Under the pieces are notes generated by a model. The model searched no databases, was not told the origin of the DNA, and was given only the letters and a program-made list of their open reading frames with translations. Positions 1 through 64,000 of a stretch of 64,000 nt of DNA are shown here, piece after piece; the stretch's first letter is position 1, and every line of letters begins with the position of its first letter. A program made the translations under genes and the position numbers. This DNA is from Ignavibacteria bacterium (GTDB lineage: Bacteria > Bacteroidota > Ignavibacteria > SZUA-365): contig PKTF01000405.1 of assembly GCA_002869275.1 (NCBI GenBank), positions 22,808 through 86,807 on the forward strand, in the 5' to 3' direction.

Positions 1-68
1 CGCTCAGCAGGAGCACTGTGGAAACGGTCACACGTAGCTTCACATTGACCTCCAATAAGGTGAAAGAA

Positions 69-575
69 TCAAGAGATATCTATGAGAACAGTGTTTTTTT
101 CCACAGCGTCAGCCTCCTTTACACGGATGGCCTTGACAATTCCGGCCGATGGGGCCTTGATTTCGTTTTCCATTTTCATTGCTTCGAGAATGATGACACC
201 CTGCCCCGCTTCGATGAGCTCTCCTTCGGTAACCATGATACGCGTGATTTTTCCGGGCATCGGCGATCGGACCGTCGCCGACTGAAGCTGCGTCGCTTTC
301 CCGATCTGGAAGGATTTCATCAAGGCCGTTTTTTCATCCTCGAGTTCGACAGACATTCCTTTCCCGTTAACCGTAACATGATACTGCGGTTCGTCGTCTG
401 AGGTCGGAACAGCGTAGGTAGCGTAGCTTTTGCGATTGAATCGGTACATCACACCGTCATTGACGACGTATCGCTCCGCGTCAAACGGTTTTCCGTTGAT
501 GAGGAGGGTATCCTCCTCGCTGCGTTCAACGCGATATTCGCGTCCATTGATATAGACCGTATACACGACGCTCAT
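69..575 (-). CDS. Biotin carboxyl carrier subunit of an acyl-CoA carboxylase (BT-like + biotinyl domain)
   Basis: SPMPGKI...ILEAMKMENEIKAP biotinylation motif; ATGA overlap with the upstream biotin carboxylase. Confidence 0.93.
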   Translation of the reverse strand: MSVVYTVYINGREYRVERSEEDTLLINGKPFDAERYVVNDGVMYRFNRKSYATYAVPTSDDEPQYHVTVNGKGMSVELEDEKTALMKSFQIGKATQLQSATVRSPMPGKITRIMVTEGELIEAGQGVIILEAMKMENEIKAPSAGIVKAIRVKEADAVEKNTVLIDIS

Positions 576-2089
576 CTGCTCCCTCCTCCTCGGTTGCGCA
601 ATGCCCAGGGCGAACAGCGTCCTATCTGCAAGCCTCCGTTGCTCTTTCCGGCCGCGGAGAGTTCCCAGCGCTCATGCTGTTCGATGGCCGCGAGGGCGGC
701 CGCGATTTCCTCGTCTTCGGTGGGCTCTGGAAGGTCTTCAGGCCGGAAATGCACCTGTACGAAATCGATCTGGAAATCCCCATCGATGAACTTCGGATGC
801 TCCATGACGAAACGGCAGAAGGGAATCGTTGTTTCAATACCGTGAATGACATATTCGTCCAATGCACGACGCATTTTACGGATGGCGTCCATGCGATCCA
901 TCCCCCATACGACGAGTTTGGCAAACATGGGATCATAGTGGATCGAAATTTCGCTTCCTTCCAGAATGCCTGAATCATCGCGCACACCGAATCCCTGCGC
1001 CGGTCGGCAGGCCATCACGATGCCGGTGTCGGGCAGGAAGTTGTTGCGGACATCCTCTGCGCAGAGCCGGCATTCAATGGCATGTCCCTGCAGCCGAATA
1101 TCGTCCTGCGTAAACGGCAAGGGCTTCTGTTCCGCCACGAGGATCTGCATCTTCACGAGATCGATGCCGGTCACAAGTTCGGTCACGGGATGCTCTACCT
1201 GAAGTCTCGTGTTCATCTCCAGGAAATAGAAATCCCGATTTTCATCGATGAGAAATTCGATGGTCCCAGCATTCACATAGCTGCAAGCTCGTGCGGCGTC
1301 CACTGCAGCCTGACCCATACGTGCGCGCAATTCCGCATCCACGATGGCGGAGGGGCTCTCCTCTACCACTTTCTGATGCCGTCGTTGAATCGAGCATTCG
1401 CGTTCACCGAGATGCACGATGGAGCCCTGTGCGTCGGCGAGGACCTGGATCTCGATGTGACGCGGTTTCACGACAAATTTTTCGATGTACACGCGATCAT
1501 CGCCGAAGGCTGAACGGGCCTCGTTCTGTGCGGACTCGAGCGCTTTTCTCAGGTCTTCAGGTCGCTCGACGACGCGCATGCCTTTTCCACCGCCGCCTGC
1601 GGCTGCTTTCAGCAGAATCGGGTAGCCTACTTCCAGGGCGGTCTTTTCGGCTTCTTCGGGGGATGTGACGGCGCTCTCCGTTCCCGGGACGACGGGCACG
1701 CCGCGTGCGATCATGAGCTTCCGTGCTGAGGTCTTGTCACCCATGGTCTCTATGGCACTCGCGGGCGGACCAATAAAGATCAGGCCGGCTTTCTCAACGG
1801 CACGCGCGAAGCCGGCGTTTTCGGAAAGGAAGCCATATCCTGGATGGATGGCATCGCAGTTGGCGCTCCGGGCGGTGTCAATAATGACATCCTGGCGCAG
1901 GTAACTCTGGTTCGACGGAGCGGGGCCGATCAGCCAGGCCTCGTCGGCATAACGGACGTGAGGCGAAGCGGCATCGGCCTCGGAGTACACCGCAACCGTA
2001 CGTATCCCGAGTTCCTTACAGGCACGGATGATGCGTACAGCTATTTCCCCTCTATTCGCTACTAGAATAGATCGTATTGATTGACTCAC
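572..2089 (-). CDS. accC: Biotin carboxylase subunit
   Basis: ANRGEIAVR, HPGYGFLSEN, GGGGKGMR, ERECSIQRRHQK, EMNTRLQVEHPVTE motifs. Confidence 0.97.
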   Translation of the reverse strand: MSQSIRSILVANRGEIAVRIIRACKELGIRTVAVYSEADAASPHVRYADEAWLIGPAPSNQSYLRQDVIIDTARSANCDAIHPGYGFLSENAGFARAVEKAGLIFIGPPASAIETMGDKTSARKLMIARGVPVVPGTESAVTSPEEAEKTALEVGYPILLKAAAGGGGKGMRVVERPEDLRKALESAQNEARSAFGDDRVYIEKFVVKPRHIEIQVLADAQGSIVHLGERECSIQRRHQKVVEESPSAIVDAELRARMGQAAVDAARACSYVNAGTIEFLIDENRDFYFLEMNTRLQVEHPVTELVTGIDLVKMQILVAEQKPLPFTQDDIRLQGHAIECRLCAEDVRNNFLPDTGIVMACRPAQGFGVRDDSGILEGSEISIHYDPMFAKLVVWGMDRMDAIRKMRRALDEYVIHGIETTIPFCRFVMEHPKFIDGDFQIDFVQVHFRPEDLPEPTEDEEIAAALAAIEQHERWELSAAGKSNGGLQIGRCSPWALRNRGGGSR

Positions 2090-2125
2090 GCTAGGTTGCG
2101 CTTGTGGCAGGTAATGTCAGGAAAA

Positions 2126-2154
2126 ATAATACATAATCACCAAGGCAATTACAA
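2126..2154 (-). promoter_or_regulatory. Putative sigma70 promoter for accC
   Basis: Minus strand TTGTAA-17 nt-TATTAT, about 35 nt upstream of the start. Confidence 0.6.
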
Positions 2155-2192
2155 GGAAGCACCGCACCGATGTCACGCCGTTGATGCGGTCG

Positions 2193-4586
2193 TCACGATT
2201 CGCGGAACAGCACCTTGGTCATGCCGGAGCCGCCTTCATTCCACTCACCAAGGGCGAAACTCTGGACAAAAGACAGATCCTTGAGATAGGAATGCACACG
2301 CTTTCGCAGCGCTCCTGTTCCCTTGCCGTGAATAATTTCGACCATACTCATCCCGGATGACCACGCATCCGAGAGAAAACGATCAATTTCGCTGATCGCT
2401 TCGTCGCCGTACATCCCCCTCACGTCGATGGAGTTCGAGTCGATGGGCTCTTCAAGATGCTGTGTCGCGACAAGCTTCCGGGCCTCCTTCCGCCCTATTT
2501 TTCTCAGGGAGCCAAGATCGAGCTTCATTTTCATGCTCCCGAATGCCACGGTGACCTTGCCGTCATGCGGCTCCTCGATGGCGATCCCTTTCGTGGTTGG
2601 ATTGTCGCGCATCGCCACTTCGTCTCCAGAATGAATTTCAGCGTTGTCGATACCCTCCGGTACAGCGGCTTCGGGCCGGGTGTCTTCAAGCGCTTTCTCT
2701 ATTTCTACACGCTTCGAAGTTACGCGTTCACGCGCTGTGCGAATTGCTTCCTTCGAAGCCTGTTCCTCGCGAATCTCGCGAATGGCATCTTCGACAGAGG
2801 CGTTCGCTTCGGCGAGCAGCTTTTCCGCCTGCTCCAGCGCACCCCGCTTCATCTGCTTTGCCTCCTGTTTTAAGCCCTTCACCTTGGCCGTGTACTCGGT
2901 GACAAGTGCCTCGTATTTCTCCTCGCTCTGCTCTGTCTTGCGAAGTCGAATTCCCAGATCCTGCGACTGGCGCTCAACTTCCGCAAGAAGCTGTTCGAGA
3001 GCATCAGACTGCGTTCCGATGATTTCACGGGCTCGGTCGATGATGCGTGTATCCATTCCGTGTCTTCTCGTGATCTCGAAGGCATAGCTGCTGCCGGGGA
3101 GACCAGGACGAAAGACATACGTCGGCTGCAGTGTTTTCAAATCGAATTCCATGGCGGCATTCATCATGCGTTCCTGCTCATGTGCGAACGCTTTGAGCAT
3201 GCCGTGATGGGTGGTTGCGATGACATGAGCCGATACGGCTGTGAGACGCTGCAGGATAGACGCTCCGAGTGCGCTCCCTTCCGCAGGGTCTGTTCCAGTG
3301 CCGATCTCATCGATCAGCACAAGCGAGCGGTCGGAGGCGTGATCGATAATATGAGCCAGGCGGCTCACGTGGGAGCTGAAAGTACTCAGGTCGTTCTCCA
3401 CGGACTGTTCATCACCGATATCCACAAAGATGCTTTCGTACATCGGAAATTCGCTTGATTCGTCACAGGGCACCGGAATACCGCTCTGCACCATGAGCGC
3501 ACAGAGTCCGGCTGTTTTCATCGTGATGCTCTTCCCGCCTGCATTGGGACCGGTAATAATGATTGTCGACGCATCTTCACCAAGTGTGAGGTCCAGCGGA
3601 ACAACATCCGGTGACTTTTTGTGCAATAGGAGCAGAGGGTGACGCGTATGCTTTAAGACGAGAGGTCCGTCGAGTTTAACGTTCGGACTGGCGCCCATCG
3701 ATTCCTTGCCGTATCGTGCACGCGCATAGAGACTGTCGATGTCTCCCAGCAGTTCGATGCTGCGCTGCAGAGCGGCGACCGTACCACGCAGACGACCGGT
3801 CAGCTCGGTGAGGATGTTGTTGACCTCACGGATTTCAGCGAACTGCAGGTCACGGATCTCGTTATTGAGGTCGAGTGTTTCCGTAGGTTCGATATACACT
3901 GTCTGACCCGTGGCCGAGGTGGAGTGTATGAAGCCCTGGATCTGTCGCTTGTATTCCACCTTGACTGGCAGCACCATGCGTCCATCGCGCATCGTGACCA
4001 GTTCCTCCATCACCATGTCGTCGTCTGAAACCCGTTTGAGTATTCCTTCCATCCTGCGGCGCAGCTGACCGGATTTCTCGATGATCTCGCGTCGTATGGC
4101 ACGTAATTCCTTGCTGGCGCTGTCTTTGACTCCCCCCTCGTCGTCGACGACACGGTCGATATGAAATTCCAGCATTTTGTCTTCGTGCAGTTCGGCCGCG
4201 AGTTTCGCCAGCAGAGGGCTGCGATCCGATCTCTTGCTAAGGAATGTCTTTATTTTACGTGAGACGGTCAGGGTGTGCAGCAGGTAACGAAAGTCCTCCG
4301 CGGCGATGACACTTCCCTCCTTCGCCGCGCGATGAAGCGCTGAGCGCGTATCTTCGAGACGCTCCAGAGGCGGGCCGTCGTCTCCATCGAGCAAGGCTCG
4401 CATCTCATCGACACGGGCAAGCTCGTCACGGACGAGTGCGAATACGGCGGAAGGCAGCAGACTGCCGATCCGTTCCTTCCCGTATTCCGAAACGCAGTAA
4501 CCTGCGATATGAGTGATCATGCGATCAAATTGGAGGGTGGCGATTGCATCGCCGAAAGCTGACTGTTCAGGCACGGTTTGTTCCAT
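2193..4586 (-). CDS. mutS2: Endonuclease/ribosome-rescue factor MutS2
   Basis: GPNAGGKS Walker A, DIGDEQS...STFSSH, DEIGTGTDP, coiled coil, C-terminal Smr domain (IHGKGTGALR). Confidence 0.96.
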   Translation of the reverse strand: MEQTVPEQSAFGDAIATLQFDRMITHIAGYCVSEYGKERIGSLLPSAVFALVRDELARVDEMRALLDGDDGPPLERLEDTRSALHRAAKEGSVIAAEDFRYLLHTLTVSRKIKTFLSKRSDRSPLLAKLAAELHEDKMLEFHIDRVVDDEGGVKDSASKELRAIRREIIEKSGQLRRRMEGILKRVSDDDMVMEELVTMRDGRMVLPVKVEYKRQIQGFIHSTSATGQTVYIEPTETLDLNNEIRDLQFAEIREVNNILTELTGRLRGTVAALQRSIELLGDIDSLYARARYGKESMGASPNVKLDGPLVLKHTRHPLLLLHKKSPDVVPLDLTLGEDASTIIITGPNAGGKSITMKTAGLCALMVQSGIPVPCDESSEFPMYESIFVDIGDEQSVENDLSTFSSHVSRLAHIIDHASDRSLVLIDEIGTGTDPAEGSALGASILQRLTAVSAHVIATTHHGMLKAFAHEQERMMNAAMEFDLKTLQPTYVFRPGLPGSSYAFEITRRHGMDTRIIDRAREIIGTQSDALEQLLAEVERQSQDLGIRLRKTEQSEEKYEALVTEYTAKVKGLKQEAKQMKRGALEQAEKLLAEANASVEDAIREIREEQASKEAIRTARERVTSKRVEIEKALEDTRPEAAVPEGIDNAEIHSGDEVAMRDNPTTKGIAIEEPHDGKVTVAFGSMKMKLDLGSLRKIGRKEARKLVATQHLEEPIDSNSIDVRGMYGDEAISEIDRFLSDAWSSGMSMVEIIHGKGTGALRKRVHSYLKDLSFVQSFALGEWNEGGSGMTKVLFRES

Positions 4587-4594
4587 CGTGACAG

Positions 4595-4631
4595 AAAATA
4601 AAAAGGCAAACGTCGATAGACGTTTGCCTTT
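4595..4631 (-). terminator. Intrinsic terminator after the exbBDD operon
   Basis: 13-bp stem AAAGGCAAACGTC-gata-GACGTTTGCCTTT followed by a U-rich tract on the minus strand. Confidence 0.8.
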
Positions 4632-4652
4632 GTTCGACGTACGATACGTGTA

Positions 4653-5066
4653 TCAGAGCTTCACAAGCGCTGAATAGTTGATACGTAGAGCATCGGCACG
4701 GCGCAGCTCCTGCTGCACGTCGCTGACGATACCCATACGCGACCCCTTATCGATGCGGAGCGACATGATAATATTCGGATTGTTCATGCGCTTCTGGTAG
4801 GCGATGTTGGTGATCGCGTTGACAGGAATAATGCTGTCGTCGATCTGGATGCGCTCGTCATTTCCGATCCAGATATAGGAAAGCAGTCGTTTGTTATCGA
4901 TTTTTTCAACAGAAATGGCATCCGGCAGCGTGTACTGCACCTGGATATCGACTTCACGCAGCACGGTCGAAACCATGAAGAAGATCAGCAGCATGAAGAT
5001 GATATCAGGCAGGGACGAAGTCGGGATGTCCTGCTGTGACGTGGCTATTTTTTTATTGAATTTCAT
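4653..5066 (-). CDS. exbD: Biopolymer transporter ExbD
   Basis: SLPDIIFMLLIFFMV transmembrane segment with conserved Asp; periplasmic LRIDK motif. Confidence 0.93.
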   Translation of the reverse strand: MKFNKKIATSQQDIPTSSLPDIIFMLLIFFMVSTVLREVDIQVQYTLPDAISVEKIDNKRLLSYIWIGNDERIQIDDSIIPVNAITNIAYQKRMNNPNIIMSLRIDKGSRMGIVSDVQQELRRADALRINYSALVKL

Positions 5067-5086
5067 ATGTTCAGCTCCTCCTGCTC

Positions 5087-5596
5087 TTAACCTTCTGCCT
5101 GGGTCGGTTCGGCAAGGGAGATACGTTGGGGAATCGCCCTGCGGATTTCCATGATCTGATCCTCATTGGCCTGATCCATGGGAACGCCGAATTTCTCGCG
5201 GCTGTATTCCTGGCGCAGGTCCGTGTAGGCGAGTTTCAGCTGGTCCATCACGTCAATGTAGATTTTATACGGAGTATCACGAACGGTCTTGTACGAAATG
5301 ATGAGCTTGGGATTGGACTTGATGCGTGCGATCATCTCCGACTTGATCTGCGGCACACCGATGATTTTCTCATCGAGAAGCACGTCTCCAACCTCATTAA
5401 CCAGGAGGTTCGCGATATTATCTGACTTGACGGCAACCTGTTCTGCGTTATCAACCCAGGGCGGCAGCACCAGATCGATGCCGGTATCGACGTCAATCGT
5501 CGTCGTTACCAGGAAGAACAGCAGGAGCAGGAAGGAAATATCCGCCAGTCCGCTCGAACTGATCTCCGCACCGGGTCTCTTTTTCTTACGAAACAT
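5087..5596 (-). CDS. exbD: Biopolymer transporter ExbD (second paralog)
   Basis: LADISFLLLLFFLVTT transmembrane motif; C-terminal ISLAEP typical of Bacteroidota ExbD. Confidence 0.92.
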   Translation of the reverse strand: MFRKKKRPGAEISSSGLADISFLLLLFFLVTTTIDVDTGIDLVLPPWVDNAEQVAVKSDNIANLLVNEVGDVLLDEKIIGVPQIKSEMIARIKSNPKLIISYKTVRDTPYKIYIDVMDQLKLAYTDLRQEYSREKFGVPMDQANEDQIMEIRRAIPQRISLAEPTQAEG

Positions 5597-5633
5597 GATT
5601 GAGTCCTCGTGTTAATTGGAAACGGACAGACGG

Positions 5634-6332
5634 TTAGTTGTTGACCTTCTTTCCTCTTTCCAGCAGTACCAGCGAGTCAATCAGTTCAATCGAACTTTCT
5701 TCCATATCGACGACAAGCTTGTCGATGCGGGCGATGAAGTAGTTGTAGAGGACCTGGAGAATCATCGCGACGATGAGACCGAACAGGGTCGTGAGCAGTG
5801 CAACGGAGATACCGCTGGCAACGATTTCCGGCGAAATATTCTTTGCGGCCGCAATGGAGTCGAATGCCTGGATCATACCGGCAACCGTACCGGCAAAACC
5901 GAGGAGCGGTGCGATGGAGATAAAGGTCGAAATCCAGATCATGCCACGCTCGAGGAAGGACATTTCGATCGAGCCATAGCTGATCACGGCCTTTTCGGCA
6001 GCCTCGATACCTTCATCGGCACGCATGAGACCGGCCTGGAAGACGCTGGCGATCGATCCGCTATTCTTGGAGCATACGTCGATGGCCTTGTCAACTCCAC
6101 CTTCGTCAAGCGCTTTTTTCACGTCGACGAGGAATTTTTTCGTGTTCACGGATGCGCGACCAAGGGAGATGAATTTGAAAATGACGAAGGCCAGTCCAAG
6201 TACGAGACTGATCAGGATCGGCCACATGAAGCCGCCACCCTCGTTGAATTTTTGCACGAGGAAATTGACGACGCCGCCATCATCACCGGCTTCCTGAAGA
6301 AGCAGAAGGAAGGTTCCAAGAACATGCTGCAT
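5634..6332 (-). CDS. exbB: MotA/TolQ/ExbB proton channel
   Basis: GGGFMWPI, APLLGFAGTVAGMI, GISVALLTTLFGL. Confidence 0.95.
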   Translation of the reverse strand: MQHVLGTFLLLLQEAGDDGGVVNFLVQKFNEGGGFMWPILISLVLGLAFVIFKFISLGRASVNTKKFLVDVKKALDEGGVDKAIDVCSKNSGSIASVFQAGLMRADEGIEAAEKAVISYGSIEMSFLERGMIWISTFISIAPLLGFAGTVAGMIQAFDSIAAAKNISPEIVASGISVALLTTLFGLIVAMILQVLYNYFIARIDKLVVDMEESSIELIDSLVLLERGKKVNN

Positions 6333-6387
6333 GTTAGTATGCCTCCAGAGTAGAGATAAAGGGTTTCAAAATTCTCAAATCATTACT

Positions 6388-6416
6388 AAAATACGCCTCG
6401 CACCTGCGAAACTCAA
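6388..6416 (-). promoter_or_regulatory. Putative sigma70 promoter for exbBDD
   Basis: Minus strand TTGAGT-17 nt-TATTTT. Confidence 0.5.
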
Positions 6417-6500
6417 GCGTATAATCGGGGTAAATTACGAAGATTGTGGGAGAATCCCGATGGGAAAAAGTATCTCCGTCCGATCTCTCCCGATTCGGAC

Positions 6501-7223
6501 TCAAGCACCTTCTCCGGCCCCCTCCACGGAACCACTTTCCAGCTCATCGACGAACATCTGCGTGATGATCTGCGGACGTGTGATGGCCGATCCGACGACC
6601 ACTGCGTACGCCCCGATATCCAGGCAATGGCGTGCCGCCTCAGGAGACCAGATTCTTCCCTCCGCGATCACCGGAATGGTGAGGGACGTTGAGAGCTCCC
6701 GGATCAATGGAAAATCGGGTGTTTTGTAATCGTCGGTCCTCGTTCCATGTGTGTAGCCCGCGAGGGTAGTCGCAACGAAATCCGCACGCATTTCCGCTGC
6801 CCGCACGCCTTCCCTGAACGTGGCGACGTCGGCCCACAACGGATGATGGAAGCGTTTCCGCGCCTGCTCGAAGAAAAGGAACCCGTCGGTGTCGACCGGA
6901 CGCTTGCGCTTCGTCGTGTCTATGGCAACGATATCCGCTCCGGCACTGAACAGCGCATCGATGTCGTCAAGACTCGGCGTGATCAGTGGAGAGCCGTCGG
7001 GATAGGTGCCGTTCGTGAATCCAATGATGGGAAGTTTCGTCTGCGGCCGGATGCTGCGAATGCGTTCAACTCCCTCGATGCGGAGGCCGACCGCCCCGCC
7101 CTGCATGGCTGCATGTACGAAATACGACAGGGCATCGAATGCGTCATTCCCCTGCTGTTCTTCCACATGGCAGGAAACGATCACGCCTCCGTGCAGCTGA
7201 TGTGCGATTTGTTCTCCAGTCAT
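6501..7223 (-). CDS. nanE: N-acetylmannosamine-6-phosphate 2-epimerase family protein (catalytic Lys apparently replaced)
   Basis: GVIVSC, LPIIG, LITP, TTLAGYT, IAEGRI, VVGSAITRP NanE motifs. Confidence 0.88.
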   Translation of the reverse strand: MTGEQIAHQLHGGVIVSCHVEEQQGNDAFDALSYFVHAAMQGGAVGLRIEGVERIRSIRPQTKLPIIGFTNGTYPDGSPLITPSLDDIDALFSAGADIVAIDTTKRKRPVDTDGFLFFEQARKRFHHPLWADVATFREGVRAAEMRADFVATTLAGYTHGTRTDDYKTPDFPLIRELSTSLTIPVIAEGRIWSPEAARHCLDIGAYAVVVGSAITRPQIITQMFVDELESGSVEGAGEGA

Positions 7224-7253
7224 GTCACCAACCGATGTAAGTATCGAGTGAAT

Positions 7254-7964
7254 TTATATCGCAGCATGAAACAGAAACACACCTGCGAGAACGAAAGCTG
7301 CCAGCACGGTCCAGAAGACGAGTGTCCGGGTAAATGCCGTTCCGTAGGACAGTCCGTGCAGCATAAAGGGCCGCGGAAGCAGCACCATGCTCCACAGCAG
7401 CGCGAGCAGGTCTATTCCGACGAAGCTCCAGTACGGCAGGGGCTGTGTTTGCCATGCCGGTGGATTCGTAGAAAACAGCAGAACTCCGAAGATCCCGAGC
7501 TGCAGCGGTAATACAATGACAGACGTCCACAGAAGCGGTGAGATTCCAAACGCGGCGTACGCTCCCGTCTGTCGAAAACGAAGCCGTGCGCCGGTACTCA
7601 CGCGAAACACCGACCGCAGAGCGGCAGTGGCCGCAACAAAAGCCAACAGCCCGAATACAGGTCCGGCGGCGACGCAGGCAAGGAGCACGTAGCTGAACGG
7701 TGTATCAGTGTCTCCAACACGGGCGGCTGCAAGGACCAGGGCGACAAGAACCGGTCCCGTCAGAGCGAACAGCAGGAACGTATAATTTTTCTGCTCGCTA
7801 CGCGCGATTCTCAGAAACGTCGTTTCCGGGGATTCAATGATACCCCACAGCGTGGAAAACAGGTTTAGTGCCGGGACGCGATCGCGTATGTATGCTCCGC
7901 AGCTGCCGCAGCGAAGGTCGAGGACAGAGCTTTCAGCTCCACATGACGGACACCGGCGCGTCAC
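7254..7964 (-). CDS. Yip1-like membrane protein with N-terminal zinc ribbon
   Basis: CPSCG...CGSCG then 'WGIIESPETTFLRI' and about 5 hydrophobic segments. Confidence 0.75.
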   Translation of the reverse strand: MTRRCPSCGAESSVLDLRCGSCGAYIRDRVPALNLFSTLWGIIESPETTFLRIARSEQKNYTFLLFALTGPVLVALVLAAARVGDTDTPFSYVLLACVAAGPVFGLLAFVAATAALRSVFRVSTGARLRFRQTGAYAAFGISPLLWTSVIVLPLQLGIFGVLLFSTNPPAWQTQPLPYWSFVGIDLLALLWSMVLLPRPFMLHGLSYGTAFTRTLVFWTVLAAFVLAGVFLFHAAI

Positions 7965-7991
7965 CGGTTGTGAGCGGATGATAACCGCCTC

Positions 7992-10900
7992 CTATTTACC
8001 GTGACATTGCTTGTACTTCTTGCCGCTGCCACAGGGACAGGGATCATTTCGACCGGGTCTCTTCTCCACACGGACAGGTTGACGTTTGCCTGCGGTTGCC
8101 TCCTGGGGCGCTTCGAGACCGGGAGCCGCTTCCTTATTGGCCTGGTATCCCATTCCAGTCGAGGACTGATGTGAGGTAACCAGTTCGCTGACGCTCGGTC
8201 CGGTCGGCTGTGCAGGGAGATCTTCCTGTACCGGGTAGAGTCGGAAGACCATGCCCAGGACTTCGCGATTAATCATACCAAGCATCTGTACGAACAGCTC
8301 GAATGCTTCGCGTTTGTATTCGATGAGCGGATCTTTCTGGCCATAGGCGCGCATATGGATACCCTCTTTGAGGTCGTCCATCTCGCGCAGATGCTCCTTC
8401 CAACGCATATCGATCACCTGGAGGAGAGCCATGCGCATGAGTGCGTTCATGACATCCGATCCGAGGTCCTCTTCCTTGCGACGGAGGAAATCGAAGGAGG
8501 ACTTGACGATCTGCTCCTTCAGTTCGGGAGCCCCGGAGACACTCACACGCTCCTTATCGAGGTCGAGATCGATCACGAGGTTACGCCGCAGTTCCTCGCG
8601 CAGGCCGTCCATATCACCGCTTTCCCAATGCTGATCGGCGAGCTCCTCGACGTACTGATCGACCATCTCGTAGATTTCATCCTTGAGATTTTCACCGATA
8701 AGGGCCTGACGGCGACGAGCATAGATGACTGTGCGCTGCTGGTTCATGACGTCATCGTATTCCAGGAGGCGCTTACGAATGCCGAAGTTGTTTTCCTCCA
8801 CTTTTTTCTGCGCGCGCTCAACGGATTTGGTGATCATTGAATGGCTGATCACTTCCCCTTCCTCCACACCGAGCTTTGTCATGACTCCGGCGATGCGATC
8901 AGATTTGAAGAGCCGCATCAGGTCGTCTTCGAGGGAGAGGTAGAACCGAGTCATTCCGGGATCACCCTGGCGACCCGCGCGTCCGCGCAGCTGCCTGTCG
9001 ATACGGCGCGCTTCGTGCCGTTCCGTACCGAGAATAACGAGCCCCCCTGCTTCCTTCACACCCGGACCGAGCTTGATATCGGTACCGCGTCCCGCCATGT
9101 TGGTGGCGATTGTCACGGCACCCGGGAGGCCGGCGTTGGCGACAATTTCCGCCTCATGGCGGTGCTGCTTCGCATTGAGAACATTGTGAGGAACGCCACG
9201 GCGCTTCAGCATACGGGAGAGTGTTTCGGACACTTCCACGTTCGTTGTACCGACGAGAGTCGGCTGTCTGTTCTCACGGCATTCCTCGATGAAATCAATG
9301 ACCGCGTTGTATTTCTCACGCCTCGTCTTGTAAATGTGGTCTTCCTGATCGTCGCGGACGATGGGCCTGTTGGTCGGGATGACCACCACATCGAGTTTGT
9401 AGATTTCATAAAACTCACCGGCCTCGGTTTCCGCTGTACCGGTCATGCCGGCAAGCTTATTGTAGAGTCGGAAATAGTTCTGCAGAGTGATGGTAGCAAG
9501 CGTCTGCGTATCGCCCTCGACCTTGACGTTCTCCTTGCTCTCGATGGCCTGATGCAATCCTTCAGAGTAACGGCGTCCGGGAAGGATGCGTCCGGTGAAG
9601 GTATCGACAATCATCACCTTCCCTTCCTGCACCACATACTCGACATCCTTTTCGTACAGACAGTAGGCCTTGAGCAGCTGGTGGACGGTGTGGATGCGAT
9701 CACTGCGTTCGGCGTACACCTGCTGCAGCTTATCCTTTTCGCGCTGCAGTTCCTTCGGTTCAAGTCCCTGGCCCTCGAGGACACTCAGTTCGGTAGTGAT
9801 ATCCGGGAGAACGAAGAAATCCGCTTCATCCTTCGAAGGGGCGAGAAACTCTCTTCCCTTGTCGGTGAGATCGACGATATAGGTTTTTTCGTCGAGGGAG
9901 AAATACAGTTCCTCGATAATTTCCGGCATCCTGCGAGCGCTGTCGGCCCGGTAGATGTTTTCCGTCTTATGCATCAGTGTCTCATTTTCCGGATCACTGA
10001 GAATTTTCAGCAGACGCTTGTTTTTCGGAAGACCGCGCTGGGCCCGGTATATCAGAACCCCGGCTTCATCACGATTGCCATCTTTGAGCAGACGTTCGGC
10101 CTCTGCCAGGATCTTCGCGATGAAGGCATTCTGGGCGTTGACGATGCGGTCTACCCTGGGCTTCATTTCGTCGAACTTATGATCGGTGTTGCCGACCGGA
10201 CCGCTGATGATCAGCGGAGTACGTGCCTCATCGATGAGCACGGAATCGACTTCATCGACGATGGCATAGTTATGCGGCCGCTGCACCATGTCCTGCGGAT
10301 CGATAACCATGTTGTCGCGCAGGTAATCGAAGCCGAACTCGTTGTTGGTACCGTAGGTGATGTCCATGTTATAGATTTCACGACGTTCCTGCGGCGACAT
10401 CGTGTTCTGGATGCATCCGACGGTCAGCCCGTGAAACTCATAGACGGGCGACATCCATTCGCTGTCACGCTTTGCGAGGTAATCGTTGACGGTGACGAGA
10501 TGGACACCCTTCCCCGGCAGTGCGTTGAGGTAGACAGGAAGCGTCGCGACCAGCGTCTTTCCTTCACCCGTCGCCATTTCAGAAATTTTCCCCTGATGCA
10601 GGGTAATACCACCGATGAGCTGCACGTCGAACGGCACCATGTTCCAGACTGTTTTATTGTCCACAACGAGGTACTCATGGTCGACCAGGCGACGACAGGT
10701 TTCTTTCACGACGGCGAAGGCCTCGGGAAGGATTTCGTCGAGCACGTCCTCGATCGTATCCTTCAGTTCCTCCCGCAGTATTTTCTGCCGGTCGTGCAGG
10801 GCATCGCGGTTCGCCTGACCGGTATCCGTCTCGAGTTCGCGTGTGATGCCCACAATCTCTTCTTCGATCTCACGGGTTTCGTCGGCGATTCTTTTCTTGA

Positions 10901-11048
10901 ACGCCGCCGTTTTTTCGCGCAGTTCGTCATCAGTCAGCGAGGCATACTGTGCGAAATGCTCATTTATTTCATCGACGATGGGATAGAGATCCTTCAGATC
11001 GCGCTCATGCTTTCCACCGCCAAACACTTTCGATAAGATATTCAGCAT
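7992..11048 (-). CDS. secA: Preprotein translocase ATPase SecA
   Basis: MATGEGKT, DEVDSVLIDEARTPLIISG, QLRGRAGRQGDPG, C-terminal SEC-C motif GRNDPCPCGSGKKYKQCHG. Confidence 0.99.
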   Translation of the reverse strand: MLNILSKVFGGGKHERDLKDLYPIVDEINEHFAQYASLTDDELREKTAAFKKRIADETREIEEEIVGITRELETDTGQANRDALHDRQKILREELKDTIEDVLDEILPEAFAVVKETCRRLVDHEYLVVDNKTVWNMVPFDVQLIGGITLHQGKISEMATGEGKTLVATLPVYLNALPGKGVHLVTVNDYLAKRDSEWMSPVYEFHGLTVGCIQNTMSPQERREIYNMDITYGTNNEFGFDYLRDNMVIDPQDMVQRPHNYAIVDEVDSVLIDEARTPLIISGPVGNTDHKFDEMKPRVDRIVNAQNAFIAKILAEAERLLKDGNRDEAGVLIYRAQRGLPKNKRLLKILSDPENETLMHKTENIYRADSARRMPEIIEELYFSLDEKTYIVDLTDKGREFLAPSKDEADFFVLPDITTELSVLEGQGLEPKELQREKDKLQQVYAERSDRIHTVHQLLKAYCLYEKDVEYVVQEGKVMIVDTFTGRILPGRRYSEGLHQAIESKENVKVEGDTQTLATITLQNYFRLYNKLAGMTGTAETEAGEFYEIYKLDVVVIPTNRPIVRDDQEDHIYKTRREKYNAVIDFIEECRENRQPTLVGTTNVEVSETLSRMLKRRGVPHNVLNAKQHRHEAEIVANAGLPGAVTIATNMAGRGTDIKLGPGVKEAGGLVILGTERHEARRIDRQLRGRAGRQGDPGMTRFYLSLEDDLMRLFKSDRIAGVMTKLGVEEGEVISHSMITKSVERAQKKVEENNFGIRKRLLEYDDVMNQQRTVIYARRRQALIGENLKDEIYEMVDQYVEELADQHWESGDMDGLREELRRNLVIDLDLDKERVSVSGAPELKEQIVKSSFDFLRRKEEDLGSDVMNALMRMALLQVIDMRWKEHLREMDDLKEGIHMRAYGQKDPLIEYKREAFELFVQMLGMINREVLGMVFRLYPVQEDLPAQPTGPSVSELVTSHQSSTGMGYQANKEAAPGLEAPQEATAGKRQPVRVEKRPGRNDPCPCGSGKKYKQCHGK

Positions 11049-11090
11049 TGTTGTTCTTCTTTACCAATGTATGGGGAATTGTCGTACCGG

Positions 11091-11411
11091 TCAGGGTTGC
11101 CGCGTATGGGCGGCGGAAGGGGCCCTGATCGGGTGCGCGCTGCGCAGGAAGACGGATGTGTGTTCACGACGTGACGAGCCTGAGAGCAGCCGGATCTCCG
11201 GCAGCGCGTGCCTCTGTTTCACCTGTGTCGGCGCTGTGGAACAGGCCGGGTGATGCTTCCCCACCGTCCAGTTGATCTGCGCCCGCAGTGTCGGTGCGGC
11301 GGCCTCGAGAATATGCCGGATAACGCCCGCATCCGCGGATTGCAGGACCGCGGGATCCGCCTGAATGACGGCACTGCAGAACAGAGAAAACGTGAAGATG
11401 AAACCGGTCAT
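11091..11411 (-). CDS. Putative SecM-like secretion monitor (signal peptide + C-terminal IRAPS arrest-like motif), about 106 aa
   Basis: Co-oriented, 42 nt upstream of secA; N-terminus MTGFIFTFSLFCSAVIQA; C-terminus TSVFLRSAHPIRAPS; ATG 11411 chosen because ATG 11441 is only 2 nt from the predicted -10 box. Confidence 0.7.
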   Translation of the reverse strand: MTGFIFTFSLFCSAVIQADPAVLQSADAGVIRHILEAAAPTLRAQINWTVGKHHPACSTAPTQVKQRHALPEIRLLSGSSRREHTSVFLRSAHPIRAPSAAHTRQP

Positions 11412-11428
11412 GCCACAGATATTCCGTG

Positions 11429-11473
11429 TGAAATCAAGCATGTAAAGTACTTGATTTCATGTGGTGAATCAAG
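11429..11473 (-). promoter_or_regulatory. Putative promoter of the uORF-secA operon with an overlapping inverted repeat
   Basis: Minus strand TTGATT-17 nt-TACTTT (11472-11444); TGAAATCAAG-N11-CTTGATTTCA at 11429-11459. Confidence 0.6.
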
Positions 11474-11479
11474 ATCACG

Positions 11480-12805
11480 TCAGGGCAGAATCCCGGCCCG
11501 GCGCATCCCGTTGGCCATGCGATGTGTCGCGAGATCATCCCATTCGTAATGATGGCGGGCATCGGAGATGAATTGCAGACGGCCGTAGCTCGATGGTGCG
11601 TTTTCACGGTAGCCGCGAGAAGTCGAAGAAATTGATACCCAGTGCAGATTGGCGGGATAGTCGACGTCATGGTAGGTACATGCGAAGCCGGCACCGGGCA
11701 AAGCGGTCTCATTTTCGAATAATGGACGCGGCAGACGGATACGGAAGACGAATTCGTTAAAGCGATCGGGCTTCGTGCTGACGGATACATCCACGAGGTG
11801 AGCGTACTGTTCGGCGAGTTTTTTTCCTTCCAGCTCGACGACAGGCGTCCGCTCTTCGCCGTCTCCCATAAAGACATTGAGAATCAGCTGGGCATTCGGC
11901 GAAAAATCCTGCTCATCACCACCCGGACGTACACGCGTTTTCCGGCTGAGATCGAAATGCAGCGAGAGGACATCCGCGGAATCCTTCTCCGGAGCGTATA
12001 ACAGGCGATCATCATTGACGGTGACGGTGAAATACACGAAGCTGCTGTCATATTCGGCGGAGCAGAACAGGCTGCAGTCTTCGGGACCGTGCCAGCTGCT
12101 CCCTCCTTTTACGATCATGAGCGCGGTCGAGTCTCCGATCTCGCGCTGAAGCGCGGCAGGGATGTCATCACCGGCCCTGAATACCGGCAAGGTGTAATAC
12201 TTTTGCCGCAGAAAACTGCGACTGCTGTTCGTGCCGTAGAAATGATCCTCAGAAACATGCGAGTCGCCGTCATAGCTGTGTTCATATCCCACGGCTGTTT
12301 CCCTTCCTCTGTAGGCCATCCTTTCCGTCGTCCACTGGTATATCCTGCGGAAAATATTGTCTCGGACGGTATATCCCGTTATACGCCACCCAAATTCACC
12401 GGTCTTTTCTGTGACGAAAGCCGTTCCTCGTTCGATGGAAAATCCAACCTCTATCGCTTCGAATACGAAGCTGCGTTCCAGTGACTGGACGAGTTCGAAT
12501 TCAGCTCCGGCATTCTGGAAAAAATGAACATTCAGCCTTCGGCTGCGGCTGTTTTCCTCCCGGGTAGAGAGGACGACATCCATACCGTCATCCCCCGTAT
12601 AATCGCCGACATCGTACCCGTAGATTTTGGACTTCGGCGGGAGTTTTGATAGTATGGACTGGATTTTATCAGGCGAAAAAATACGCTGCAGCGTCGCCGA
12701 AAAGCCCGCGATCTCGAGGCTGTCCGCCAGTGGGACCCCGGCTTTACACGCAGCCTGCGGCAGATACAGAGCGAAAAGGAACAGAACAATGGCGAGCCAT
12801 CGCAT
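11480..12805 (-). CDS. Secreted hypothetical protein with an FG-GAP-like motif and a C-terminal CBM9/DOMON-like domain
   Basis: Signal peptide MRWLAIVLFLFALYLPQAACKA (alternative starts 12838/12859); GDYTGDDGMDVVL; YDSSFVYFTVTVNDD...LHFD...FRIRLP...YHDVD. Confidence 0.7.
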   Translation of the reverse strand: MRWLAIVLFLFALYLPQAACKAGVPLADSLEIAGFSATLQRIFSPDKIQSILSKLPPKSKIYGYDVGDYTGDDGMDVVLSTREENSRSRRLNVHFFQNAGAEFELVQSLERSFVFEAIEVGFSIERGTAFVTEKTGEFGWRITGYTVRDNIFRRIYQWTTERMAYRGRETAVGYEHSYDGDSHVSEDHFYGTNSSRSFLRQKYYTLPVFRAGDDIPAALQREIGDSTALMIVKGGSSWHGPEDCSLFCSAEYDSSFVYFTVTVNDDRLLYAPEKDSADVLSLHFDLSRKTRVRPGGDEQDFSPNAQLILNVFMGDGEERTPVVELEGKKLAEQYAHLVDVSVSTKPDRFNEFVFRIRLPRPLFENETALPGAGFACTYHDVDYPANLHWVSISSTSRGYRENAPSSYGRLQFISDARHHYEWDDLATHRMANGMRRAGILP

Positions 12806-14249
12806 ACCGAGCCGCGGGTGGGCTGTTATCACCTTCATTGGTTTTCTTTCTGTCGTCATTTCATCTTCGGGTGTTGCACAGCAGAGCACGGCGCTTTCCG
12901 TCCTCACGACGGCTATCGACAAGGAAGTGGAGTCCGACCTCTTTGACGGAGCGATAGCAGCCGTGGTGGTTCGGGACTGTCTCACCGACCGTGTACTGTA
13001 TGAGCAGCATGCAGACCTGCTTCTCAGGCCCGCATCAAACGCGAAACTCTTTACATCCGCGGCTGCGTTCCTTTCGCTTCCACGCACGTATTCCATGGAA
13101 ACCACTGCCGGAGTTCTCGACAGCGGTCGTCGAGTTCTCCGGTGTTCCGGTGGAGCGGATCCGCTTCTGACCGTGCAAGATATTCAAAAACTCGCTGAAA
13201 TCGCAGCTCCGACAATCGATTCCACCCTTGACACTCTGTATATGGACGCCTCGCTATTGAACGACAATTTCTACGGCAGCGGCTGGATGTGGGATGACGA
13301 ATCGGACCCCTTCATGCCCTTCCTCAATGCATTCAGCCTGGAGGGAAACAGCATTCGAATCTCGATGAAATCTCCGTCGAAACGTGGCTTGCCTGTTGAA
13401 GTTAGCGTATTTCCATCAAGCAATATGATCACAGTCGAAAATATGCTGCTCAGTGGACGGCGTACGAGGATCGATGTCACAAAGCAACCGCGCAGCAACA
13501 ACATCGTGCTGAGAGGCACGCTGGCGGCGGGAAAACGGCGAACGAACACTGTCAGCATGTGGCGACCACAGGATATCGTGGCGGAGATGCTCCTCGATCA
13601 GCTGCGACAGAACGGAATCAACGTCGACAGTACCGTCGTCGTCCACAGCGAGGGATGTGGCGTTCCGCTCGCCCTCCACTCCGTCGGGCATGACCTCAAA
13701 GAAGTGCTTGCGGAAATGAATAAGGAGAGTGATAATCTCTGCGCGGAAATGGCGCTGCGTCACCTGGCCGTCTTTCGTGGAGCGAAATCCGGAGTACGGG
13801 ATAAGGACGGGCTGGCTGCGATGACGTCTGTCCTGGCGCGGAACGGACTGGATCTGGACGGCTTGCATCTGAAGGACGGTTCGGGAATATCCTTTTACAA
13901 CCTCGTAACGGCTCGTTGTATCTCAGATCTGCTTTCCATGATGAGCAGGCATAAGGATTTTCAGTTGTACGCCGCCACACTCGCCGTGGGTGGAAGAAGC
14001 GGTACGCTAGAAGGACGGATGAAGGACTTATCGAAGGGTCAAATGTTCTGGGGAAAGACGGGGACCATAAGCGGTGTCAGCGCGCTTTCGGGGTATGCGC
14101 AAGCGCCACAGGGACGCCTGGTGAGCGTGGTCATGCTGATGCAGAATTTCGCGGGCAAACATAAACCCTACCGCGAAGTTCAGGACAGGATTGTGCGGCA
14201 CTGCATCACGTACAGTGCCGCACTGAAATCTGTCAGGAAGCCTCAATAA
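12789..14249 (+). CDS. dacB: D-alanyl-D-alanine carboxypeptidase/endopeptidase (PBP4, peptidase S13)
   Basis: PASNAK (SxxK), SDN (SxN), KTGT, DGSG motifs; signal peptide from ATG 12789. Confidence 0.93.
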   Translation: MASHRIPSRGWAVITFIGFLSVVISSSGVAQQSTALSVLTTAIDKEVESDLFDGAIAAVVVRDCLTDRVLYEQHADLLLRPASNAKLFTSAAAFLSLPRTYSMETTAGVLDSGRRVLRCSGGADPLLTVQDIQKLAEIAAPTIDSTLDTLYMDASLLNDNFYGSGWMWDDESDPFMPFLNAFSLEGNSIRISMKSPSKRGLPVEVSVFPSSNMITVENMLLSGRRTRIDVTKQPRSNNIVLRGTLAAGKRRTNTVSMWRPQDIVAEMLLDQLRQNGINVDSTVVVHSEGCGVPLALHSVGHDLKEVLAEMNKESDNLCAEMALRHLAVFRGAKSGVRDKDGLAAMTSVLARNGLDLDGLHLKDGSGISFYNLVTARCISDLLSMMSRHKDFQLYAATLAVGGRSGTLEGRMKDLSKGQMFWGKTGTISGVSALSGYAQAPQGRLVSVVMLMQNFAGKHKPYREVQDRIVRHCITYSAALKSVRKPQ

Positions 14250-14535
14250 GAGTCTTGTATTCCGTCTTTGAATCACTGATGAATTCATCGACGATGCGAT
14301 TGATCAGCTGTTCGGTGATCTCGTCCGCATCATCTTCGAGGGCATCGTATTCCTCCATGGAATTGCAGAAATACACCTCGTTGAACGTATTCGGACGCGA
14401 TTTGCTTTCGAATACAGAATAATCTTTTCCCCGTTCGTTCGTGAGGTAGTTTCTCAGTTCGCGAACGGTTTCCAGATACTCTTCCCTCTTTTCTTCCTGG
14501 ATCCGATAGGATATGGAAAAAATTACCTTGGGCAT
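14233..14535 (-). CDS. Small hypothetical protein (ABM/dimeric alpha-beta barrel-like)
   Basis: GGAGG RBS; alternating beta/alpha pattern 'ISYRIQEEKREEYLETVREL'; directly downstream of pnp. Confidence 0.7.
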   Translation of the reverse strand: MPKVIFSISYRIQEEKREEYLETVRELRNYLTNERGKDYSVFESKSRPNTFNEVYFCNSMEEYDALEDDADEITEQLINRIVDEFISDSKTEYKTLIEAS

Positions 14536-14580
14536 TAACGCCTCCGTTGTGTCACGTTGTTATTGACGAGAACCCGAAAA

Positions 14581-16791
14581 TCAGTTGTTGCGATCACGTC
14601 TGCGACGATCGCCGCCACCGCCGTCGCTCCGGCGACCTCCACCACGACGGTCACGATCACCGCCACGGCGTCCGCCGTCGCTCGAAGATTCCTTCTCTTC
14701 GTAACCTTCGGGGGGTTCCATGAGTGCCTTGCGACTGAGTACGAGCTTGCCGTTATCCTCGACGCGGAGAAGTTTGACTGTGACCATGTCGCCGACTTTC
14801 AGGACATCCTCAACAGAGTTGATGCGGCGGAAATCGATCTGCGAGATATGCAGAAGTCCTTCCTTGCCCGGAATGATTTCGACGAATGCACCGAAGTCGG
14901 TGATTTTCTTCACCGGACCGGTGTAGGTCTCGCCTTCTTCCGGAACCGCGGTGATGCGCTTGATCATCTCCACAGCCGTGTCGCTGTTCTCCTGGTTGAC
15001 AGCAGCGATGATGACGCGGCCGTCGTCCTCGATATTGACTTCAGCGCCGCTTTCCGCGACGATACTCTTGATGGTCTTCCCGCCCGGTCCGATCACTGCA
15101 CCGATCATATCAACCGGTACCATGATCGTTGTCAGCCGAGGAGCGTATTTCGACAGGTCGTCGCGCGAGGCTGTGATCGCATCTTCCATCTTGTCGAGGA
15201 TATGCATGCGTGCATCGCGGGCCTGCTCGAGTGCCCGTTCCATGATCTCGAAGCTGATGCCCTTGATCTTGATGTCCATCTGGTATGAGTTGATACCGTC
15301 ACGTGTGCCGGCGACTTTGAAATCCATATCGCCGAGATGGTCCTCGTTACCGAGGATATCCGTCAGCACGGCAACCTTGTCATCTTCCTTGATCAGTCCC
15401 ATTGCCACACCGGCGACGGCCTTTTTGATGGGAACACCGGCATCCATGAGCGCCATCGAACCTGAGCACACGGTAGCCATGGAGGAAGACCCGTTGGATT
15501 CCAGGATGTCACAGAGCAGTCGGATGGTATACGGGAATTCCTCGTCGGAGGGCAGCATCCCTTTCAGGGCGCGCTCGGCGAGATTTCCGTGACCGATCTC
15601 ACGGCGACTGGTGAAGCCGAATCGGCCCACTTCGCCCACGGAGAACGGCGGGAAGTTGTAATGCAGCATGAAACGCTTGCGAAACTCGTCCCGCAGTCCA
15701 TCGATGATCTGCTCATCGGACTTTGTCCCGAGCGTGCAGGACATGAGGGCCTGTGTTTCACCGCGCGTGAACAGCGCTGAGCCGTGCGCACGCGGGAGCA
15801 GCTGCACGTCGCAGTTGATCGGACGCACATCCGTGAGGCCACGTCCATCAAGTCGCTGTCCCTTTTCAAGAATGACCTTTCGCATGGCATCCTTCTCGAA
15901 ATCATGGATGATGCGCTTGATCAGACCTTCCTGCTCGGGATAATCCTCTGCAAGGGCTTCCTGGATTTCGTCATAGATGGCTTTGGTGGAGGATGCGCGC
16001 TCCTCCTTGGCCAGGACGCTTCCGGCGAGATCGAGAAGCCGCTGCCACGACAATTCGCGAATGCGATCTTCAATGCCCTCGGGCAATTCGACGACAGCTA
16101 CTTCCATCTGGGGTTTGCCCGCCTCGTCGGCGAATTCCTGGATGGCCTGACAGATGTCGACGATATGCTTGTGTCCGAATTCCAGGGCATCGAGCATGTC
16201 GCGTTCGGAGATTTCTTTTGCTTCACCTTCGACCATGAGGATTGAGTCCTTGGTTCCGGCGAGCACGACTTCGAGGTCAGCTCGGTGAACCTCATCGAAG
16301 GTCGGATTAATGACCATCTTGCCGTCGACGCGACATACGCGCACTTCAGCGATGGGGCCTTCGAATGGCGCACCGGCGATCATGAGTGCGGCGGATGCTG
16401 CAGTAGCGGCCAGCACATCACCGTCATGCTCCTGGTCGGAAGAGTATACCGATGCGACAATCTGTACTTCATTACGGTAGTTGTCAGCGAACATGGGTCG
16501 AATCGGGCGGTCGATCAGACGTGCGGAAAGAACTTCCTTTTCGGAAGGCTTACCTTCACGTTTGAAAAATCCACCCGGAATCTTACCGGCCGCGGATGTT
16601 TTTTCACGATATTCACAGCTCAAGGGAAAAAAGTCAATCCCTTCCCGTGGTGAGTCAGCGAGTACGACGGTCGCGAGGACCATGGTCTCACCCAGGGTAA
16701 TCATCACCGAACCGCTCGCCTGTCGGGCGAATCGGCCGGTTTCCATGGTCAGCGTCTTTCCGCCGAGCGCTATTTCTTTCGTAGTCATCAT
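14581..16791 (-). CDS. pnp: Polyribonucleotide nucleotidyltransferase (PNPase)
   Basis: RLIDRPIRP, SRREIGHG, ESNGSSSMA, GDMDFKVAGT, KH and S1 domains. Confidence 0.99.
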   Translation of the reverse strand: MMTTKEIALGGKTLTMETGRFARQASGSVMITLGETMVLATVVLADSPREGIDFFPLSCEYREKTSAAGKIPGGFFKREGKPSEKEVLSARLIDRPIRPMFADNYRNEVQIVASVYSSDQEHDGDVLAATAASAALMIAGAPFEGPIAEVRVCRVDGKMVINPTFDEVHRADLEVVLAGTKDSILMVEGEAKEISERDMLDALEFGHKHIVDICQAIQEFADEAGKPQMEVAVVELPEGIEDRIRELSWQRLLDLAGSVLAKEERASSTKAIYDEIQEALAEDYPEQEGLIKRIIHDFEKDAMRKVILEKGQRLDGRGLTDVRPINCDVQLLPRAHGSALFTRGETQALMSCTLGTKSDEQIIDGLRDEFRKRFMLHYNFPPFSVGEVGRFGFTSRREIGHGNLAERALKGMLPSDEEFPYTIRLLCDILESNGSSSMATVCSGSMALMDAGVPIKKAVAGVAMGLIKEDDKVAVLTDILGNEDHLGDMDFKVAGTRDGINSYQMDIKIKGISFEIMERALEQARDARMHILDKMEDAITASRDDLSKYAPRLTTIMVPVDMIGAVIGPGGKTIKSIVAESGAEVNIEDDGRVIIAAVNQENSDTAVEMIKRITAVPEEGETYTGPVKKITDFGAFVEIIPGKEGLLHISQIDFRRINSVEDVLKVGDMVTVKLLRVEDNGKLVLSRKALMEPPEGYEEKESSSDGGRRGGDRDRRGGGRRSDGGGGDRRRRDRNN

Positions 16792-16837
16792 TTCTTTCGT
16801 CTCTTATTCTTTAATCCCTTGATCGAAAATCGCCGCA

Positions 16838-17107
16838 TTACTTGCGGAGCGCGAGTTCCTTCACGATTGTACGATAGCGCTCGATGTTGACTTTCTGGAG
16901 GTAGGCCAGAAGGCGGCGGCGCTTACCGACCATTTTCAGCAATCCACGACGGCTGTGATGGTCTTTTTTATTCACGTCGAAATGCGAAGACAGGCCATTG
17001 ATGGTTTCAGTCAAGATGGCGATCTGAACTTCGGCTTTGCCGCTGTCGTTTTCATGATCGCCGAACTTCTTGATCAGTTCCTGCTTGCGGTCTTTGGTAA
17101 GAGGCAT
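16838..17107 (-). CDS. rpsO: 30S ribosomal protein S15
   Basis: [37 protein letters not shown]. Confidence 0.99.
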
Positions 17108-17112
17108 GATTG

Positions 17113-18090
17113 TTACTCCTTGAAAAAACTGAATTGTTCGTTATTGTAATCTGTTTCGAGTTTTGGTATTCGTTCTTTTGCAAACGCGATATCGGTCTGT
17201 ATCTGACCGATAAGCTGTTCGCGATTTTCAAAGCGGATCTCATCCCGAAGGCGATCCAGGAGCGCAATCTGCATGGACTGTCCATACAAATTGCCCGAAG
17301 TAATAAAAATATGAACTTCTACGGAAATATGCATCTGTTTTGACAGAGTCGGTCTGCGCCCGATATTCATGATTCCGTAATGCCTGTTTCCGTCGAAACC
17401 CACTGCCACGATGTACACACCGCTCCTCGGGAGGAGCTTGTTATCGTCCGTGAGCTCGATATTCGCCGTGGGGAAACCGAGTGTGCTCCCCACTCCGTCG
17501 CCGCGGACGACGATCCCGCGCAGAGCGTAGGGGCGTCCAAGAAACAGGTTGGCCTGCCGTATCGCGCCGCTCAACAGTGCGTTGCGAATCGTGGTACTGC
17601 TGACTTTTATTCCTTCGACCAGAAGCTGGCTTACCACACTGATGTCGATTCCGTGTTTCTGGCCCAATCTCTGGAGTTCGGGTGCCGAACCCGAGCGACC
17701 TTTTCCGAAGGCGTGGTCCACACCGACCACGATGTGAGAGGCGTTCAGACGTCTCAGCAGATATTCTTCAAAAAATGTCTCTGCGTCGAGTACCGAGAGA
17801 TCGCGTGTAAACGGAAGTACCACGCAGGCATCGAGCTCGAGTCCATCCAGCAGTGTCATCCGCTCGTCAATGCTGGTCAGAAGGTACGTTGGATCGCCCT
17901 GTCTGCCGATCACTTCTCTGGGATGGGGATCGAATGTCATCAAGACCGAAGGTATCCCCGCATCGCGGGCGACGGCGACGGTACGCTCGATGATCCTGCG
18001 GTGACCGCGATGCACACCGTCGAACGTTCCCAACGTCAGGGCTACGGGCTCGCGCCTTGTCAATTCGTCAAGATGGCTGACGACGATCAC
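17113..18090 (-). CDS. ribF: Bifunctional riboflavin kinase/FAD synthetase
   Basis: [27 protein letters not shown]; GTG start inferred at 18090. Confidence 0.96.
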
Positions 18091-18820
18091 CAGCGGACTC
18101 CTTTCCGGAAGATGCGGCATTGAGGAGCGCAGCACGCTCTGAAATCTGATCGATGGTCCAGGCATCGGAAACCTGGTGTTCGCCGATTGCCGTGCGCCGC
18201 AGGGCAGTCAGATACGCGCCGCACTGCAGGCGCTGACCAAGATCATGCGCAAGGGTGCGTACATAGGTACCTTTCGAACATTCGACAGTAAAATCGACCG
18301 CCGGCAGCGTCACGTCATCAATAGTGAAGCGATGTACGGTGACGGTTCTCAGCTTGCGCTCAATTTCCTTTCCCTTTCTTGCGAGCTTGTACAGCCTCTG
18401 TCCTTCGACTTTCACAGCCGAGTACATGGGCGGGAGCTGCTCAATCTCACCAACGAAACTTGCGGCTTCACCGAGGATCGCATCCGTTGAAATGCCGCTG
18501 ATATCCTTTTCCGATTCGGGAGGAGTATCGGCATCATAACTTGCGGTCACGGCGCCTAGCTGCATGGTGCCAGAGTACGCTTTCATCTGTGCCTGGTACG
18601 CATCGATCTTCTTCGTCATCTTCCCGGAACACAGGATGAGCAACCCTGTCGCGAGGGGATCAAGTGTACCCGCATGCCCGACTTTCTTGACACGCAGCGT
18701 TCCACGGACCTTCTTGACGACATCGAAAGAGGTCCATTTCTGCGGTTTATCCACCAGGAGCACACCACCCTCTGGAGTGCGAAACTGTTCGATGGTATTA
18801 AACCCTGCGGGCTGCGTCAA
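18068..18820 (-). CDS. truB: tRNA pseudouridine(55) synthase
   Basis: VDKPQKWTS, KVGHAGTLDPLATG, CSKGTYVRTL. Confidence 0.98.
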   Translation of the reverse strand: MTQPAGFNTIEQFRTPEGGVLLVDKPQKWTSFDVVKKVRGTLRVKKVGHAGTLDPLATGLLILCSGKMTKKIDAYQAQMKAYSGTMQLGAVTASYDADTPPESEKDISGISTDAILGEAASFVGEIEQLPPMYSAVKVEGQRLYKLARKGKEIERKLRTVTVHRFTIDDVTLPAVDFTVECSKGTYVRTLAHDLGQRLQCGAYLTALRRTAIGEHQVSDAWTIDQISERAALLNAASSGKESAGDRRQPS

Positions 18821-19170
18821 CGGCTGCTCTCGTCCTCATGAATCTGACGGAACAGTTCGTCAAGGCGTTCGACCTTATCAAGTGTCTGGTCAATGTAGAA
18901 ACGAAGTTCTGGCGTGAATTTTAAACGGACGCTTTTCCCTACGGCCATTCGGATCTCTCGCGTCTTGTCATCAAGAAAGGCAAGAACATCTTCGTCACTC
19001 TTTCCGGACTGAAAATGGCTCACATATACCTTCGCGATGCGCAGGTCGGGGGTCACCATGACCTCGGTAACAGTCAGCAGGCCAAAACCATCGGTTTCGA
19101 TATCGCGCGACAGCGTTTCGCTGATCTGCTGCTTTATGAGCTGGGAAACCCGTGCGGTACGAATAGACAT
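18817..19170 (-). CDS. rbfA: 30S ribosome-binding factor A
   Basis: VTEVMVTPDLRIAKVYVS, LKFTPELRFYID; position after infB. Confidence 0.97.
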   Translation of the reverse strand: MSIRTARVSQLIKQQISETLSRDIETDGFGLLTVTEVMVTPDLRIAKVYVSHFQSGKSDEDVLAFLDDKTREIRMAVGKSVRLKFTPELRFYIDQTLDKVERLDELFRQIHEDESSR

Positions 19171-19172
19171 GA

Positions 19173-22034
19173 CTACTTCTGTGCCTGATCCAGAGAGCGT
19201 TTGACTTCGACCTGTTCGAATGCTTCGATGACATCACCGACCTTGATGTCGTTGAATCCAACAAGATTCAAACCACACTCAAAGCCGCTGTCGACTTCTC
19301 GGACGTCATCCTTGAAGCGCTTGAGAGAATCGATGTTGCCGGTAAATGCGACGATTCCATCGCGCAGCAGGCGTATCCTGCTGTTGCGATTGATCTTTCC
19401 GTCCTGTACGTAGCAGCCGGCGATGACACCAACTTTCGAGATCTTGAACGTTTCGCGTACAAGAACGGTTGCCGTGATTTTTTCCGAAATCTCGGGACGC
19501 AGCATACCTTCGAGCGCATCCCGCACATCTTCGATGGCGTCGTAAATAATGTCGTACATCCGGATATCCACATCTTCGGACTCAGCAAGTTTGCGAGCGT
19601 TGAGATTAGGACGGACGCGGAAACCGATGATGATGGCATTTGAAGCGCTGGCGAGCAGCACATCCGATTCGGAAATCGCACCGACGTTCTTGTGGATGAC
19701 GGAGATACGCACTTCCTCGTTCGACAGCTTGAGAAGCGAATCTGAAAGTGCCTCGACCGAACCGTCGACGTCGCCCTTGACGACGATGGGAAGGTCCTGC
19801 ACTCCGCCCAGCTTGATCTGTTCGGAGATATCATCCAGCGTCGTGCGGCGTACGCGACGGAAATCGCTTTCACGCTTGATCGCCTGGCGGTTGGTCGCGA
19901 TTTCACGCGCCTTACGCTCGGTTTCGACCACGACGAAGCTGTCACCAGCCTGAGGAGGACCGTTGAAGCCGAGTACCTGCACGGGAGTGGCCGGGGTTGC
20001 TTCGTCAACGCGGTTTCCACGCTCATCGAGCAATGCCCTGACCTTGCCATACTCATTTCCGGCAACGAAGGAATCTCCGACGAGCATGGTTCCCTTCTGC
20101 ACGAGCACGGTCGCAATGATGCCCTTCCCCTTGTCCAGCTCGGATTCGATAACGGCGCCTCTGGCTTCGCGATCGGGATTGGCTTTCAGTTCGAGGATAT
20201 CGGCTTCGAGGACCAGACGATCAAGAAGCTCCTGGACATTCAGGCCTTCCTTGGCCGAGAGCTGGACACAGCCATATTTGCCGCCCCAGTCCTCGACCAG
20301 CAGATTGCGGTCGGCGAGCTGCTGCTTGATGCGATCGGGATTGGCCTCGGGTTTGTCAATCTTGTTGATGGCCACGACGATGGGAACCTTAGCTGCCTGG
20401 GCATGGCTGATGGCCTCGATCGTCTGTGGCATGACACTGTCGTCTGCCGCAACCACGAGCACCACGATATCAGTAACCTGGGCACCGCGGGCACGCATTG
20501 CCGTAAAGGCTTCGTGACCCGGGGTATCGAGGAAGGTGATACGGCGATCATTATCGAGTGTCACGGTGTAGGCACCGATGTGCTGCGTAATGCCACCGCT
20601 TTCTCCTGCCACGACATTCGTCTTGCGAATAAAATCGAGGAGCTTCGTTTTACCATGGTCGACATGCCCCATGATCGTGACGATCGGCGGACGCGGTTCG
20701 AGCGTGTCTTCAGGGTCTCCTTCATCAGCAAGCACATCTACGGTATACTCTTCATGCTGCTGCACGTCGAAACCAAATTCCGCGGCGACGAGTTCGATCG
20801 CTTCCATGTCGAGTCGCTGATTGATCGACGCCATGACACCGAGGCTGATCAGCGCCTGGATGACCTGATTGACGCTGACGCTCATCAACTGGGCAAGTTC
20901 ACTGACAGATGCGTATTCGTAGATCTGCAGTGTCTGCTTTTCGAGCTCATGCTGCTCCATCTCGCGGATCTGTTCTTCTTCGCGACGGGCACGTTTTTTC
21001 TTGCGCATTGCCGCGCGTCCGGTAACGGGACCGAAGTCCGACATCGAAGCGATCGTTTTCTTGATCGCACTGTCCACTTCTGCCTGATCGACCTCACGGC
21101 CCTTACCCTTCTTGCCGCGCTTGAACATCTTCTTCTTGAGTGCTTCCGCATCGATGTTCTCAGCAGGCTGATCACCACCCTTGGTGACTTTCTTCTTTTT
21201 CTTCTTTTTACGACGGGGCTTGCCGTCTTCGCCGGTTTCGGTCTCTTCGCCCTTGCCACCTTTTCCATCGGCGGCCATCGTGGCTTCGAGGTCGATTTTG
21301 CCCTTCACGGTCAGGCCGCGCATCTTGGGAAGACTCGCCTCGATCGAAACATCGACTTCGTCTTTTTTCGTCGGTTTTTTAGCAGCTTTCGCTTCTGCAG
21401 CAGGGGCCGGTTCAACCTCCTTGGTTTCCTCGGGTTCCGCTTCTTCCGCTGCTTTCTCAGCAACGGGTTCGGGTTCTTCTGCCGCAACAGGAACTTCCGC
21501 TTCTTCAACAGCGACTTCCTCGACGACCTCCTTAACCACCTCGGGCTCAGGTTCAACAGCCTCGACGACGGGAGTTTCCTCGGTCTCTTCGACGACCTCC
21601 TCAACTACCTCGGGTTCGGCAACCTCAACCTCTTCAGCGGCAGTGACCTCTTCCTCGACGACAGCTGCATCATCATCGTCTGATGCCGGCTTCTCGTCTT
21701 CAGCGTCCTCTGCGACGACGGGGGTTTCGGAGGGCTGTTCCACAGGGGCAGCGGCCTCTTCCTCCAGCTCGTCTTCCGGGTGATCCTCTCCACGGCGGCG
21801 GCGGTCCTGCTCGTCAAACTCCCTGCGCTTGCGTGCGTGCCGTTCGGCGTCCGTTTTCTCCTTTTTATAATGCTTCTCGATGAGATCGAGCATTTCCTCA
21901 TCAATGATGGACATATGGTTTTTAACCGAATAGCCCTTCTTGTCGAGGAACTCCGTCAGGGTGTCATGGGAGAGATTGAACTCTTTGGCAACCTTATATA
22001 GACGCGTTTTTTTCTTTTTTTCCGTTACAGCCAT
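19173..22034 (-). CDS. infB: Translation initiation factor IF-2
   Basis: GHVDHGKT, GGITQHIGA, DTPGHEAF, NKID; long acidic N-terminal linker. Confidence 0.99.
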   Translation of the reverse strand: MAVTEKKKKTRLYKVAKEFNLSHDTLTEFLDKKGYSVKNHMSIIDEEMLDLIEKHYKKEKTDAERHARKRREFDEQDRRRRGEDHPEDELEEEAAAPVEQPSETPVVAEDAEDEKPASDDDDAAVVEEEVTAAEEVEVAEPEVVEEVVEETEETPVVEAVEPEPEVVKEVVEEVAVEEAEVPVAAEEPEPVAEKAAEEAEPEETKEVEPAPAAEAKAAKKPTKKDEVDVSIEASLPKMRGLTVKGKIDLEATMAADGKGGKGEETETGEDGKPRRKKKKKKKVTKGGDQPAENIDAEALKKKMFKRGKKGKGREVDQAEVDSAIKKTIASMSDFGPVTGRAAMRKKKRARREEEQIREMEQHELEKQTLQIYEYASVSELAQLMSVSVNQVIQALISLGVMASINQRLDMEAIELVAAEFGFDVQQHEEYTVDVLADEGDPEDTLEPRPPIVTIMGHVDHGKTKLLDFIRKTNVVAGESGGITQHIGAYTVTLDNDRRITFLDTPGHEAFTAMRARGAQVTDIVVLVVAADDSVMPQTIEAISHAQAAKVPIVVAINKIDKPEANPDRIKQQLADRNLLVEDWGGKYGCVQLSAKEGLNVQELLDRLVLEADILELKANPDREARGAVIESELDKGKGIIATVLVQKGTMLVGDSFVAGNEYGKVRALLDERGNRVDEATPATPVQVLGFNGPPQAGDSFVVVETERKAREIATNRQAIKRESDFRRVRRTTLDDISEQIKLGGVQDLPIVVKGDVDGSVEALSDSLLKLSNEEVRISVIHKNVGAISESDVLLASASNAIIIGFRVRPNLNARKLAESEDVDIRMYDIIYDAIEDVRDALEGMLRPEISEKITATVLVRETFKISKVGVIAGCYVQDGKINRNSRIRLLRDGIVAFTGNIDSLKRFKDDVREVDSGFECGLNLVGFNDIKVGDVIEAFEQVEVKRSLDQAQK

Positions 22035-22076
22035 GTCGCCAATAATGCGTTAGAATGATTGAAATGAACCCGTGCG

Positions 22077-23345
22077 TTATTCTTCTTCCGCGAACGCCTT
22101 CTTCATTTCGACAACAATATCGTTGATCTGTTCGATGGAGAGACCGGGGACCTTTGAAAGGAGGTCCGAGACCGGTGCGAGGATGACGTCGTTGGCGGTG
22201 CGGTAGCCCGCGGTGACCAACTTTCCTATCAGCTCCTCTCCAAATTCCTCGACAAACTCATTGAGATCGATTTCGTATTCCGCCATCGTCTTCGTGATCT
22301 CTTCGCCTTCCTTGACGATCTCGATCTTGAAGTTGGTCAGTTCCGATGCGAGGCGGATGTTTTGTCCGTTGCGGCCAATTGCCAGGGAAGCCTGATCGGC
22401 GTCCACGTGTACCTGAGCGGTACCGTTTTCGCGATCCAGCTTGACGTCGAGCAGTTTCGCCGGAGCGAGCGCCCGATTGATTAACAGATGCGTGTCTTCT
22501 GTCCAGTTGATGACGTCAATATTCTCGTTGTTGAGCTCACGCACGATCGCATGGATGCGCACGCCCTTCATTCCCACGCATGCACCAACCGCATCGATGC
22601 GGTCGTCATGCGATTCCACGGCCACCTTGGCGCGTTCGCCCGGCTCGCGAGCGATTTTGCGGATGGAAATAACGCCATCATAGATCTCGGGAATTTCCTG
22701 CTCGAACAACTTGCGGAGGAACAGCGCATCAGCGCGAGACACGATGACCATCGGCATGCCGCTTCCCTTGCGCACGACGTCCTTGATCACACAGCGAATC
22801 ACATCACCTTTCCGGTAGCGTTCCTTGCCGATCTGCTCCTGCTTCGGGAGAATCAGTTCTGTACGGTTATGGTTGATCAGAACATCGTTACGACGCACCT
22901 GGTACACGTCGCCGACCACGATGTCGCCAACCTTGTCTGAGTACTCGTCGTGAATGAGATCCTTCTCGATTTCCTTGATTCTCTGATTGAGATTCTGCTT
23001 CGCCGTCGAAACCAGGCGCCTGCCGAACTCCGCGAGATTGATAATCTCGACGTACTCCTCGCCAACATCGAGCTCTTCACCGGATTTGTCACGCGCGGTC
23101 TGAATATCGACTTCCAGCGTGGGGTCCTCGACCTCTTCGACAACTTCCCGGATCAGGAATATTTCAATATCTCCCTTGTCCATGTTCACAACGATTTCGT
23201 AGTTCGCTTCCAGGCCGTACTTCTTTTTGACCATCATGCCGAAGATATCCTCGATAACGGAGATCAGGCGATCGCGGTCGATGCCTTTTTCGCGGACCAT
23301 CTGGCTGAAGGATTCTACGATTTCGGAATTCATGCTGCGGGTCAT
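22077..23345 (-). CDS. nusA: Transcription termination/antitermination factor NusA
   Basis: FGRRLV, AREPGERAKVAV, GACVGMKG, AIGRNGQNIRLASELT (alternative start 23333). Confidence 0.98.
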   Translation of the reverse strand: MTRSMNSEIVESFSQMVREKGIDRDRLISVIEDIFGMMVKKKYGLEANYEIVVNMDKGDIEIFLIREVVEEVEDPTLEVDIQTARDKSGEELDVGEEYVEIINLAEFGRRLVSTAKQNLNQRIKEIEKDLIHDEYSDKVGDIVVGDVYQVRRNDVLINHNRTELILPKQEQIGKERYRKGDVIRCVIKDVVRKGSGMPMVIVSRADALFLRKLFEQEIPEIYDGVISIRKIAREPGERAKVAVESHDDRIDAVGACVGMKGVRIHAIVRELNNENIDVINWTEDTHLLINRALAPAKLLDVKLDRENGTAQVHVDADQASLAIGRNGQNIRLASELTNFKIEIVKEGEEITKTMAEYEIDLNEFVEEFGEELIGKLVTAGYRTANDVILAPVSDLLSKVPGLSIEQINDIVVEMKKAFAEEE

Positions 23346-23402
23346 GACGATGTTCTACCTCCGGCAGGGTGAATGCCCATATATTCTTTCACAGAAAACA
23401 TA

Positions 23403-23846
23403 TTACAGTGTTGCGATTATCATTGCGTGTTCAATGTCATCGAACGGAATGGCACGCATGCCCTCACCGTCCTTGACAACAATCTGCTCTTCCGTAACCT
23501 CTTGCACGGTACCTTCAAGCTTGACAATCCCTTCGCTGTCGCGATAGGAGAGCTGGATGCTCCGACCCGTATGCCGCTGATACTGCCAGGGGAAGCGGAG
23601 CGGGCGCTCGAGTCCGGGTGACGATACGACGAGGGTATACGAACCGTTGATCAAGTCGCGTTCCTCGATCTCGTTACCAAGTGAACGGCTCAATGTTGCC
23701 AGTTCGTCGGCGGAGATCCCTTTCGCCGTATCGACGAAGACTTCGAGATGCAGTTTCCTGCCCTGCGTGCGGGTTTCGAGCTCTATCAGATGCGCTCCGG
23801 CAGAGGCCACAAGCGCTTCAATTTCCGTTTTCAGTCGTTCGGTCAT
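23403..23846 (-). CDS. rimP: Ribosome maturation factor RimP
   Basis: YTLVVSSPGLERPL motif; first gene of the nusA-infB operon. Confidence 0.95.
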   Translation of the reverse strand: MTERLKTEIEALVASAGAHLIELETRTQGRKLHLEVFVDTAKGISADELATLSRSLGNEIEERDLINGSYTLVVSSPGLERPLRFPWQYQRHTGRSIQLSYRDSEGIVKLEGTVQEVTEEQIVVKDGEGMRAIPFDDIEHAMIIATL

Positions 23847-23863
23847 CCAGTTGAGGTACCTAT

Positions 23864-23891
23864 AATAAAAAATGCGGGGTAGCCCCACATT
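23864..23891 (-). terminator. rimP leader attenuator hairpin
   Basis: AAUGUGGGG-cua-CCCCGCAUU followed by UUUUAUU, between the promoter and the rimP start. Confidence 0.75.
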
Positions 23892-23902
23892 CAGAACACA
23901 TA

Positions 23903-23931
23903 AATATAGACGAAATCGTTCTCACTTGCAA
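23903..23931 (-). promoter_or_regulatory. Putative sigma70 promoter of the rimP operon
   Basis: Minus strand TTGCAA-17 nt-TATATT. Confidence 0.7.
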
Positions 23932-23996
23932 TTATCAACGGGTGTTTTTTCATTAATTCTCTTATTTTGAGCACGATGATCTCGTGGATTACTCGA

Positions 23997-24452
23997 ATGG
24001 CCAACAACCCTGAACATATCACCGTCATCCTCACGAACCGGCGCGCCCGGCACGAATATCATGTGCTCGAACGCATCGAGGTGGGGGTCGTCCTGCGCGG
24101 CACCGAAGTCAAATCCATCCGCGGCGGGAAAATCAGTTTACAGGACGCCTACGCCACGGTGGAGAACAACGAACTCTTCCTGTTCAACATGCACATCAGT
24201 CCGTTCGACAAAGGCAATATCCATAACCACGATCCGCTTCGAATACGGAAACTGCTCGCAAGAAAAAAGGAAATCAGCAAACTGGCCCAGAAAATCAACG
24301 AAAAGGGCCTCACCCTGATTCCGCTGCAGGTGTATTTCTCCGGACGCCACCTGAAGATTGAACTCGGCGTGTGCAAAGGAAAAAAGACGTACGACAAGCG
24401 CCAGGCACTCAAGCAACGTGATATCAAACGAGAAATGGAACGACAATTTTGA
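23997..24452 (+). CDS. smpB: SsrA-binding protein SmpB
   Basis: [31 protein letters not shown]. Confidence 0.98.
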
Positions 24453-25678
24453 GCACAACACCCTTCCCCCCCCTCAATGAGCAGATGGACCTCATCCGCC
24501 GCGGCACATCCGAAATATTACCAGAGGATGAGCTCGTCAAAAAGATCGAAGACTCCATCGCGAACAACAGGCCGCTCCGGGTGAAACTGGGCTGCGACCC
24601 CAGTCGTCCCGATCTGCATCTGGGCCACTCGGTTGTGCTGCGCAAACTGCGCCAGTTCCAGGATCTCGGCCATACGGCCATTCTTATCGTCGGTGATTTC
24701 ACCGGCATGATCGGGGATCCGACCGGGAAGAATAAAACCCGACCGTCTCTCACTCTCGATGAGACCCGGAAGAACGGTCAGTCGTACTTTGAGCAGGCCT
24801 CGCAAATTCTCGATATCGAACGTGTGGAGATCCGTTATAATTCTGACTGGCTGGCGCCGATGACGTTCGAGGACGTGATCAAGCTCTCCGCCCGCTATAC
24901 CGTGGCACGCATGCTCGAGCGTGATGAGTTCGAGAAACGCTATCGGAATCAGGAACCGATCAGCGTGCATGAGTTCCTCTATCCCCTCGCTCAGGCCATG
25001 GATTCCGTCGCGATCACGTCTGACATCGAGCTGGGCGGTACCGATCAGAAATTCAACCTGCTCGTCGGGCGGGAGATCCAGCGTGAATACGGACAGGTGC
25101 CTCAGGTCATCCTTACCATGCCATTGCTCGAGGGTACGGACGGCGTGGAAAAAATGAGCAAGTCGCTCGATAACTATATCGCCTTCAACGATACGCCGGA
25201 GAACATGTACGGAAAGACCCTGTCGATTCCGGATCATCTCATCCTCCCGTATTTCAGACTCGTCACAGATGTTCCTGAAGATCGGGTCGCAACTATCGAG
25301 GCGGGAATGGCCGGCGGTGACAATCCGCGTGATTTCAAACGTGAGCTCGCGCGCACAGTCGTTGCCTCGTATTACGATGCCGAAGCGGCATCGCAGGCAG
25401 AGGCGCACTTCGATCGTGTCATCAAGAATAAGCTGGCACCCGAGGATATCGACGAATTTCTCCTCCCTCCTGGCAGCGATAAGAATCTCCTCGATGTGAT
25501 TTTCGAAGCGGGACTTGTGAAATCCAAAGGAGAAGGCCGGCGTCTCATGCAGCAGTCCGCCGTCAGCGTCAATGATGAGCGCGTCACCGATCCCACGGCC
25601 GCCGTTCCTGACGGTGAGGAAATCGTCGTCAAGGTGGGCAAGCGCCGTTTCGTGAAAATCATTCGCAGCGCTTCCTGA
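24449..25678 (+). CDS. tyrS: Tyrosine--tRNA ligase
   Basis: HLGH and KMSKS motifs, GGTDQKFN, C-terminal S4 domain; TTG start overlaps the smpB stop. Confidence 0.98.
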
Positions 25679-25725
25679 ACAACCATGTTACGTTATTACA
25701 CTTTTTCTATTTGGAGGATGCAGTC

Positions 25726-26271
25726 TTGTTCGTACCCAAACGGATCTTCTTTACCAAGGGCGTAGGCCGCCACAGGGACTACCTGCAGTCGTTCGAACTT
25801 GCGCTGCGGGATGCCGATCTCGAACAGCAGAATCTTGTAACGGTTTCCAGCATCTACCCCCCCAACTGCAAAAGAATCTCAAAAAAGTTGGGCACGGAAA
25901 TACTGCAGCCAGGCCAAATCGCATTCGTCGTCATGGCGCGTAATGCCACGAATGAGGCCAACCGCCTCATCGCTTCGTCCATCGGCGTGGCCATTCCCGG
26001 TGACGGCTCGACCTATGGCTACCTGTCCGAACACCACCCTTTCGGTGAAACGCAGCGCGTCGCAGGCGATTATGCCGAAGACCTCGCCGCAACAATGCTC
26101 GCCACGACTCTTGGCGTGGAATTTAATCCTGACACGGCGTGGGATGAGCGCGAGCAGGTCTTCAAGGCCAGCGGAAAGATTTTTAAAACGTTTAATGTCA
26201 CGCAGTCCGCCGAAGGAAAGCTGAACATGTGGACGACAGTGATTTCCTGCGCGGTCCTTCTCCCTGATTGA
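25726..26271 (+). CDS. pdaD: Pyruvoyl-dependent arginine decarboxylase
   Basis: SFELALRDA...[11 protein letters not shown] self-cleavage site, YGYLSEH; GGAGG RBS 8 nt before TTG 25726. Confidence 0.92.
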
Positions 26272-26310
26272 CGCGCATCACTCCTCCCTTCTCCTCCCTT
26301 TTGTGTGCCG

Positions 26311-26766
26311 TCAGCTCTCGATAAAGCTGACGGCCTCACCCTCATAACGCAGAATCATCGCCCGCAGATGTTCCGGGACCCGATCCGGCTGATCAGTTTT
26401 CTCGTTGACATGCACGAAGACATGCTCGCCTTTCGCCGCTGGTGTACCGTCTGCTTTCAGGCACCAGTGCTCGAACCCGATGCTCGAATTCTTCACAAAG
26501 GATATGCGCGTCAACACCGTGAGTTCCTCGTCGAAGATCGCAGGCATGAAATAATCGCAGGCATTACGGACCACGAAAAACTTATCGTGTGAGACAAACG
26601 ATTCCTGGTCGATCGGCATGCCCATGGCACGCAGGTATTCCACCCGCGCTTCCTCGAAGTACAACAGGTACCGGAGATTGTGCACGACATTCTGCCTGTC
26701 TACGTGTTCGTAACGCACGCGTATGGGGTAGCGATGTCGAAACTGCTCTGCAGGAACGGTGATCAT
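26311..26766 (-). CDS. Acyl-CoA thioesterase (YbgC/4HBT family)
   Basis: VRYEHVDRQNVVHNLRYLLYFEEAR hotdog-fold motif. Confidence 0.9.
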   Translation of the reverse strand: MITVPAEQFRHRYPIRVRYEHVDRQNVVHNLRYLLYFEEARVEYLRAMGMPIDQESFVSHDKFFVVRNACDYFMPAIFDEELTVLTRISFVKNSSIGFEHWCLKADGTPAAKGEHVFVHVNEKTDQPDRVPEHLRAMILRYEGEAVSFIES

Positions 26767-27794
26767 AGTGACCTGAAACATGTGTGAATGATGTCGATTG
26801 CCCGTGTGATGTCATCATCTGACAGGTCGAGATGTGTGACGGCACGCAGGGTGTTTCCCATCCCCATCCCGATGCTGATGCCCGCCTCAGCGAGTATGGA
26901 CTGCGCATGCTGCGCCGTCATTTCAGACGCAGCGAAATCCAGAAGTACCATGTTGGACTGCACGCGTTCCGTATCGATACTGAATTGTTCTATCGACTTG
27001 AGCTCACTCGCGAGCTGCTGCGCTCTCGCGTGATCCTCGGCGAGCAACGGAAGGTGCTGCGCTACGGCATACTGTGCGGCCGCCGCCAGCATGCCCACCT
27101 GGCGCATCCCTCCTCCAAATACTTTGCGGTACTTATGGGCTTTCGTGATCAGCTCTCGTGAACCGAGAAGCATGGAACCGACCGGAGCGCCGAGTCCTTT
27201 CGAAAAACAGATGGAGATCGAATCGACCGCATCTCCGAATTCTCTGAGAGACGTTGTGCTTGCGACATGTGCGTTCCAGATGCGGGCTCCGTCGAGATGC
27301 AGCGGCAAGGATTTCCCGTGACAGAATTGATGAAGCTCCCTGATGCAGTCGATCGGATACAGCGTTCCGCCAAAACGGTTGTGCGTGTTCTCGATGCAGA
27401 CCAGTGATGTCCGGGGATAATAATATTCCGGCGGACGAATGGCCGCCTCGATATCATCGAGGCGAAACACCCCGAGTTCGCTTTCGACCGTATGCAGCTG
27501 TACGGCGGACATCATCGAAGGCGCGGCGGTCTCATAGTTGAATATGTGCGATTCCCGTTCCACGATGACTTCATCGCCGGGTGCGGTCCACGCTTTTATC
27601 GCGAGCTGATTGCTCATCACGCCGGTGGGAACAAACAGTCCGGCCTCCATACCGAAGAGATCGCACATCTCTTCTTGAAAGGCGTTCGTCGTCGGGTCTT
27701 CCCCATAAATGTCATCACCCAGCGGTGCCGCGCACATTGCGGCTTTCATCTGTTCGGTGGGTTGTGTGACAGTATCACTGCGTAAGTCGATCAT
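26763..27794 (-). CDS. ltaE: Low-specificity L-threonine aldolase
   Basis: IDLRSDTVT, ENTHN, HLDGARIWNA, CFSKGLGAPVGS, GGGMRQ. Confidence 0.96.
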   Translation of the reverse strand: MIDLRSDTVTQPTEQMKAAMCAAPLGDDIYGEDPTTNAFQEEMCDLFGMEAGLFVPTGVMSNQLAIKAWTAPGDEVIVERESHIFNYETAAPSMMSAVQLHTVESELGVFRLDDIEAAIRPPEYYYPRTSLVCIENTHNRFGGTLYPIDCIRELHQFCHGKSLPLHLDGARIWNAHVASTTSLREFGDAVDSISICFSKGLGAPVGSMLLGSRELITKAHKYRKVFGGGMRQVGMLAAAAQYAVAQHLPLLAEDHARAQQLASELKSIEQFSIDTERVQSNMVLLDFAASEMTAQHAQSILAEAGISIGMGMGNTLRAVTHLDLSDDDITRAIDIIHTCFRSL

Positions 27795-27799
27795 TGAGG

Positions 27800-29461
27800 T
27801 CATTTCCTGTAATACCACGAGATAAGTGAGAACAGCAGAATGAAGCCGCTCACGACACCGGCTCCGAGTGGAAACCAGTCGCCATGACGGGTGTAGAACG
27901 TCTTTTCAGAAATCAGCGGCAAGTCAGCGATGATTCCGGTACGCGTATAGAGATCCGTCCGTTTCGAGACCCTCCCGTAGGGATCGATGAAACAGCTGAT
28001 CCCATTGTTGGCGCAGCGTGCCACGGCCCGGCGGTTCTCAACGGCACGCAACACCGTGTACTGCATGAGCTGATACGGACCGGAAGAATTTCCAAACCAC
28101 CCGTCATTGGTGATGACGGCGAACACATCCGCACCTCGCTCAGCGAATCCGGCCACGAATGACGGGTATAATGTTTCGTAACAGATCATGGCCCAGATAT
28201 CCGTCGATGCGCGCACACTGCCGAGAGAAAAAACAGTAGTGTCATTACCCACCCCCCAGTTGCTGATGCCGACTCCCCAGTTCAAGGCATCCTGCATGAA
28301 CGGCAGCGCGTCGAGATATGGGATGCGCTCGCTCAGCGGTGTCAGCTTTGACTTGTGGTAAATCTGCGGGATGCGCTCACCGGGCAGTATGAGCATTGCG
28401 GAATTAAAATCATGGTACCGCAGTCGCGAGTCACGAATGCGACGGGCGCTCGATGGCGCGGTCTCAGGATCATCGTAGAAGACCGTGTGAGGAAATCCGG
28501 CCAGCAAAGGCACACCAACGCTGTCCACATGTGTCCGCAGCCACGTCCATTCATCAGCATAACTGTGCTGCAGGATGCGAAATGGGATCGCAGTCTCGGG
28601 AAGGAGTACCAGATCGGGTTTTCGAACCGCGAGACTATCATACACAGCGATCAGCTGATGCAGCTTCTGCAGCGGTGTGTCACCCTCGGCCCATTTTTGA
28701 TACGGGTTGACATTGGGCTGGATGATACCGATGCGAACTTCTCCATTCTCTGGAAGTTCCTCGTGCATGACTATTGCCGAGTGCAGTTTCGGGAGCAAGA
28801 GAAGTGCGAGTATGCATGCAGCAGTGATCCAGGCCGCCGGCATGCGTAGGTTCCACCTCGCCGCCAGCAGCTGCCGGGTCATGAGGAAAAGGAGTGCGTT
28901 GATCAAGGCGATCCAGAATGTCAATCCGAACGCACCGGTCCACGCGATAAACTGGATATTTTCGAGGTCGTATGTCTGCGTGTTGGCCAGGACTAGCCAG
29001 GGGAATGAAAGTTCCTGCAGCTGAACCAGCCATTCCCAGGTCGTCCAGAGAAACGGAAACGATGCCGTCGCGGCTATGGGACCCAGACGCTTTCTGACGA
29101 CATAGTGCAGCAGCATCGGCAATATGAAGAACACCGGGTGGACGAGGTTGACCGCGACACCTGCCGCTTTCAGCCATGGATCCTCACCCCACCATCCGCT
29201 GATCCACCATATCGTGCCGCCGTTTCCAATGAGAAAGGTCAGGTAGGACCAGCGGAACACAGCCGCGGCCGAAGGCATGCGCTCCATCAGAAACAATAGC
29301 GGGAGCAATGCGACGAACGCCGTGAGCCCGCCCGGAATGGGTGGAAACGCGAAGGCAAACAACAGGCCCGATGCAATCGCGAGCGAAAGTCGTAATCGTC
29401 GTTCGCGCGCGGGTGAGTCTGCAGTCAGCAGCGTGGATGGCCGGACAATCCTCTCTGTCAT
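27800..29461 (-). CDS. lnt: Apolipoprotein N-acyltransferase
   Basis: N-terminal transmembrane segments, QPN, PETA (Glu), K of YHKSKLTP, ICYE (Cys), TNDGWF, RAVEN. Confidence 0.95.
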   Translation of the reverse strand: MTERIVRPSTLLTADSPARERRLRLSLAIASGLLFAFAFPPIPGGLTAFVALLPLLFLMERMPSAAAVFRWSYLTFLIGNGGTIWWISGWWGEDPWLKAAGVAVNLVHPVFFILPMLLHYVVRKRLGPIAATASFPFLWTTWEWLVQLQELSFPWLVLANTQTYDLENIQFIAWTGAFGLTFWIALINALLFLMTRQLLAARWNLRMPAAWITAACILALLLLPKLHSAIVMHEELPENGEVRIGIIQPNVNPYQKWAEGDTPLQKLHQLIAVYDSLAVRKPDLVLLPETAIPFRILQHSYADEWTWLRTHVDSVGVPLLAGFPHTVFYDDPETAPSSARRIRDSRLRYHDFNSAMLILPGERIPQIYHKSKLTPLSERIPYLDALPFMQDALNWGVGISNWGVGNDTTVFSLGSVRASTDIWAMICYETLYPSFVAGFAERGADVFAVITNDGWFGNSSGPYQLMQYTVLRAVENRRAVARCANNGISCFIDPYGRVSKRTDLYTRTGIIADLPLISEKTFYTRHGDWFPLGAGVVSGFILLFSLISWYYRK

Positions 29462-30042
29462 GTTCTCTCGTCGCTCGCTTTCCTTGATTCGCGAAGAATC
29501 AGAAATTGTTTGTTTCCGAATTCGTAAAGATAGATGATCGCCAGTGCGATCGCGGATCCCAGGACCGCTCCACCGACGATATCAGAGGGATAGTGCACTC
29601 CGACATACACACGCGAAAACGCCACGAGTCCCGCCCATATCAGCAGGTAGGTGCGTGCTTTCGGATAGAAGTGCGCGATCAGCACAGCCATGGCGAAGTT
29701 ATTCGTCGCATGCGAGGAGGTAAATGATTTTCCGCCGCCACAACCGATGAGCAGTCGTACGCCTTCGAGCACGTGACAGGGTCGCATTCTTCCGACCATG
29801 GGCTTGATGACAAAGCTGCTGACCTGATCGGCGACGGTGATGGTCAGGATTAACAGCAGGACAGTCGTGATCCCGCGTTTACGGCCGAACACCATGAGGC
29901 CGATCAGGAGGACGGCATATGGGATGTAAAAATTCTTTATCTCGGTGATAAAGGGAAAAAACCAGTCGCCGACGGGGTTGGCGATAGCGTCATTTCCAAA
30001 ACGGAACAACGCGACATCAATTCCGTAGAGCCATTCTATCAT
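29458..30042 (-). CDS. PAP2-family phosphatase
   Basis: KPMVGRMRP, SFTSSH, SRVYVGVHYPSD. Confidence 0.94.
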   Translation of the reverse strand: MIEWLYGIDVALFRFGNDAIANPVGDWFFPFITEIKNFYIPYAVLLIGLMVFGRKRGITTVLLLILTITVADQVSSFVIKPMVGRMRPCHVLEGVRLLIGCGGGKSFTSSHATNNFAMAVLIAHFYPKARTYLLIWAGLVAFSRVYVGVHYPSDIVGGAVLGSAIALAIIYLYEFGNKQFLILRESRKASDERT

Positions 30043-30689
30043 CAGGACTTCTCTCCCGCTTCATCGGAAGGCGAGTCGGCAGGATTCCCGTTTCGACGCG
30101 AACGAATCCATTTCACCGCCGCCCAGAGGAGGATCACGACGGCGATGACGATGCTGACAATCTTGCTGTAGGTCGCAAGATAGTCGCCGATTACTCGCCA
30201 GTTGTCACCGACCAGATATCCGAGGTAAATCAGAATACTGTTCCACAGAAGCGCGCTGCCCGCTGACAGCAGCGTTGTGACTGTGATGTTCATTTCCGAA
30301 ACGCCCGTGCAGAAACTGATGACAGCGCGGGTGCCGGCGAGGAAACGGTTTCCCACGACCACCCAGTAGCCGTAGCGTTTGAACCACTTTTGCACCTTGT
30401 GTACCAGGTCGAGGGAAATGAAAGGGATGCGTTCTTTTTCGAGAATGCGGTCACCGAACTGGTCTCCCAGCCAGTACATGCTCATGAAGCCGAGTGTGCT
30501 TCCCGTGGTGGCGAGTACGACGGTGAGGATGGCGTTCCCCTGTCCGAGAGCTACAAGCGATCCGGCGAAAACGACGATGACATCGCTCGGAAACGGTGGG
30601 AACAGGTTTTCGATATACGATATCGCAAACACAGCGACATAAATCCATGCGGGTGACAGCCCGGAAAGCGTTGCGACGAGGTCTTCCAT
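30042..30689 (-). CDS. dedA: DedA family membrane protein
   Basis: IENLFPPFPSD, GSTLG, RYG...GNRFLAGTR. Confidence 0.93.
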   Translation of the reverse strand: MEDLVATLSGLSPAWIYVAVFAISYIENLFPPFPSDVIVVFAGSLVALGQGNAILTVVLATTGSTLGFMSMYWLGDQFGDRILEKERIPFISLDLVHKVQKWFKRYGYWVVVGNRFLAGTRAVISFCTGVSEMNITVTTLLSAGSALLWNSILIYLGYLVGDNWRVIGDYLATYSKIVSIVIAVVILLWAAVKWIRSRRNGNPADSPSDEAGEKS

Positions 30690-30697
30690 TATTCCAG

Positions 30698-31189
30698 TCA
30701 GCTCCTCTTCGTCAGCAATACCATTGCATGCGCGTCAACGCCTTCTCCCCTGCCGACGAAGCCCATCGCTTCCCCTGTCGTGGCTTTCAGCGACACCTGT
30801 CCGGAATCGAGCTCCAATGCAGCGGCGATCGTGCTGCGCATGGCATCACGGTATGGAAGGACTTTCGGTCGTTCGAGCACGAGTGTGGCGTCGAGATTGG
30901 CAATTTCATATCCGCGCTCGCGAACCATGGCATGACAGCGCGCAAGCAAATCGAGGCTCGAGACGCCTCGCCAGGCAGGATCGGTATCCGGAAAATGTTC
31001 ACCGATGTCTCCAAGTGCGAGAGCGCCCAGCAGCGCGTCGCTGATTGCGTGCAGCAGCACGTCACCGTCTGAATGCGCTACCGTGCCGAAATTGGATGGA
31101 ATGGAGACGCCCCCGATGATGAGTGATTCACCTTCGGCGAGACGGTGGATATCATAGCCGTAGCCAATACGAAAAGGTGCGGTGCTCAC
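30698..31189 (-). CDS. ispF: 2-C-methyl-D-erythritol 2,4-cyclodiphosphate synthase
   Basis: RIGYGYDIH, HSDGDVLLHA, DIGEHFPD, KATTGE; GTG start overlaps the acyP stop. Confidence 0.97.
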   Translation of the reverse strand: MSTAPFRIGYGYDIHRLAEGESLIIGGVSIPSNFGTVAHSDGDVLLHAISDALLGALALGDIGEHFPDTDPAWRGVSSLDLLARCHAMVRERGYEIANLDATLVLERPKVLPYRDAMRSTIAAALELDSGQVSLKATTGEAMGFVGRGEGVDAHAMVLLTKRS

Positions 31190-31458
31190 AGGTGAATCTC
31201 GAAGCTGTGGTACATCTGCTCGTGCTCGATCCAATCGATGCGTAGATTTCGAACATGTGCCGAACGCGGACCGACACGTAATTCCTTGATGAAGTCGCCA
31301 AGCATGCCTTCTTCACCCTGTGCGACGATCTCGACATCTCCTGAAGAGGTGTTTCGCACAAAACCGTTGACTCCGAGGAGACGGGCGCGTTGCAGCGTGA
31401 AGTAGCGAAAACCGACGCCCTGGACCAAACCTGATATTCTGCACTGCAACGTTTTCAT
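31186..31458 (-). CDS. acyP: Acylphosphatase
   Basis: SGLVQGVGFR, GFVRN, GP motif in the last 90 aa of the 31186..31818 ORF. Confidence 0.94.
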   Translation of the reverse strand: MKTLQCRISGLVQGVGFRYFTLQRARLLGVNGFVRNTSSGDVEIVAQGEEGMLGDFIKELRVGPRSAHVRNLRIDWIEHEQMYHSFEIHL

Positions 31459-31624
31459 GACGATCACGGAAACATAAGGATTTTTCGCGAAAAGCGTTGC
31501 GGCGCTCCTTTTCCCCGACATCGAATCGCCGTGACCCTGCATGGAACAAGGGGTACGACAGCGGAGTTTCAGAACTCGGTCGCAGTATCTATCTTTCTCC
31601 TTTCTCGTAAAGAAACAGGATTTC

Positions 31625-33178
31625 ATGAGACGTCGAACATTTCTCCAGACAACAGCCGCGGCAGGAACGGCAGCACTGCTGCTTCCGGGACCGACACGGG
31701 GGCGCACGAGCACGACCGAGGAACAGGGCGTCGATTCCACCTGGCTCGAAGACGCCGTCAACAGCGCCATCGACCAGGGAGCCGAATACGCGGAAATTCT
31801 ATTTCGCGAAGACGCCACCGAGACGCTGCAGCTGAGAAAGGACAGGATGTATCAGGCGAGCGATGGTTTTCATTCGGGCATGACAATGCGCGTGTTTCGG
31901 AATGGAGCCTGGGGAAGCGCGTCTGTTTCTGAATGGAATCCCGGGAATCCCTCCGCCCTCGCTGCATCCGCACTTCGTTCGTCACGAATTATCGGAGGGA
32001 TACGCCGGCAGGAACTGGACCTGAGCAATCGTGTATCCGATGGAAAACACGAATGGTCCACCCCGATTAATCGGGATCCTTTCGCCGTCAGTTTTGAAGA
32101 AAAACATGATTTTCTGCTCTCACTCACCGAGAAGGCGACAAAAATTCAGCAGATTCCGTTTGCTGTGGCGAATCTCTTTCTCGTCCGTCGCCGGAGTGAA
32201 TTCATCAACTCCCTCGGTGCCGGGGTGCATCAGACGTTTCACTATACCTACCCGAATTTTGCCGTTACCGCGTTTCACCAGAAAAAACGTCGCATGGATT
32301 CCCGTTCAAGCGAACGCGAAGCCCAGGCCGCTGGCTGGGAAGTCACCGGCGAATCCTTCGACAGCGCGCTCGAGACGGCGATGCAGGAAGTGCTTCAATT
32401 GCAGACAGCTGAAGCTGTCACAGAGCAGCGCTATGATCTCGTCGTGCATCCAACCCTGCTGTGGGATCTGCTGTTTACGACATTGCTCCCTCACCTCGAC
32501 CCCTCCCGTTTGCTCGGGTTAGATGGCGCTCGTCCGGGCGACCGCTGGCTCAAACCCGAGGACCTCGGCCATAAACGCATCGGCTCGCCACTGCTCAATC
32601 TGCGGACGAATTCATCGCTCGCGCGTGGACTCGCTTCATGCGGCTGGGATGACAGCGGTCGCGCCGCAACTGATGTGCAGCTGCTCCGCGATGGCATTCC
32701 TCAGATGATTCCCGCATCCGATACGCTGCCTATTCCGGGTACGATCTCTACAATTCCGTTCTCGCGCAGCGCGCAATGGAATGCTCCTGCCGACGCAGCC
32801 ATGCCCAATATCGTGATGGACTCGGGTGAGCAGTCGCTTGCAGGGCTCGTCTCTTCGGTCGACACAGGGTTACTGGTGAAAGGACGTGGCACGGTCGTGC
32901 TGAATCCCGCCAAGACGCTGTTCCGTGTGCGTCCTCAGATGGCATGGATGATACGCGGAGGCAAGATCGCGGAAGTCGTACGCGGCGTGGAGATAGAGAC
33001 CAGCGTGGAGCAATTCTGGAACGCATTGGATGTCCTCGGCGGCAGCAATGAAGCGGTAACCTCCGGAGATTTATTCCCGTCACGCGCGCTGCCGATCTGG
33101 AGTGTCCCATTCTCCATTTCCGCGCCGCCGGCACTGTTCCGTGATATCCCCATCTACTCGGCGAAGGAGTCGTCATGA
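31625..33178 (+). CDS. tldD: TldD-family protein with Tat signal, degenerate active site
   Basis: MRRRTFLQ Tat signal; GAEYAEI, GAWGSAS, GWDDSG, MPNI, IRGGKIAE TldD-like motifs; no HExxxH. Confidence 0.85.
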   Translation: MRRRTFLQTTAAAGTAALLLPGPTRGRTSTTEEQGVDSTWLEDAVNSAIDQGAEYAEILFREDATETLQLRKDRMYQASDGFHSGMTMRVFRNGAWGSASVSEWNPGNPSALAASALRSSRIIGGIRRQELDLSNRVSDGKHEWSTPINRDPFAVSFEEKHDFLLSLTEKATKIQQIPFAVANLFLVRRRSEFINSLGAGVHQTFHYTYPNFAVTAFHQKKRRMDSRSSEREAQAAGWEVTGESFDSALETAMQEVLQLQTAEAVTEQRYDLVVHPTLLWDLLFTTLLPHLDPSRLLGLDGARPGDRWLKPEDLGHKRIGSPLLNLRTNSSLARGLASCGWDDSGRAATDVQLLRDGIPQMIPASDTLPIPGTISTIPFSRSAQWNAPADAAMPNIVMDSGEQSLAGLVSSVDTGLLVKGRGTVVLNPAKTLFRVRPQMAWMIRGGKIAEVVRGVEIETSVEQFWNALDVLGGSNEAVTSGDLFPSRALPIWSVPFSISAPPALFRDIPIYSAKESS

Positions 33179-34503
33179 ACGGTCTCGACCGATCCCGCAT
33201 TGAAGGTGCACTCGCAGCAGCCGTGCAATATTCCAGCGCGGATGAAGTGTTTGCCGTCCTGAGCAGTACGACCGGTGAAACGACGCGCATTGCCGATGGA
33301 ATCGTCGCATCTCCGCATGCGGCGACGGAGGCTGGAATGCAGATCACCTTACGTAAGGGAAACCGATATGGAAGCATTCATACGAACGAGCTGCAGCCGG
33401 ATGGAGTTCGGCGGGCGATGGATATCGCAGTCGCACAGTCCGCGATCATGCCGGAGGTGGAGCAGATCGTACCGTTCCCCTCTTCCATCGAGTTTGTCGA
33501 AGCCGCTTCCACTCATGCTTCTTCCAGGACCTCGCTCGATGGCTCCGAGCTTCTAAAGCGCCTCTCCGAGAGAGTGGAGAGCGCCGCCATTCGCCTGACA
33601 GGCAGTCTTGCTCTGTCGCACAATACCCTTTCCATAGCATCTTCCAACGGTCTGTTCCTTCATCACCCTTCCTCTTTCGTACATACACAGTTCAGGTTGT
33701 ATTCGAACGACGGCTGGAGCACGGGTTACTCCGAGCGTTTCGACGATGCGCTTTCCGAGGAAGAGGTGATCGCCTCTCTGGACGGTGCAGTCCAGAAGTG
33801 CCGTGCATGGCGTGACCCGGTGGAAATACAGCCGGGTCGTCACACCGTTGTACTTGAGCCCCGCGCTCTGGCTGACATGCTCAAACCCATGATGGAGCAA
33901 TTCTCGTCTCGCGCAGTCGAGGAAGGACGGAGTTTTCTGCGCAAGCTCGACGGTTCGAATTTTGTCGGCAGCAGGCTGTTCGATGAACAGATCACCCTGC
34001 GTTCAGATCCCCGCAACAAAGACTGCGCCTCCCTGCCCTTCACCATGGATGGGACGCCGGTTCCGTCCGCAACGTGGGTGCAGGGTGGTGTGATCGAACA
34101 GCTGGTCCTTGACCGCTATGAATCCGCAGCCTCGGGCGGCCTCCCAGTGCCTCCACCGACCAACCTGATTATGGAGGGTGGAGCTTCCACGATGGAGGAA
34201 CTCGTTTCCTCGATCGATAGAGGACTTCTTGTCACAGGATTTTCAGGTCTGCAGGTCATCGATCCGAGTAACTGCCTGCTGACGGGTTCAACGCGAGATG
34301 GACTGTTCCTCATCGAAGAGGGACGCATCAGCAAGGCGGTTCGCAACATCATCCTTCGCGAAACACCCGTCTACCTCATGAAAGAAGTCGAGGCACTTGG
34401 CGCCGTCGAGCGAACCTCGACGACGGGAAGCTTTTTCCCCATGCTTCTTCCTGCGATGCGAGTAAAAGATGTGCTGTTCGGCGGTTCAAGCGGAATGATT
34501 TGA
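33175..34503 (+). CDS. tldE: TldE/PmbA-family protein
   Basis: PGRHTVVLEPRAL, LLTGSTRDGLFLIEEG; ATGA-coupled to tldD. Confidence 0.88.
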   Translation: MNGLDRSRIEGALAAAVQYSSADEVFAVLSSTTGETTRIADGIVASPHAATEAGMQITLRKGNRYGSIHTNELQPDGVRRAMDIAVAQSAIMPEVEQIVPFPSSIEFVEAASTHASSRTSLDGSELLKRLSERVESAAIRLTGSLALSHNTLSIASSNGLFLHHPSSFVHTQFRLYSNDGWSTGYSERFDDALSEEEVIASLDGAVQKCRAWRDPVEIQPGRHTVVLEPRALADMLKPMMEQFSSRAVEEGRSFLRKLDGSNFVGSRLFDEQITLRSDPRNKDCASLPFTMDGTPVPSATWVQGGVIEQLVLDRYESAASGGLPVPPPTNLIMEGGASTMEELVSSIDRGLLVTGFSGLQVIDPSNCLLTGSTRDGLFLIEEGRISKAVRNIILRETPVYLMKEVEALGAVERTSTTGSFFPMLLPAMRVKDVLFGGSSGMI

Positions 34504-35391
34504 GCGGTATTTCGTCCGAAGCCCGTACAACTCTGAAAACATCAGTCCCCCAAACATCACGGCGGCTCCGAGTGCTTCGACCAGGGACATGATTTCCCCG
34601 AGGACGAAAAATGCGATCAGGGCCGCGAACACCGGTTCCATCGTGAAAATGATCGCCGCCTTCGTGGGTGTCGTCTCACGCTGGTATTTGGATTGCACGA
34701 AAATTGCGACCGTCGAAGCGAAAAAACTCAGGTACAGGATAGCTCCGACGGAAGGGAGAGTAAATGCCGTCTTAGCCGGTTCGAAAAACGGCCAGGCCGC
34801 AAAGCCGATGACCGCCGTTACGACGAACTGGTAGAACACGATCTCACGGTCAAAGTGCTCCTTGGTGAAGACATCCAGGTAGACGATGTAGAAGGCGAAT
34901 ACAATGGCGCAGAGAAACACCAGCAGGTCGCCGTAATTGAAATTTCCACCGGCCGGCGAGGTGAACATATACAGTCCCACACCAACGATGATCACTCCGA
35001 TCGTATTTCCGATGGAAGGTCGACGGCGCTCGATGACCAGCTGCAGCAACGGTGTGAATACTACCATGGTGCCTGTCAGAAATCCCGCCTTGGAAGCTGT
35101 AGTATGAACAAGGCCCACGGTCTGCAGGGCAAAGCCCAGACCGAGGAGAAAACCCAGCACGAGTCCGGCTCGCAGGGACCGGGGCGATGTTGTTTTGATG
35201 TCTTTCCATGTATACATTCCCACCATCAACGCCGCGACGAAGAAGCGGCTGCCCTGCAGCAGCATGGGCGAAAGATCCAGCAATGCGATTTTTGTCACCG
35301 AAAAGGTCGAACCCCAGATGAGCGTGATGGCAAGCAGATACCGGTCCGCACGAGGAAACAAAGCTGTCGTTGTTTTACTGTCGTTGCTCAT
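34486..35391 (-). CDS. EamA/DMT family transporter
   Basis: IWGSTF, QTVGL..TTASKAGF, EPVFAA; about 10 transmembrane segments. Confidence 0.93.
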   Translation of the reverse strand: MSNDSKTTTALFPRADRYLLAITLIWGSTFSVTKIALLDLSPMLLQGSRFFVAALMVGMYTWKDIKTTSPRSLRAGLVLGFLLGLGFALQTVGLVHTTASKAGFLTGTMVVFTPLLQLVIERRRPSIGNTIGVIIVGVGLYMFTSPAGGNFNYGDLLVFLCAIVFAFYIVYLDVFTKEHFDREIVFYQFVVTAVIGFAAWPFFEPAKTAFTLPSVGAILYLSFFASTVAIFVQSKYQRETTPTKAAIIFTMEPVFAALIAFFVLGEIMSLVEALGAAVMFGGLMFSELYGLRTKYRSNHSA

Positions 35392-35719
35392 GATGCTGAT
35401 GTATGCTTCGGCCTGCAGCGACGATAACGACGACCTGCTGCCGGACGAAACGTTTGAAATCCTTTACGGGGACGTATTGTTTTTAGGTGAACTTTATCGT
35501 GGTGATTCCACGCTGATTCGTCGAAGCATCGATTCATTGCTGCAGGCGCATGGCACGGATACGACGACGTTTTTCGCGACTGCTGAGACGTATGCACAGG
35601 ACCGGGAAAAGATGCAGCGTCTTTACAGCAAAACCATCGAGCGTTTTGAAAAGCTTTCGGGCAGTAACGATTCACTGCAGAACACGCGGGACATCGGTAC
35701 TCATCCTGAAGATTACTGA
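35327..35719 (+). CDS. Hypothetical lipoprotein (DUF4296-like helical protein)
   Basis: Basic N-region, hydrophobic stretch and lipobox YASA-C; 'LLPDETFEILYGD...IDSLLQAHG...F..T..Y' pattern; start uncertain (35318/35327). Confidence 0.65.
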   Translation: MASRYRSARGNKAVVVLLSLLMMLMYASACSDDNDDLLPDETFEILYGDVLFLGELYRGDSTLIRRSIDSLLQAHGTDTTTFFATAETYAQDREKMQRLYSKTIERFEKLSGSNDSLQNTRDIGTHPEDY

Positions 35720-35730
35720 CACCTCTGGTC

Positions 35731-37098
35731 CTACACTTCCCTCTCAAGTCCGTACTTGTTTATTTTTTTGTACAGATGGCTGCGCTGGATGCCGAGCTCT
35801 TCGGCGGTGCGGCTGACATTCCAATCGTATCTCTCCAACTGTCTCCGCAGAAACAGCATCTCGGCCTGATCCTTGAATTCCTGGAAGGTAGCGTCCATGG
35901 AAATCGTCGTTTCGAAATCGTCGGGACTGCCCACCACATAGCGTTCAACATCCTCCGGCAATATGCGTTCGGCGACCATGATGGCGAGACGTTCGACGGC
36001 ATTCCGCAGTTCACGGACATTGCCCGACCAGTTCATGTTTTGAAGCCTGGAGGCTGCATCCTTCGTGATACTGCGCGGGGGAAGCTTGTTCTTCCGGCAG
36101 GATTCATGGAGAAAGAATGTGATGAGATCCGGGATATCTTCACGACGTTCACGAAGCGGCGGAACGTGTATCGGGATCACGTTGAGCCGGTGGTACAGAT
36201 CTTCTCTGAAATTTCCTTCCTGGATTTCCGTGGCGAGTTCCTTGTTCGTCGCCGCAATGACGCGCACGTCCACGCTGACGCGTTTGTTTCCACCCACGCG
36301 TTCAAACGCGCCTTCTTCGAGTACGCGCAACACCTTTGCCTGCGCCGGGAGGCTCATGTCGCCGATCTCGTCCAGAAGCAGCGTGCCACCATCCGCCTGT
36401 TCAAACTTGCCGATGCGCTGTGAAGTAGCACCGGTGAACGCGCCCTTCTCGTGGCCGAACAGTTCGGATTCGATCAGCTCCTGAGGAATGGCGGCACAGT
36501 TGACTTCCACGAGCTCACGATCCGCTCGCGCACTCTGTCTGTGAATAGCCCGCGCGACAAGTTCCTTTCCCGTGCCGTTCTCGCCGGTAATCAGGACGTA
36601 CGCCTCGGTCGGTGCGACGCGACTGATCGTTTCCCGCAACGACTGCATCAGCCGGGACGTCCCCACCATGGTGTCCTGGCCTTCAATCTCCTCGCGCATG
36701 CGGAGGTTTTCCCGCAACAGAGACGTCTGCAGAATCGCATTGCGCAGTGTGATGAGAATCTTTTCGCGGTCGGGCGGTTTCGTCAGAAAATCGAACGCGC
36801 CTTTTTTCGTTGCTTCCACGGCAGTTTCTATCGTGCCGTGTCCGGTGAGCAATACTACCGGGATGTGCGGATGGGATGCCTGGAGGCGTTCGAGTGTCTC
36901 CATGCCGTCGAGACCGGACATTTTCACATCCAGGAGAATCGCATCGGGACGGATCTCGTCGATCAATTCGATGGCACGGATACCGCTCTCCACGTCCGCG
37001 ACTTCGTACTCTTCGTACTCGAGTGTCATCCTGAGCATGTCACGAATGCTCTGTTCGTCGTCCACGAGGAGGATTTTCCGTTTGCTGCTGGTACTCAT
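35731..37098 (-). CDS. Sigma-54-dependent response regulator (NtrC/NtrX family)
   Basis: Receiver domain (VDDE...LLD), GENGTGKE, GAFTGA, FREDLYHRLNV, C-terminal Fis HTH. Confidence 0.96.
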   Translation of the reverse strand: MSTSSKRKILLVDDEQSIRDMLRMTLEYEEYEVADVESGIRAIELIDEIRPDAILLDVKMSGLDGMETLERLQASHPHIPVVLLTGHGTIETAVEATKKGAFDFLTKPPDREKILITLRNAILQTSLLRENLRMREEIEGQDTMVGTSRLMQSLRETISRVAPTEAYVLITGENGTGKELVARAIHRQSARADRELVEVNCAAIPQELIESELFGHEKGAFTGATSQRIGKFEQADGGTLLLDEIGDMSLPAQAKVLRVLEEGAFERVGGNKRVSVDVRVIAATNKELATEIQEGNFREDLYHRLNVIPIHVPPLRERREDIPDLITFFLHESCRKNKLPPRSITKDAASRLQNMNWSGNVRELRNAVERLAIMVAERILPEDVERYVVGSPDDFETTISMDATFQEFKDQAEMLFLRRQLERYDWNVSRTAEELGIQRSHLYKKINKYGLEREV

Positions 37099-37817
37099 TT
37101 CGATGATCCGGATTTGAGTATGTCTGAAGGAAGCACGTTTTCCGCCTTCTGAAGCTGCCTGGCGAAAGCCGTGCCGAGCCTGTTGATCATGATGTCGCGA
37201 GGATCACGTGATCCTTCGAGCTTGAACACCGCCTCGCCGAACTCCAGCGCTTCGCCGGCAAAGAGACTCACGAGTTCGCTTCCGGTAGACAGCTGGAGCC
37301 AGGCAGACCCGAAGAAATGCGGGAGTTTGTCACGGTCCAGATACGATGGTGAATCGACAAACAGCTTTCCCGGCAGGGCCGCCATACGTTTCTCGAACAT
37401 TTCCCGGTTTTCTGTCGAAACCGGTACAGTGATTGTCAGCCCTGTCAGCGGAATCTGAGCGGGAAATGTATAATAAGGCAGTGTTGCTATCGCCAGTGCG
37501 AACAGGGCCTCGCGTGCATCACCGTCGGCAAGATACACCGCATGCTGATAAATCGCATCCAACCGCCGCAGGTCCTTTTCCCTGTCACGCGGCGAAAGTG
37601 CCTGCTGTCGCGAGATCCAGGCGCGCAGGTGGTACGCCGTCCTGAATTCTCGAGGTATGACAAGATCACGCAGAAACAGCCAGACCGTCTCAAGCGTTGT
37701 TTCTTCGTCGGCAGCGGCGTTCGTCAGGTATTCGCGCTCCGGGGAATGCTGTTGTCCCTGCAGTTGTGCGGCTGCCAATGTCAGCATGAGCAGCAGGCAG
37801 GCGATGCGCACCCACAT
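37095..37817 (-). CDS. Secreted hypothetical protein (DKxxHF motif)
   Basis: Signal peptide; DKLPHFFGSA...E...D.RD..IN..G; ATGA-coupled to the regulator. Confidence 0.7.
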   Translation of the reverse strand: MWVRIACLLLMLTLAAAQLQGQQHSPEREYLTNAAADEETTLETVWLFLRDLVIPREFRTAYHLRAWISRQQALSPRDREKDLRRLDAIYQHAVYLADGDAREALFALAIATLPYYTFPAQIPLTGLTITVPVSTENREMFEKRMAALPGKLFVDSPSYLDRDKLPHFFGSAWLQLSTGSELVSLFAGEALEFGEAVFKLEGSRDPRDIMINRLGTAFARQLQKAENVLPSDILKSGSSK

Positions 37818-37821
37818 GGCG

Positions 37822-39474
37822 CTACGTCTGAATCACGCCGGGATTGAACGGCGCGAATTCCGGATTGTTATCGGCGATGCTGATACAATGTGAGATAACG
37901 TCCCTGGTGTGCGCGGGATCTATGATGCCGTCCACCCACAATCGTGATGCAGCGTAATACGGACTCATCTGCGAAGCGTAGCGGTCCTGTATTGTGCGCA
38001 GCAGTTCCTGCTGTTCCTCTTCGGTAATTTCCTTGCCTTCCCTCTTCAGCTGCGAGATGCGGATTTCGAGAAGTGTTTTGCTCGCCTGCGCTCCGCCCAT
38101 GACGGCGATCTGTGCGCTGGGCCAGGAGAAAATGAAGCGCGGATCATATGCTTTTCCGCACATCGCGTAATTTCCCGCACCATAGCTGTTTCCCATGATG
38201 AACGTGATTTTGGGGACGATGGAATTTGCGACGGCGTTCACCATCTTGGCCCCATCCTTGATAATGCCCCCGTGTTCGGCTCTGCTTCCGATCATGAAGC
38301 CGGTAACGTCCTGCAGAAACACGAGCGGTATTTTCTTCTGATTGCAGTTGAGAATGAACCGTGTCGCTTTGTCCGCACTGTCGCTGTAGATCACGCCACC
38401 GATCTGCATTTCGCCTTTTCCATCCTTGACGATACTGCGCTGGTTCGCGACGATTCCCACCGCCCAGCCGTCCACACGCGCGTACGCGCACACGATGGAT
38501 CTGCCGTAATCGGACTTGTATTCCACAAGCTCGTTGTCATCGACGATGCAGGAGAGGACGTCACGCACATCATAGGGTTTCGCCCGGTCACTCGGGATGA
38601 TACCGTAGAGGTCTTCCGCGCGCCGCCGCGGCGCAACGGCTTCGATGCGGTTGAAATGGGCACGGTGGGTCGGACCGAGTTTCGATACGAGGTCTCGCAC
38701 GGTCTGCAGGGCCGTGGCATCATCGGGCATTCGATAGTCGGTGACGCCGGAGAGTTCGCTATGCACCTGTGCTCCGCCCAAAGCTTCGTTGTCGATTTCC
38801 TCTCCGATGGCCGCTTTCACCAGATGCGAACCCGCAAGGAAAACAGTTCCGGTTCCCTCGACGATGAGCGCCTCGTCACTCATGATGGGAAGGTAGGCCC
38901 CACCTGCGACGCAATAGCCCATGATCGCGGCGATCTGCGGAATACCCAGAGAGGACATGCGCGCATTATTCCGGAAGATCCTTCCAAAATGTTCTTTATC
39001 AGGGAAGATCTCATCCTGCATCGGGAGAAAGACCCCGGCGGAATCCACGAGATAAATAATCGGGAGGCGGTTCTCCATGGCGATTTCCTGCGCACGGAGA
39101 TTTTTCTTGGCCGTGATGGGGAACCATGCCCCTGCCTTTACCGTCGCGTCATTCGCAACGATGACGCAGTCTCGACCGTGGACCTTGCCGATGCCGAAAA
39201 CGGTTCCTGATGACGGCGCTCCGCCATATTCCTTGTACATATCCCATGCGGTGAAGAGACCGATTTCAAGAAACGGACTCCCTTCATCGAGGAGCGCGTC
39301 AATGCGTTCGCGGGCCGTCATCTTGCCGCGGGAATGGTGTTTTGCAATCGCTTTATCGCCACCGCCCTTGCGCACCTGTTCCTCCCGCGCCTGCATAATG
39401 CGCAGCAATGTCTTGAGCGCATCTTCATTTACATCGAAACTGGCGCCACCGGGCGTCTTCGCGCTTGTATCCAT
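37822..39474 (-). CDS. Acyl-CoA carboxylase carboxyltransferase (methylcrotonyl-CoA carboxylase beta-like)
   Basis: RGKMTARERI, NDATVKAG, VAGGAY, GNSYGAGNYAMCG, RLWVDGII. Confidence 0.93.
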   Translation of the reverse strand: MDTSAKTPGGASFDVNEDALKTLLRIMQAREEQVRKGGGDKAIAKHHSRGKMTARERIDALLDEGSPFLEIGLFTAWDMYKEYGGAPSSGTVFGIGKVHGRDCVIVANDATVKAGAWFPITAKKNLRAQEIAMENRLPIIYLVDSAGVFLPMQDEIFPDKEHFGRIFRNNARMSSLGIPQIAAIMGYCVAGGAYLPIMSDEALIVEGTGTVFLAGSHLVKAAIGEEIDNEALGGAQVHSELSGVTDYRMPDDATALQTVRDLVSKLGPTHRAHFNRIEAVAPRRRAEDLYGIIPSDRAKPYDVRDVLSCIVDDNELVEYKSDYGRSIVCAYARVDGWAVGIVANQRSIVKDGKGEMQIGGVIYSDSADKATRFILNCNQKKIPLVFLQDVTGFMIGSRAEHGGIIKDGAKMVNAVANSIVPKITFIMGNSYGAGNYAMCGKAYDPRFIFSWPSAQIAVMGGAQASKTLLEIRISQLKREGKEITEEEQQELLRTIQDRYASQMSPYYAASRLWVDGIIDPAHTRDVISHCISIADNNPEFAPFNPGVIQT

Positions 39475-39504
39475 GGTGTATTATCCTTGTACAACGTAGT
39501 GAGG

Positions 39505-39550
39505 AAAATACATTCTCCACGTTGCGGACACAAATGGGGCTCCGTATCTT
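39505..39550. promoter_or_regulatory. Overlapping back-to-back sigma70 promoters
   Basis: Minus strand TTGTGT-17-TATTTT (39533-39505); plus strand TTGCGG-17-TATCTT (39522-39550). Confidence 0.55.
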
Positions 39551-39585
39551 GGATACAACGATGTCTTCAGGTTTGGAACAACCGT

Positions 39586-40617
39586 ATGCAGCCCGACTCC
39601 CCTCCCTTGCTCGACGTACGAAATCTGACTACGACGTTTGAAACCGACGAAGGGGTTGCCAATGCGGTGGATGATGTGTCGTTCAGTCTGTACAAGGGTG
39701 AAACTCTCGGTATTGTCGGGGAGTCCGGCTGTGGCAAGACGGTCACGGCGATGTCCATCATGCGGTTGATTCGCTCGCCCGGCCATATCGCCGGCGGAGA
39801 GATCATCCTCAACGGACGCAACCTGCTCGACCTGACAGAGAGAGAGATGCGTTCGGTACGCGGCAACGAGGTCGGAATGGTGTTTCAGGAAGCGATGACT
39901 TCTCTGAATCCGGTGTTCACCATCGGTGACCAGCTGACGGAAGTCTCTCTCTACCACCGTGGCAGCAGCTGGTCAGACGCCTACGACTGTTCCGTCGACA
40001 TGCTGGCGCGTGTCGGCATTTCCGATCCCCACGCGGTCATGACATCCTATCCCCATCAACTATCCGGGGGGATGCGTCAGCGCGCACTCATCGCCATGGG
40101 ACTGGTGGCAAATCCAGGTCTCCTCATTCTCGATGAGCCCACGACAGCGATCGACGTGACGGTGCAGGCGCAGGTGCTCAACCTCATCAACGATCTGAAA
40201 AAAGAATTCGGAATGACCGTCCTGCTTATCACGCATGACCTGGGCGTGGTTGCGGAGGTGTGCGATCGCGTCGCGATCATGTATGCTTCACACATCGTGG
40301 AGTGCGGCACGGTGCATAATATTTATCATTCCCCCCGACATCCGTATACATTGGGACTTCTTGCATCCATCCCTTCTTTTCACCTTCCGAAAGAAATACT
40401 GACCATCATTCCCGGTCAGGTACCTCGCCCGACCAATTATCCTCCCGGGTGCAATTTTCATTCCCGTTGTAACTTCGCTACGGAATCCTGTGTCATACAT
40501 GAGCCGACGATGACGGAAATGAGCAGCCAGCATCACATCGCCTGCTGGAACTGGGAAGACGTCACTCCGCCCGCGAGCCTCCATCGCGCCGGTATCGGCG
40601 ACCGGAACTGTGAATAA
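39586..40617 (+). CDS. oppD: Oligopeptide/dipeptide ABC transporter ATP-binding protein
   Basis: GESGCGKT, LSGGMRQR, DEPTT, HPYT and the C-terminal Cys-rich oligo_HPY domain. Confidence 0.92.
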   Translation: MQPDSPPLLDVRNLTTTFETDEGVANAVDDVSFSLYKGETLGIVGESGCGKTVTAMSIMRLIRSPGHIAGGEIILNGRNLLDLTEREMRSVRGNEVGMVFQEAMTSLNPVFTIGDQLTEVSLYHRGSSWSDAYDCSVDMLARVGISDPHAVMTSYPHQLSGGMRQRALIAMGLVANPGLLILDEPTTAIDVTVQAQVLNLINDLKKEFGMTVLLITHDLGVVAEVCDRVAIMYASHIVECGTVHNIYHSPRHPYTLGLLASIPSFHLPKEILTIIPGQVPRPTNYPPGCNFHSRCNFATESCVIHEPTMTEMSSQHHIACWNWEDVTPPASLHRAGIGDRNCE

Positions 40618-40728
40618 TATTCCCTTGTTATTGAATCTGATAGCTCTTAACGTCATCTAACTGATTGACTTGTCTCGCTTAAGAGACCCCGTACAAAAAA
40701 ACAACGCTACTCTCCACGAGGAATCTCT

Positions 40729-43700
40729 ATGATCAGGACGATTCTCACTGTCTTTTCCATTCTCATGCTGACGGCAGGCCTGAACGCCCAGCACACGCAC
40801 GAGGACGAAGGAATTGCCATCCCTCTCCCCAACCAGCTGAAGCTGGTCACGCAGGCAGATGTGCAGGAAAGCATGTCTCTGAGCAAGGCGCATAACGCCT
40901 TCCGCAGCTTTGCTGTCAATAACAGCGACTGGGAGTTCCGCTATGACGCCATGCGGCGCACACCGCATCGCGCATGGGGTTCCGGTATCCGCATTGAAGG
41001 ATATCCTTCGATCAACCTGCTCAATGCCCCGCAGGCAGGAAAGCAGTTCATCGACACCCATGCTGGCATCTTGAACGTCAATCCCGCCAATCTGCGCCTT
41101 CTCTACTCGGAGATCGTGAGCGGAAAGGCCTATCAGAAATACATACAGACCTATAACGGCATCGATGTTCTTGACTCGTATGTCGATCTGCGCATCAGCC
41201 GCGACGCCCGCGTATTCATGTTCGGCAGCGATTTTCATCCGCGAATCGACGTAAATACCATACCGGCGGTTTCTCTCGACGCTGCGCGCGAATTCGCGAA
41301 AGCGGGACTTCCGTATACGCCGTCGAACGACCATGTCACTGGCGGCACGATGTACGTTCTGCCGCTCCAGTACAGCGATCATATCGATTACCGCCTCGTG
41401 TATAATTTCCAGGTCGCAGCGGCCCAGGACGAATTGTGGGACACGTATGTCGATGCGCACTCCGGCAACATCATCTGGCGTCACGACCTGATCACGCATT
41501 TTCACGGCGGGAAATCGGGCATCAACGGTGCCGCCAACGTCGTGAACGGTCGCGTGATGATCAAAATCTATCCGGAATCGTACACGGATGAGGAAGTGTC
41601 GGTACCACTGAAGAACGCCTATGTCTGGGTTTCCGGCACCATGTACACCACGGATGCCGAGGGACGCTTCACCGCCGATCTGGGCAGTAATACTACCGGA
41701 CAGCTCGTTACACGCCTCACCGGTCCGTATGCGATCGTACGCCGCGATGACACGACGCGCGTCTCGGGCGGTTCTCCGGCCAATGCCTATCAGACCGTCT
41801 CGGTCGCTTCGGGACAAAATCTTGAAGTGGTCTGGGACAATTCGAATTCCATCGCATCCGAGCGCAACACGTTCTATCACATGAATCTCGTGCGAGATTT
41901 TTCGCGCGCCCTCGATGCTTCGGCCAACAACAATCGCCTCGATGTTCAGATTCCGGGACTCGTGGAAATCAACAGCCAGTGCAACGCGTTTTTCGACGGT
42001 ACAGGCGTTAATTTCTTCCAGTCGAGCCTGCAGTGTGGAAACACAGGAGAAATCTCTTCCGTCATCCATCACGAAATGGGGCACGGAATTCACATCTGGC
42101 TCACGGCAAAACTGACTGGTCGCGGACCGGTGAACGGAGCGATTAAAGAAGCCGTCGCCGACCTGACCACCAATATGCTTCGCGACGACCCGCGCATCGG
42201 TGTTGGTTTCATGAAGGGACAGTCGAACGGTGGTATTATCCGGAACTCGGAAAACACCCTCCGCTACCCTGAAGATGTTGTCAATGAGATTCACGACGAC
42301 GGTATGATTCTTACTGGTGCGGTGTGGGACGTCCGCAAAGCCATCGGACTTGAGCGCACCAGTCAGTTGTACCACGATGTCATGTACGGAACTCCAGATG
42401 GTGTTCAGCTCGGCGTCGCACTGGCGGACTATTTCGTAGAATTTCTCGTCGCGGATGACGATGACGGCGACCTCAGCAACGGGACTCCGAACAGCGAAGC
42501 CATCATCACCGCATTCAACGATCACGGTATCCCGGGTTCAGCCATCCAGATCGTGCACGGCGGCATGACCGATCAGAACAGCGTGACGGAGCCGTATGAT
42601 ATCGTCGGTGTCGCAAAAATCGGCGGTGACATCAACATGGACCTCCTGAACATCAATCGTGTTGATATCGTTTACTCCGCAGACAATTGGGCCAGCAGTG
42701 AGCGAATTACTGCTTCCTACAACCCTTCGACGCAGTCATTCACGGGCAGCGTTCCGCCTCAGAAGGCTGGAACGATCGTGCATTATTACATCGAAGCCCA
42801 TGATAACTACGGCACCTCACTTCGGGATCCCATGGGTGCCCCGCAAACCGATTACATTTTCCTGGTCGGCTACAAGAGCGTGTACATGCATGACGGCGCG
42901 TCCGAGGACGGCTGGAAGGTCATTTCCGATGCGACCACCGGCGAATGGATCCTCGATGAACCCGTTGGCACGTGGAACACGCAACTCGGGCAGGAAGGCT
43001 CCGTCCCCTACGTGCAGCCCAATGAAGATCACACCCCTGGCGCTGCGAACACACAGTGCTGGGTCACCGGCAACGCGGCGCGCGGCGCTGGTCTCGGAAC
43101 CAACGATGTGGATGATGGCGAGACCTGGCTTGTATCCGGTAAAATTGACATCTCGGGCATGAGCGAACCGGTTCTGCGTTATTTCCGCTGGTTCTCGAAC
43201 GATGCCGGTGCTACGCCGGGTACGGATTTCTGGACGGTGCAGCTCTCTTCGAACGGAGGAGGCTCTTGGGAGTATCTCGAGCGCACGAAAGCGGCCGACG
43301 CATCGTGGAAGCCCCGCGTCTACGTACTTTCGGAGCTTATCGACTTCACCGATGAAATGGTCGTCCAGTTCATCGCGGCCGATAACGGCGAAGGCTCTCT
43401 GATCGAAGCAGCTGTGGACGACATCGAAGTGCTCGATATCGATGCCTCGCTTCTGGACGTTGATGATCAGCCGCTTCCGCTGCAGCTCACGCTCGCACAG
43501 AACTATCCGAATCCCTTCAATCCCGCGACGACGATTTCCTATTCCCTGCCCCAGGCAGGAGATGTCAGGCTGACCGTCTACAACAGTCTCGGTGATGAGG
43601 TTCGCACGCTGGTCAATACCTATCAGAGTGCCGGAACACATGCGCTCGTGTTCGATGCGGATGAACTGGCCTCCGGTCTCTATGTGTACGAACTTCGCGC

Positions 43701-43743
43701 CGGGGGCAAGCGCCTGACGCGGAAAATGATGCTGCTCGAATAA
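40729..43743 (+). CDS. T9SS-sorted thermolysin/fungalysin-like (M4/M36) metalloprotease
   Basis: Signal peptide, FTP/PepSY-like prodomain (YVDAHSG), CNAFF, HEMGH, GAIKEAVAD, EIHDDG; C-terminal domain LAQNYPNPFNP...KMMLLE. Confidence 0.88.
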   Translation: MIRTILTVFSILMLTAGLNAQHTHEDEGIAIPLPNQLKLVTQADVQESMSLSKAHNAFRSFAVNNSDWEFRYDAMRRTPHRAWGSGIRIEGYPSINLLNAPQAGKQFIDTHAGILNVNPANLRLLYSEIVSGKAYQKYIQTYNGIDVLDSYVDLRISRDARVFMFGSDFHPRIDVNTIPAVSLDAAREFAKAGLPYTPSNDHVTGGTMYVLPLQYSDHIDYRLVYNFQVAAAQDELWDTYVDAHSGNIIWRHDLITHFHGGKSGINGAANVVNGRVMIKIYPESYTDEEVSVPLKNAYVWVSGTMYTTDAEGRFTADLGSNTTGQLVTRLTGPYAIVRRDDTTRVSGGSPANAYQTVSVASGQNLEVVWDNSNSIASERNTFYHMNLVRDFSRALDASANNNRLDVQIPGLVEINSQCNAFFDGTGVNFFQSSLQCGNTGEISSVIHHEMGHGIHIWLTAKLTGRGPVNGAIKEAVADLTTNMLRDDPRIGVGFMKGQSNGGIIRNSENTLRYPEDVVNEIHDDGMILTGAVWDVRKAIGLERTSQLYHDVMYGTPDGVQLGVALADYFVEFLVADDDDGDLSNGTPNSEAIITAFNDHGIPGSAIQIVHGGMTDQNSVTEPYDIVGVAKIGGDINMDLLNINRVDIVYSADNWASSERITASYNPSTQSFTGSVPPQKAGTIVHYYIEAHDNYGTSLRDPMGAPQTDYIFLVGYKSVYMHDGASEDGWKVISDATTGEWILDEPVGTWNTQLGQEGSVPYVQPNEDHTPGAANTQCWVTGNAARGAGLGTNDVDDGETWLVSGKIDISGMSEPVLRYFRWFSNDAGATPGTDFWTVQLSSNGGGSWEYLERTKAADASWKPRVYVLSELIDFTDEMVVQFIAADNGEGSLIEAAVDDIEVLDIDASLLDVDDQPLPLQLTLAQNYPNPFNPATTISYSLPQAGDVRLTVYNSLGDEVRTLVNTYQSAGTHALVFDADELASGLYVYELRAGGKRLTRKMMLLE

Positions 43744-43766
43744 GCGGTACGCATTTCTTATGCTTT

Positions 43767-43799
43767 CAAAGGGCGGTTCAACGGACCGCCCTTTGTTTT
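43767..43799 (+). terminator. Intrinsic terminator
   Basis: CAAAGGGCGGTTC-aac-GGACCGCCCTTTG followed by TTTT. Confidence 0.8.
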
Positions 43800-43831
43800 G
43801 CCTCCACCCGGGAAAGTGCGTAGCTTGCAGG

Positions 43832-44836
43832 ATGATGAAAATGCATCACTACCCCTATTCCTATTATACGCTCATCCTCGCCCTCTTGTTCGTTTCCTGT
43901 TCCAGCAAGGATGAAGCCGCGAATGAGATTCAACTGTTTTTCCCTCCGGCGCAGTATCCGGAATTCAGCGGTACACGTGCCCATGAATTTATTGTCGAGC
44001 AGGTCGCGTTTGGTCCGCGAGTACCGGGTACTCCCTCGCACGACTCCTGCCGAGCATACTTCGTATCGTACTTCGAGGACCTCGGATTCGACGTGGAGCA
44101 GCAGCAGTTTTCCCTCCTTGGATATGAGAACAACAGACTTCCTCTGACCAATATCATCGTACACGTCAATCCCTCGGCGCAACGCAGGATTCTCCTGGCT
44201 GCACACTGGGACACCCGTCCATGGGCAGATATGGATCCCGATCCCGCGTCGCGGGACCTTCCCATTCCCGGGGCGAATGACGGTGGCAGCGGTGTGGCAG
44301 TGCTCATGGAAGCCGCGCGGCATTTTGCCGAGACACCCCCGTCCGTCGGAGTCGACATTGTTCTCTTCGACGGAGAAGATTATGGACGCGACGGGGACGA
44401 ATCGATGTTCTGCCTGGGTTCAAAGTATTATGCCGCGGCCCACAGCGGACAGCGTCCCCTCTTCGGCATGATTCTCGATCTCGTCGGTGATATCGACGCG
44501 GAATTCCCACGCGAACAATTCTCAAGTGCATACGCTCAGGACATTCAAAATCTCGTTTGGTCGGCCGCCGAAAGCTTGGGACTGAACCGTTTCACAAATC
44601 GACAGCACGGCGCCGTACTCGATGACCACGTATCCCTCAACAAGGTTGCAGGGATTAAAACCATCGATATCATCGATGCGACTCTTGTCGGTCACGACAA
44701 AAGCAGTGAGCGGCGCCAATACTGGCATACATTAAACGACACCCCCGATCAATGCTCTGCAGCAACGCTCGAGGAAGTCGGCAGACTGGTGTTATATATT
44801 ACATATGGAATCAACGGTGACAGCAAGCAATCCTGA
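43832..44836 (+). CDS. M28-family lipoprotein, probable glutaminyl-peptide cyclotransferase
   Basis: Lipobox FVS-C; AHWDTRP, GANDGGSGV, FDGEDYG, DDH, WHT; putative promoter TTGCCT-17-TAGCTT at 43798-43826. Confidence 0.88.
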   Translation: MMKMHHYPYSYYTLILALLFVSCSSKDEAANEIQLFFPPAQYPEFSGTRAHEFIVEQVAFGPRVPGTPSHDSCRAYFVSYFEDLGFDVEQQQFSLLGYENNRLPLTNIIVHVNPSAQRRILLAAHWDTRPWADMDPDPASRDLPIPGANDGGSGVAVLMEAARHFAETPPSVGVDIVLFDGEDYGRDGDESMFCLGSKYYAAAHSGQRPLFGMILDLVGDIDAEFPREQFSSAYAQDIQNLVWSAAESLGLNRFTNRQHGAVLDDHVSLNKVAGIKTIDIIDATLVGHDKSSERRQYWHTLNDTPDQCSAATLEEVGRLVLYITYGINGDSKQS

Positions 44837-45674
44837 ACGAGCAAGTTTCGTCCGCGTGCGTTTCGCACGTTCCGGTCACGACGATGATATTCAAGCCTTT
44901 TTTATCGGACAAGATGCACTCGGCTTTCTTGAAGACGAGGATTGGTGGGAAGCCTATTTCTCTGCCACGCTGTGGTCCGAGGTAGAGCGCGGCATGCGTG
45001 ACATGTTTACGAGGATGGACATCACTACCGAATACGGCGTTGACGAATTCAAGGATGAGAACTGGAACGCGTTATGGGAAAGCAGCATCAAGCCCATACA
45101 GGTTTCCGAGAGTATCCTTATTACGCCGTCATGGCATCAACCGCCTGCTGGATACGACGGACTGAAACTCGTCATCGATCCGAAGATGTCTTTCGGCACG
45201 GGCTACCACGCCACAACACGGCTGATGCTTCGCCTGCTCGAGCGGTGCATTCGGAAAGACGATCGCATCCTCGATGTCGGCACCGGAACCGGCGTGCTGG
45301 CTATTGCCGGGGTCATGCTTGGAGGGAAGCACGCCGATGGCGTTGACATTGATGAGTGGTCTTACGATAACGCCATGGAGAACGCGCTGCGGAACGGCAC
45401 CGAGACGCAGACACGCTTTTTCCACGGCTCCATGGAACATGCGTCAGGACAGTACGATTGCATACTGTCGAACATCACGAAGCTCGATAACATGGATATG
45501 CTGCCCGGCTTTGAAGCCCTGCTCAGTCCCGGCGGGCGTATGATATTGTCAGGGTTCTATTCCACCGACGTCGATGACGTTCGTACGGTTGCCGAACAGC
45601 TAGGAATGCGATGTCAAGAGGAAATTCGTGAAGATGAATGGTCGGCAATTCTGATCATTCGGGAGGACGCATGA
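44805..45674 (+). CDS. prmA: 50S ribosomal protein L11 methyltransferase
   Basis: ENWN..W, IDPKMSFGTGYHATT, LDVGTGTGVL. Confidence 0.95.
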   Translation: MESTVTASNPERASFVRVRFARSGHDDDIQAFFIGQDALGFLEDEDWWEAYFSATLWSEVERGMRDMFTRMDITTEYGVDEFKDENWNALWESSIKPIQVSESILITPSWHQPPAGYDGLKLVIDPKMSFGTGYHATTRLMLRLLERCIRKDDRILDVGTGTGVLAIAGVMLGGKHADGVDIDEWSYDNAMENALRNGTETQTRFFHGSMEHASGQYDCILSNITKLDNMDMLPGFEALLSPGGRMILSGFYSTDVDDVRTVAEQLGMRCQEEIREDEWSAILIIREDA

Positions 45675-46609
45675 GAATTGCATCGATTGATATCGGAACG
45701 AACACGATGCTCATGCTCATCGCCGATGTGAATGAGGATGGTTCGTTGACCGTGCTCTCAGACCAGCAGGTCGTTGCACGCGTGGGGAAAGGCGTCAACC
45801 GCACAGGGGCGATCGACTGGAGCGCATTCACACGCAGCGAACAGTACCTGTCGGAGTACCTCGCTGAATCCAGAAATCAGAACGTCGACATCATACGCTG
45901 TACGGGTACCAGCGCACTTCGCGATGCCAAGAACCGTGAAGACTACCTCGAGTACATGCAGCAGAAACTGGGACTGGAGATCGAGATCCTCAGTGGTGAG
46001 GATGAAGCGCTGTGGACATACGGTGGTGCGATTTCAGGTTTTCCGAATCGCAACGGAAGTTTCGCCGTCCTTGATATCGGGGGTGGCAGTACCGAAATGA
46101 CGGTAGGCAAGGGATTTCATATCGATACGCGTATGAGTGTCGACATCGGCTGTGTTCGATTGACGGAGCGTTTCCTCCCACACTCTCCCCCACGCCCTGC
46201 GGAATTGGATGAACTGATCAGTCATCTCGAAAGAGAAATTGACGCATATCCTGTTTTCGATCCTGCCACGACGACGTTCGTCGGCGTCGCGGGCACGGTG
46301 ACCACGCTCGCAGCGCTGGAAATGGGCCTTGAGGAATACGACGGAAAAACGATTTCCGGATTCCGTCTCACCCGTGAAATGATCACGCGACGTTTCGATG
46401 AATTCGCCGCTCTCAGCAGCAAGGACATCGAAACCGTGCTGCGCGTCGATCCCGGGCGAGCGGATATCATCCTCGTCGGCATCGCGATACTGAAGGTCCT
46501 GACGGAAAAGCGTGATCTCCCGGAACTGATCGTGTCGGAACGCGGGCTCCGTTATGGCATTGCTGTTCGTGAATGGGAAAGCGGGCTCGAGCGATCCAGC
46601 ATGTCCTGA
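45671..46609 (+). CDS. ppx: Ppx/GppA family phosphatase (short form)
   Basis: IDIGTNT, TSALRDAKN, SGEDEA, DIGGGSTE, GLRYG. Confidence 0.93.
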   Translation: MRIASIDIGTNTMLMLIADVNEDGSLTVLSDQQVVARVGKGVNRTGAIDWSAFTRSEQYLSEYLAESRNQNVDIIRCTGTSALRDAKNREDYLEYMQQKLGLEIEILSGEDEALWTYGGAISGFPNRNGSFAVLDIGGGSTEMTVGKGFHIDTRMSVDIGCVRLTERFLPHSPPRPAELDELISHLEREIDAYPVFDPATTTFVGVAGTVTTLAALEMGLEEYDGKTISGFRLTREMITRRFDEFAALSSKDIETVLRVDPGRADIILVGIAILKVLTEKRDLPELIVSERGLRYGIAVREWESGLERSSMS

Positions 46610-47754
46610 ATGACCTCAATGAGCACTTCGACACCACGGCGGACCTCGTCTTCCGTTGTCTGCGCTCCATAAGACAGGCGTACAGTTGAAATACTGCTCG
46701 CATCATCATGCCCAATGGCTTTCATGACATGCGACGGAATCACGCTTCCCGCCGTGCAGGCGGAACCGCTGGAAACAGATAGTCCGGACAGATCACAGCG
46801 CGCGGTGATCAGTTCTCCGTCCATGGGATAAGCATCTGCTGGAAACGTAACGCTGCAGATATTGGGAAGTGCGGCATCCCCATCCCCGTTGATGACGATA
46901 TCAGGGAACGCGTTTCCAAGACGTTCTGTCGTGAACATTTTCAGCTTGTTCCAGCGCTGATGCCGCTCGTCCATCTCCAGCACCGCCAGGCGTGCCGCTT
47001 CACCGAGTCCGATGATGCCGATCAGGTTTTCGGTTCCTCCCCTCCTGCCACGTTCCTGAGATCCTCCGACCATCATGGGGTCAACGCTCATCCCCTTCCT
47101 GATATACAGCGCGCCGGCGCCCTTTGGACCGTGGATCTTGTGCGCGGATAGAGAAGCGAAATCAACGTGCAGGTCATGGATGGCTATGGGCAGTTTCCCG
47201 GCACTCTGCACCATGTCGGAATGGAAGAGGCAGCTGTGCGAATCAGCGATAGCCGCCGCCTGCTGAAGGTCCAGGATCCCACCGGTTTCATTGTTCACAT
47301 GCATCAGACTCATGCAGCGATGCAATTGCTCATCGCCGGAAAAAGACGCAGCCACATGATCGAGCCTTGGCACGGCAGAGGAATCGACTCCGATGAAATC
47401 GACGCGAACCGAACGCTCCTCGAGCTGCTCGAGTGGCTGCATTATCGCGTGGTGCTCCGCCTGAGAGGTAAGAAAATGAACCGGTGCCGTTCCCCCGGCT
47501 GCGCCGAGCATCATGTGAATTGCGGCATTGTCGCTTTCCGTCCCACCGCTGGTGAACACCATTTCCGATGCATCCGCTCCCAGAAGTTGAGCGACGTGCT
47601 CGCGCGCTTTTTCGACGGCCGCACGGGCACTGCGACCATGTGCGTGGGCACTCGACGGGTTTCCGAATTCGTCGCGCAGCCCGGGCAGCATCGCGTCGAA
47701 AACGCGCGGGTCTATGGGAGTAGTTGCGGCATTATCGAGATAGATATTCTTCAT
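46552..47754 (-). CDS. iscS: Cysteine desulfurase (group I NifS/IscS)
   Basis: YLDNAATTP, GNPSS, SAHKIHGPKG, SSGSAC. Confidence 0.94.
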   Translation of the reverse strand: MKNIYLDNAATTPIDPRVFDAMLPGLRDEFGNPSSAHAHGRSARAAVEKAREHVAQLLGADASEMVFTSGGTESDNAAIHMMLGAAGGTAPVHFLTSQAEHHAIMQPLEQLEERSVRVDFIGVDSSAVPRLDHVAASFSGDEQLHRCMSLMHVNNETGGILDLQQAAAIADSHSCLFHSDMVQSAGKLPIAIHDLHVDFASLSAHKIHGPKGAGALYIRKGMSVDPMMVGGSQERGRRGGTENLIGIIGLGEAARLAVLEMDERHQRWNKLKMFTTERLGNAFPDIVINGDGDAALPNICSVTFPADAYPMDGELITARCDLSGLSVSSGSACTAGSVIPSHVMKAIGHDDASSISTVRLSYGAQTTEDEVRRGVEVLIEVIQDMLDRSSPLSHSRTAMP

Positions 47755-47759
47755 GTAGT

Positions 47760-48512
47760 TTAAGCTCCTTGATCATCTCGCGTGAAAGCGATATCACCTG
47801 CAAATACTTCGATCTGTTCGCCCTTCGGGTTTCGGACAACAAGTGCTCCGGAGGGAGCGATATCCACGACTGTGACGCGCTGCTGTGCGCCTTTTTCCAA
47901 CTCCATCTCCATTTCTTGCCCGAACATTCTCGAATGCCTCTTCCACTCCTCGAGTATGACCGGATTGCCCTCCTCGGTCCATTGCCGGTACAACGAATCG
48001 AGTTCCTTCGACAATACCGCCAGGACCTCCTCTGTGGAAACCATGCGACCGGTCTCCAGGAGCAGTGATGTCGGCGGCATTCTGTAATCACCGGTGAAGC
48101 TGCGCTGATTCAAGTTGATACCGATGCCGATGACAACCCAGCGACGTATTCCCATCTGTCCTGATTCCACAAGGATACCTGAAATCTTCTTGTCTGCCGA
48201 CAAGACGTCATTAGGCCATTTCAGGTGAAGATCGATCGGAACAAGCGAAGACAATGCGCGCAGCACGGCGACTCCCGACATGAGTGGGATACCGCCCCAG
48301 TCTTCGGGCGGTCGGACGGGCTCAAGAATATAGCTTCCAAGGAAGCTCAGGCCGGTCTCATCCGACCACTGCCTGTCGAGACGACCGCGACCGGCTGTCT
48401 GGTGTTCTGCCGTCACGACAGTGCCTTCTCCTGCTCCGTCACGAAGCAGCGCTCTGGCATGGCTGTTCGTCGAATCGACATCCTTGAGGGCGATATGCAT
48501 ATTTCCCAGCAT
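47760..48512 (-). CDS. birA: Biotin--protein ligase (no HTH)
   Basis: DSTN, QTAGRGR, KWPND, KISGILVE; putative promoter TTGTCT-17-TAGTTT at 48568-48540. Confidence 0.95.
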   Translation of the reverse strand: MLGNMHIALKDVDSTNSHARALLRDGAGEGTVVTAEHQTAGRGRLDRQWSDETGLSFLGSYILEPVRPPEDWGGIPLMSGVAVLRALSSLVPIDLHLKWPNDVLSADKKISGILVESGQMGIRRWVVIGIGINLNQRSFTGDYRMPPTSLLLETGRMVSTEEVLAVLSKELDSLYRQWTEEGNPVILEEWKRHSRMFGQEMEMELEKGAQQRVTVVDIAPSGALVVRNPKGEQIEVFAGDIAFTRDDQGA

Positions 48513-48792
48513 GAATTTCCTCCGGTATACGTAACTTTTAAACTACATCAGGTATGAATCATAGACAAGAAATCATGGGCTGCCGCAGCCATTTGGATGT
48601 GATGGTTTTCGAGGATAAAAGCATGCAACCGCTGTTTCCACCTTGATTTTTACGCGGTATTTGAAGTAGTTTCCAAGATGGAAAGGAGATGCGCGTCTGA
48701 ATTGAATCAAGACGACAATCTTCGAATTTCTCTTCGACAAAGGAATTCCAGCCATATACGATTTACAGCTACACTCAACTTCGAGGTATTCT

Positions 48793-51700
48793 ATGAAAAG
48801 AGCTGTTACCGCAATTCTGCCGGCACTGCTGTTTTTGCTGCTTTGCGGGACGACTTCCGTGCAGGCACAGGTGTTTGGCGGTGTGATTTACGTCGGCGAC
48901 AATTCTGCCGACCTGGTCATGTTCAACCTGACAAACACAAATTTCTCCAAGGTAGAATTCTACCGTGGAGCGAAGCTGCTCGGTACCGTCACTCTGAACG
49001 GTAACGACGGGGGATTTATCACCGATTACGGTCTGGTGAAAGGAAATCAATATCAGTATCAGTATCGCGCCTATCGCTCTGCCGGCGGCTTCCAGGACGC
49101 AAACCTGCCCGGTGGTGTTTTCCTCGGTGGCGACATGCAGGGTATCCTCCTGCGTCCCGATACAATCAATATGGACACCGACCTCGTTGACACGATCGAA
49201 GTATGGCCGGGCGGCCATATGCATTTCGCCGACGGTGCGGATATCTCCTGGATCCTCGGAACCGCAGGCATCATGTCGGCCTTCAAAGTTTTCGGCAGTG
49301 ATGACGTGACCCAGGAACCGCACGGACAGATGTCTGCATCCGGCGGCCGGATCTATGATCTCAACATTGAATGTTCGGGGAAGTTTGGTCCCTTCAAGGA
49401 TTTCACGTTTGTGGGTTCCGATATCAACATTTATGGTGACGTCGAATCGCAGCTTGACGGACTGACGCTGGACTGGGTGACCGACAACAACCGCAATGAC
49501 TACGTGTACATGCGGCATCATGGCAACAATATCGTCGCCAAGAATTGTCACATCACACATGAAGGTCAGATGTGGGGTGTCAAGCAAGCCGACAACATGG
49601 ATATCGATGAAAACTCGACCATCGTCGTCAGCAATATCACGAACTCCACGGTGAACATGGGTCAGATCACGATCCAGCCGAAGGATGTTCCGACATCGAT
49701 GGAGAACTGTCACATTATCGACGGAAACGTCACGATCAGCAATAAATCTGTCGTCCGTCACAACACGATGGAGAATCTTGCCACGATCAACATCTCCCCT
49801 GTTTCCGGTGGGTTCGACCCGAAGGATGTGAAAGATGTTCATATCAACTACAACCATTTCGTTCGCAAGAACGGACAGATTGGAAACATTTCGAACTTCA
49901 GCTTTGAAACCGACAGTATCGACGGATCGTTGAACTACTGGGGACAGTGCGAAGGTCCGAAACCGGGTGAGCGCGCTACGATGGGCAAGGTCATTATCGA
50001 CCCCTTCCTGCGCGTTGAATATCCGGAAGCCAGCTACTGGATGGATCTCAAACCCTCGAAGACCAAGATCATCGCAAACGATGAAGACAGCATCGTCTTC
50101 AACGCACATTTCTATAATGTCCTGACCAGTGTTGACACGGCAGGTGTGGAAATCGATTACCGGGTCGAGATACTCGGTGACACGCTGATGATGGGTACGC
50201 TGATCACCGACGCTTTCGGACGCGCATCGCTCGTCATCAAGGTGCCGCCTGAATATTCCTCGACCACTGGTTTCCAGGTGTATTTCACCACCTCGCTGCA
50301 GTGCATCGAGAAAGCGTATTTCCTCAGTGTTGAGGAGCAGAGCGGTCCGGATCTTTCCGTGCATGAAGCGGAGATCATCCAGATACTTTCGACCGAAAAC
50401 AATATCGTGCCCAACAAGCCGTTCGCCGTCCGCGCAACAATTACGACCACCGAATCCATCGGAACGCCCTTCAAGGTCATCGTGGAAGCAAACGGAAACA
50501 CCTACGATACATTCTATCATTTCGACAACAAGAACATTGGTGTCGAGTATCAGTATGAGAACCCCATGACGGAGATTTCGCTGCCGAGCGGGCAGCCGGT
50601 CATCCTCATGTGGCTGCTCGATGAAACCGGTTTCGATCCGGGTACTGTTGAGGTTACGGTCACCGTTGATCCTACGGAGCCCGGAAGCAGCAAGGGCCGC
50701 GTTGTTGAGGCCAACGAATTCAATAATTCGAAACCGGTATTCGCGGTTGCCAAGGCATCATCCTTCGGCAATGACGGCACAGCGAATCTCAACGTCTACG
50801 TGAAGGGCGCCGGCGGGTATAATGCCGGTATCCCCCAGCTCACTCTCTGGGCTGACAGCACTTCCACCTTCGTTCAGAAGGCCTGGCCGATGAAGCCGGG
50901 ACAGGCATCCTTCAGTACCGCGGCGCAGATCGGTGACTATGAGTATATCGGCGCGGCAGATACTCTGCTCCAGGATACATGGCAGCCCTACCTGATGAAG
51001 GTGTACAAGGAAATTCGTCGTGAAAACCCGGCAGCCGATCGCTACATCATGGCAGTGCCTGGAATGTGGTTCAATACCGTCCTGGACAAGGAAGAGTTCA
51101 ACCACCGTGCTTCTCAGACTCTGTCATGGAGCGGTATCTGGGACTTCATGGTCGCCAGCACCGGTCATTACAAGCATGCGGCGCATACCCTCGGCCATTC
51201 CTTCGGCCTGCGCCGTGGAGACCTCGACAAGGACGACGCTGAGCAGCGTGAACAGTATTTCGACAACTTCATCGGCATCGACGTCATGGACGCGATCGAC
51301 GTGCAGGCCGGCCGCCGCCTGTGGGGAAACATGAGCAACAAGGTTTCCCGCCGCCAGACGGTGAAATGCTTCATGGGAAGCAGCCAGACATGGATCGGAT
51401 CGTCGGATTACGACATCTGGATCAGTGGCGTCGAATACAACAAGCTGTTTGGCGCGGTGGAGAGCTTCACCACGAAGAAATCTCAGCTCAGCAAGAAAGG
51501 CACTGTCGCCAAGGCCCTCTTCATTGAAGGTAATGTCGACAGCACCAGCCTTTCTTACGACTTCGGTCCCTGGATGCGTCTCGAAAATGCAACCATCTCT
51601 CCGATGATGGATGAGACGTATGCCACGCATACCTTCAAGGTGCTCGACGCCGGTGACCAAGAAATCGCGACGTATCTCTATCATCCGACCTTCCGCGCTC

Positions 51701-52428
51701 TCGGCCTCGATGAGGTCGACGCACTTACCGGTCCGGATCCGATGATGGATAAAGAGCATTTCGCTTTCGTCGTTCCCTGCCCGGATGAAGCGGCCCGTGT
51801 CGTCGTCGAACATGACGGCAACATCGTCGCCGAACGCACTATCTCCGCCAATAAGCCGGTCGTGACCATCAACTTCCCGGCAAACGGCGAAGACGTGAAG
51901 CAGGAAACGTTCCTCGCACGCTGGAGTGCGTCGGATCCCGACGGTGAGACCAAATTCTGGTACACCGTCTGGCTCAGCACGAATCGCGGCAGCACCTGGG
52001 AGATGACGAATTATGAGACACTTGCACAGGAAGACTCAGTATTCGGCGTCAAGGGACGGAGCGGTTACATGCTTCGCGTGGTCGCCAACGATGGCGTAAA
52101 CACCTCGGATACTGTTGAGGTGTCGTTCAGCATCCTGACATCTGCCGAGCAGATCCCTGCTCCTGCAGCATTCTCTCTCGAGCAGAACTACCCGAATCCG
52201 TTCAATCCGAGCACGACGCTCACCTATACCCTCCCGGTATCCGGTGAAGTCTCGCTAACCGTGTACGACGCTCTGGGACGCCAGGTAGCAGCCGTGGTTG
52301 AAGGGTACCGCATTGCGGGTACCCATCATGTCGGCTTCGACGCTGCAGATCTTCCCAGCGGCAACTATCTTGCCGTTCTGAAACACGGAGGACGCACAGC
52401 GAGTATTCGTATGACACTCGCCCGCTGA
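48793..52428 (+). CDS. Large T9SS-sorted multidomain protein (beta-helix-like, Ig/CARDB, degenerate metzincin-like domain)
   Basis: Signal peptide VQA-Q; NYWG; PDLSV...VDP...VVEANEFNN (CARDB); HTLGHSFGL; C-terminal domain LEQNYPNPFNP; putative promoter TCGACA-17-TACGAT at 48734-48762. Confidence 0.85.
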   Translation: MKRAVTAILPALLFLLLCGTTSVQAQVFGGVIYVGDNSADLVMFNLTNTNFSKVEFYRGAKLLGTVTLNGNDGGFITDYGLVKGNQYQYQYRAYRSAGGFQDANLPGGVFLGGDMQGILLRPDTINMDTDLVDTIEVWPGGHMHFADGADISWILGTAGIMSAFKVFGSDDVTQEPHGQMSASGGRIYDLNIECSGKFGPFKDFTFVGSDINIYGDVESQLDGLTLDWVTDNNRNDYVYMRHHGNNIVAKNCHITHEGQMWGVKQADNMDIDENSTIVVSNITNSTVNMGQITIQPKDVPTSMENCHIIDGNVTISNKSVVRHNTMENLATINISPVSGGFDPKDVKDVHINYNHFVRKNGQIGNISNFSFETDSIDGSLNYWGQCEGPKPGERATMGKVIIDPFLRVEYPEASYWMDLKPSKTKIIANDEDSIVFNAHFYNVLTSVDTAGVEIDYRVEILGDTLMMGTLITDAFGRASLVIKVPPEYSSTTGFQVYFTTSLQCIEKAYFLSVEEQSGPDLSVHEAEIIQILSTENNIVPNKPFAVRATITTTESIGTPFKVIVEANGNTYDTFYHFDNKNIGVEYQYENPMTEISLPSGQPVILMWLLDETGFDPGTVEVTVTVDPTEPGSSKGRVVEANEFNNSKPVFAVAKASSFGNDGTANLNVYVKGAGGYNAGIPQLTLWADSTSTFVQKAWPMKPGQASFSTAAQIGDYEYIGAADTLLQDTWQPYLMKVYKEIRRENPAADRYIMAVPGMWFNTVLDKEEFNHRASQTLSWSGIWDFMVASTGHYKHAAHTLGHSFGLRRGDLDKDDAEQREQYFDNFIGIDVMDAIDVQAGRRLWGNMSNKVSRRQTVKCFMGSSQTWIGSSDYDIWISGVEYNKLFGAVESFTTKKSQLSKKGTVAKALFIEGNVDSTSLSYDFGPWMRLENATISPMMDETYATHTFKVLDAGDQEIATYLYHPTFRALGLDEVDALTGPDPMMDKEHFAFVVPCPDEAARVVVEHDGNIVAERTISANKPVVTINFPANGEDVKQETFLARWSASDPDGETKFWYTVWLSTNRGSTWEMTNYETLAQEDSVFGVKGRSGYMLRVVANDGVNTSDTVEVSFSILTSAEQIPAPAAFSLEQNYPNPFNPSTTLTYTLPVSGEVSLTVYDALGRQVAAVVEGYRIAGTHHVGFDAADLPSGNYLAVLKHGGRTASIRMTLAR

Positions 52429-52453
52429 TCCTTAAGGCTCACTGCAAATGGAT

Positions 52454-52482
52454 AGCCCCCCGGGTAACCGGGGGGCTTTTTT
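52454..52482 (+). terminator. Intrinsic terminator
   Basis: AGCCCCCCGG-gtaa-CCGGGGGGCT followed by TTTTT. Confidence 0.88.
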
Positions 52483-53185
52483 AATCATCGTCTTTGATGA
52501 GACCGATGAGAAAATTGATCAATCCCAGGATGTTCACTCCCCCTCCGTAATTGCTGTTCTGGCTCCAGCCGGAAACACCGTTGAACGAACCGAACGCTTG
52601 CTCGATGCTCTGGCGCTGATTTCCCCACGAAGGCTTGATGCCTCCTGAGAGCATTTGACGGATGCAGAGATCGATCGGCTGTGCTGTATCCGGCGCGAAA
52701 CCGTGTCCGGCAATCATTTCCCTCAAGACCATGTCCTTGTACTGCGGATACTCATCGATCAACTGTGACAGCAGTCCGTACGCCTCTTCAGGAGTCCATT
52801 CCTTCTTGAGAATGTCTTCCGGTATTGTGAAATGTATTTCATCGGCGGTCGCCGAGATCACCTCGGGCGTGGCAATCTCAGGAAGCTGTTCGATCATCTC
52901 CTCTGGTTGCTGCTCGAGCCTGGCGTCCGCGGGAGGAGGCACGCGGGATGGCGAAGATTCTGTGAGACTCCATTCTGTCGATGCCACGGGAACCTGTTTT
53001 TCGCTTGTAAAAAGTCGCACATCCATTTCAGGCGTATTGCTGGTTGGATCCAGCAGCGTGATGAAAAGCGCTGCTGTGAGGACGCAGGCATGCAGTAGGA
53101 GGCTGATAACCCATGATAACCGGGAATACCGCCGTTGTACCTGTACGGGCGCTTCTGCGCGCCTTTCTGCCGCCTCGTCACCCAT
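52481..53185 (-). CDS. Hypothetical membrane-anchored protein (TonB-like SxxxH anchor, Pro/Glu-rich linker)
   Basis: ISLLLHACVL transmembrane segment; 8 nt downstream of upp. Confidence 0.65.
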   Translation of the reverse strand: MGDEAAERRAEAPVQVQRRYSRLSWVISLLLHACVLTAALFITLLDPTSNTPEMDVRLFTSEKQVPVASTEWSLTESSPSRVPPPADARLEQQPEEMIEQLPEIATPEVISATADEIHFTIPEDILKKEWTPEEAYGLLSQLIDEYPQYKDMVLREMIAGHGFAPDTAQPIDLCIRQMLSGGIKPSWGNQRQSIEQAFGSFNGVSGWSQNSNYGGGVNILGLINFLIGLIKDDD

Positions 53186-53193
53186 TCTTGCTG

Positions 53194-53814
53194 TTATCCT
53201 GTTCCAAATATGCGATCACCCGCGTCGCCCAGGCCAGGCACGATATATCCCTTGTCGTTGAGTCCCCTGTCAAGTGCGGCAGTATGGATATGAATACCTT
53301 CGAATTCCCGCTCGACAGCTGCGACACCTTCAGGAGCACTGACAAGCGAGATCAGCCGCACATCGCTCGCCCCACGTTCATTGAGAATCCGTATCGCTGC
53401 AACAGCACTGCCGCCCGTTGCGAGCATGGGATCAAGCACGAACACGGCTGCACGCTCGAGCTCGTCGGGGTATTTTCCGTAATACTCCACTGGTTCGAGT
53501 GTTTCCTCATCACGGTAGAGTCCGACGTGTCCCACTCTCGCTTTCGGCAGGATTTCGAGAAACGCATCGACCATCCCGAGACCTGCGCGTAAAACGGGGA
53601 CGAGAATGACCGGTACTGCCAGGACCTTGGATTTCGTCGTCTCCAGCGGTGTCTCCACCGATGCATTCTGAAGCGGAAGGTGAGCACTTGCCTCATAGGC
53701 AAGGAGCTGCGACACTCGTCGAAGGGAGGCGCGAAACTGCGTCGCATCCGCGTCCCTGTTCCGGAGGAAACCGACTTCCTGCCGTATGAGTGGATGTGTG
53801 GAGAGATGCAGCAT
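53194..53814 (-). CDS. upp: Uracil phosphoribosyltransferase
   Basis: HPLI, PVLRAGLGM, YRDEETL, DPMLATGGS, YIVPGLGDAGDR. Confidence 0.98.
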   Translation of the reverse strand: MLHLSTHPLIRQEVGFLRNRDADATQFRASLRRVSQLLAYEASAHLPLQNASVETPLETTKSKVLAVPVILVPVLRAGLGMVDAFLEILPKARVGHVGLYRDEETLEPVEYYGKYPDELERAAVFVLDPMLATGGSAVAAIRILNERGASDVRLISLVSAPEGVAAVEREFEGIHIHTAALDRGLNDKGYIVPGLGDAGDRIFGTG

Positions 53815-53932
53815 GAGAGGTTCCCGCAGTTGTTTGAAGATACAGGGAACATACGAGTTCATACATCGCATGACAATAATGGACCACGATATACACCTTT
53901 TTCGTCTGCAAGAATTGTACTAGATTAGCCGC

Positions 53933-55330
53933 ATGGCTCAGGATAACATGGTTGTTCCTCTCGACGAAATGATTGCCGAAAAGCGGCGTGTTGCCATCAC
54001 TTCGGTAATCGCAGCCATATGCCTCACCGGCATGAAGCTCGGCGTCGGGTTGTGGACCGGTTCCCTCGGTATTCTCTCGGAAGCACTGCATAGCGGACTC
54101 GACCTCCTGGCCGCGACGATCACGTATTTTGCCGTCCGGGTCGCTGACCGCCCACCGGATGACGATCATCAGTACGGCCATGGAAAGATTGAAAACCTCA
54201 GCGCGTTGTTTGAGACCCTCCTACTTCTCGTCACCTGCATCTGGATACTCTACGAAGCATGGGATCGACTGACCGGCGAAACCGTGCACATCGAAGTATA
54301 TTTCTGGGCCTTCGCAGTAATCATCATTTCCATCGTCGTCGATTTCTCGCGCTCGCGAGCCCTGATGCGCATCGCGCGGAAGTATAACAGCCAGGCGCTG
54401 GAGGCCGATGCCCTCCACTTCCGAACCGATATCTACAGCTCTGCCGTCGTACTCGTCGGACTCATTTCCGTGATGGTCGGTTTTCCGGAAGCCGATGCGA
54501 TAGCCGCGGCAATGGTCGCCGTGATCGTCATCTGGATTGGAGTTCGTCTCGGCAGGCAAACCATCGACGGCTTGCTCGACAGGGTGCCTGAGGGCGTCCA
54601 GAGTTCGCTCGAAGAAGTGGTACAGGAGACCGACGGGGTCGAAAGCCTGCGGAGTCTTCGCATTCGGCCCTCCGGCGGTGCCATGTTCATCAACCTCGTC
54701 ATCGGCATCCAGCGTACCACATTCTTTGACAGGGCGCATGCCATCGTTGATGATGTGGAAGATTCGGTGCGCAGCGCCTTTCCACGATCTGATGTGCTGG
54801 TCCATGCGGAACCCGTGATCGGCGTTCGCGAAACGCTTTCAGATAAGGTGGAGTGGCTGGTTCGCCAATCCGCGCTTACCGCGCACAACATCCAGATACT
54901 CTGGGTCGATGACCATTTCCTCGTTGATTTCGATATCGAGTTTCCACAGGGACGCACGTTTGTCGAGGCGCATGATCTGGCCACGGAGGTCGAACAGCGC
55001 ATCAGAGACAATATCCCGGCAGTATCGAAAGTGCATATCCATCTCGAACAGGAGCGGGCGTCCGCCCTTTCCGGTGCGGATGTCAGCGCGCGTGAAAACC
55101 TTCTGCTGCAAGCTCTCCGTGAATCCATTCTGGCGGAAGCCGGCGTGAAAGGGGTCCGCGAACTCTCCTGTTACGACACGGAGGATGGAATACGGATGTC
55201 CCTGACCGTGCAGCTTGACCGCGAACTCGGACTCGGCGACATGCACGAGCGCGTCGACCATCTGGAACTGCTGATCAAGGCCAGGGATGAACGCATCGGG
55301 AAGGTGTTCATCCATGCCGAACCACTGTAG
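53933..55330 (+). CDS. Cation diffusion facilitator with three tandem C-terminal dimerisation domains
   Basis: ALHSGLD, HQYGHGKIE, DALHFRTD; three repeats ending VHAEP / IHLEQ / IHAEP. Confidence 0.92.
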   Translation: MAQDNMVVPLDEMIAEKRRVAITSVIAAICLTGMKLGVGLWTGSLGILSEALHSGLDLLAATITYFAVRVADRPPDDDHQYGHGKIENLSALFETLLLLVTCIWILYEAWDRLTGETVHIEVYFWAFAVIIISIVVDFSRSRALMRIARKYNSQALEADALHFRTDIYSSAVVLVGLISVMVGFPEADAIAAAMVAVIVIWIGVRLGRQTIDGLLDRVPEGVQSSLEEVVQETDGVESLRSLRIRPSGGAMFINLVIGIQRTTFFDRAHAIVDDVEDSVRSAFPRSDVLVHAEPVIGVRETLSDKVEWLVRQSALTAHNIQILWVDDHFLVDFDIEFPQGRTFVEAHDLATEVEQRIRDNIPAVSKVHIHLEQERASALSGADVSARENLLLQALRESILAEAGVKGVRELSCYDTEDGIRMSLTVQLDRELGLGDMHERVDHLELLIKARDERIGKVFIHAEPL

Positions 55331-55342
55331 GGTTGCATGTGA

Positions 55343-55372
55343 AGCGCTCCTGCCATTGCTGACAGGAGCGCT
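55343..55372. terminator. Hairpin between convergent genes
   Basis: AGCGCTCCTG...CAGGAGCGCT 10-bp stem; no clear U tract. Confidence 0.5.
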
Positions 55373-55411
55373 CGTTATAGAAACTGGATGAATACAGATG
55401 CCAGGGCTGTA

Positions 55412-56944
55412 TCAGAGGTCGAATTTGATTCCCTGGGCAAGTGGCAGCGTGCTTCCGTAGTTCACGGTGTTTGTCTGCCGACGCATATACGCTTTCCACG
55501 CATCCGATCCTGACTCACGTCCACCGCCGGTTTCCTTCTCACCACCGAAGGCACCGCCGATCTCCGCGCCTGAAGTACCAATGTTGACATTGGCGATACC
55601 GCAGTCGGAACCGCGGTGCGATAAGAATGCTTCAGCTTCCTGCAGGTTGTCGGTGAATACTGCCGACGAGAGTCCCTGCACAACATTATTCTGAATAGCG
55701 ATGGCATCGTGCACATCACCACTGTACTTGATGAGGTACAGGATGGGGGCAAATGTTTCTTCCTGAACGATCTCATAGCTGTTTTCGGCTTCCATGATGG
55801 CCGGCCGGACGTAGCAGCCCGACTCGTAACCTTCGCCTTCGAGCACTTCACCGCCATAGATCAGTTTCCCGCCTTCCTTCTGTGCCATTTCTATGGCTTT
55901 CGAGAACATGTTGACCGCTGCTTTGTCGATGAGCGGACCAACGTGATTGTTTTCATCGAGCGGCGTTCCGATGCGGAGTGAACCATAAGCTTTCACCATC
56001 GAATCACGCACCTGGTCGTAAATCGATTCGTGAATGATGAGGCGGCGTGTGGTTGTGCAACGCTGCCCGGCAGTTCCAACAGCGCCGAACACTGCCGCCG
56101 GAACAGCCATTTTCAGGTTCGCATCGGGGGTAAGGATAATCGCGTTGTTGCCACCCAGTTCGAGAATTGCGCGGCCAAAGCGCTTTGCGACGACTTCGTT
56201 CGCATGACGCCCGACATTGGTTGATCCCGTGACGGAAACGAGCGGGATGCGCTTGTCGTTGAGCATCTTCTCGCCGATCGTTGATCCTTTTCCGATCACG
56301 AGCGAAAACAGGCCCTCGGGAAGTTCATTGTCCTTCAGCACTTCGGCGACGATGTTCTGACAGGCGATGGCCGTCAGGGGCACTTTCGAAGAGGGCTTCC
56401 AGATGTTCACATCTCCGCAGACCGCGGCGATCATCGCGTTCCATGACCACACGGCAACAGGGAAATTGAATGCGGAAATGGTGAGCACGGTTCCAAGCGG
56501 ATGATACTGATCGTACATCCGATGCTCGGGCCGCTCGGAATGCATGGTGAATCCGTAGAGCTGTCGCGACAACCCGACGGCGAAGTCACAGATATCAATC
56601 ATTTCCTGGACTTCACCAAGACCCTCCTGCAAGGATTTCCCCATCTCAAACGAGACGAGTGCTCCGAGTGGATCCTTGTACTCACGCAGACGCAAACCGA
56701 CCTGCCGCACTATTTCTCCTCGCTGTGGTGCGGGGACGGTACGCCAGTGCAGAAATGCCTCCTGCGCCTTGTCCATTACGGCCTCGTAGTCGGACTCAGT
56801 TGCCTGATGAACATTCGCGATGAATTCTCCGGTCGCTGGAGAATAAATTTTCAGGATATCGCCCTCGGTGGACTTGAACCATTCCCGTCCGCTGGAGGCG
56901 CCATAATTCGTTTCATGAATACCCAGAGCTTTCAGAAACTCCAT
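55412..56944 (-). CDS. amaB: Aldehyde dehydrogenase family 7 (piperideine-6-carboxylate/aminoadipate-semialdehyde dehydrogenase-like)
   Basis: [49 protein letters not shown]. Confidence 0.93.
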
Positions 56945-56945
56945 G

Positions 56946-57398
56946 TTACCCTCGTACTGATGATGTTGGTGTAGGTGGATGATTATGTATGGAATTCAAG
57001 ATGTCTCGCAGGGTGATCGCTCGCATTTTATCTTCGATTTCAACCTGGATTTCCGAGAATAGTGAGAGAAAATACCCGTTTACCGACGAAGGAAGATTGT
57101 CATTGCCGGTTCCTCTCCGATTAACATCGAGATGAAACGCTTTTTTCGTCTCGACGGCACAGTAGATTTCCTGGAGATGGATCTCCTCGGGAGTTTTCGC
57201 CAGTCTGAATCCCCCGCTCAATCCGCGTTCTGAATTGACGATTCCCGCGCGAGCAAGCATGGAGAGAATATTGCGGAGTCTTGAGGCATTGATCCCTGTC
57301 GCCTGTGAGATAACATCACTGTTCTGGGACTCTGAGGAGGTGCCTGCGAGGTGGGATAATGCCTGAACGGCGGTGGCGAGCTTTGTCGAAGCGGACAT
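56946..57398 (-). CDS. Rrf2-family transcriptional regulator (YwnA/HypR-like, no Fe-S Cys triad)
   Basis: [38 protein letters not shown]. Confidence 0.92.
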
Positions 57399-57407
57399 GA
57401 CATACCG

Positions 57408-57457
57408 AATTGTTACCAACCCGGTAACAATTTACAAGGAAGTTATTTCACGTCCAA
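57408..57457 (-). promoter_or_regulatory. Promoter and operator of the Rrf2-ALDH operon
   Basis: Minus strand TTGGAC-17-TAAATT; perfect inverted repeat AATTGTTACC-N5-GGTAACAATT at 57408-57432 overlapping the -10 box and start site. Confidence 0.8.
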
Positions 57458-57499
57458 GGGTCGGTCGGTGAGTACGTATTGAAACGTGGTCACGGCGTC

Positions 57500-60190
57500 T
57501 TAAATGACGCCTGCCAGCAGCTCTTCCATGGTGCGCAGGAGCACTGCATGATCGACAGGTTTCGAAAAATAGCGGTTGCAACCCGCCGCCAGACAGCGGT
57601 CGCGATCTGATGCGAATGCGTGCGCTGTGACGGCGATGACGGGGATCTTGCTGTAGCGTGGGATTTTCCTGATATCCGAGACGAAATCGAGTCCGGACTC
57701 CTCTCCACCGAGTGAGACATCCGCAATCACGATCTGAACATCCCTGTTCATGACGATCTCGTTTGCATCCCCTACTCCTTCAGCAGTATAGACATTGTAA
57801 TGCTTTCGGAGGGTGATTTTCATGAACTGCCGGGTATCAGCGTCGTCTTCAATGACGAGGAGGTTCGGGAGCTTGCGTCCGTCATCGGGCTGCGGAAGCG
57901 GCTGGGTGATTTTTTCCTTGCGGACAAACTTCGATACCTGGGGAACATTCTCTTTCGAAACGATGAGCTGTTCTGGGAGCGTGATGGTAAAGATCGATCC
58001 TACGCCCCTTGCGCTTTTAACGATGATCCTTCCACCGACCTGCTCGAGATAGCGGCGGACGAGCGCCAGACCGAGTCCCACGCCCTCGAAGGCGTGTCCT
58101 GGAACGTCGTTCGCAGGTGTGGTGATCTGAAACATCTTGGACTGGTAATCCTCTGAAATTCCTACACCAGTATCCTCGATATCGATTGAGATCTCGCCTG
58201 TATCTCTAATGTAGAGACGGACTTCCACGTATCCTTTTCGAGTAAATTTAACGGCGTTTTCGAGCAGGCTCTGCAGCGATTTAGCCAGGAAACCTTCATC
58301 AGCGCGGATGCGGACGTCTCCGAGCTGGTTATCAAATGCAAGTGAAAGATTTTTCTTTTCAGCGAGAGATTTGATCTCGAGGATTTGGTCCTCAATGACC
58401 TTGCGCAGTGAAATTTCCACATTCTGGAATTCTATATTCCCGGTCTGGAGACGCGAGATATCCAGAATCAGGTCGATGGACTTGGTCAGTCGATCCGCGG
58501 ACTCGAATACGAAGCCAAAGTATTTATCCTGTTCCTCGTTCAACCCTGCTTTCAGTTCCGATGAAATATGGTTGAGATAACCGATCATGATATACAGCGG
58601 CGTCCGAATACCGTGGGAGATGTTGGCGATGAACGCGTCCTTGAGCTTGTCAGCCGCTTCCACGCTTTCCTTCGCCGCGATGAGTGACTGCTCGATTTTC
58701 TTTCTTTCACTGATATCGCTCTTGATCGCGATGTACTGGCTGATACCCCCCAGCTGATCGCGAACGGGAGTTACGGTTTGCTCTTCGTAATAGGTGCTTC
58801 CGTTCTTCTTGCGACGCACGAGTTCGCCATGCCAGACTTTGCCTGCCGTGATCGTATCCCACATCAACTTCTGCACGTTGTTGTCTTCCGGATCGACATC
58901 AAACTGCCTGATATCCCTTCCGTAAACTTCGTCGAAGGAATAACCCGTGAGTTCGGTGTAGGAAGGATTGACCCAGATGATCTTCCCTTCGTTATCGAGA
59001 ATGACTATGGCGTTTGCCGCGGCCTCGAGAGCGGCACTCTGCAAAGTGAGCTGCGATTGTGCTTCATTCCTCTCGGTGATATCGCGGACGATTGTTACGG
59101 TCTGGTCAACACCACAGGGAGCGATGCGAGCCTCAAAGTACCGTGTCATATCGATAAACGGTATCGAGTACTCCTGCACCTGTACCTCCCCTCGTGCAAG
59201 AGCTGTATCGAAATGTGGCTCGAATCTCGCCATGAGGCTCCACGCGTACTGCTCACGGGTCATATCGGTTTTGAGGTCGCCGGGCGGAATGAGAAGGACT
59301 GGATCAGGTGAGTAAATCCCCTTCCCGTCTCGCAGCAGCATCAGATCAGGTAATGCGCTGAGGACCGCTCTCTGTCGTGATTCACTCTCACGAAGGGCAT
59401 CTTCGATGCGCCGACGCTCGTTGATCTCTTCATTCAATTCTTTCGTACGATCAGAGACGCGCTGTTCGAGCGTAGAATTCGCGTTCTCGAGTTCATCATA
59501 GGCGTTCTTGAGATTCCCAACCATCTGGTTAAATGAGAATGCCAGATGCCCCACCTCATCCTGTGAAGAGACGTTGGCCCGTGTGACATAATCCCCGCTC
59601 GCGATCTGCTCCACGGTTTCCACCATGTTGCGGAGCGGATTCGTGATCACGGTTGAAACCGCGATGACGGTGACGACCCCGATAAGAAAAATGATCAGAC
59701 TGATGATGGCGATGGACGTCTGGATGTCCTCCATTTGTGCAAGGACCTCTTTCGTAGACAGTCCGATATAGACCGTACCAATTATTTCATCCCCCGAAAT
59801 GATATGCGCATACGCTTTACAGATGCCCGGATCAGCGCCCAGCGGATCGTCTGTCGAACGATAGTCAACCTTCTCTGCGGTTGGCCTGTTGATTGCCTCG
59901 ACGACATTTTCCTGGGTATCGAGGATGACCACATAGAGAAGAAGGTCGTCATCGTCCGCATGATCCAGCGCCTGGTGGCGTGCGTCGTCATCCTGGATCG
60001 ACCCATGCTGTCCGACCCACTGTGCGGTGGTCCGCGCAAGGGTTTTCGTCTGCCGTATCAGGCCCTCATTCGCTTGATCTCTTTGCCGCGCGGGGAAAAA
60101 GATGAAAATGAAGATGGATACAGTCCAGAACAGTAACGAAATCACTGCAGTGAGTTTCGCTCTGATGGAGAGGTTAGCGAACAACTTCAT
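57500..60190 (-). CDS. Hybrid sensor histidine kinase (TM-sensor-TM, HAMP, 2 PAS, HisKA, HATPase, REC)
   Basis: HAMP DEVGHLA..FN.M; PAS WVNPSYTELTGY; SHGIRTPL; NAVKFT; DTGVGI; GLGL; receiver domain. Confidence 0.94.
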   Translation of the reverse strand: MKLFANLSIRAKLTAVISLLFWTVSIFIFIFFPARQRDQANEGLIRQTKTLARTTAQWVGQHGSIQDDDARHQALDHADDDDLLLYVVILDTQENVVEAINRPTAEKVDYRSTDDPLGADPGICKAYAHIISGDEIIGTVYIGLSTKEVLAQMEDIQTSIAIISLIIFLIGVVTVIAVSTVITNPLRNMVETVEQIASGDYVTRANVSSQDEVGHLAFSFNQMVGNLKNAYDELENANSTLEQRVSDRTKELNEEINERRRIEDALRESESRQRAVLSALPDLMLLRDGKGIYSPDPVLLIPPGDLKTDMTREQYAWSLMARFEPHFDTALARGEVQVQEYSIPFIDMTRYFEARIAPCGVDQTVTIVRDITERNEAQSQLTLQSAALEAAANAIVILDNEGKIIWVNPSYTELTGYSFDEVYGRDIRQFDVDPEDNNVQKLMWDTITAGKVWHGELVRRKKNGSTYYEEQTVTPVRDQLGGISQYIAIKSDISERKKIEQSLIAAKESVEAADKLKDAFIANISHGIRTPLYIMIGYLNHISSELKAGLNEEQDKYFGFVFESADRLTKSIDLILDISRLQTGNIEFQNVEISLRKVIEDQILEIKSLAEKKNLSLAFDNQLGDVRIRADEGFLAKSLQSLLENAVKFTRKGYVEVRLYIRDTGEISIDIEDTGVGISEDYQSKMFQITTPANDVPGHAFEGVGLGLALVRRYLEQVGGRIIVKSARGVGSIFTITLPEQLIVSKENVPQVSKFVRKEKITQPLPQPDDGRKLPNLLVIEDDADTRQFMKITLRKHYNVYTAEGVGDANEIVMNRDVQIVIADVSLGGEESGLDFVSDIRKIPRYSKIPVIAVTAHAFASDRDRCLAAGCNRYFSKPVDHAVLLRTMEELLAGVI

Positions 60191-60260
60191 ACAACGCCCT
60201 TACCAGTCGTTACCTTGATCACAAACCGCGCCTTCTCTATGGCCGAATGAACTATACGTA

Positions 60261-61535
60261 TCAGTCGTCGGACTGCGCCTTTGCCTGTTCGATTTGCTGA
60301 AGAAGATTTACGCGCAGTCGCTCAAGACGCGCTGATTCATTCGCAAGCGCCGCCTGGCCTGATTGAATTTCCTTGATCTTCTTTGCAACCCTCTTTTCCA
60401 CCGACGGAACAATGTCCGCCCGTAAGATAATGATAAGTTCCTTCTTGTCGACCTGCTGTTCCTCGTAACCGAAGAGATAGCGCAGCCCAAACACCCACCA
60501 TGGCAGGTCTTTCAGGAAAGGCACACCGCGTCGGACATTCTTGTAATCATTCGACACAAGTCCGCCTACCACCGTCTCTTCTCCGTCAATGAGGATCACG
60601 GAGGTGTTTGCCAGCGTTTTATTGATAACGGTGGTGACCGGATCGGGCTGCACAGTGCTGCGCTCGGCGGCGATGACGAGATTGACGAATTCAACCGAAT
60701 CGACCTCCAACACGGTTGGAGTTACCTCGATGATCGTACCCGCGCTGTAGAACTTCTGCGTGGTATTACCAGCGAAATCTTTCATATTAACGGAGAAATC
60801 CTGACCGACCTGGATGCGCCCGGTTTCACCGGAACGTACCGAGATATTCGGACTGGAAATCAGTTCACCAAGGTTTTCCGACTGCAGCGCTTTGAGAGCC
60901 GCGAGTACTTCAACGGTCCCGTTTCCATAGGCGAGCGTTGAAATGGATCCCAGCTCGATTTCGGTCTGCCCCCCTGATCCGTCATCATCCTGAACGAAAG
61001 AGGTGGTACCGGTTGAAGATGCCAACTGGCTGAACTCCACGCTGGGAGTCGCGTTTGTCAGGAACCAGTCGAGACCGAGGCGTTCGAGTTCCGTCCGATT
61101 TGCCTCAAAAAACACGGCGGAAATCTGCACTTCACGGGTCTGAATGGCATCCTTCGCCTTCACCGCCGATGTGTCCGTGCCCCTGCCTCTGGAAGCCTGC
61201 AGCTCAAAAACCTTGATATAGTCTTCCGTTGCCTCATACCAGTGACTGGCCGCACGAAGAACGAGTTCGAACGCGTCCTGCCAGTGCATATGCGTAATGT
61301 TGATGCCGATCTTCTTGTTGTTTTTTCCGTCATAGATGATCGGGATGCTTCGGAAGCGCTTGCTGGCGTTGTTGAAAATATCAATGGCCTGAGTGAAGGT
61401 CGCCGTACCGTCAATCGAGATCAGCTCCTCGGGAGAGGTGTACTCACGGACGGGCAGCCTGTCCTGTGCCTGCAGTGTACTGCTCAGCAGCAGGAACACG
61501 CCGGTCAGAATTATGAATGCATATCGATGTTTCAT
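60261..61535 (-). CDS. pilQ: Short secretin (PilQ/GspD family)
   Basis: Signal peptide LQA-Q; REVQISAVFFE, SSPNISV, GETVVGGL-like segment, GVPFLKDLP...YLF, KKELIII. Confidence 0.88.
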   Translation of the reverse strand: MKHRYAFIILTGVFLLLSSTLQAQDRLPVREYTSPEELISIDGTATFTQAIDIFNNASKRFRSIPIIYDGKNNKKIGINITHMHWQDAFELVLRAASHWYEATEDYIKVFELQASRGRGTDTSAVKAKDAIQTREVQISAVFFEANRTELERLGLDWFLTNATPSVEFSQLASSTGTTSFVQDDDGSGGQTEIELGSISTLAYGNGTVEVLAALKALQSENLGELISSPNISVRSGETGRIQVGQDFSVNMKDFAGNTTQKFYSAGTIIEVTPTVLEVDSVEFVNLVIAAERSTVQPDPVTTVINKTLANTSVILIDGEETVVGGLVSNDYKNVRRGVPFLKDLPWWVFGLRYLFGYEEQQVDKKELIIILRADIVPSVEKRVAKKIKEIQSGQAALANESARLERLRVNLLQQIEQAKAQSDD

Positions 61536-61545
61536 GAGTGTCACC

Positions 61546-62457
61546 TTAGTTATTCCTTTTCTTACCGAGATACTGACTTTCGAGACGAAGCGTCAGAATA
61601 TAACGCTCAATGATACCCCCCTTGTTCAGGAGGAAGAGGACCTGCCTGCGTTCAGGCATGATTTTCGATACGTAGCCGAGATACACTTCATCTCCCTCGC
61701 TCAGCATGAGGAGCTGGCTTTTCTGATCACTGATAAACGCCCGACCCTTCATGATGGCCAGCAATGTGGACTGCTCGACGTTCGGAAGGTCAAAGGTGTT
61801 TGGTGGCACCTCAGGCGTCACCAGTGAGCGGAACGGATCGTGCGTGATCGCTTCGAAATTGGTTGTTTGCAGAGAGACGGTCTCCAGTGTGTCTTCGAAC
61901 GCTTTCTGATTCGAGAAATACGCGAGGAGGTCGATATCAAACTGTACGGTATGCGTGATCCGTCCGTGCTCATCATCCACCATATGCACTTCGCGAACAT
62001 CGAAATTCGTGAGTTTCATCAGACGCGGACCAAACTCGAGATACTGTATCAGCCGAATGAAGCTCTCAAACGAGCCCTGCCCCGCGAGATGGTAGCGGGT
62101 ATATCCGCATCCATTCTGCTGGACCTGTTCCTCTGTGAACACATTGAGATCCAATTCCGGACTCATGCTGAGAATACTGTTCAGATAGATATTGGAATTG
62201 CTCGATAGCTCTTCCGCAGGAAGCGTTTTCGGGCGTCTTCTCCAGGCGGCATTCAGTACTTCGACACGTTCCTGTACACCGACCAGCTTGTCAAACAGAT
62301 CATCGGCATCACCGAGCTGTTCCCGCACCTTTGCACGTTCGGCTTCCAGGTCCTCGATTTTCGGTTCCTGGTAGAAGTAAATATATCCGGCTCCCGCACC
62401 ACCGACGAGGATGAGGAGTACGACCAGAATAATGCTATTTCGTATGGCATATGGCAT
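61546..62457 (-). CDS. PilO-like protein with a C-terminal PilP-like domain
   Basis: Transmembrane segment, coiled coil, LP, 'GSFESFIRLIQYLEFGPRLM'; then DPF...AFI...LSEGDEVYLGYVSKI. Confidence 0.75.
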   Translation of the reverse strand: MPYAIRNSIILVVLLILVGGAGAGYIYFYQEPKIEDLEAERAKVREQLGDADDLFDKLVGVQERVEVLNAAWRRRPKTLPAEELSSNSNIYLNSILSMSPELDLNVFTEEQVQQNGCGYTRYHLAGQGSFESFIRLIQYLEFGPRLMKLTNFDVREVHMVDDEHGRITHTVQFDIDLLAYFSNQKAFEDTLETVSLQTTNFEAITHDPFRSLVTPEVPPNTFDLPNVEQSTLLAIMKGRAFISDQKSQLLMLSEGDEVYLGYVSKIMPERRQVLFLLNKGGIIERYILTLRLESQYLGKKRNN

Positions 62458-62460
62458 GGA

Positions 62461-64000
62461 TCAGTCCTCGTTTGGTCCAACGGTTTCCGAGGGCGGTTCT
62501 TCAGGCGGAGGAGCAGAAGGGTCCATGGATGGGGCTCCTTCGCCCGGCGGAGCGGCAGCAGAAACCGTCGTTCCACCCCTGGTGGTCTGTTGCGGAGTCG
62601 CCACGGAAAGATCGCCTAGCGCGGTGCGAACGGAATCATGCCATCTGGCAGCCTTCGAGTTGCTGTACGGTGGCAGGGAATCCGGGAAGAGTTGAATGTC
62701 ATATCGGAACACGCGATTCTCACCGATTTCCTGGACGGTGATTTCGCGGAGTACCGAGCGTCCCATATCCGTGGAGAATGTCGGGATGCCCGTCCTCTGC
62801 AGCGCATATCCGATGATTGCGAGCCCTCCGTCCTTATCCATCTTCATTTCACTGACCCAGACATTCCCCAGTTTTGCCGTGCCGAGCGAAAGCGTATCGA
62901 TCGTCTCTGTCCACAGCTCGGAATTCACGAGCAGGGTATCAAGTGTCGTGGTGGCCGTGCGGATGGCGGTGCTCCGGCTCTCGAGCTCGTTGATCTGGTT
63001 GATGATGCGCTTCTGTTCTTCCATCTGTCTTTTGTCAAATGCCAGAGCAGACGAAAGCGTGTTGATGTCGGCCTGCTTCTGCAGTCCGATGACTGTCAGT
63101 GCCGTCACTGCGAAAAACAGCAGGAACAGAAGAATAATACCGTGCCAGGCGAGTTTGAAGCGCTTCTGCTCTTCCCTGACCTTTGCCGGCAACACGTCGA
63201 GGCGGTAAAAATGCTCGTTCTTCGGCTGAAGATCCTGCCACGCCAGCGCGATCGGGATCAGATAGCTGTTCATGTCCCGCAGAATATCCTTGTCCTCGGA
63301 ATGTCCCACCCTGAGTCGTTTCAGTGAATGGAAGATCACTTCCGGATTATTCTCAAGGATTTCTTCCTTCAGTCCGATCTCCTCAGCCTTACCGCTGAGA
63401 ACCACTTTGTCGGGATTCAGGAAGCCCGCGCCCTCTGCTGTAAGCTCGATGCGGTTGTAGAGCGTAGAGACGAGATGCGCATCATGGGCGCCCTGCTGGA
63501 TGGCAGGAGCGATATACTCGATATCATGGCCTTTGAGCACGAAAAAGTGTGTCACGTCATCGTCAACGTGGATGACATGGACAATTTCATCAGCGTCGGC
63601 ACGGAAATGGACGCGCACCATGTTGATGAGTGCGACTTCGTTGCTGATGACCGAATTGATGCGCGGCGGACGACGGTCACTGCCCTGCGGGGTGGTGCAG
63701 ATGCCGATCAGCGGCGATTCCTCGACATTGGCGATGGCGAGGACCTGCTTATCACCGGCTTTCGTGAACGAGATTGCCCGCTTCGGCAGTTCGAGATTCA
63801 GCGACTTGCTGACGTCCTCGATAACCTTCGCACGAATCTTGGCGGGTGTGTCCTTTTTATCGACGGGAAACAGGAAGGTTCGCACATATGGGACTTCGAG
63901 ACCCAGGGAGAACGACGCGCGCGGAAGATAATGCGTTGCGATGAACTCCCTGATGGTACTGAGATCCATGTTCTCATTACCGTCATCTTCGCTTTCCGCA
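62461..64000 (-). CDS. PilM-PilN-like fusion protein (5' end outside the window)
   Basis: Frame stays open to the window edge; actin-like PilM features (NEVAL, VVLSG, IALA) then DVLP, transmembrane segment, coiled coil and a PilN-like domain. Confidence 0.75.
   Translation of the reverse strand, partial: AESEDDGNENMDLSTIREFIATHYLPRASFSLGLEVPYVRTFLFPVDKKDTPAKIRAKVIEDVSKSLNLELPKRAISFTKAGDKQVLAIANVEESPLIGICTTPQGSDRRPPRINSVISNEVALINMVRVHFRADADEIVHVIHVDDDVTHFFVLKGHDIEYIAPAIQQGAHDAHLVSTLYNRIELTAEGAGFLNPDKVVLSGKAEEIGLKEEILENNPEVIFHSLKRLRVGHSEDKDILRDMNSYLIPIALAWQDLQPKNEHFYRLDVLPAKVREEQKRFKLAWHGIILLFLLFFAVTALTVIGLQKQADINTLSSALAFDKRQMEEQKRIINQINELESRSTAIRTATTTLDTLLVNSELWTETIDTLSLGTAKLGNVWVSEMKMDKDGGLAIIGYALQRTGIPTFSTDMGRSVLREITVQEIGENRVFRYDIQLFPDSLPPYSNSKAARWHDSVRTALGDLSVATPQQTTRGGTTVSAAAPPGEGAPSMDPSAPPPEEPPSETVGPNED

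Follow-up and report, generated by a model that had tools for sequence, protein, structure and literature searches.

The short upstream ORF (uORF) that precedes secA in the window, the whole 64,000-nt stretch of DNA analyzed, is a real conserved gene: the ORF, its position, and its motif are kept across genera, far beyond chance. Its product is probably a RAPP-like nascent peptide of the ApcA type (RAP/x) that acts as a secretion-monitoring arrest peptide for secA. We infer that the peptide stalls the ribosome, that the stall depends on export, and that it is linked to the translation of secA.

The uORF, its relatives, and the secA leader

The features of the locus are collected in Table 1. 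According to the ORF listing and the sequence, the uORF starts with ATG at 11411 (MTGFIFTFSLFCSAVIQADP...) and stops with TGA at 11091-11093 on the minus strand; the coding part without the stop comprises 11094-11411, and the C terminus reads EHTSVFLRSAHPIRAPSAAHTRQP. The initial annotation had recorded an ORF of about 106 amino acids ending 42 nt ahead of secA, with IRAPS at 11115-11129, and both were recovered as described. Its expectation that gene callers would label the ORF hypothetical also held: gene finders call it, and the deposited name is "hypothetical protein." No Pfam (cut-off E ≤ 0.1) or NCBIfam family was found for it. The product of the downstream gene matched SecA_DEAD (E 7e-122), P-loop_SecA, SecA_SW, SecA_PP_bind, and SEC-C. 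Across 20 orthologous loci, the spacer between the uORF and secA measured 29-93 nt.

Table 1. Positions of the uORF, its parts, and neighboring elements in the window
Feature	Position	Strand	Description or basis
Promoter-like element	11442..11472	-	TTG 11470-11472, TACTTTAC 11442-11449
uORF, candidate arrest peptide/secretion monitor	11091..11411	-	106 codons + TGA stop
uORF residues 1-18, uncharged hydrophobic N-terminal segment	11358..11411	-	MTGFIFTFSLFCSAVIQA
uORF residues 19-40, remainder of conserved N-terminal domain	11292..11357	-	DPAVLQ...R..I.EA..P; alignments, pN/pS
uORF residues 41-90, variable unstructured spacer	11142..11291	-	pN/pS, AlphaFold2
uORF residues 93-99, proposed arrest core	11115..11135	-	H-P-I-R-A-P-S
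uORF residues 100-106, non-conserved tail beyond the motif	11094..11114	-	AAHTRQP
Spacer from uORF stop to secA ATG	11049..11090	-	42 nt; sequence
secA, gene presumed to be regulated	7992..11048	-	1018 aa; five Pfam SecA domains

A homologue of the uORF immediately precedes secA in 22 of 30 species genomes in the order, 21 being recognized by HMM and one (G014) by synteny. In all loci inspected, the homologues (E 1e-17 to 2e-5) adjoin secA upstream and have its orientation. Outside the order, none was detected in 371 other genomes of the class or in a sample of 400 genomes of the phylum. The uORF was cleanly missing from G001, a 100% complete genome of the same genus, from G018, and from both genomes of family f3 and is therefore dispensable. 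The check proposed in the initial annotation, a comparison of ORFs ahead of secA in relatives, yielded a conserved N terminus, a variable middle, and a C-terminal RAP motif; the lack of a conserved ORF or motif, which would have spoken against the proposal, was not observed. A crude screen of the whole genome for small ORFs with a hydrophobic N terminus and a C-terminal R[AG]P-x returned 17 raw hits, three of which did not overlap longer ORFs, and a Sec gene followed only the secA uORF.

The promoter predicted upstream of the uORF stood in part. A scan of positions 10800-11800 for sigma-70 promoters and intrinsic terminators, based on a generic consensus that may not suit Bacteroidota, gave no site on the minus strand, whereas a TTG...TAnnTT arrangement was present 19-30 nt ahead of the uORF ATG in 19 of 21 orthologous loci. 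Bacteroidota promoters differ from the generic sigma-70 type and follow a -33/-7 consensus, and the negative scan was therefore not counted against a promoter. In the window, the element lies inside the 68-nt gap after the stop codon of the upstream gene (11480-11482), and its TACTTTAC box ends 30 nt before the uORF ATG. Two relatives that have lost the uORF kept the arrangement 30 and 38 nt before secA. The uORF and secA share this putative promoter. As to transcripts, 5-10% of the sampled words were present in three metatranscriptome runs. A 151-nt contig from run X2, with one mismatch, covers 10942-11091 and so reaches from within secA over the spacer to the uORF stop; because RNA libraries may contain DNA, it neither proves nor disproves transcription. 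No contig from the three runs covered the uORF itself.

One other start codon was considered and rejected. An in-frame ATG at 11441 would give 116 amino acids, but relatives start at MTGF, and in two loci (L003 and L016, 29 nt) the ATG that directly follows the -7-like box is not in the uORF frame. The N-terminal extension from ATG 11441 is common to the window and P0008, its nearest metagenomic relative.

Selection, motif, and N-terminal segment

Purifying selection was distributed unevenly along the peptide. Residues 1-40 showed pN/pS values of 0.27, 0.18, and 0.56 in three genera and residues 91-99 values of 0.26-0.47, whereas residues 41-90 were near-neutral (0.83-0.94). With pS at 0.44-0.73, synonymous codon turnover had reached saturation. 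The motif arginine of 21 orthologues is encoded by six different codons (AGG 4, CGT 3, CGC 10, CGG 1, AGA 1, CGA 2), from which it follows that selection acts on the peptide; the isoleucine of the motif uses three codons, the alanine four, and the proline three. By these measures, the uORF is a translated-type small gene under purifying selection. Residues 41-90 correspond to a spacer of 45-57 codons in all 21 sequences, its length being kept while its sequence drifts. What had been called a low-complexity linker is indeed a linker but is better described as fast-evolving and unstructured: besides its near-neutral pN/pS, AlphaFold2 (33 sequences) predicted coil for residues 39-106 with a pTM of 0.26 and no folded domain, the spacer being coil at pLDDT 52-57. 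Maintenance of the reading frame is a weak argument, since the two alternative frames of the spacer often lack stops as well (in 9 and 15 of the 21 loci).

The motif itself, [IV]R[AG]P[STAD], was present in 38 of 38 unique sequences, as RAPS (17), RAPA (9), RAPT (4), RGPT (4), RGPD (3), and RAPD (1); arginine and proline were invariant in the 21 orthologues. Its position is constant when counted from the N terminus (proline at residue 93-105, and at 98 in 18 of 38) and not when counted from the C terminus. The tail after the proline is not conserved in sequence and comprises 2-16 residues, most commonly three (22 of 38), except in G014, where it has 41 or more; a Pro-stop ending occurs only in the window uORF and in one relative (L006). 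From the end of the hydrophobic segment, near residue 18, some 75-87 residues (about 80) lead to the motif proline. The residues that occur naturally at the fourth position (S, T, A, and D) all belong to the arrest-permissive A-site set of ApcA (P, C, N, T, S, G, D, A), and they also rank among the top for ApdP (PMC7897499).

In a crude gene set of this genome, such words are depleted: RAP occurred 139 times against 292 expected and RGP 123 times against 263. Among 48,778 four-residue words, RGPP and RAGP were the 20th and 24th most depleted. The family variants lay at depletion percentiles of 0.3% (RAPT), 1.0% (RGPT), 6% (RAPS), 8% (RAPD), and 13.7% (RAPA), and the control words KAPS, QAPS, and RPAS at 35, 56, and 78%. 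Together with the invariance of R and P, the depletion of RAP and RGP gives indirect support to an arrest at this core.

The first 16-19 residues form a hydrophobic stretch without a charged residue in all 37 unique sequences compared. In 34 of them, an acidic residue (D or E) is the first to carry a charge, and in no member does a lysine or arginine precede the hydrophobic core. A (-3,-1)-type cleavage site was recognized in 24 of the 37. AlphaFold2 predicted a helix at residues 3-17 (block pLDDT 88/79) and further helices at 22-25 and 28-38. Residues 1-18 are presumed to be an export or membrane-targeting signal, one that is atypical in lacking a basic residue and in having a cleavage-type site in only 24 of 37 sequences. 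Conservation of the entire 40-residue N-terminal domain exceeds that of ordinary signal peptides, a hint that the domain may have a different or a further role. Set beside the features used in screening for Sec/YidC monitoring substrates (Fujiwara 2024; Sakiyama 2021), the locus shows (i) a small unannotated uORF of secA (106 aa), (iii) a C-terminal motif conserved in 38 of 38 sequences, and (iv) more than 30 residues, here about 80, between signal and motif; for (ii), the N-terminal secretion signal or transmembrane segment, it offers the uncharged hydrophobic stretch, which is without a basic n-region.

Proposed action and alternative explanations

Modeled on the RAPP and RAPG peptides (PMC12992588; PMC10951233), the stall would occur with Pro98 (11118-11120) occupying the P site and Ser99 (11115-11117) the A site. 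A ribosome that has reached ...P-I-R-A-P98 would thus hold peptidyl-RAP-tRNA together with Ser-tRNA, or with Thr, Ala, or Asp in place of Ser in relatives, and peptide-bond formation would be slowed as in ApcA-type RAP/G peptides. By then, the N-terminal hydrophobic segment would already have left the ribosome. Its engagement by the Sec machinery would exert a pull on the chain and release the stall; when export capacity is short, the stall would persist and raise the translation of secA 42 nt downstream. This last step, in which the secA initiation region would probably be kept unfolded, has less support than the others. In the RAPP mechanism as solved, stalling hinges on the secondary amine of an A-site proline, and a faster reaction is expected of other residues (PMC10951233). 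Moreover, in neither the ApdP nor the SecM context could RAPG substitute for RAPP or RAGP (PMC12992588). Because the A-site residue here is likewise not proline, any arrest, possibly a weak one, would depend on its upstream context.

The effect of a stalled ribosome on RNA folding was modeled for 20 loci. When the sequence upstream of the RAP-stalled ribosome was removed (downstream-only model), the mean opening energy of the secA initiation region fell from 8.3 to 6.7 kcal/mol; control ribosomes placed 45 or 90 nt further upstream gave 8.4 and 8.1 kcal/mol, so the mean relief of 1.6 kcal/mol was specific to the RAP position. In this model, 4 of 20 loci gained 2 kcal/mol or more, and the window gained 1.9 kcal/mol. 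When the ribosome footprint alone was forced single-stranded, 6 of 20 loci gained 3.4 kcal/mol or more, the values of the other 14 were about zero or negative, and that of the window was -0.4 kcal/mol. A local hairpin surrounds the motif in the window, and no fold was shared among the minimum free energy (MFE) structures of the 20 loci. RNA folding thus weakly supports an unmasking of SD and AUG by the stalled ribosome.

The uORF might instead encode a small exported or membrane-anchored protein, e.g. a Sec-associated accessory factor in which P-I-R-A-P-S is a binding, processing, or sorting motif. The unusually strong conservation of the N-terminal 40 residues (pN/pS 0.18-0.56), the calling of the gene by gene finders and its deposition as "hypothetical protein," and the linkage to secA, which fits a Sec partner too, are compatible with such a protein. 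We nevertheless regard it as unlikely: the middle half evolves near-neutrally (0.83-0.94) and has no predicted fold (pTM 0.26), the only invariant residues outside the N terminus are the R and P of a tripeptide that matches exactly the core of known arrest peptides, and this tripeptide is followed by 2 to more than 41 residues while its distance from the N terminus is constant (93-105). The constant distance also bears on a translational leader that pauses or arrests at RAP without monitoring secretion, be it constitutively, so as to set the translation rate of secA or the fate of the mRNA, or in response to another cue. The motif evidence is the same for this explanation as for a secretion monitor; the atypical N terminus, devoid of basic residues and with a cleavage-type site in 24 of 37 sequences, speaks for it, and RAPP/RGPP uORFs are reported ahead of genes unrelated to secretion (PMC12992588). 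However, the most conserved part of the peptide is its hydrophobic N terminus, which keeps a near-constant distance of about 80 residues to the stall site. Such constancy would be needed only if the N terminus is read while the ribosome is at RAP, and the downstream gene is the export ATPase in all 22 uORF loci. We rate this explanation as slightly less likely than an accessory protein.

Finally, the uORF might be untranslated and owe its conservation to a DNA or RNA element in the leader of secA, e.g. an operator or a structured 5' UTR. The region is GC-rich and open frames are common in it (9 and 15 of 21 loci for the two other frames), and the motif of the window is embedded in a local hairpin. 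Yet the amino acids are kept despite saturated synonymous turnover, with the arginine switching between CGN and AGR; the N terminus and the motif are in one frame in all members without any frameshift; and the MFE structures of the 20 loci have no fold in common. An untranslated element is accordingly highly improbable. A secretion-monitoring arrest peptide is thus the reading we prefer. Whether it amounts to an undescribed Sec monitor of one uncultured Bacteroidota order, with S, T, A, or D and never P or G in the A site after a natural R-[AG]-P core, and with an unusually conserved 40-residue N-terminal domain devoid of basic residues as its sensor, is considerably more doubtful, and we put this forward only tentatively.

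Arrest peptides that read export capacity are a known, growing class, and each independent family helps to separate essential from free features. The present one may serve as a natural experiment: R and P do not vary, the second position holds A or G, and the fourth drifts among ApcA-permissive small residues; a spacer of neutral sequence and fixed length joins them to a strongly conserved uncharged targeting segment; and the uORF has been lost in several close relatives, where secA kept the promoter-like element. If the more doubtful reading is true, the family would offer a natural system for RAP-type stalling without an A-site proline and may read another targeting step than SecM does (e.g. 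direct SecA capture or N-out insertion). The family would also extend secA feedback control to an uncultured Bacteroidota lineage, in which it can be predicted from sequence only. For annotators, the "hypothetical protein" before secA is probably a regulatory leader.

Comparison with known arrest peptides

Fujiwara et al. (2024) searched 30,175 genomes with motifs that, by the main text, include RAPS, RAPT, RAPA, RAPD, and RGPT (PMC10987492). These motifs cover 35 of the 38 members here; RGPD (3 of 38) is outside the list given there. The RQH family of RAPP-like peptides described in that text resides upstream of secA or secDF and includes uA_RQH_Bacteroidales_1 and _2. It resembles the present family in comprising small unannotated uORFs adjoining secA, with a hydrophobic N terminus, a C-terminal R-A/G-P-x, a spacer of more than 30 residues, and a patchy range limited to one order. 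In uA_RQH_Bacteroidales_2, R102-A-P104-G even takes nearly the same position as R96-A-P98-S here. The fourth residue, however, is S, T, A, or D here and never P or G. Because no sequence homologue was found outside the order (0 of 371 genomes of the class, 0 of 400 of the phylum sample), the uORF family of this order would form a separate homology group, and none of the uA_RQH groups named in the main text (19 groups published) fits this order. The newness of the family is uncertain, since the same motifs had already been searched in that study, with which comparison was made by its main text only. Literature searches for "arrest peptide" with Ignavibacteria or Kapabacteria and for PIRAPS or PIRAPT gave no occurrence among the matches listed, and a hit for PIRAPA concerned the unrelated Photorhabdus PirA/PirB toxins. 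A further Bacteroidota group in the main text of PMC10987492, uA_NSP-stop, likewise consists of small peptides with a C-terminal proline motif ahead of secA. It differs in ending with N-S-P-stop and in stalling with the stop codon in the A site, whereas 2 to more than 41 variable residues follow the motif here and none of the 38 unique sequences ends in NSP.

With SecM, to which the uORF had been likened, the resemblance is one of layout. Both adjoin secA upstream (spacer of 42 nt here vs 61 nt in Escherichia coli), both combine an N-terminal hydrophobic signal with an arrest-type core near the C terminus that has I-R-A in common, and some 80 residues separate the signal from the core here vs a median of 71 in the short SecM class. 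The ungapped register proposed earlier was reproduced against residues 150-166 of E. coli K-12 SecM, with 6 of 17 identities (T, V, A, I, R, A) plus W/F and I/L. In the family, however, the T, V, and W/F matches of the window uORF occur in only 2, 2, and 1 of 21 members, whereas I, R, and A recur in 19, 21, and 19; SecM residues F150, W155, I156, G161, G165, and P166 were matched in 2, 1, 2, 0, 0, and 0 of 21, and the SecM arrest sequence FxxxxWIxxxxGIRAGP, which has its proline in the A site, was not encountered in the family. Comparison of the family profile with E. coli SecM by hhalign detected no homology (probability 0.45%), BLASTP gave E = 29, and no Pfam hit appeared at E ≤ 0.1, so a SecM homologue (PF06558/PF10818) was rejected. 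The label SecM-like therefore stands for a functional analogue in layout and not for homology. A language-model neighbor score of 0.90 to the SecM_small and SecM clusters was within the chance range and is a lead only. The core also differs, being RAG/P in SecM and RAP/S here, and the folding models do not consistently show a hairpin that masks the secA SD here.

ApcA provides a close parallel for the core, as judged by its motif and by published descriptions. It precedes yidC (yidC2) in Actinobacteria (Sakiyama et al. 2021, PMC7897499) and not secA, has a predicted N-out/C-in or double transmembrane topology, and its RAPG alanine is reported to be intolerant of substitution (PMC12992588), whereas 7 of 38 sequences here have glycine at this position. 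In both, the R-A-P core is followed by a small non-proline residue, which in ApcA homologues is the glycine of RAPG and occasionally the serine of RAPS (PMC7897499). The RAP-S considered an unusual variant in the initial annotation thus has a precedent among ApcA homologues.

The uORF and its distribution

A 106-codon open reading frame (uORF), whose product starts with MTGFIFTFSLFCSAVIQADP and ends with ...EHTSVFLRSAHPIRAPSAAHTRQP, lies directly 5' of secA on the same strand. The initial annotation had noticed a small ORF ending 42 nt before secA, which the sequence confirmed, and its placing of an IRAPS motif near the C-terminus was borne out. The secA product matched SecA_DEAD of Pfam with an E value of 7e-122. 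The uORF peptide matched no family in Pfam or NCBIfam.

Positions of the uORF, secA and neighboring features in the window
Feature	Position	Strand	Remarks
uORF	ATG 11411 to TGA 11091-11093	minus	106 aa; ORF listing and sequence
IRAPS motif of the uORF	11115-11129	minus	sequence
Promoter-like TTG...TAnnTT element	11442-11472	minus	sequence
secA	start 11048	minus	1018 aa; full SecA Pfam domain set
I-R/stop hairpin	11091-11135	minus	
ORF immediately 5' of the uORF	11480-13105	minus	541 aa; no Pfam or NCBIfam match
Open frame inside secA	8841-11036	plus	731 aa; antisense
ORF 27 nt downstream of secA	7254-7964	minus	236 aa

The C-terminal part of the 541-aa ORF (...YHDVDYPANLHWVS...RAGILP) is conserved, with its position unchanged, across most relatives in the order, an uncultured one of the Bacteroidota, including those devoid of the uORF. 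The 236-aa ORF combines an N-terminal zinc-ribbon-like CxxC...CxxC with several hydrophobic segments, and every Pfam match to it stayed under the curated cut-offs. The 731-aa frame is most likely a GC-rich shadow ORF and not a gene.

A six-frame search of 40 relatives returned uORF homologues in three genera (E 1e-17 to 2e-5) and weaker matches elsewhere; in every matched locus they were located directly upstream of secA on the same strand. Diverged members belonging to two additional genera and two additional families of the order came from the secA-upstream regions of 20 further genomes. With a 21-sequence profile, the gene was found in 21 of the order's 30 species genomes. Genome G014 was missed because its uORF (locus L036, bases 521-958, MTGIVFALS...GRIRAPD) has no stop before secA, bringing the total to 22 of 30; the conserved ORF and motif that the initial annotation proposed to look for upstream of secA in relatives were thus found. 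The G014 frame crosses the secA start and stays open for at least 146 codons, and an assembly error in this metagenome-assembled genome (MAG) is possible. The secA 5' region was present without the uORF in G001, G018, G024, and G027, among them both genomes of family f3 (L039 and L046). The secA N-terminus was not found in G007, G026, and G029 (73, 74, and 70% complete), and in G025 the secA match begins at residue 26.

Beyond the order, 371 other genomes of the class gave no profile match, the sole match in a 401-genome phylum sample was the window's own genome, and none of 10 class-level genomes checked for synteny carried such an ORF upstream of secA. Among 1.84 billion representative proteins, a filter-free profile search detected 21 clusters at E ≤ 0.001; a word-indexed search of 5.8 billion detected 13. 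Where database names were given, they read "hypothetical protein." The related public contigs were all MAGs.

Conservation and layout of the peptide

In 21 orthologues, the motif Arg was encoded by six codons spanning the CGN and AGR families (AGG 4, CGT 3, CGC 10, CGG 1, AGA 1, CGA 2), Ile by three codons, Ala by four, and Pro by three. Within three genera, mean pN/pS was 0.27, 0.18, and 0.56 for residues 1-40, 0.94, 0.83, and 0.90 for residues 41-90, and 0.29, 0.26, and 0.47 for residues 91-99, ratios that are qualitative since synonymous sites are near saturation. Judged from the aligned codons, selection is exerted at the peptide level and in three zones. The spacer kept a length of 45-57 codons while its sequence drifted. 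Every one of the 38 unique family sequences, collected from loci and databases, contained the motif [IV]-R-[AG]-P-[STAD] (RAPS 17, RAPA 9, RAPT 4, RGPT 4, RGPD 3, RAPD 1). Its Pro fell at residues 93-105 and in 18 of the 38 exactly at residue 98. It was followed by 2-16 unconserved residues, mostly three, and by at least 41 in G014; the frame there being open across the secA start, the tail is free to change even so drastically.

The pattern foreseen by the initial annotation, i.e. a conserved N-terminus, a variable middle, and a C-terminal RAP core, therefore recurred in the family (n = 38 with the motif). A monitoring arrest peptide is expected to look like this, with a conserved N-terminus kept at a fixed distance from a tiny invariant core and with both spacer and tail free to vary. 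A folded protein is hard to reconcile with this layout. AlphaFold2, run with 33 sequences, predicted a helix at residues 3-17 and short helices as far as residue 38; residues 39-106 were predicted as coil, with a mean pLDDT of 64 and a pTM of 0.26. The uORF is almost certainly a real, selected small gene.

The first 16-19 residues from Met were uncharged and mostly hydrophobic in 37 of 37 unique sequences. The first charged residue was Asp or Glu in 34, and the remainder of the peptide had a net charge of at least zero in 35 and a positive one in 33. A cleavage-type pattern, as described by the (-3,-1) rule, preceded the first acidic residue in 24 of the 37, the window's peptide among them. 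The N-terminal segment may be a cleavable signal, a signal anchor, or an N-out segment.

In the window and in its relative L006, the I-R codons (ATCAGGG) can pair with the last codon plus stop (CCCTGA), which would enclose the 8-residue tail in a hairpin. The two peptides share a Pro-TGA end and AGG as the Arg codon; the hairpin was not seen in other members.

Possible coupling to secA and a possible cost of R-[AG]-P

The TTG...TAnnTT element was located 19-30 nt 5' of the uORF ATG in 19 of 21 loci. In the uORF-less genomes G001 (L032) and G018 (L033), it was retained 30 and 38 nt before the secA ATG, and uORF and secA thus appear to share one promoter. In these two loci the leader gene seems to have been deleted cleanly and independently, and it appears to have been excised at least twice within genera otherwise carrying it.

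Two folding models were applied to 20 loci. With a 30-nt footprint around Pro98 forced unpaired, opening the secA start was predicted to cost at least 3.4 kcal/mol less in six loci, and no such gain was seen in the other 14, the window (-0.4) included. The stop-codon region is predicted to pair with the secA SD/AUG in L034, L007, L017, and L038. When everything upstream of the leading edge of the ribosome was removed, the mean cost was 6.7 kcal/mol with the ribosome at RAP versus 8.3 without a ribosome, and 8.4 and 8.1 with the ribosome 45 or 90 nt further upstream; four loci gained at least 2 kcal/mol, and the window 1.9. The trend is weak and confined to the RAP position, and it does not amount to a conserved hairpin.

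A crude gene set of the window's genome, comprising 1.14 million residues in 2826 non-overlapping ORFs of 120 aa or longer, contained RAP and RGP at about half the frequency expected from composition (139 versus 292 and 123 versus 263). RGPP (1 versus 11.9) and RAGP (2 versus 22.8) were the 20th and 24th most depleted of the 48,778 four-residue words expected at least 8 times. Depletion percentiles were 0.3% for RAPT, 0.7% for RAPP, 1.0% for RGPT, 6% for RAPS, 8% for RAPD, and 13.7% for RAPA; control words stood at 35% (KAPS), 56% (QAPS), 78% (RPAS), and 95% (RSPS). The depletion lies mostly at the tripeptide level already, the Markov expectation for RAPS being 10.0 versus 9 observed. It agrees with the avoidance of translation-impeding RAPP-like words reported in PMC12992588 and suggests, circumstantially, that translating R-[AG]-P carries a cost for the ribosome of this organism as well. 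In a screen of the same genome for RAP-uORFs, only one other match had a downstream gene: a 100-aa ORF (contig C254, 3301-3603, minus strand) whose N-terminus resembles that of a lipoprotein and whose C-terminal part reads ...ARAPGEE. It is followed after 9 nt by a 227-aa ORF that starts with a hydrophobic segment; this match may be due to chance.

Comparison with known arrest peptides

The RAPP and RAPG peptides ApdA, ApdP, and ApcA stall with R-A-P on the P-site tRNA and the tRNA of the fourth residue in the A site (PMC12992588, PMC10951233). According to PMC7897499, the highest-ranked A-site residues of ApdP are nearly the same as the arrest-permissive set of ApcA (P, C, N, T, S, G, D, A), whose homologues mostly have Gly and occasionally Ser as fourth residue. 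The fourth residues of the uORF family (S, T, A, and D) fall wholly inside the ApcA set, and among the independent lines of agreement we give this one the most weight. Specialists may find two features of interest: Pro and Gly never occur as the A-site residue, and the N-terminal domain is uncharged yet strongly conserved. The structural mechanism solved for RAPP depends on an A-site proline (PMC10951233), and RAPG moved into ApdP or SecM did not support arrest (PMC12992588); arrest in the uORF would therefore need help from the conserved [RH]-P-I directly before the core. Such arrest may be weak or specific to the ribosome of this lineage. We consider arrest at RAP|x probable, and the full secretion-monitor model slightly less so, though still favored. 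The secretion-monitor reading of the initial annotation survives every computational test applied.

Fujiwara et al. 2024 (PMC10987492) looked for uORFs of secA, secDF, and yidC in 30,175 annotated genomes of GTDB r202, with query motifs including RAPS, RAPA, RAPT, RAPD, and RGPT. Their "RQH family" comprises 19 order-level groups from nine phyla, eight of them upstream of secA. The Bacteroidales are among these eight, and one member there contains R102-A-P104-G. None of Ignavibacteria, Kapabacteria, Chlorobi, Rhodothermia, and SJA-28 is named in the main text, and the complete list is in the supplements. NCBI now includes at least five members of the uORF family, so that the screen could have caught them, and the family is possibly already tabulated there. 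Our literature searches found no paper describing the family or the PIRAPS sequence.

Homology to SecM was rejected. Between the family profile and E. coli K-12 SecM, hhalign gave a probability of 0.45% and BLASTP an E value of 29. The ungapped register proposed in the initial annotation held for the window's peptide, with six identities over 17 positions, but the matches at the T, V, and W positions occurred in only 2, 2, and 1 of 21 members and are thus due to chance; I (19/21), R (21/21), and A (19/21) recurred, with an Ala three residues before them in 9 of 21. The geometry nevertheless resembles that of SecM: only a few codons separate the core from the stop, secA follows after a spacer of 29-93 nt versus 61 nt in E. 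coli, and about 80 residues separate signal and core, compared with a median of 71 in the short SecM variants of PMC10987492.
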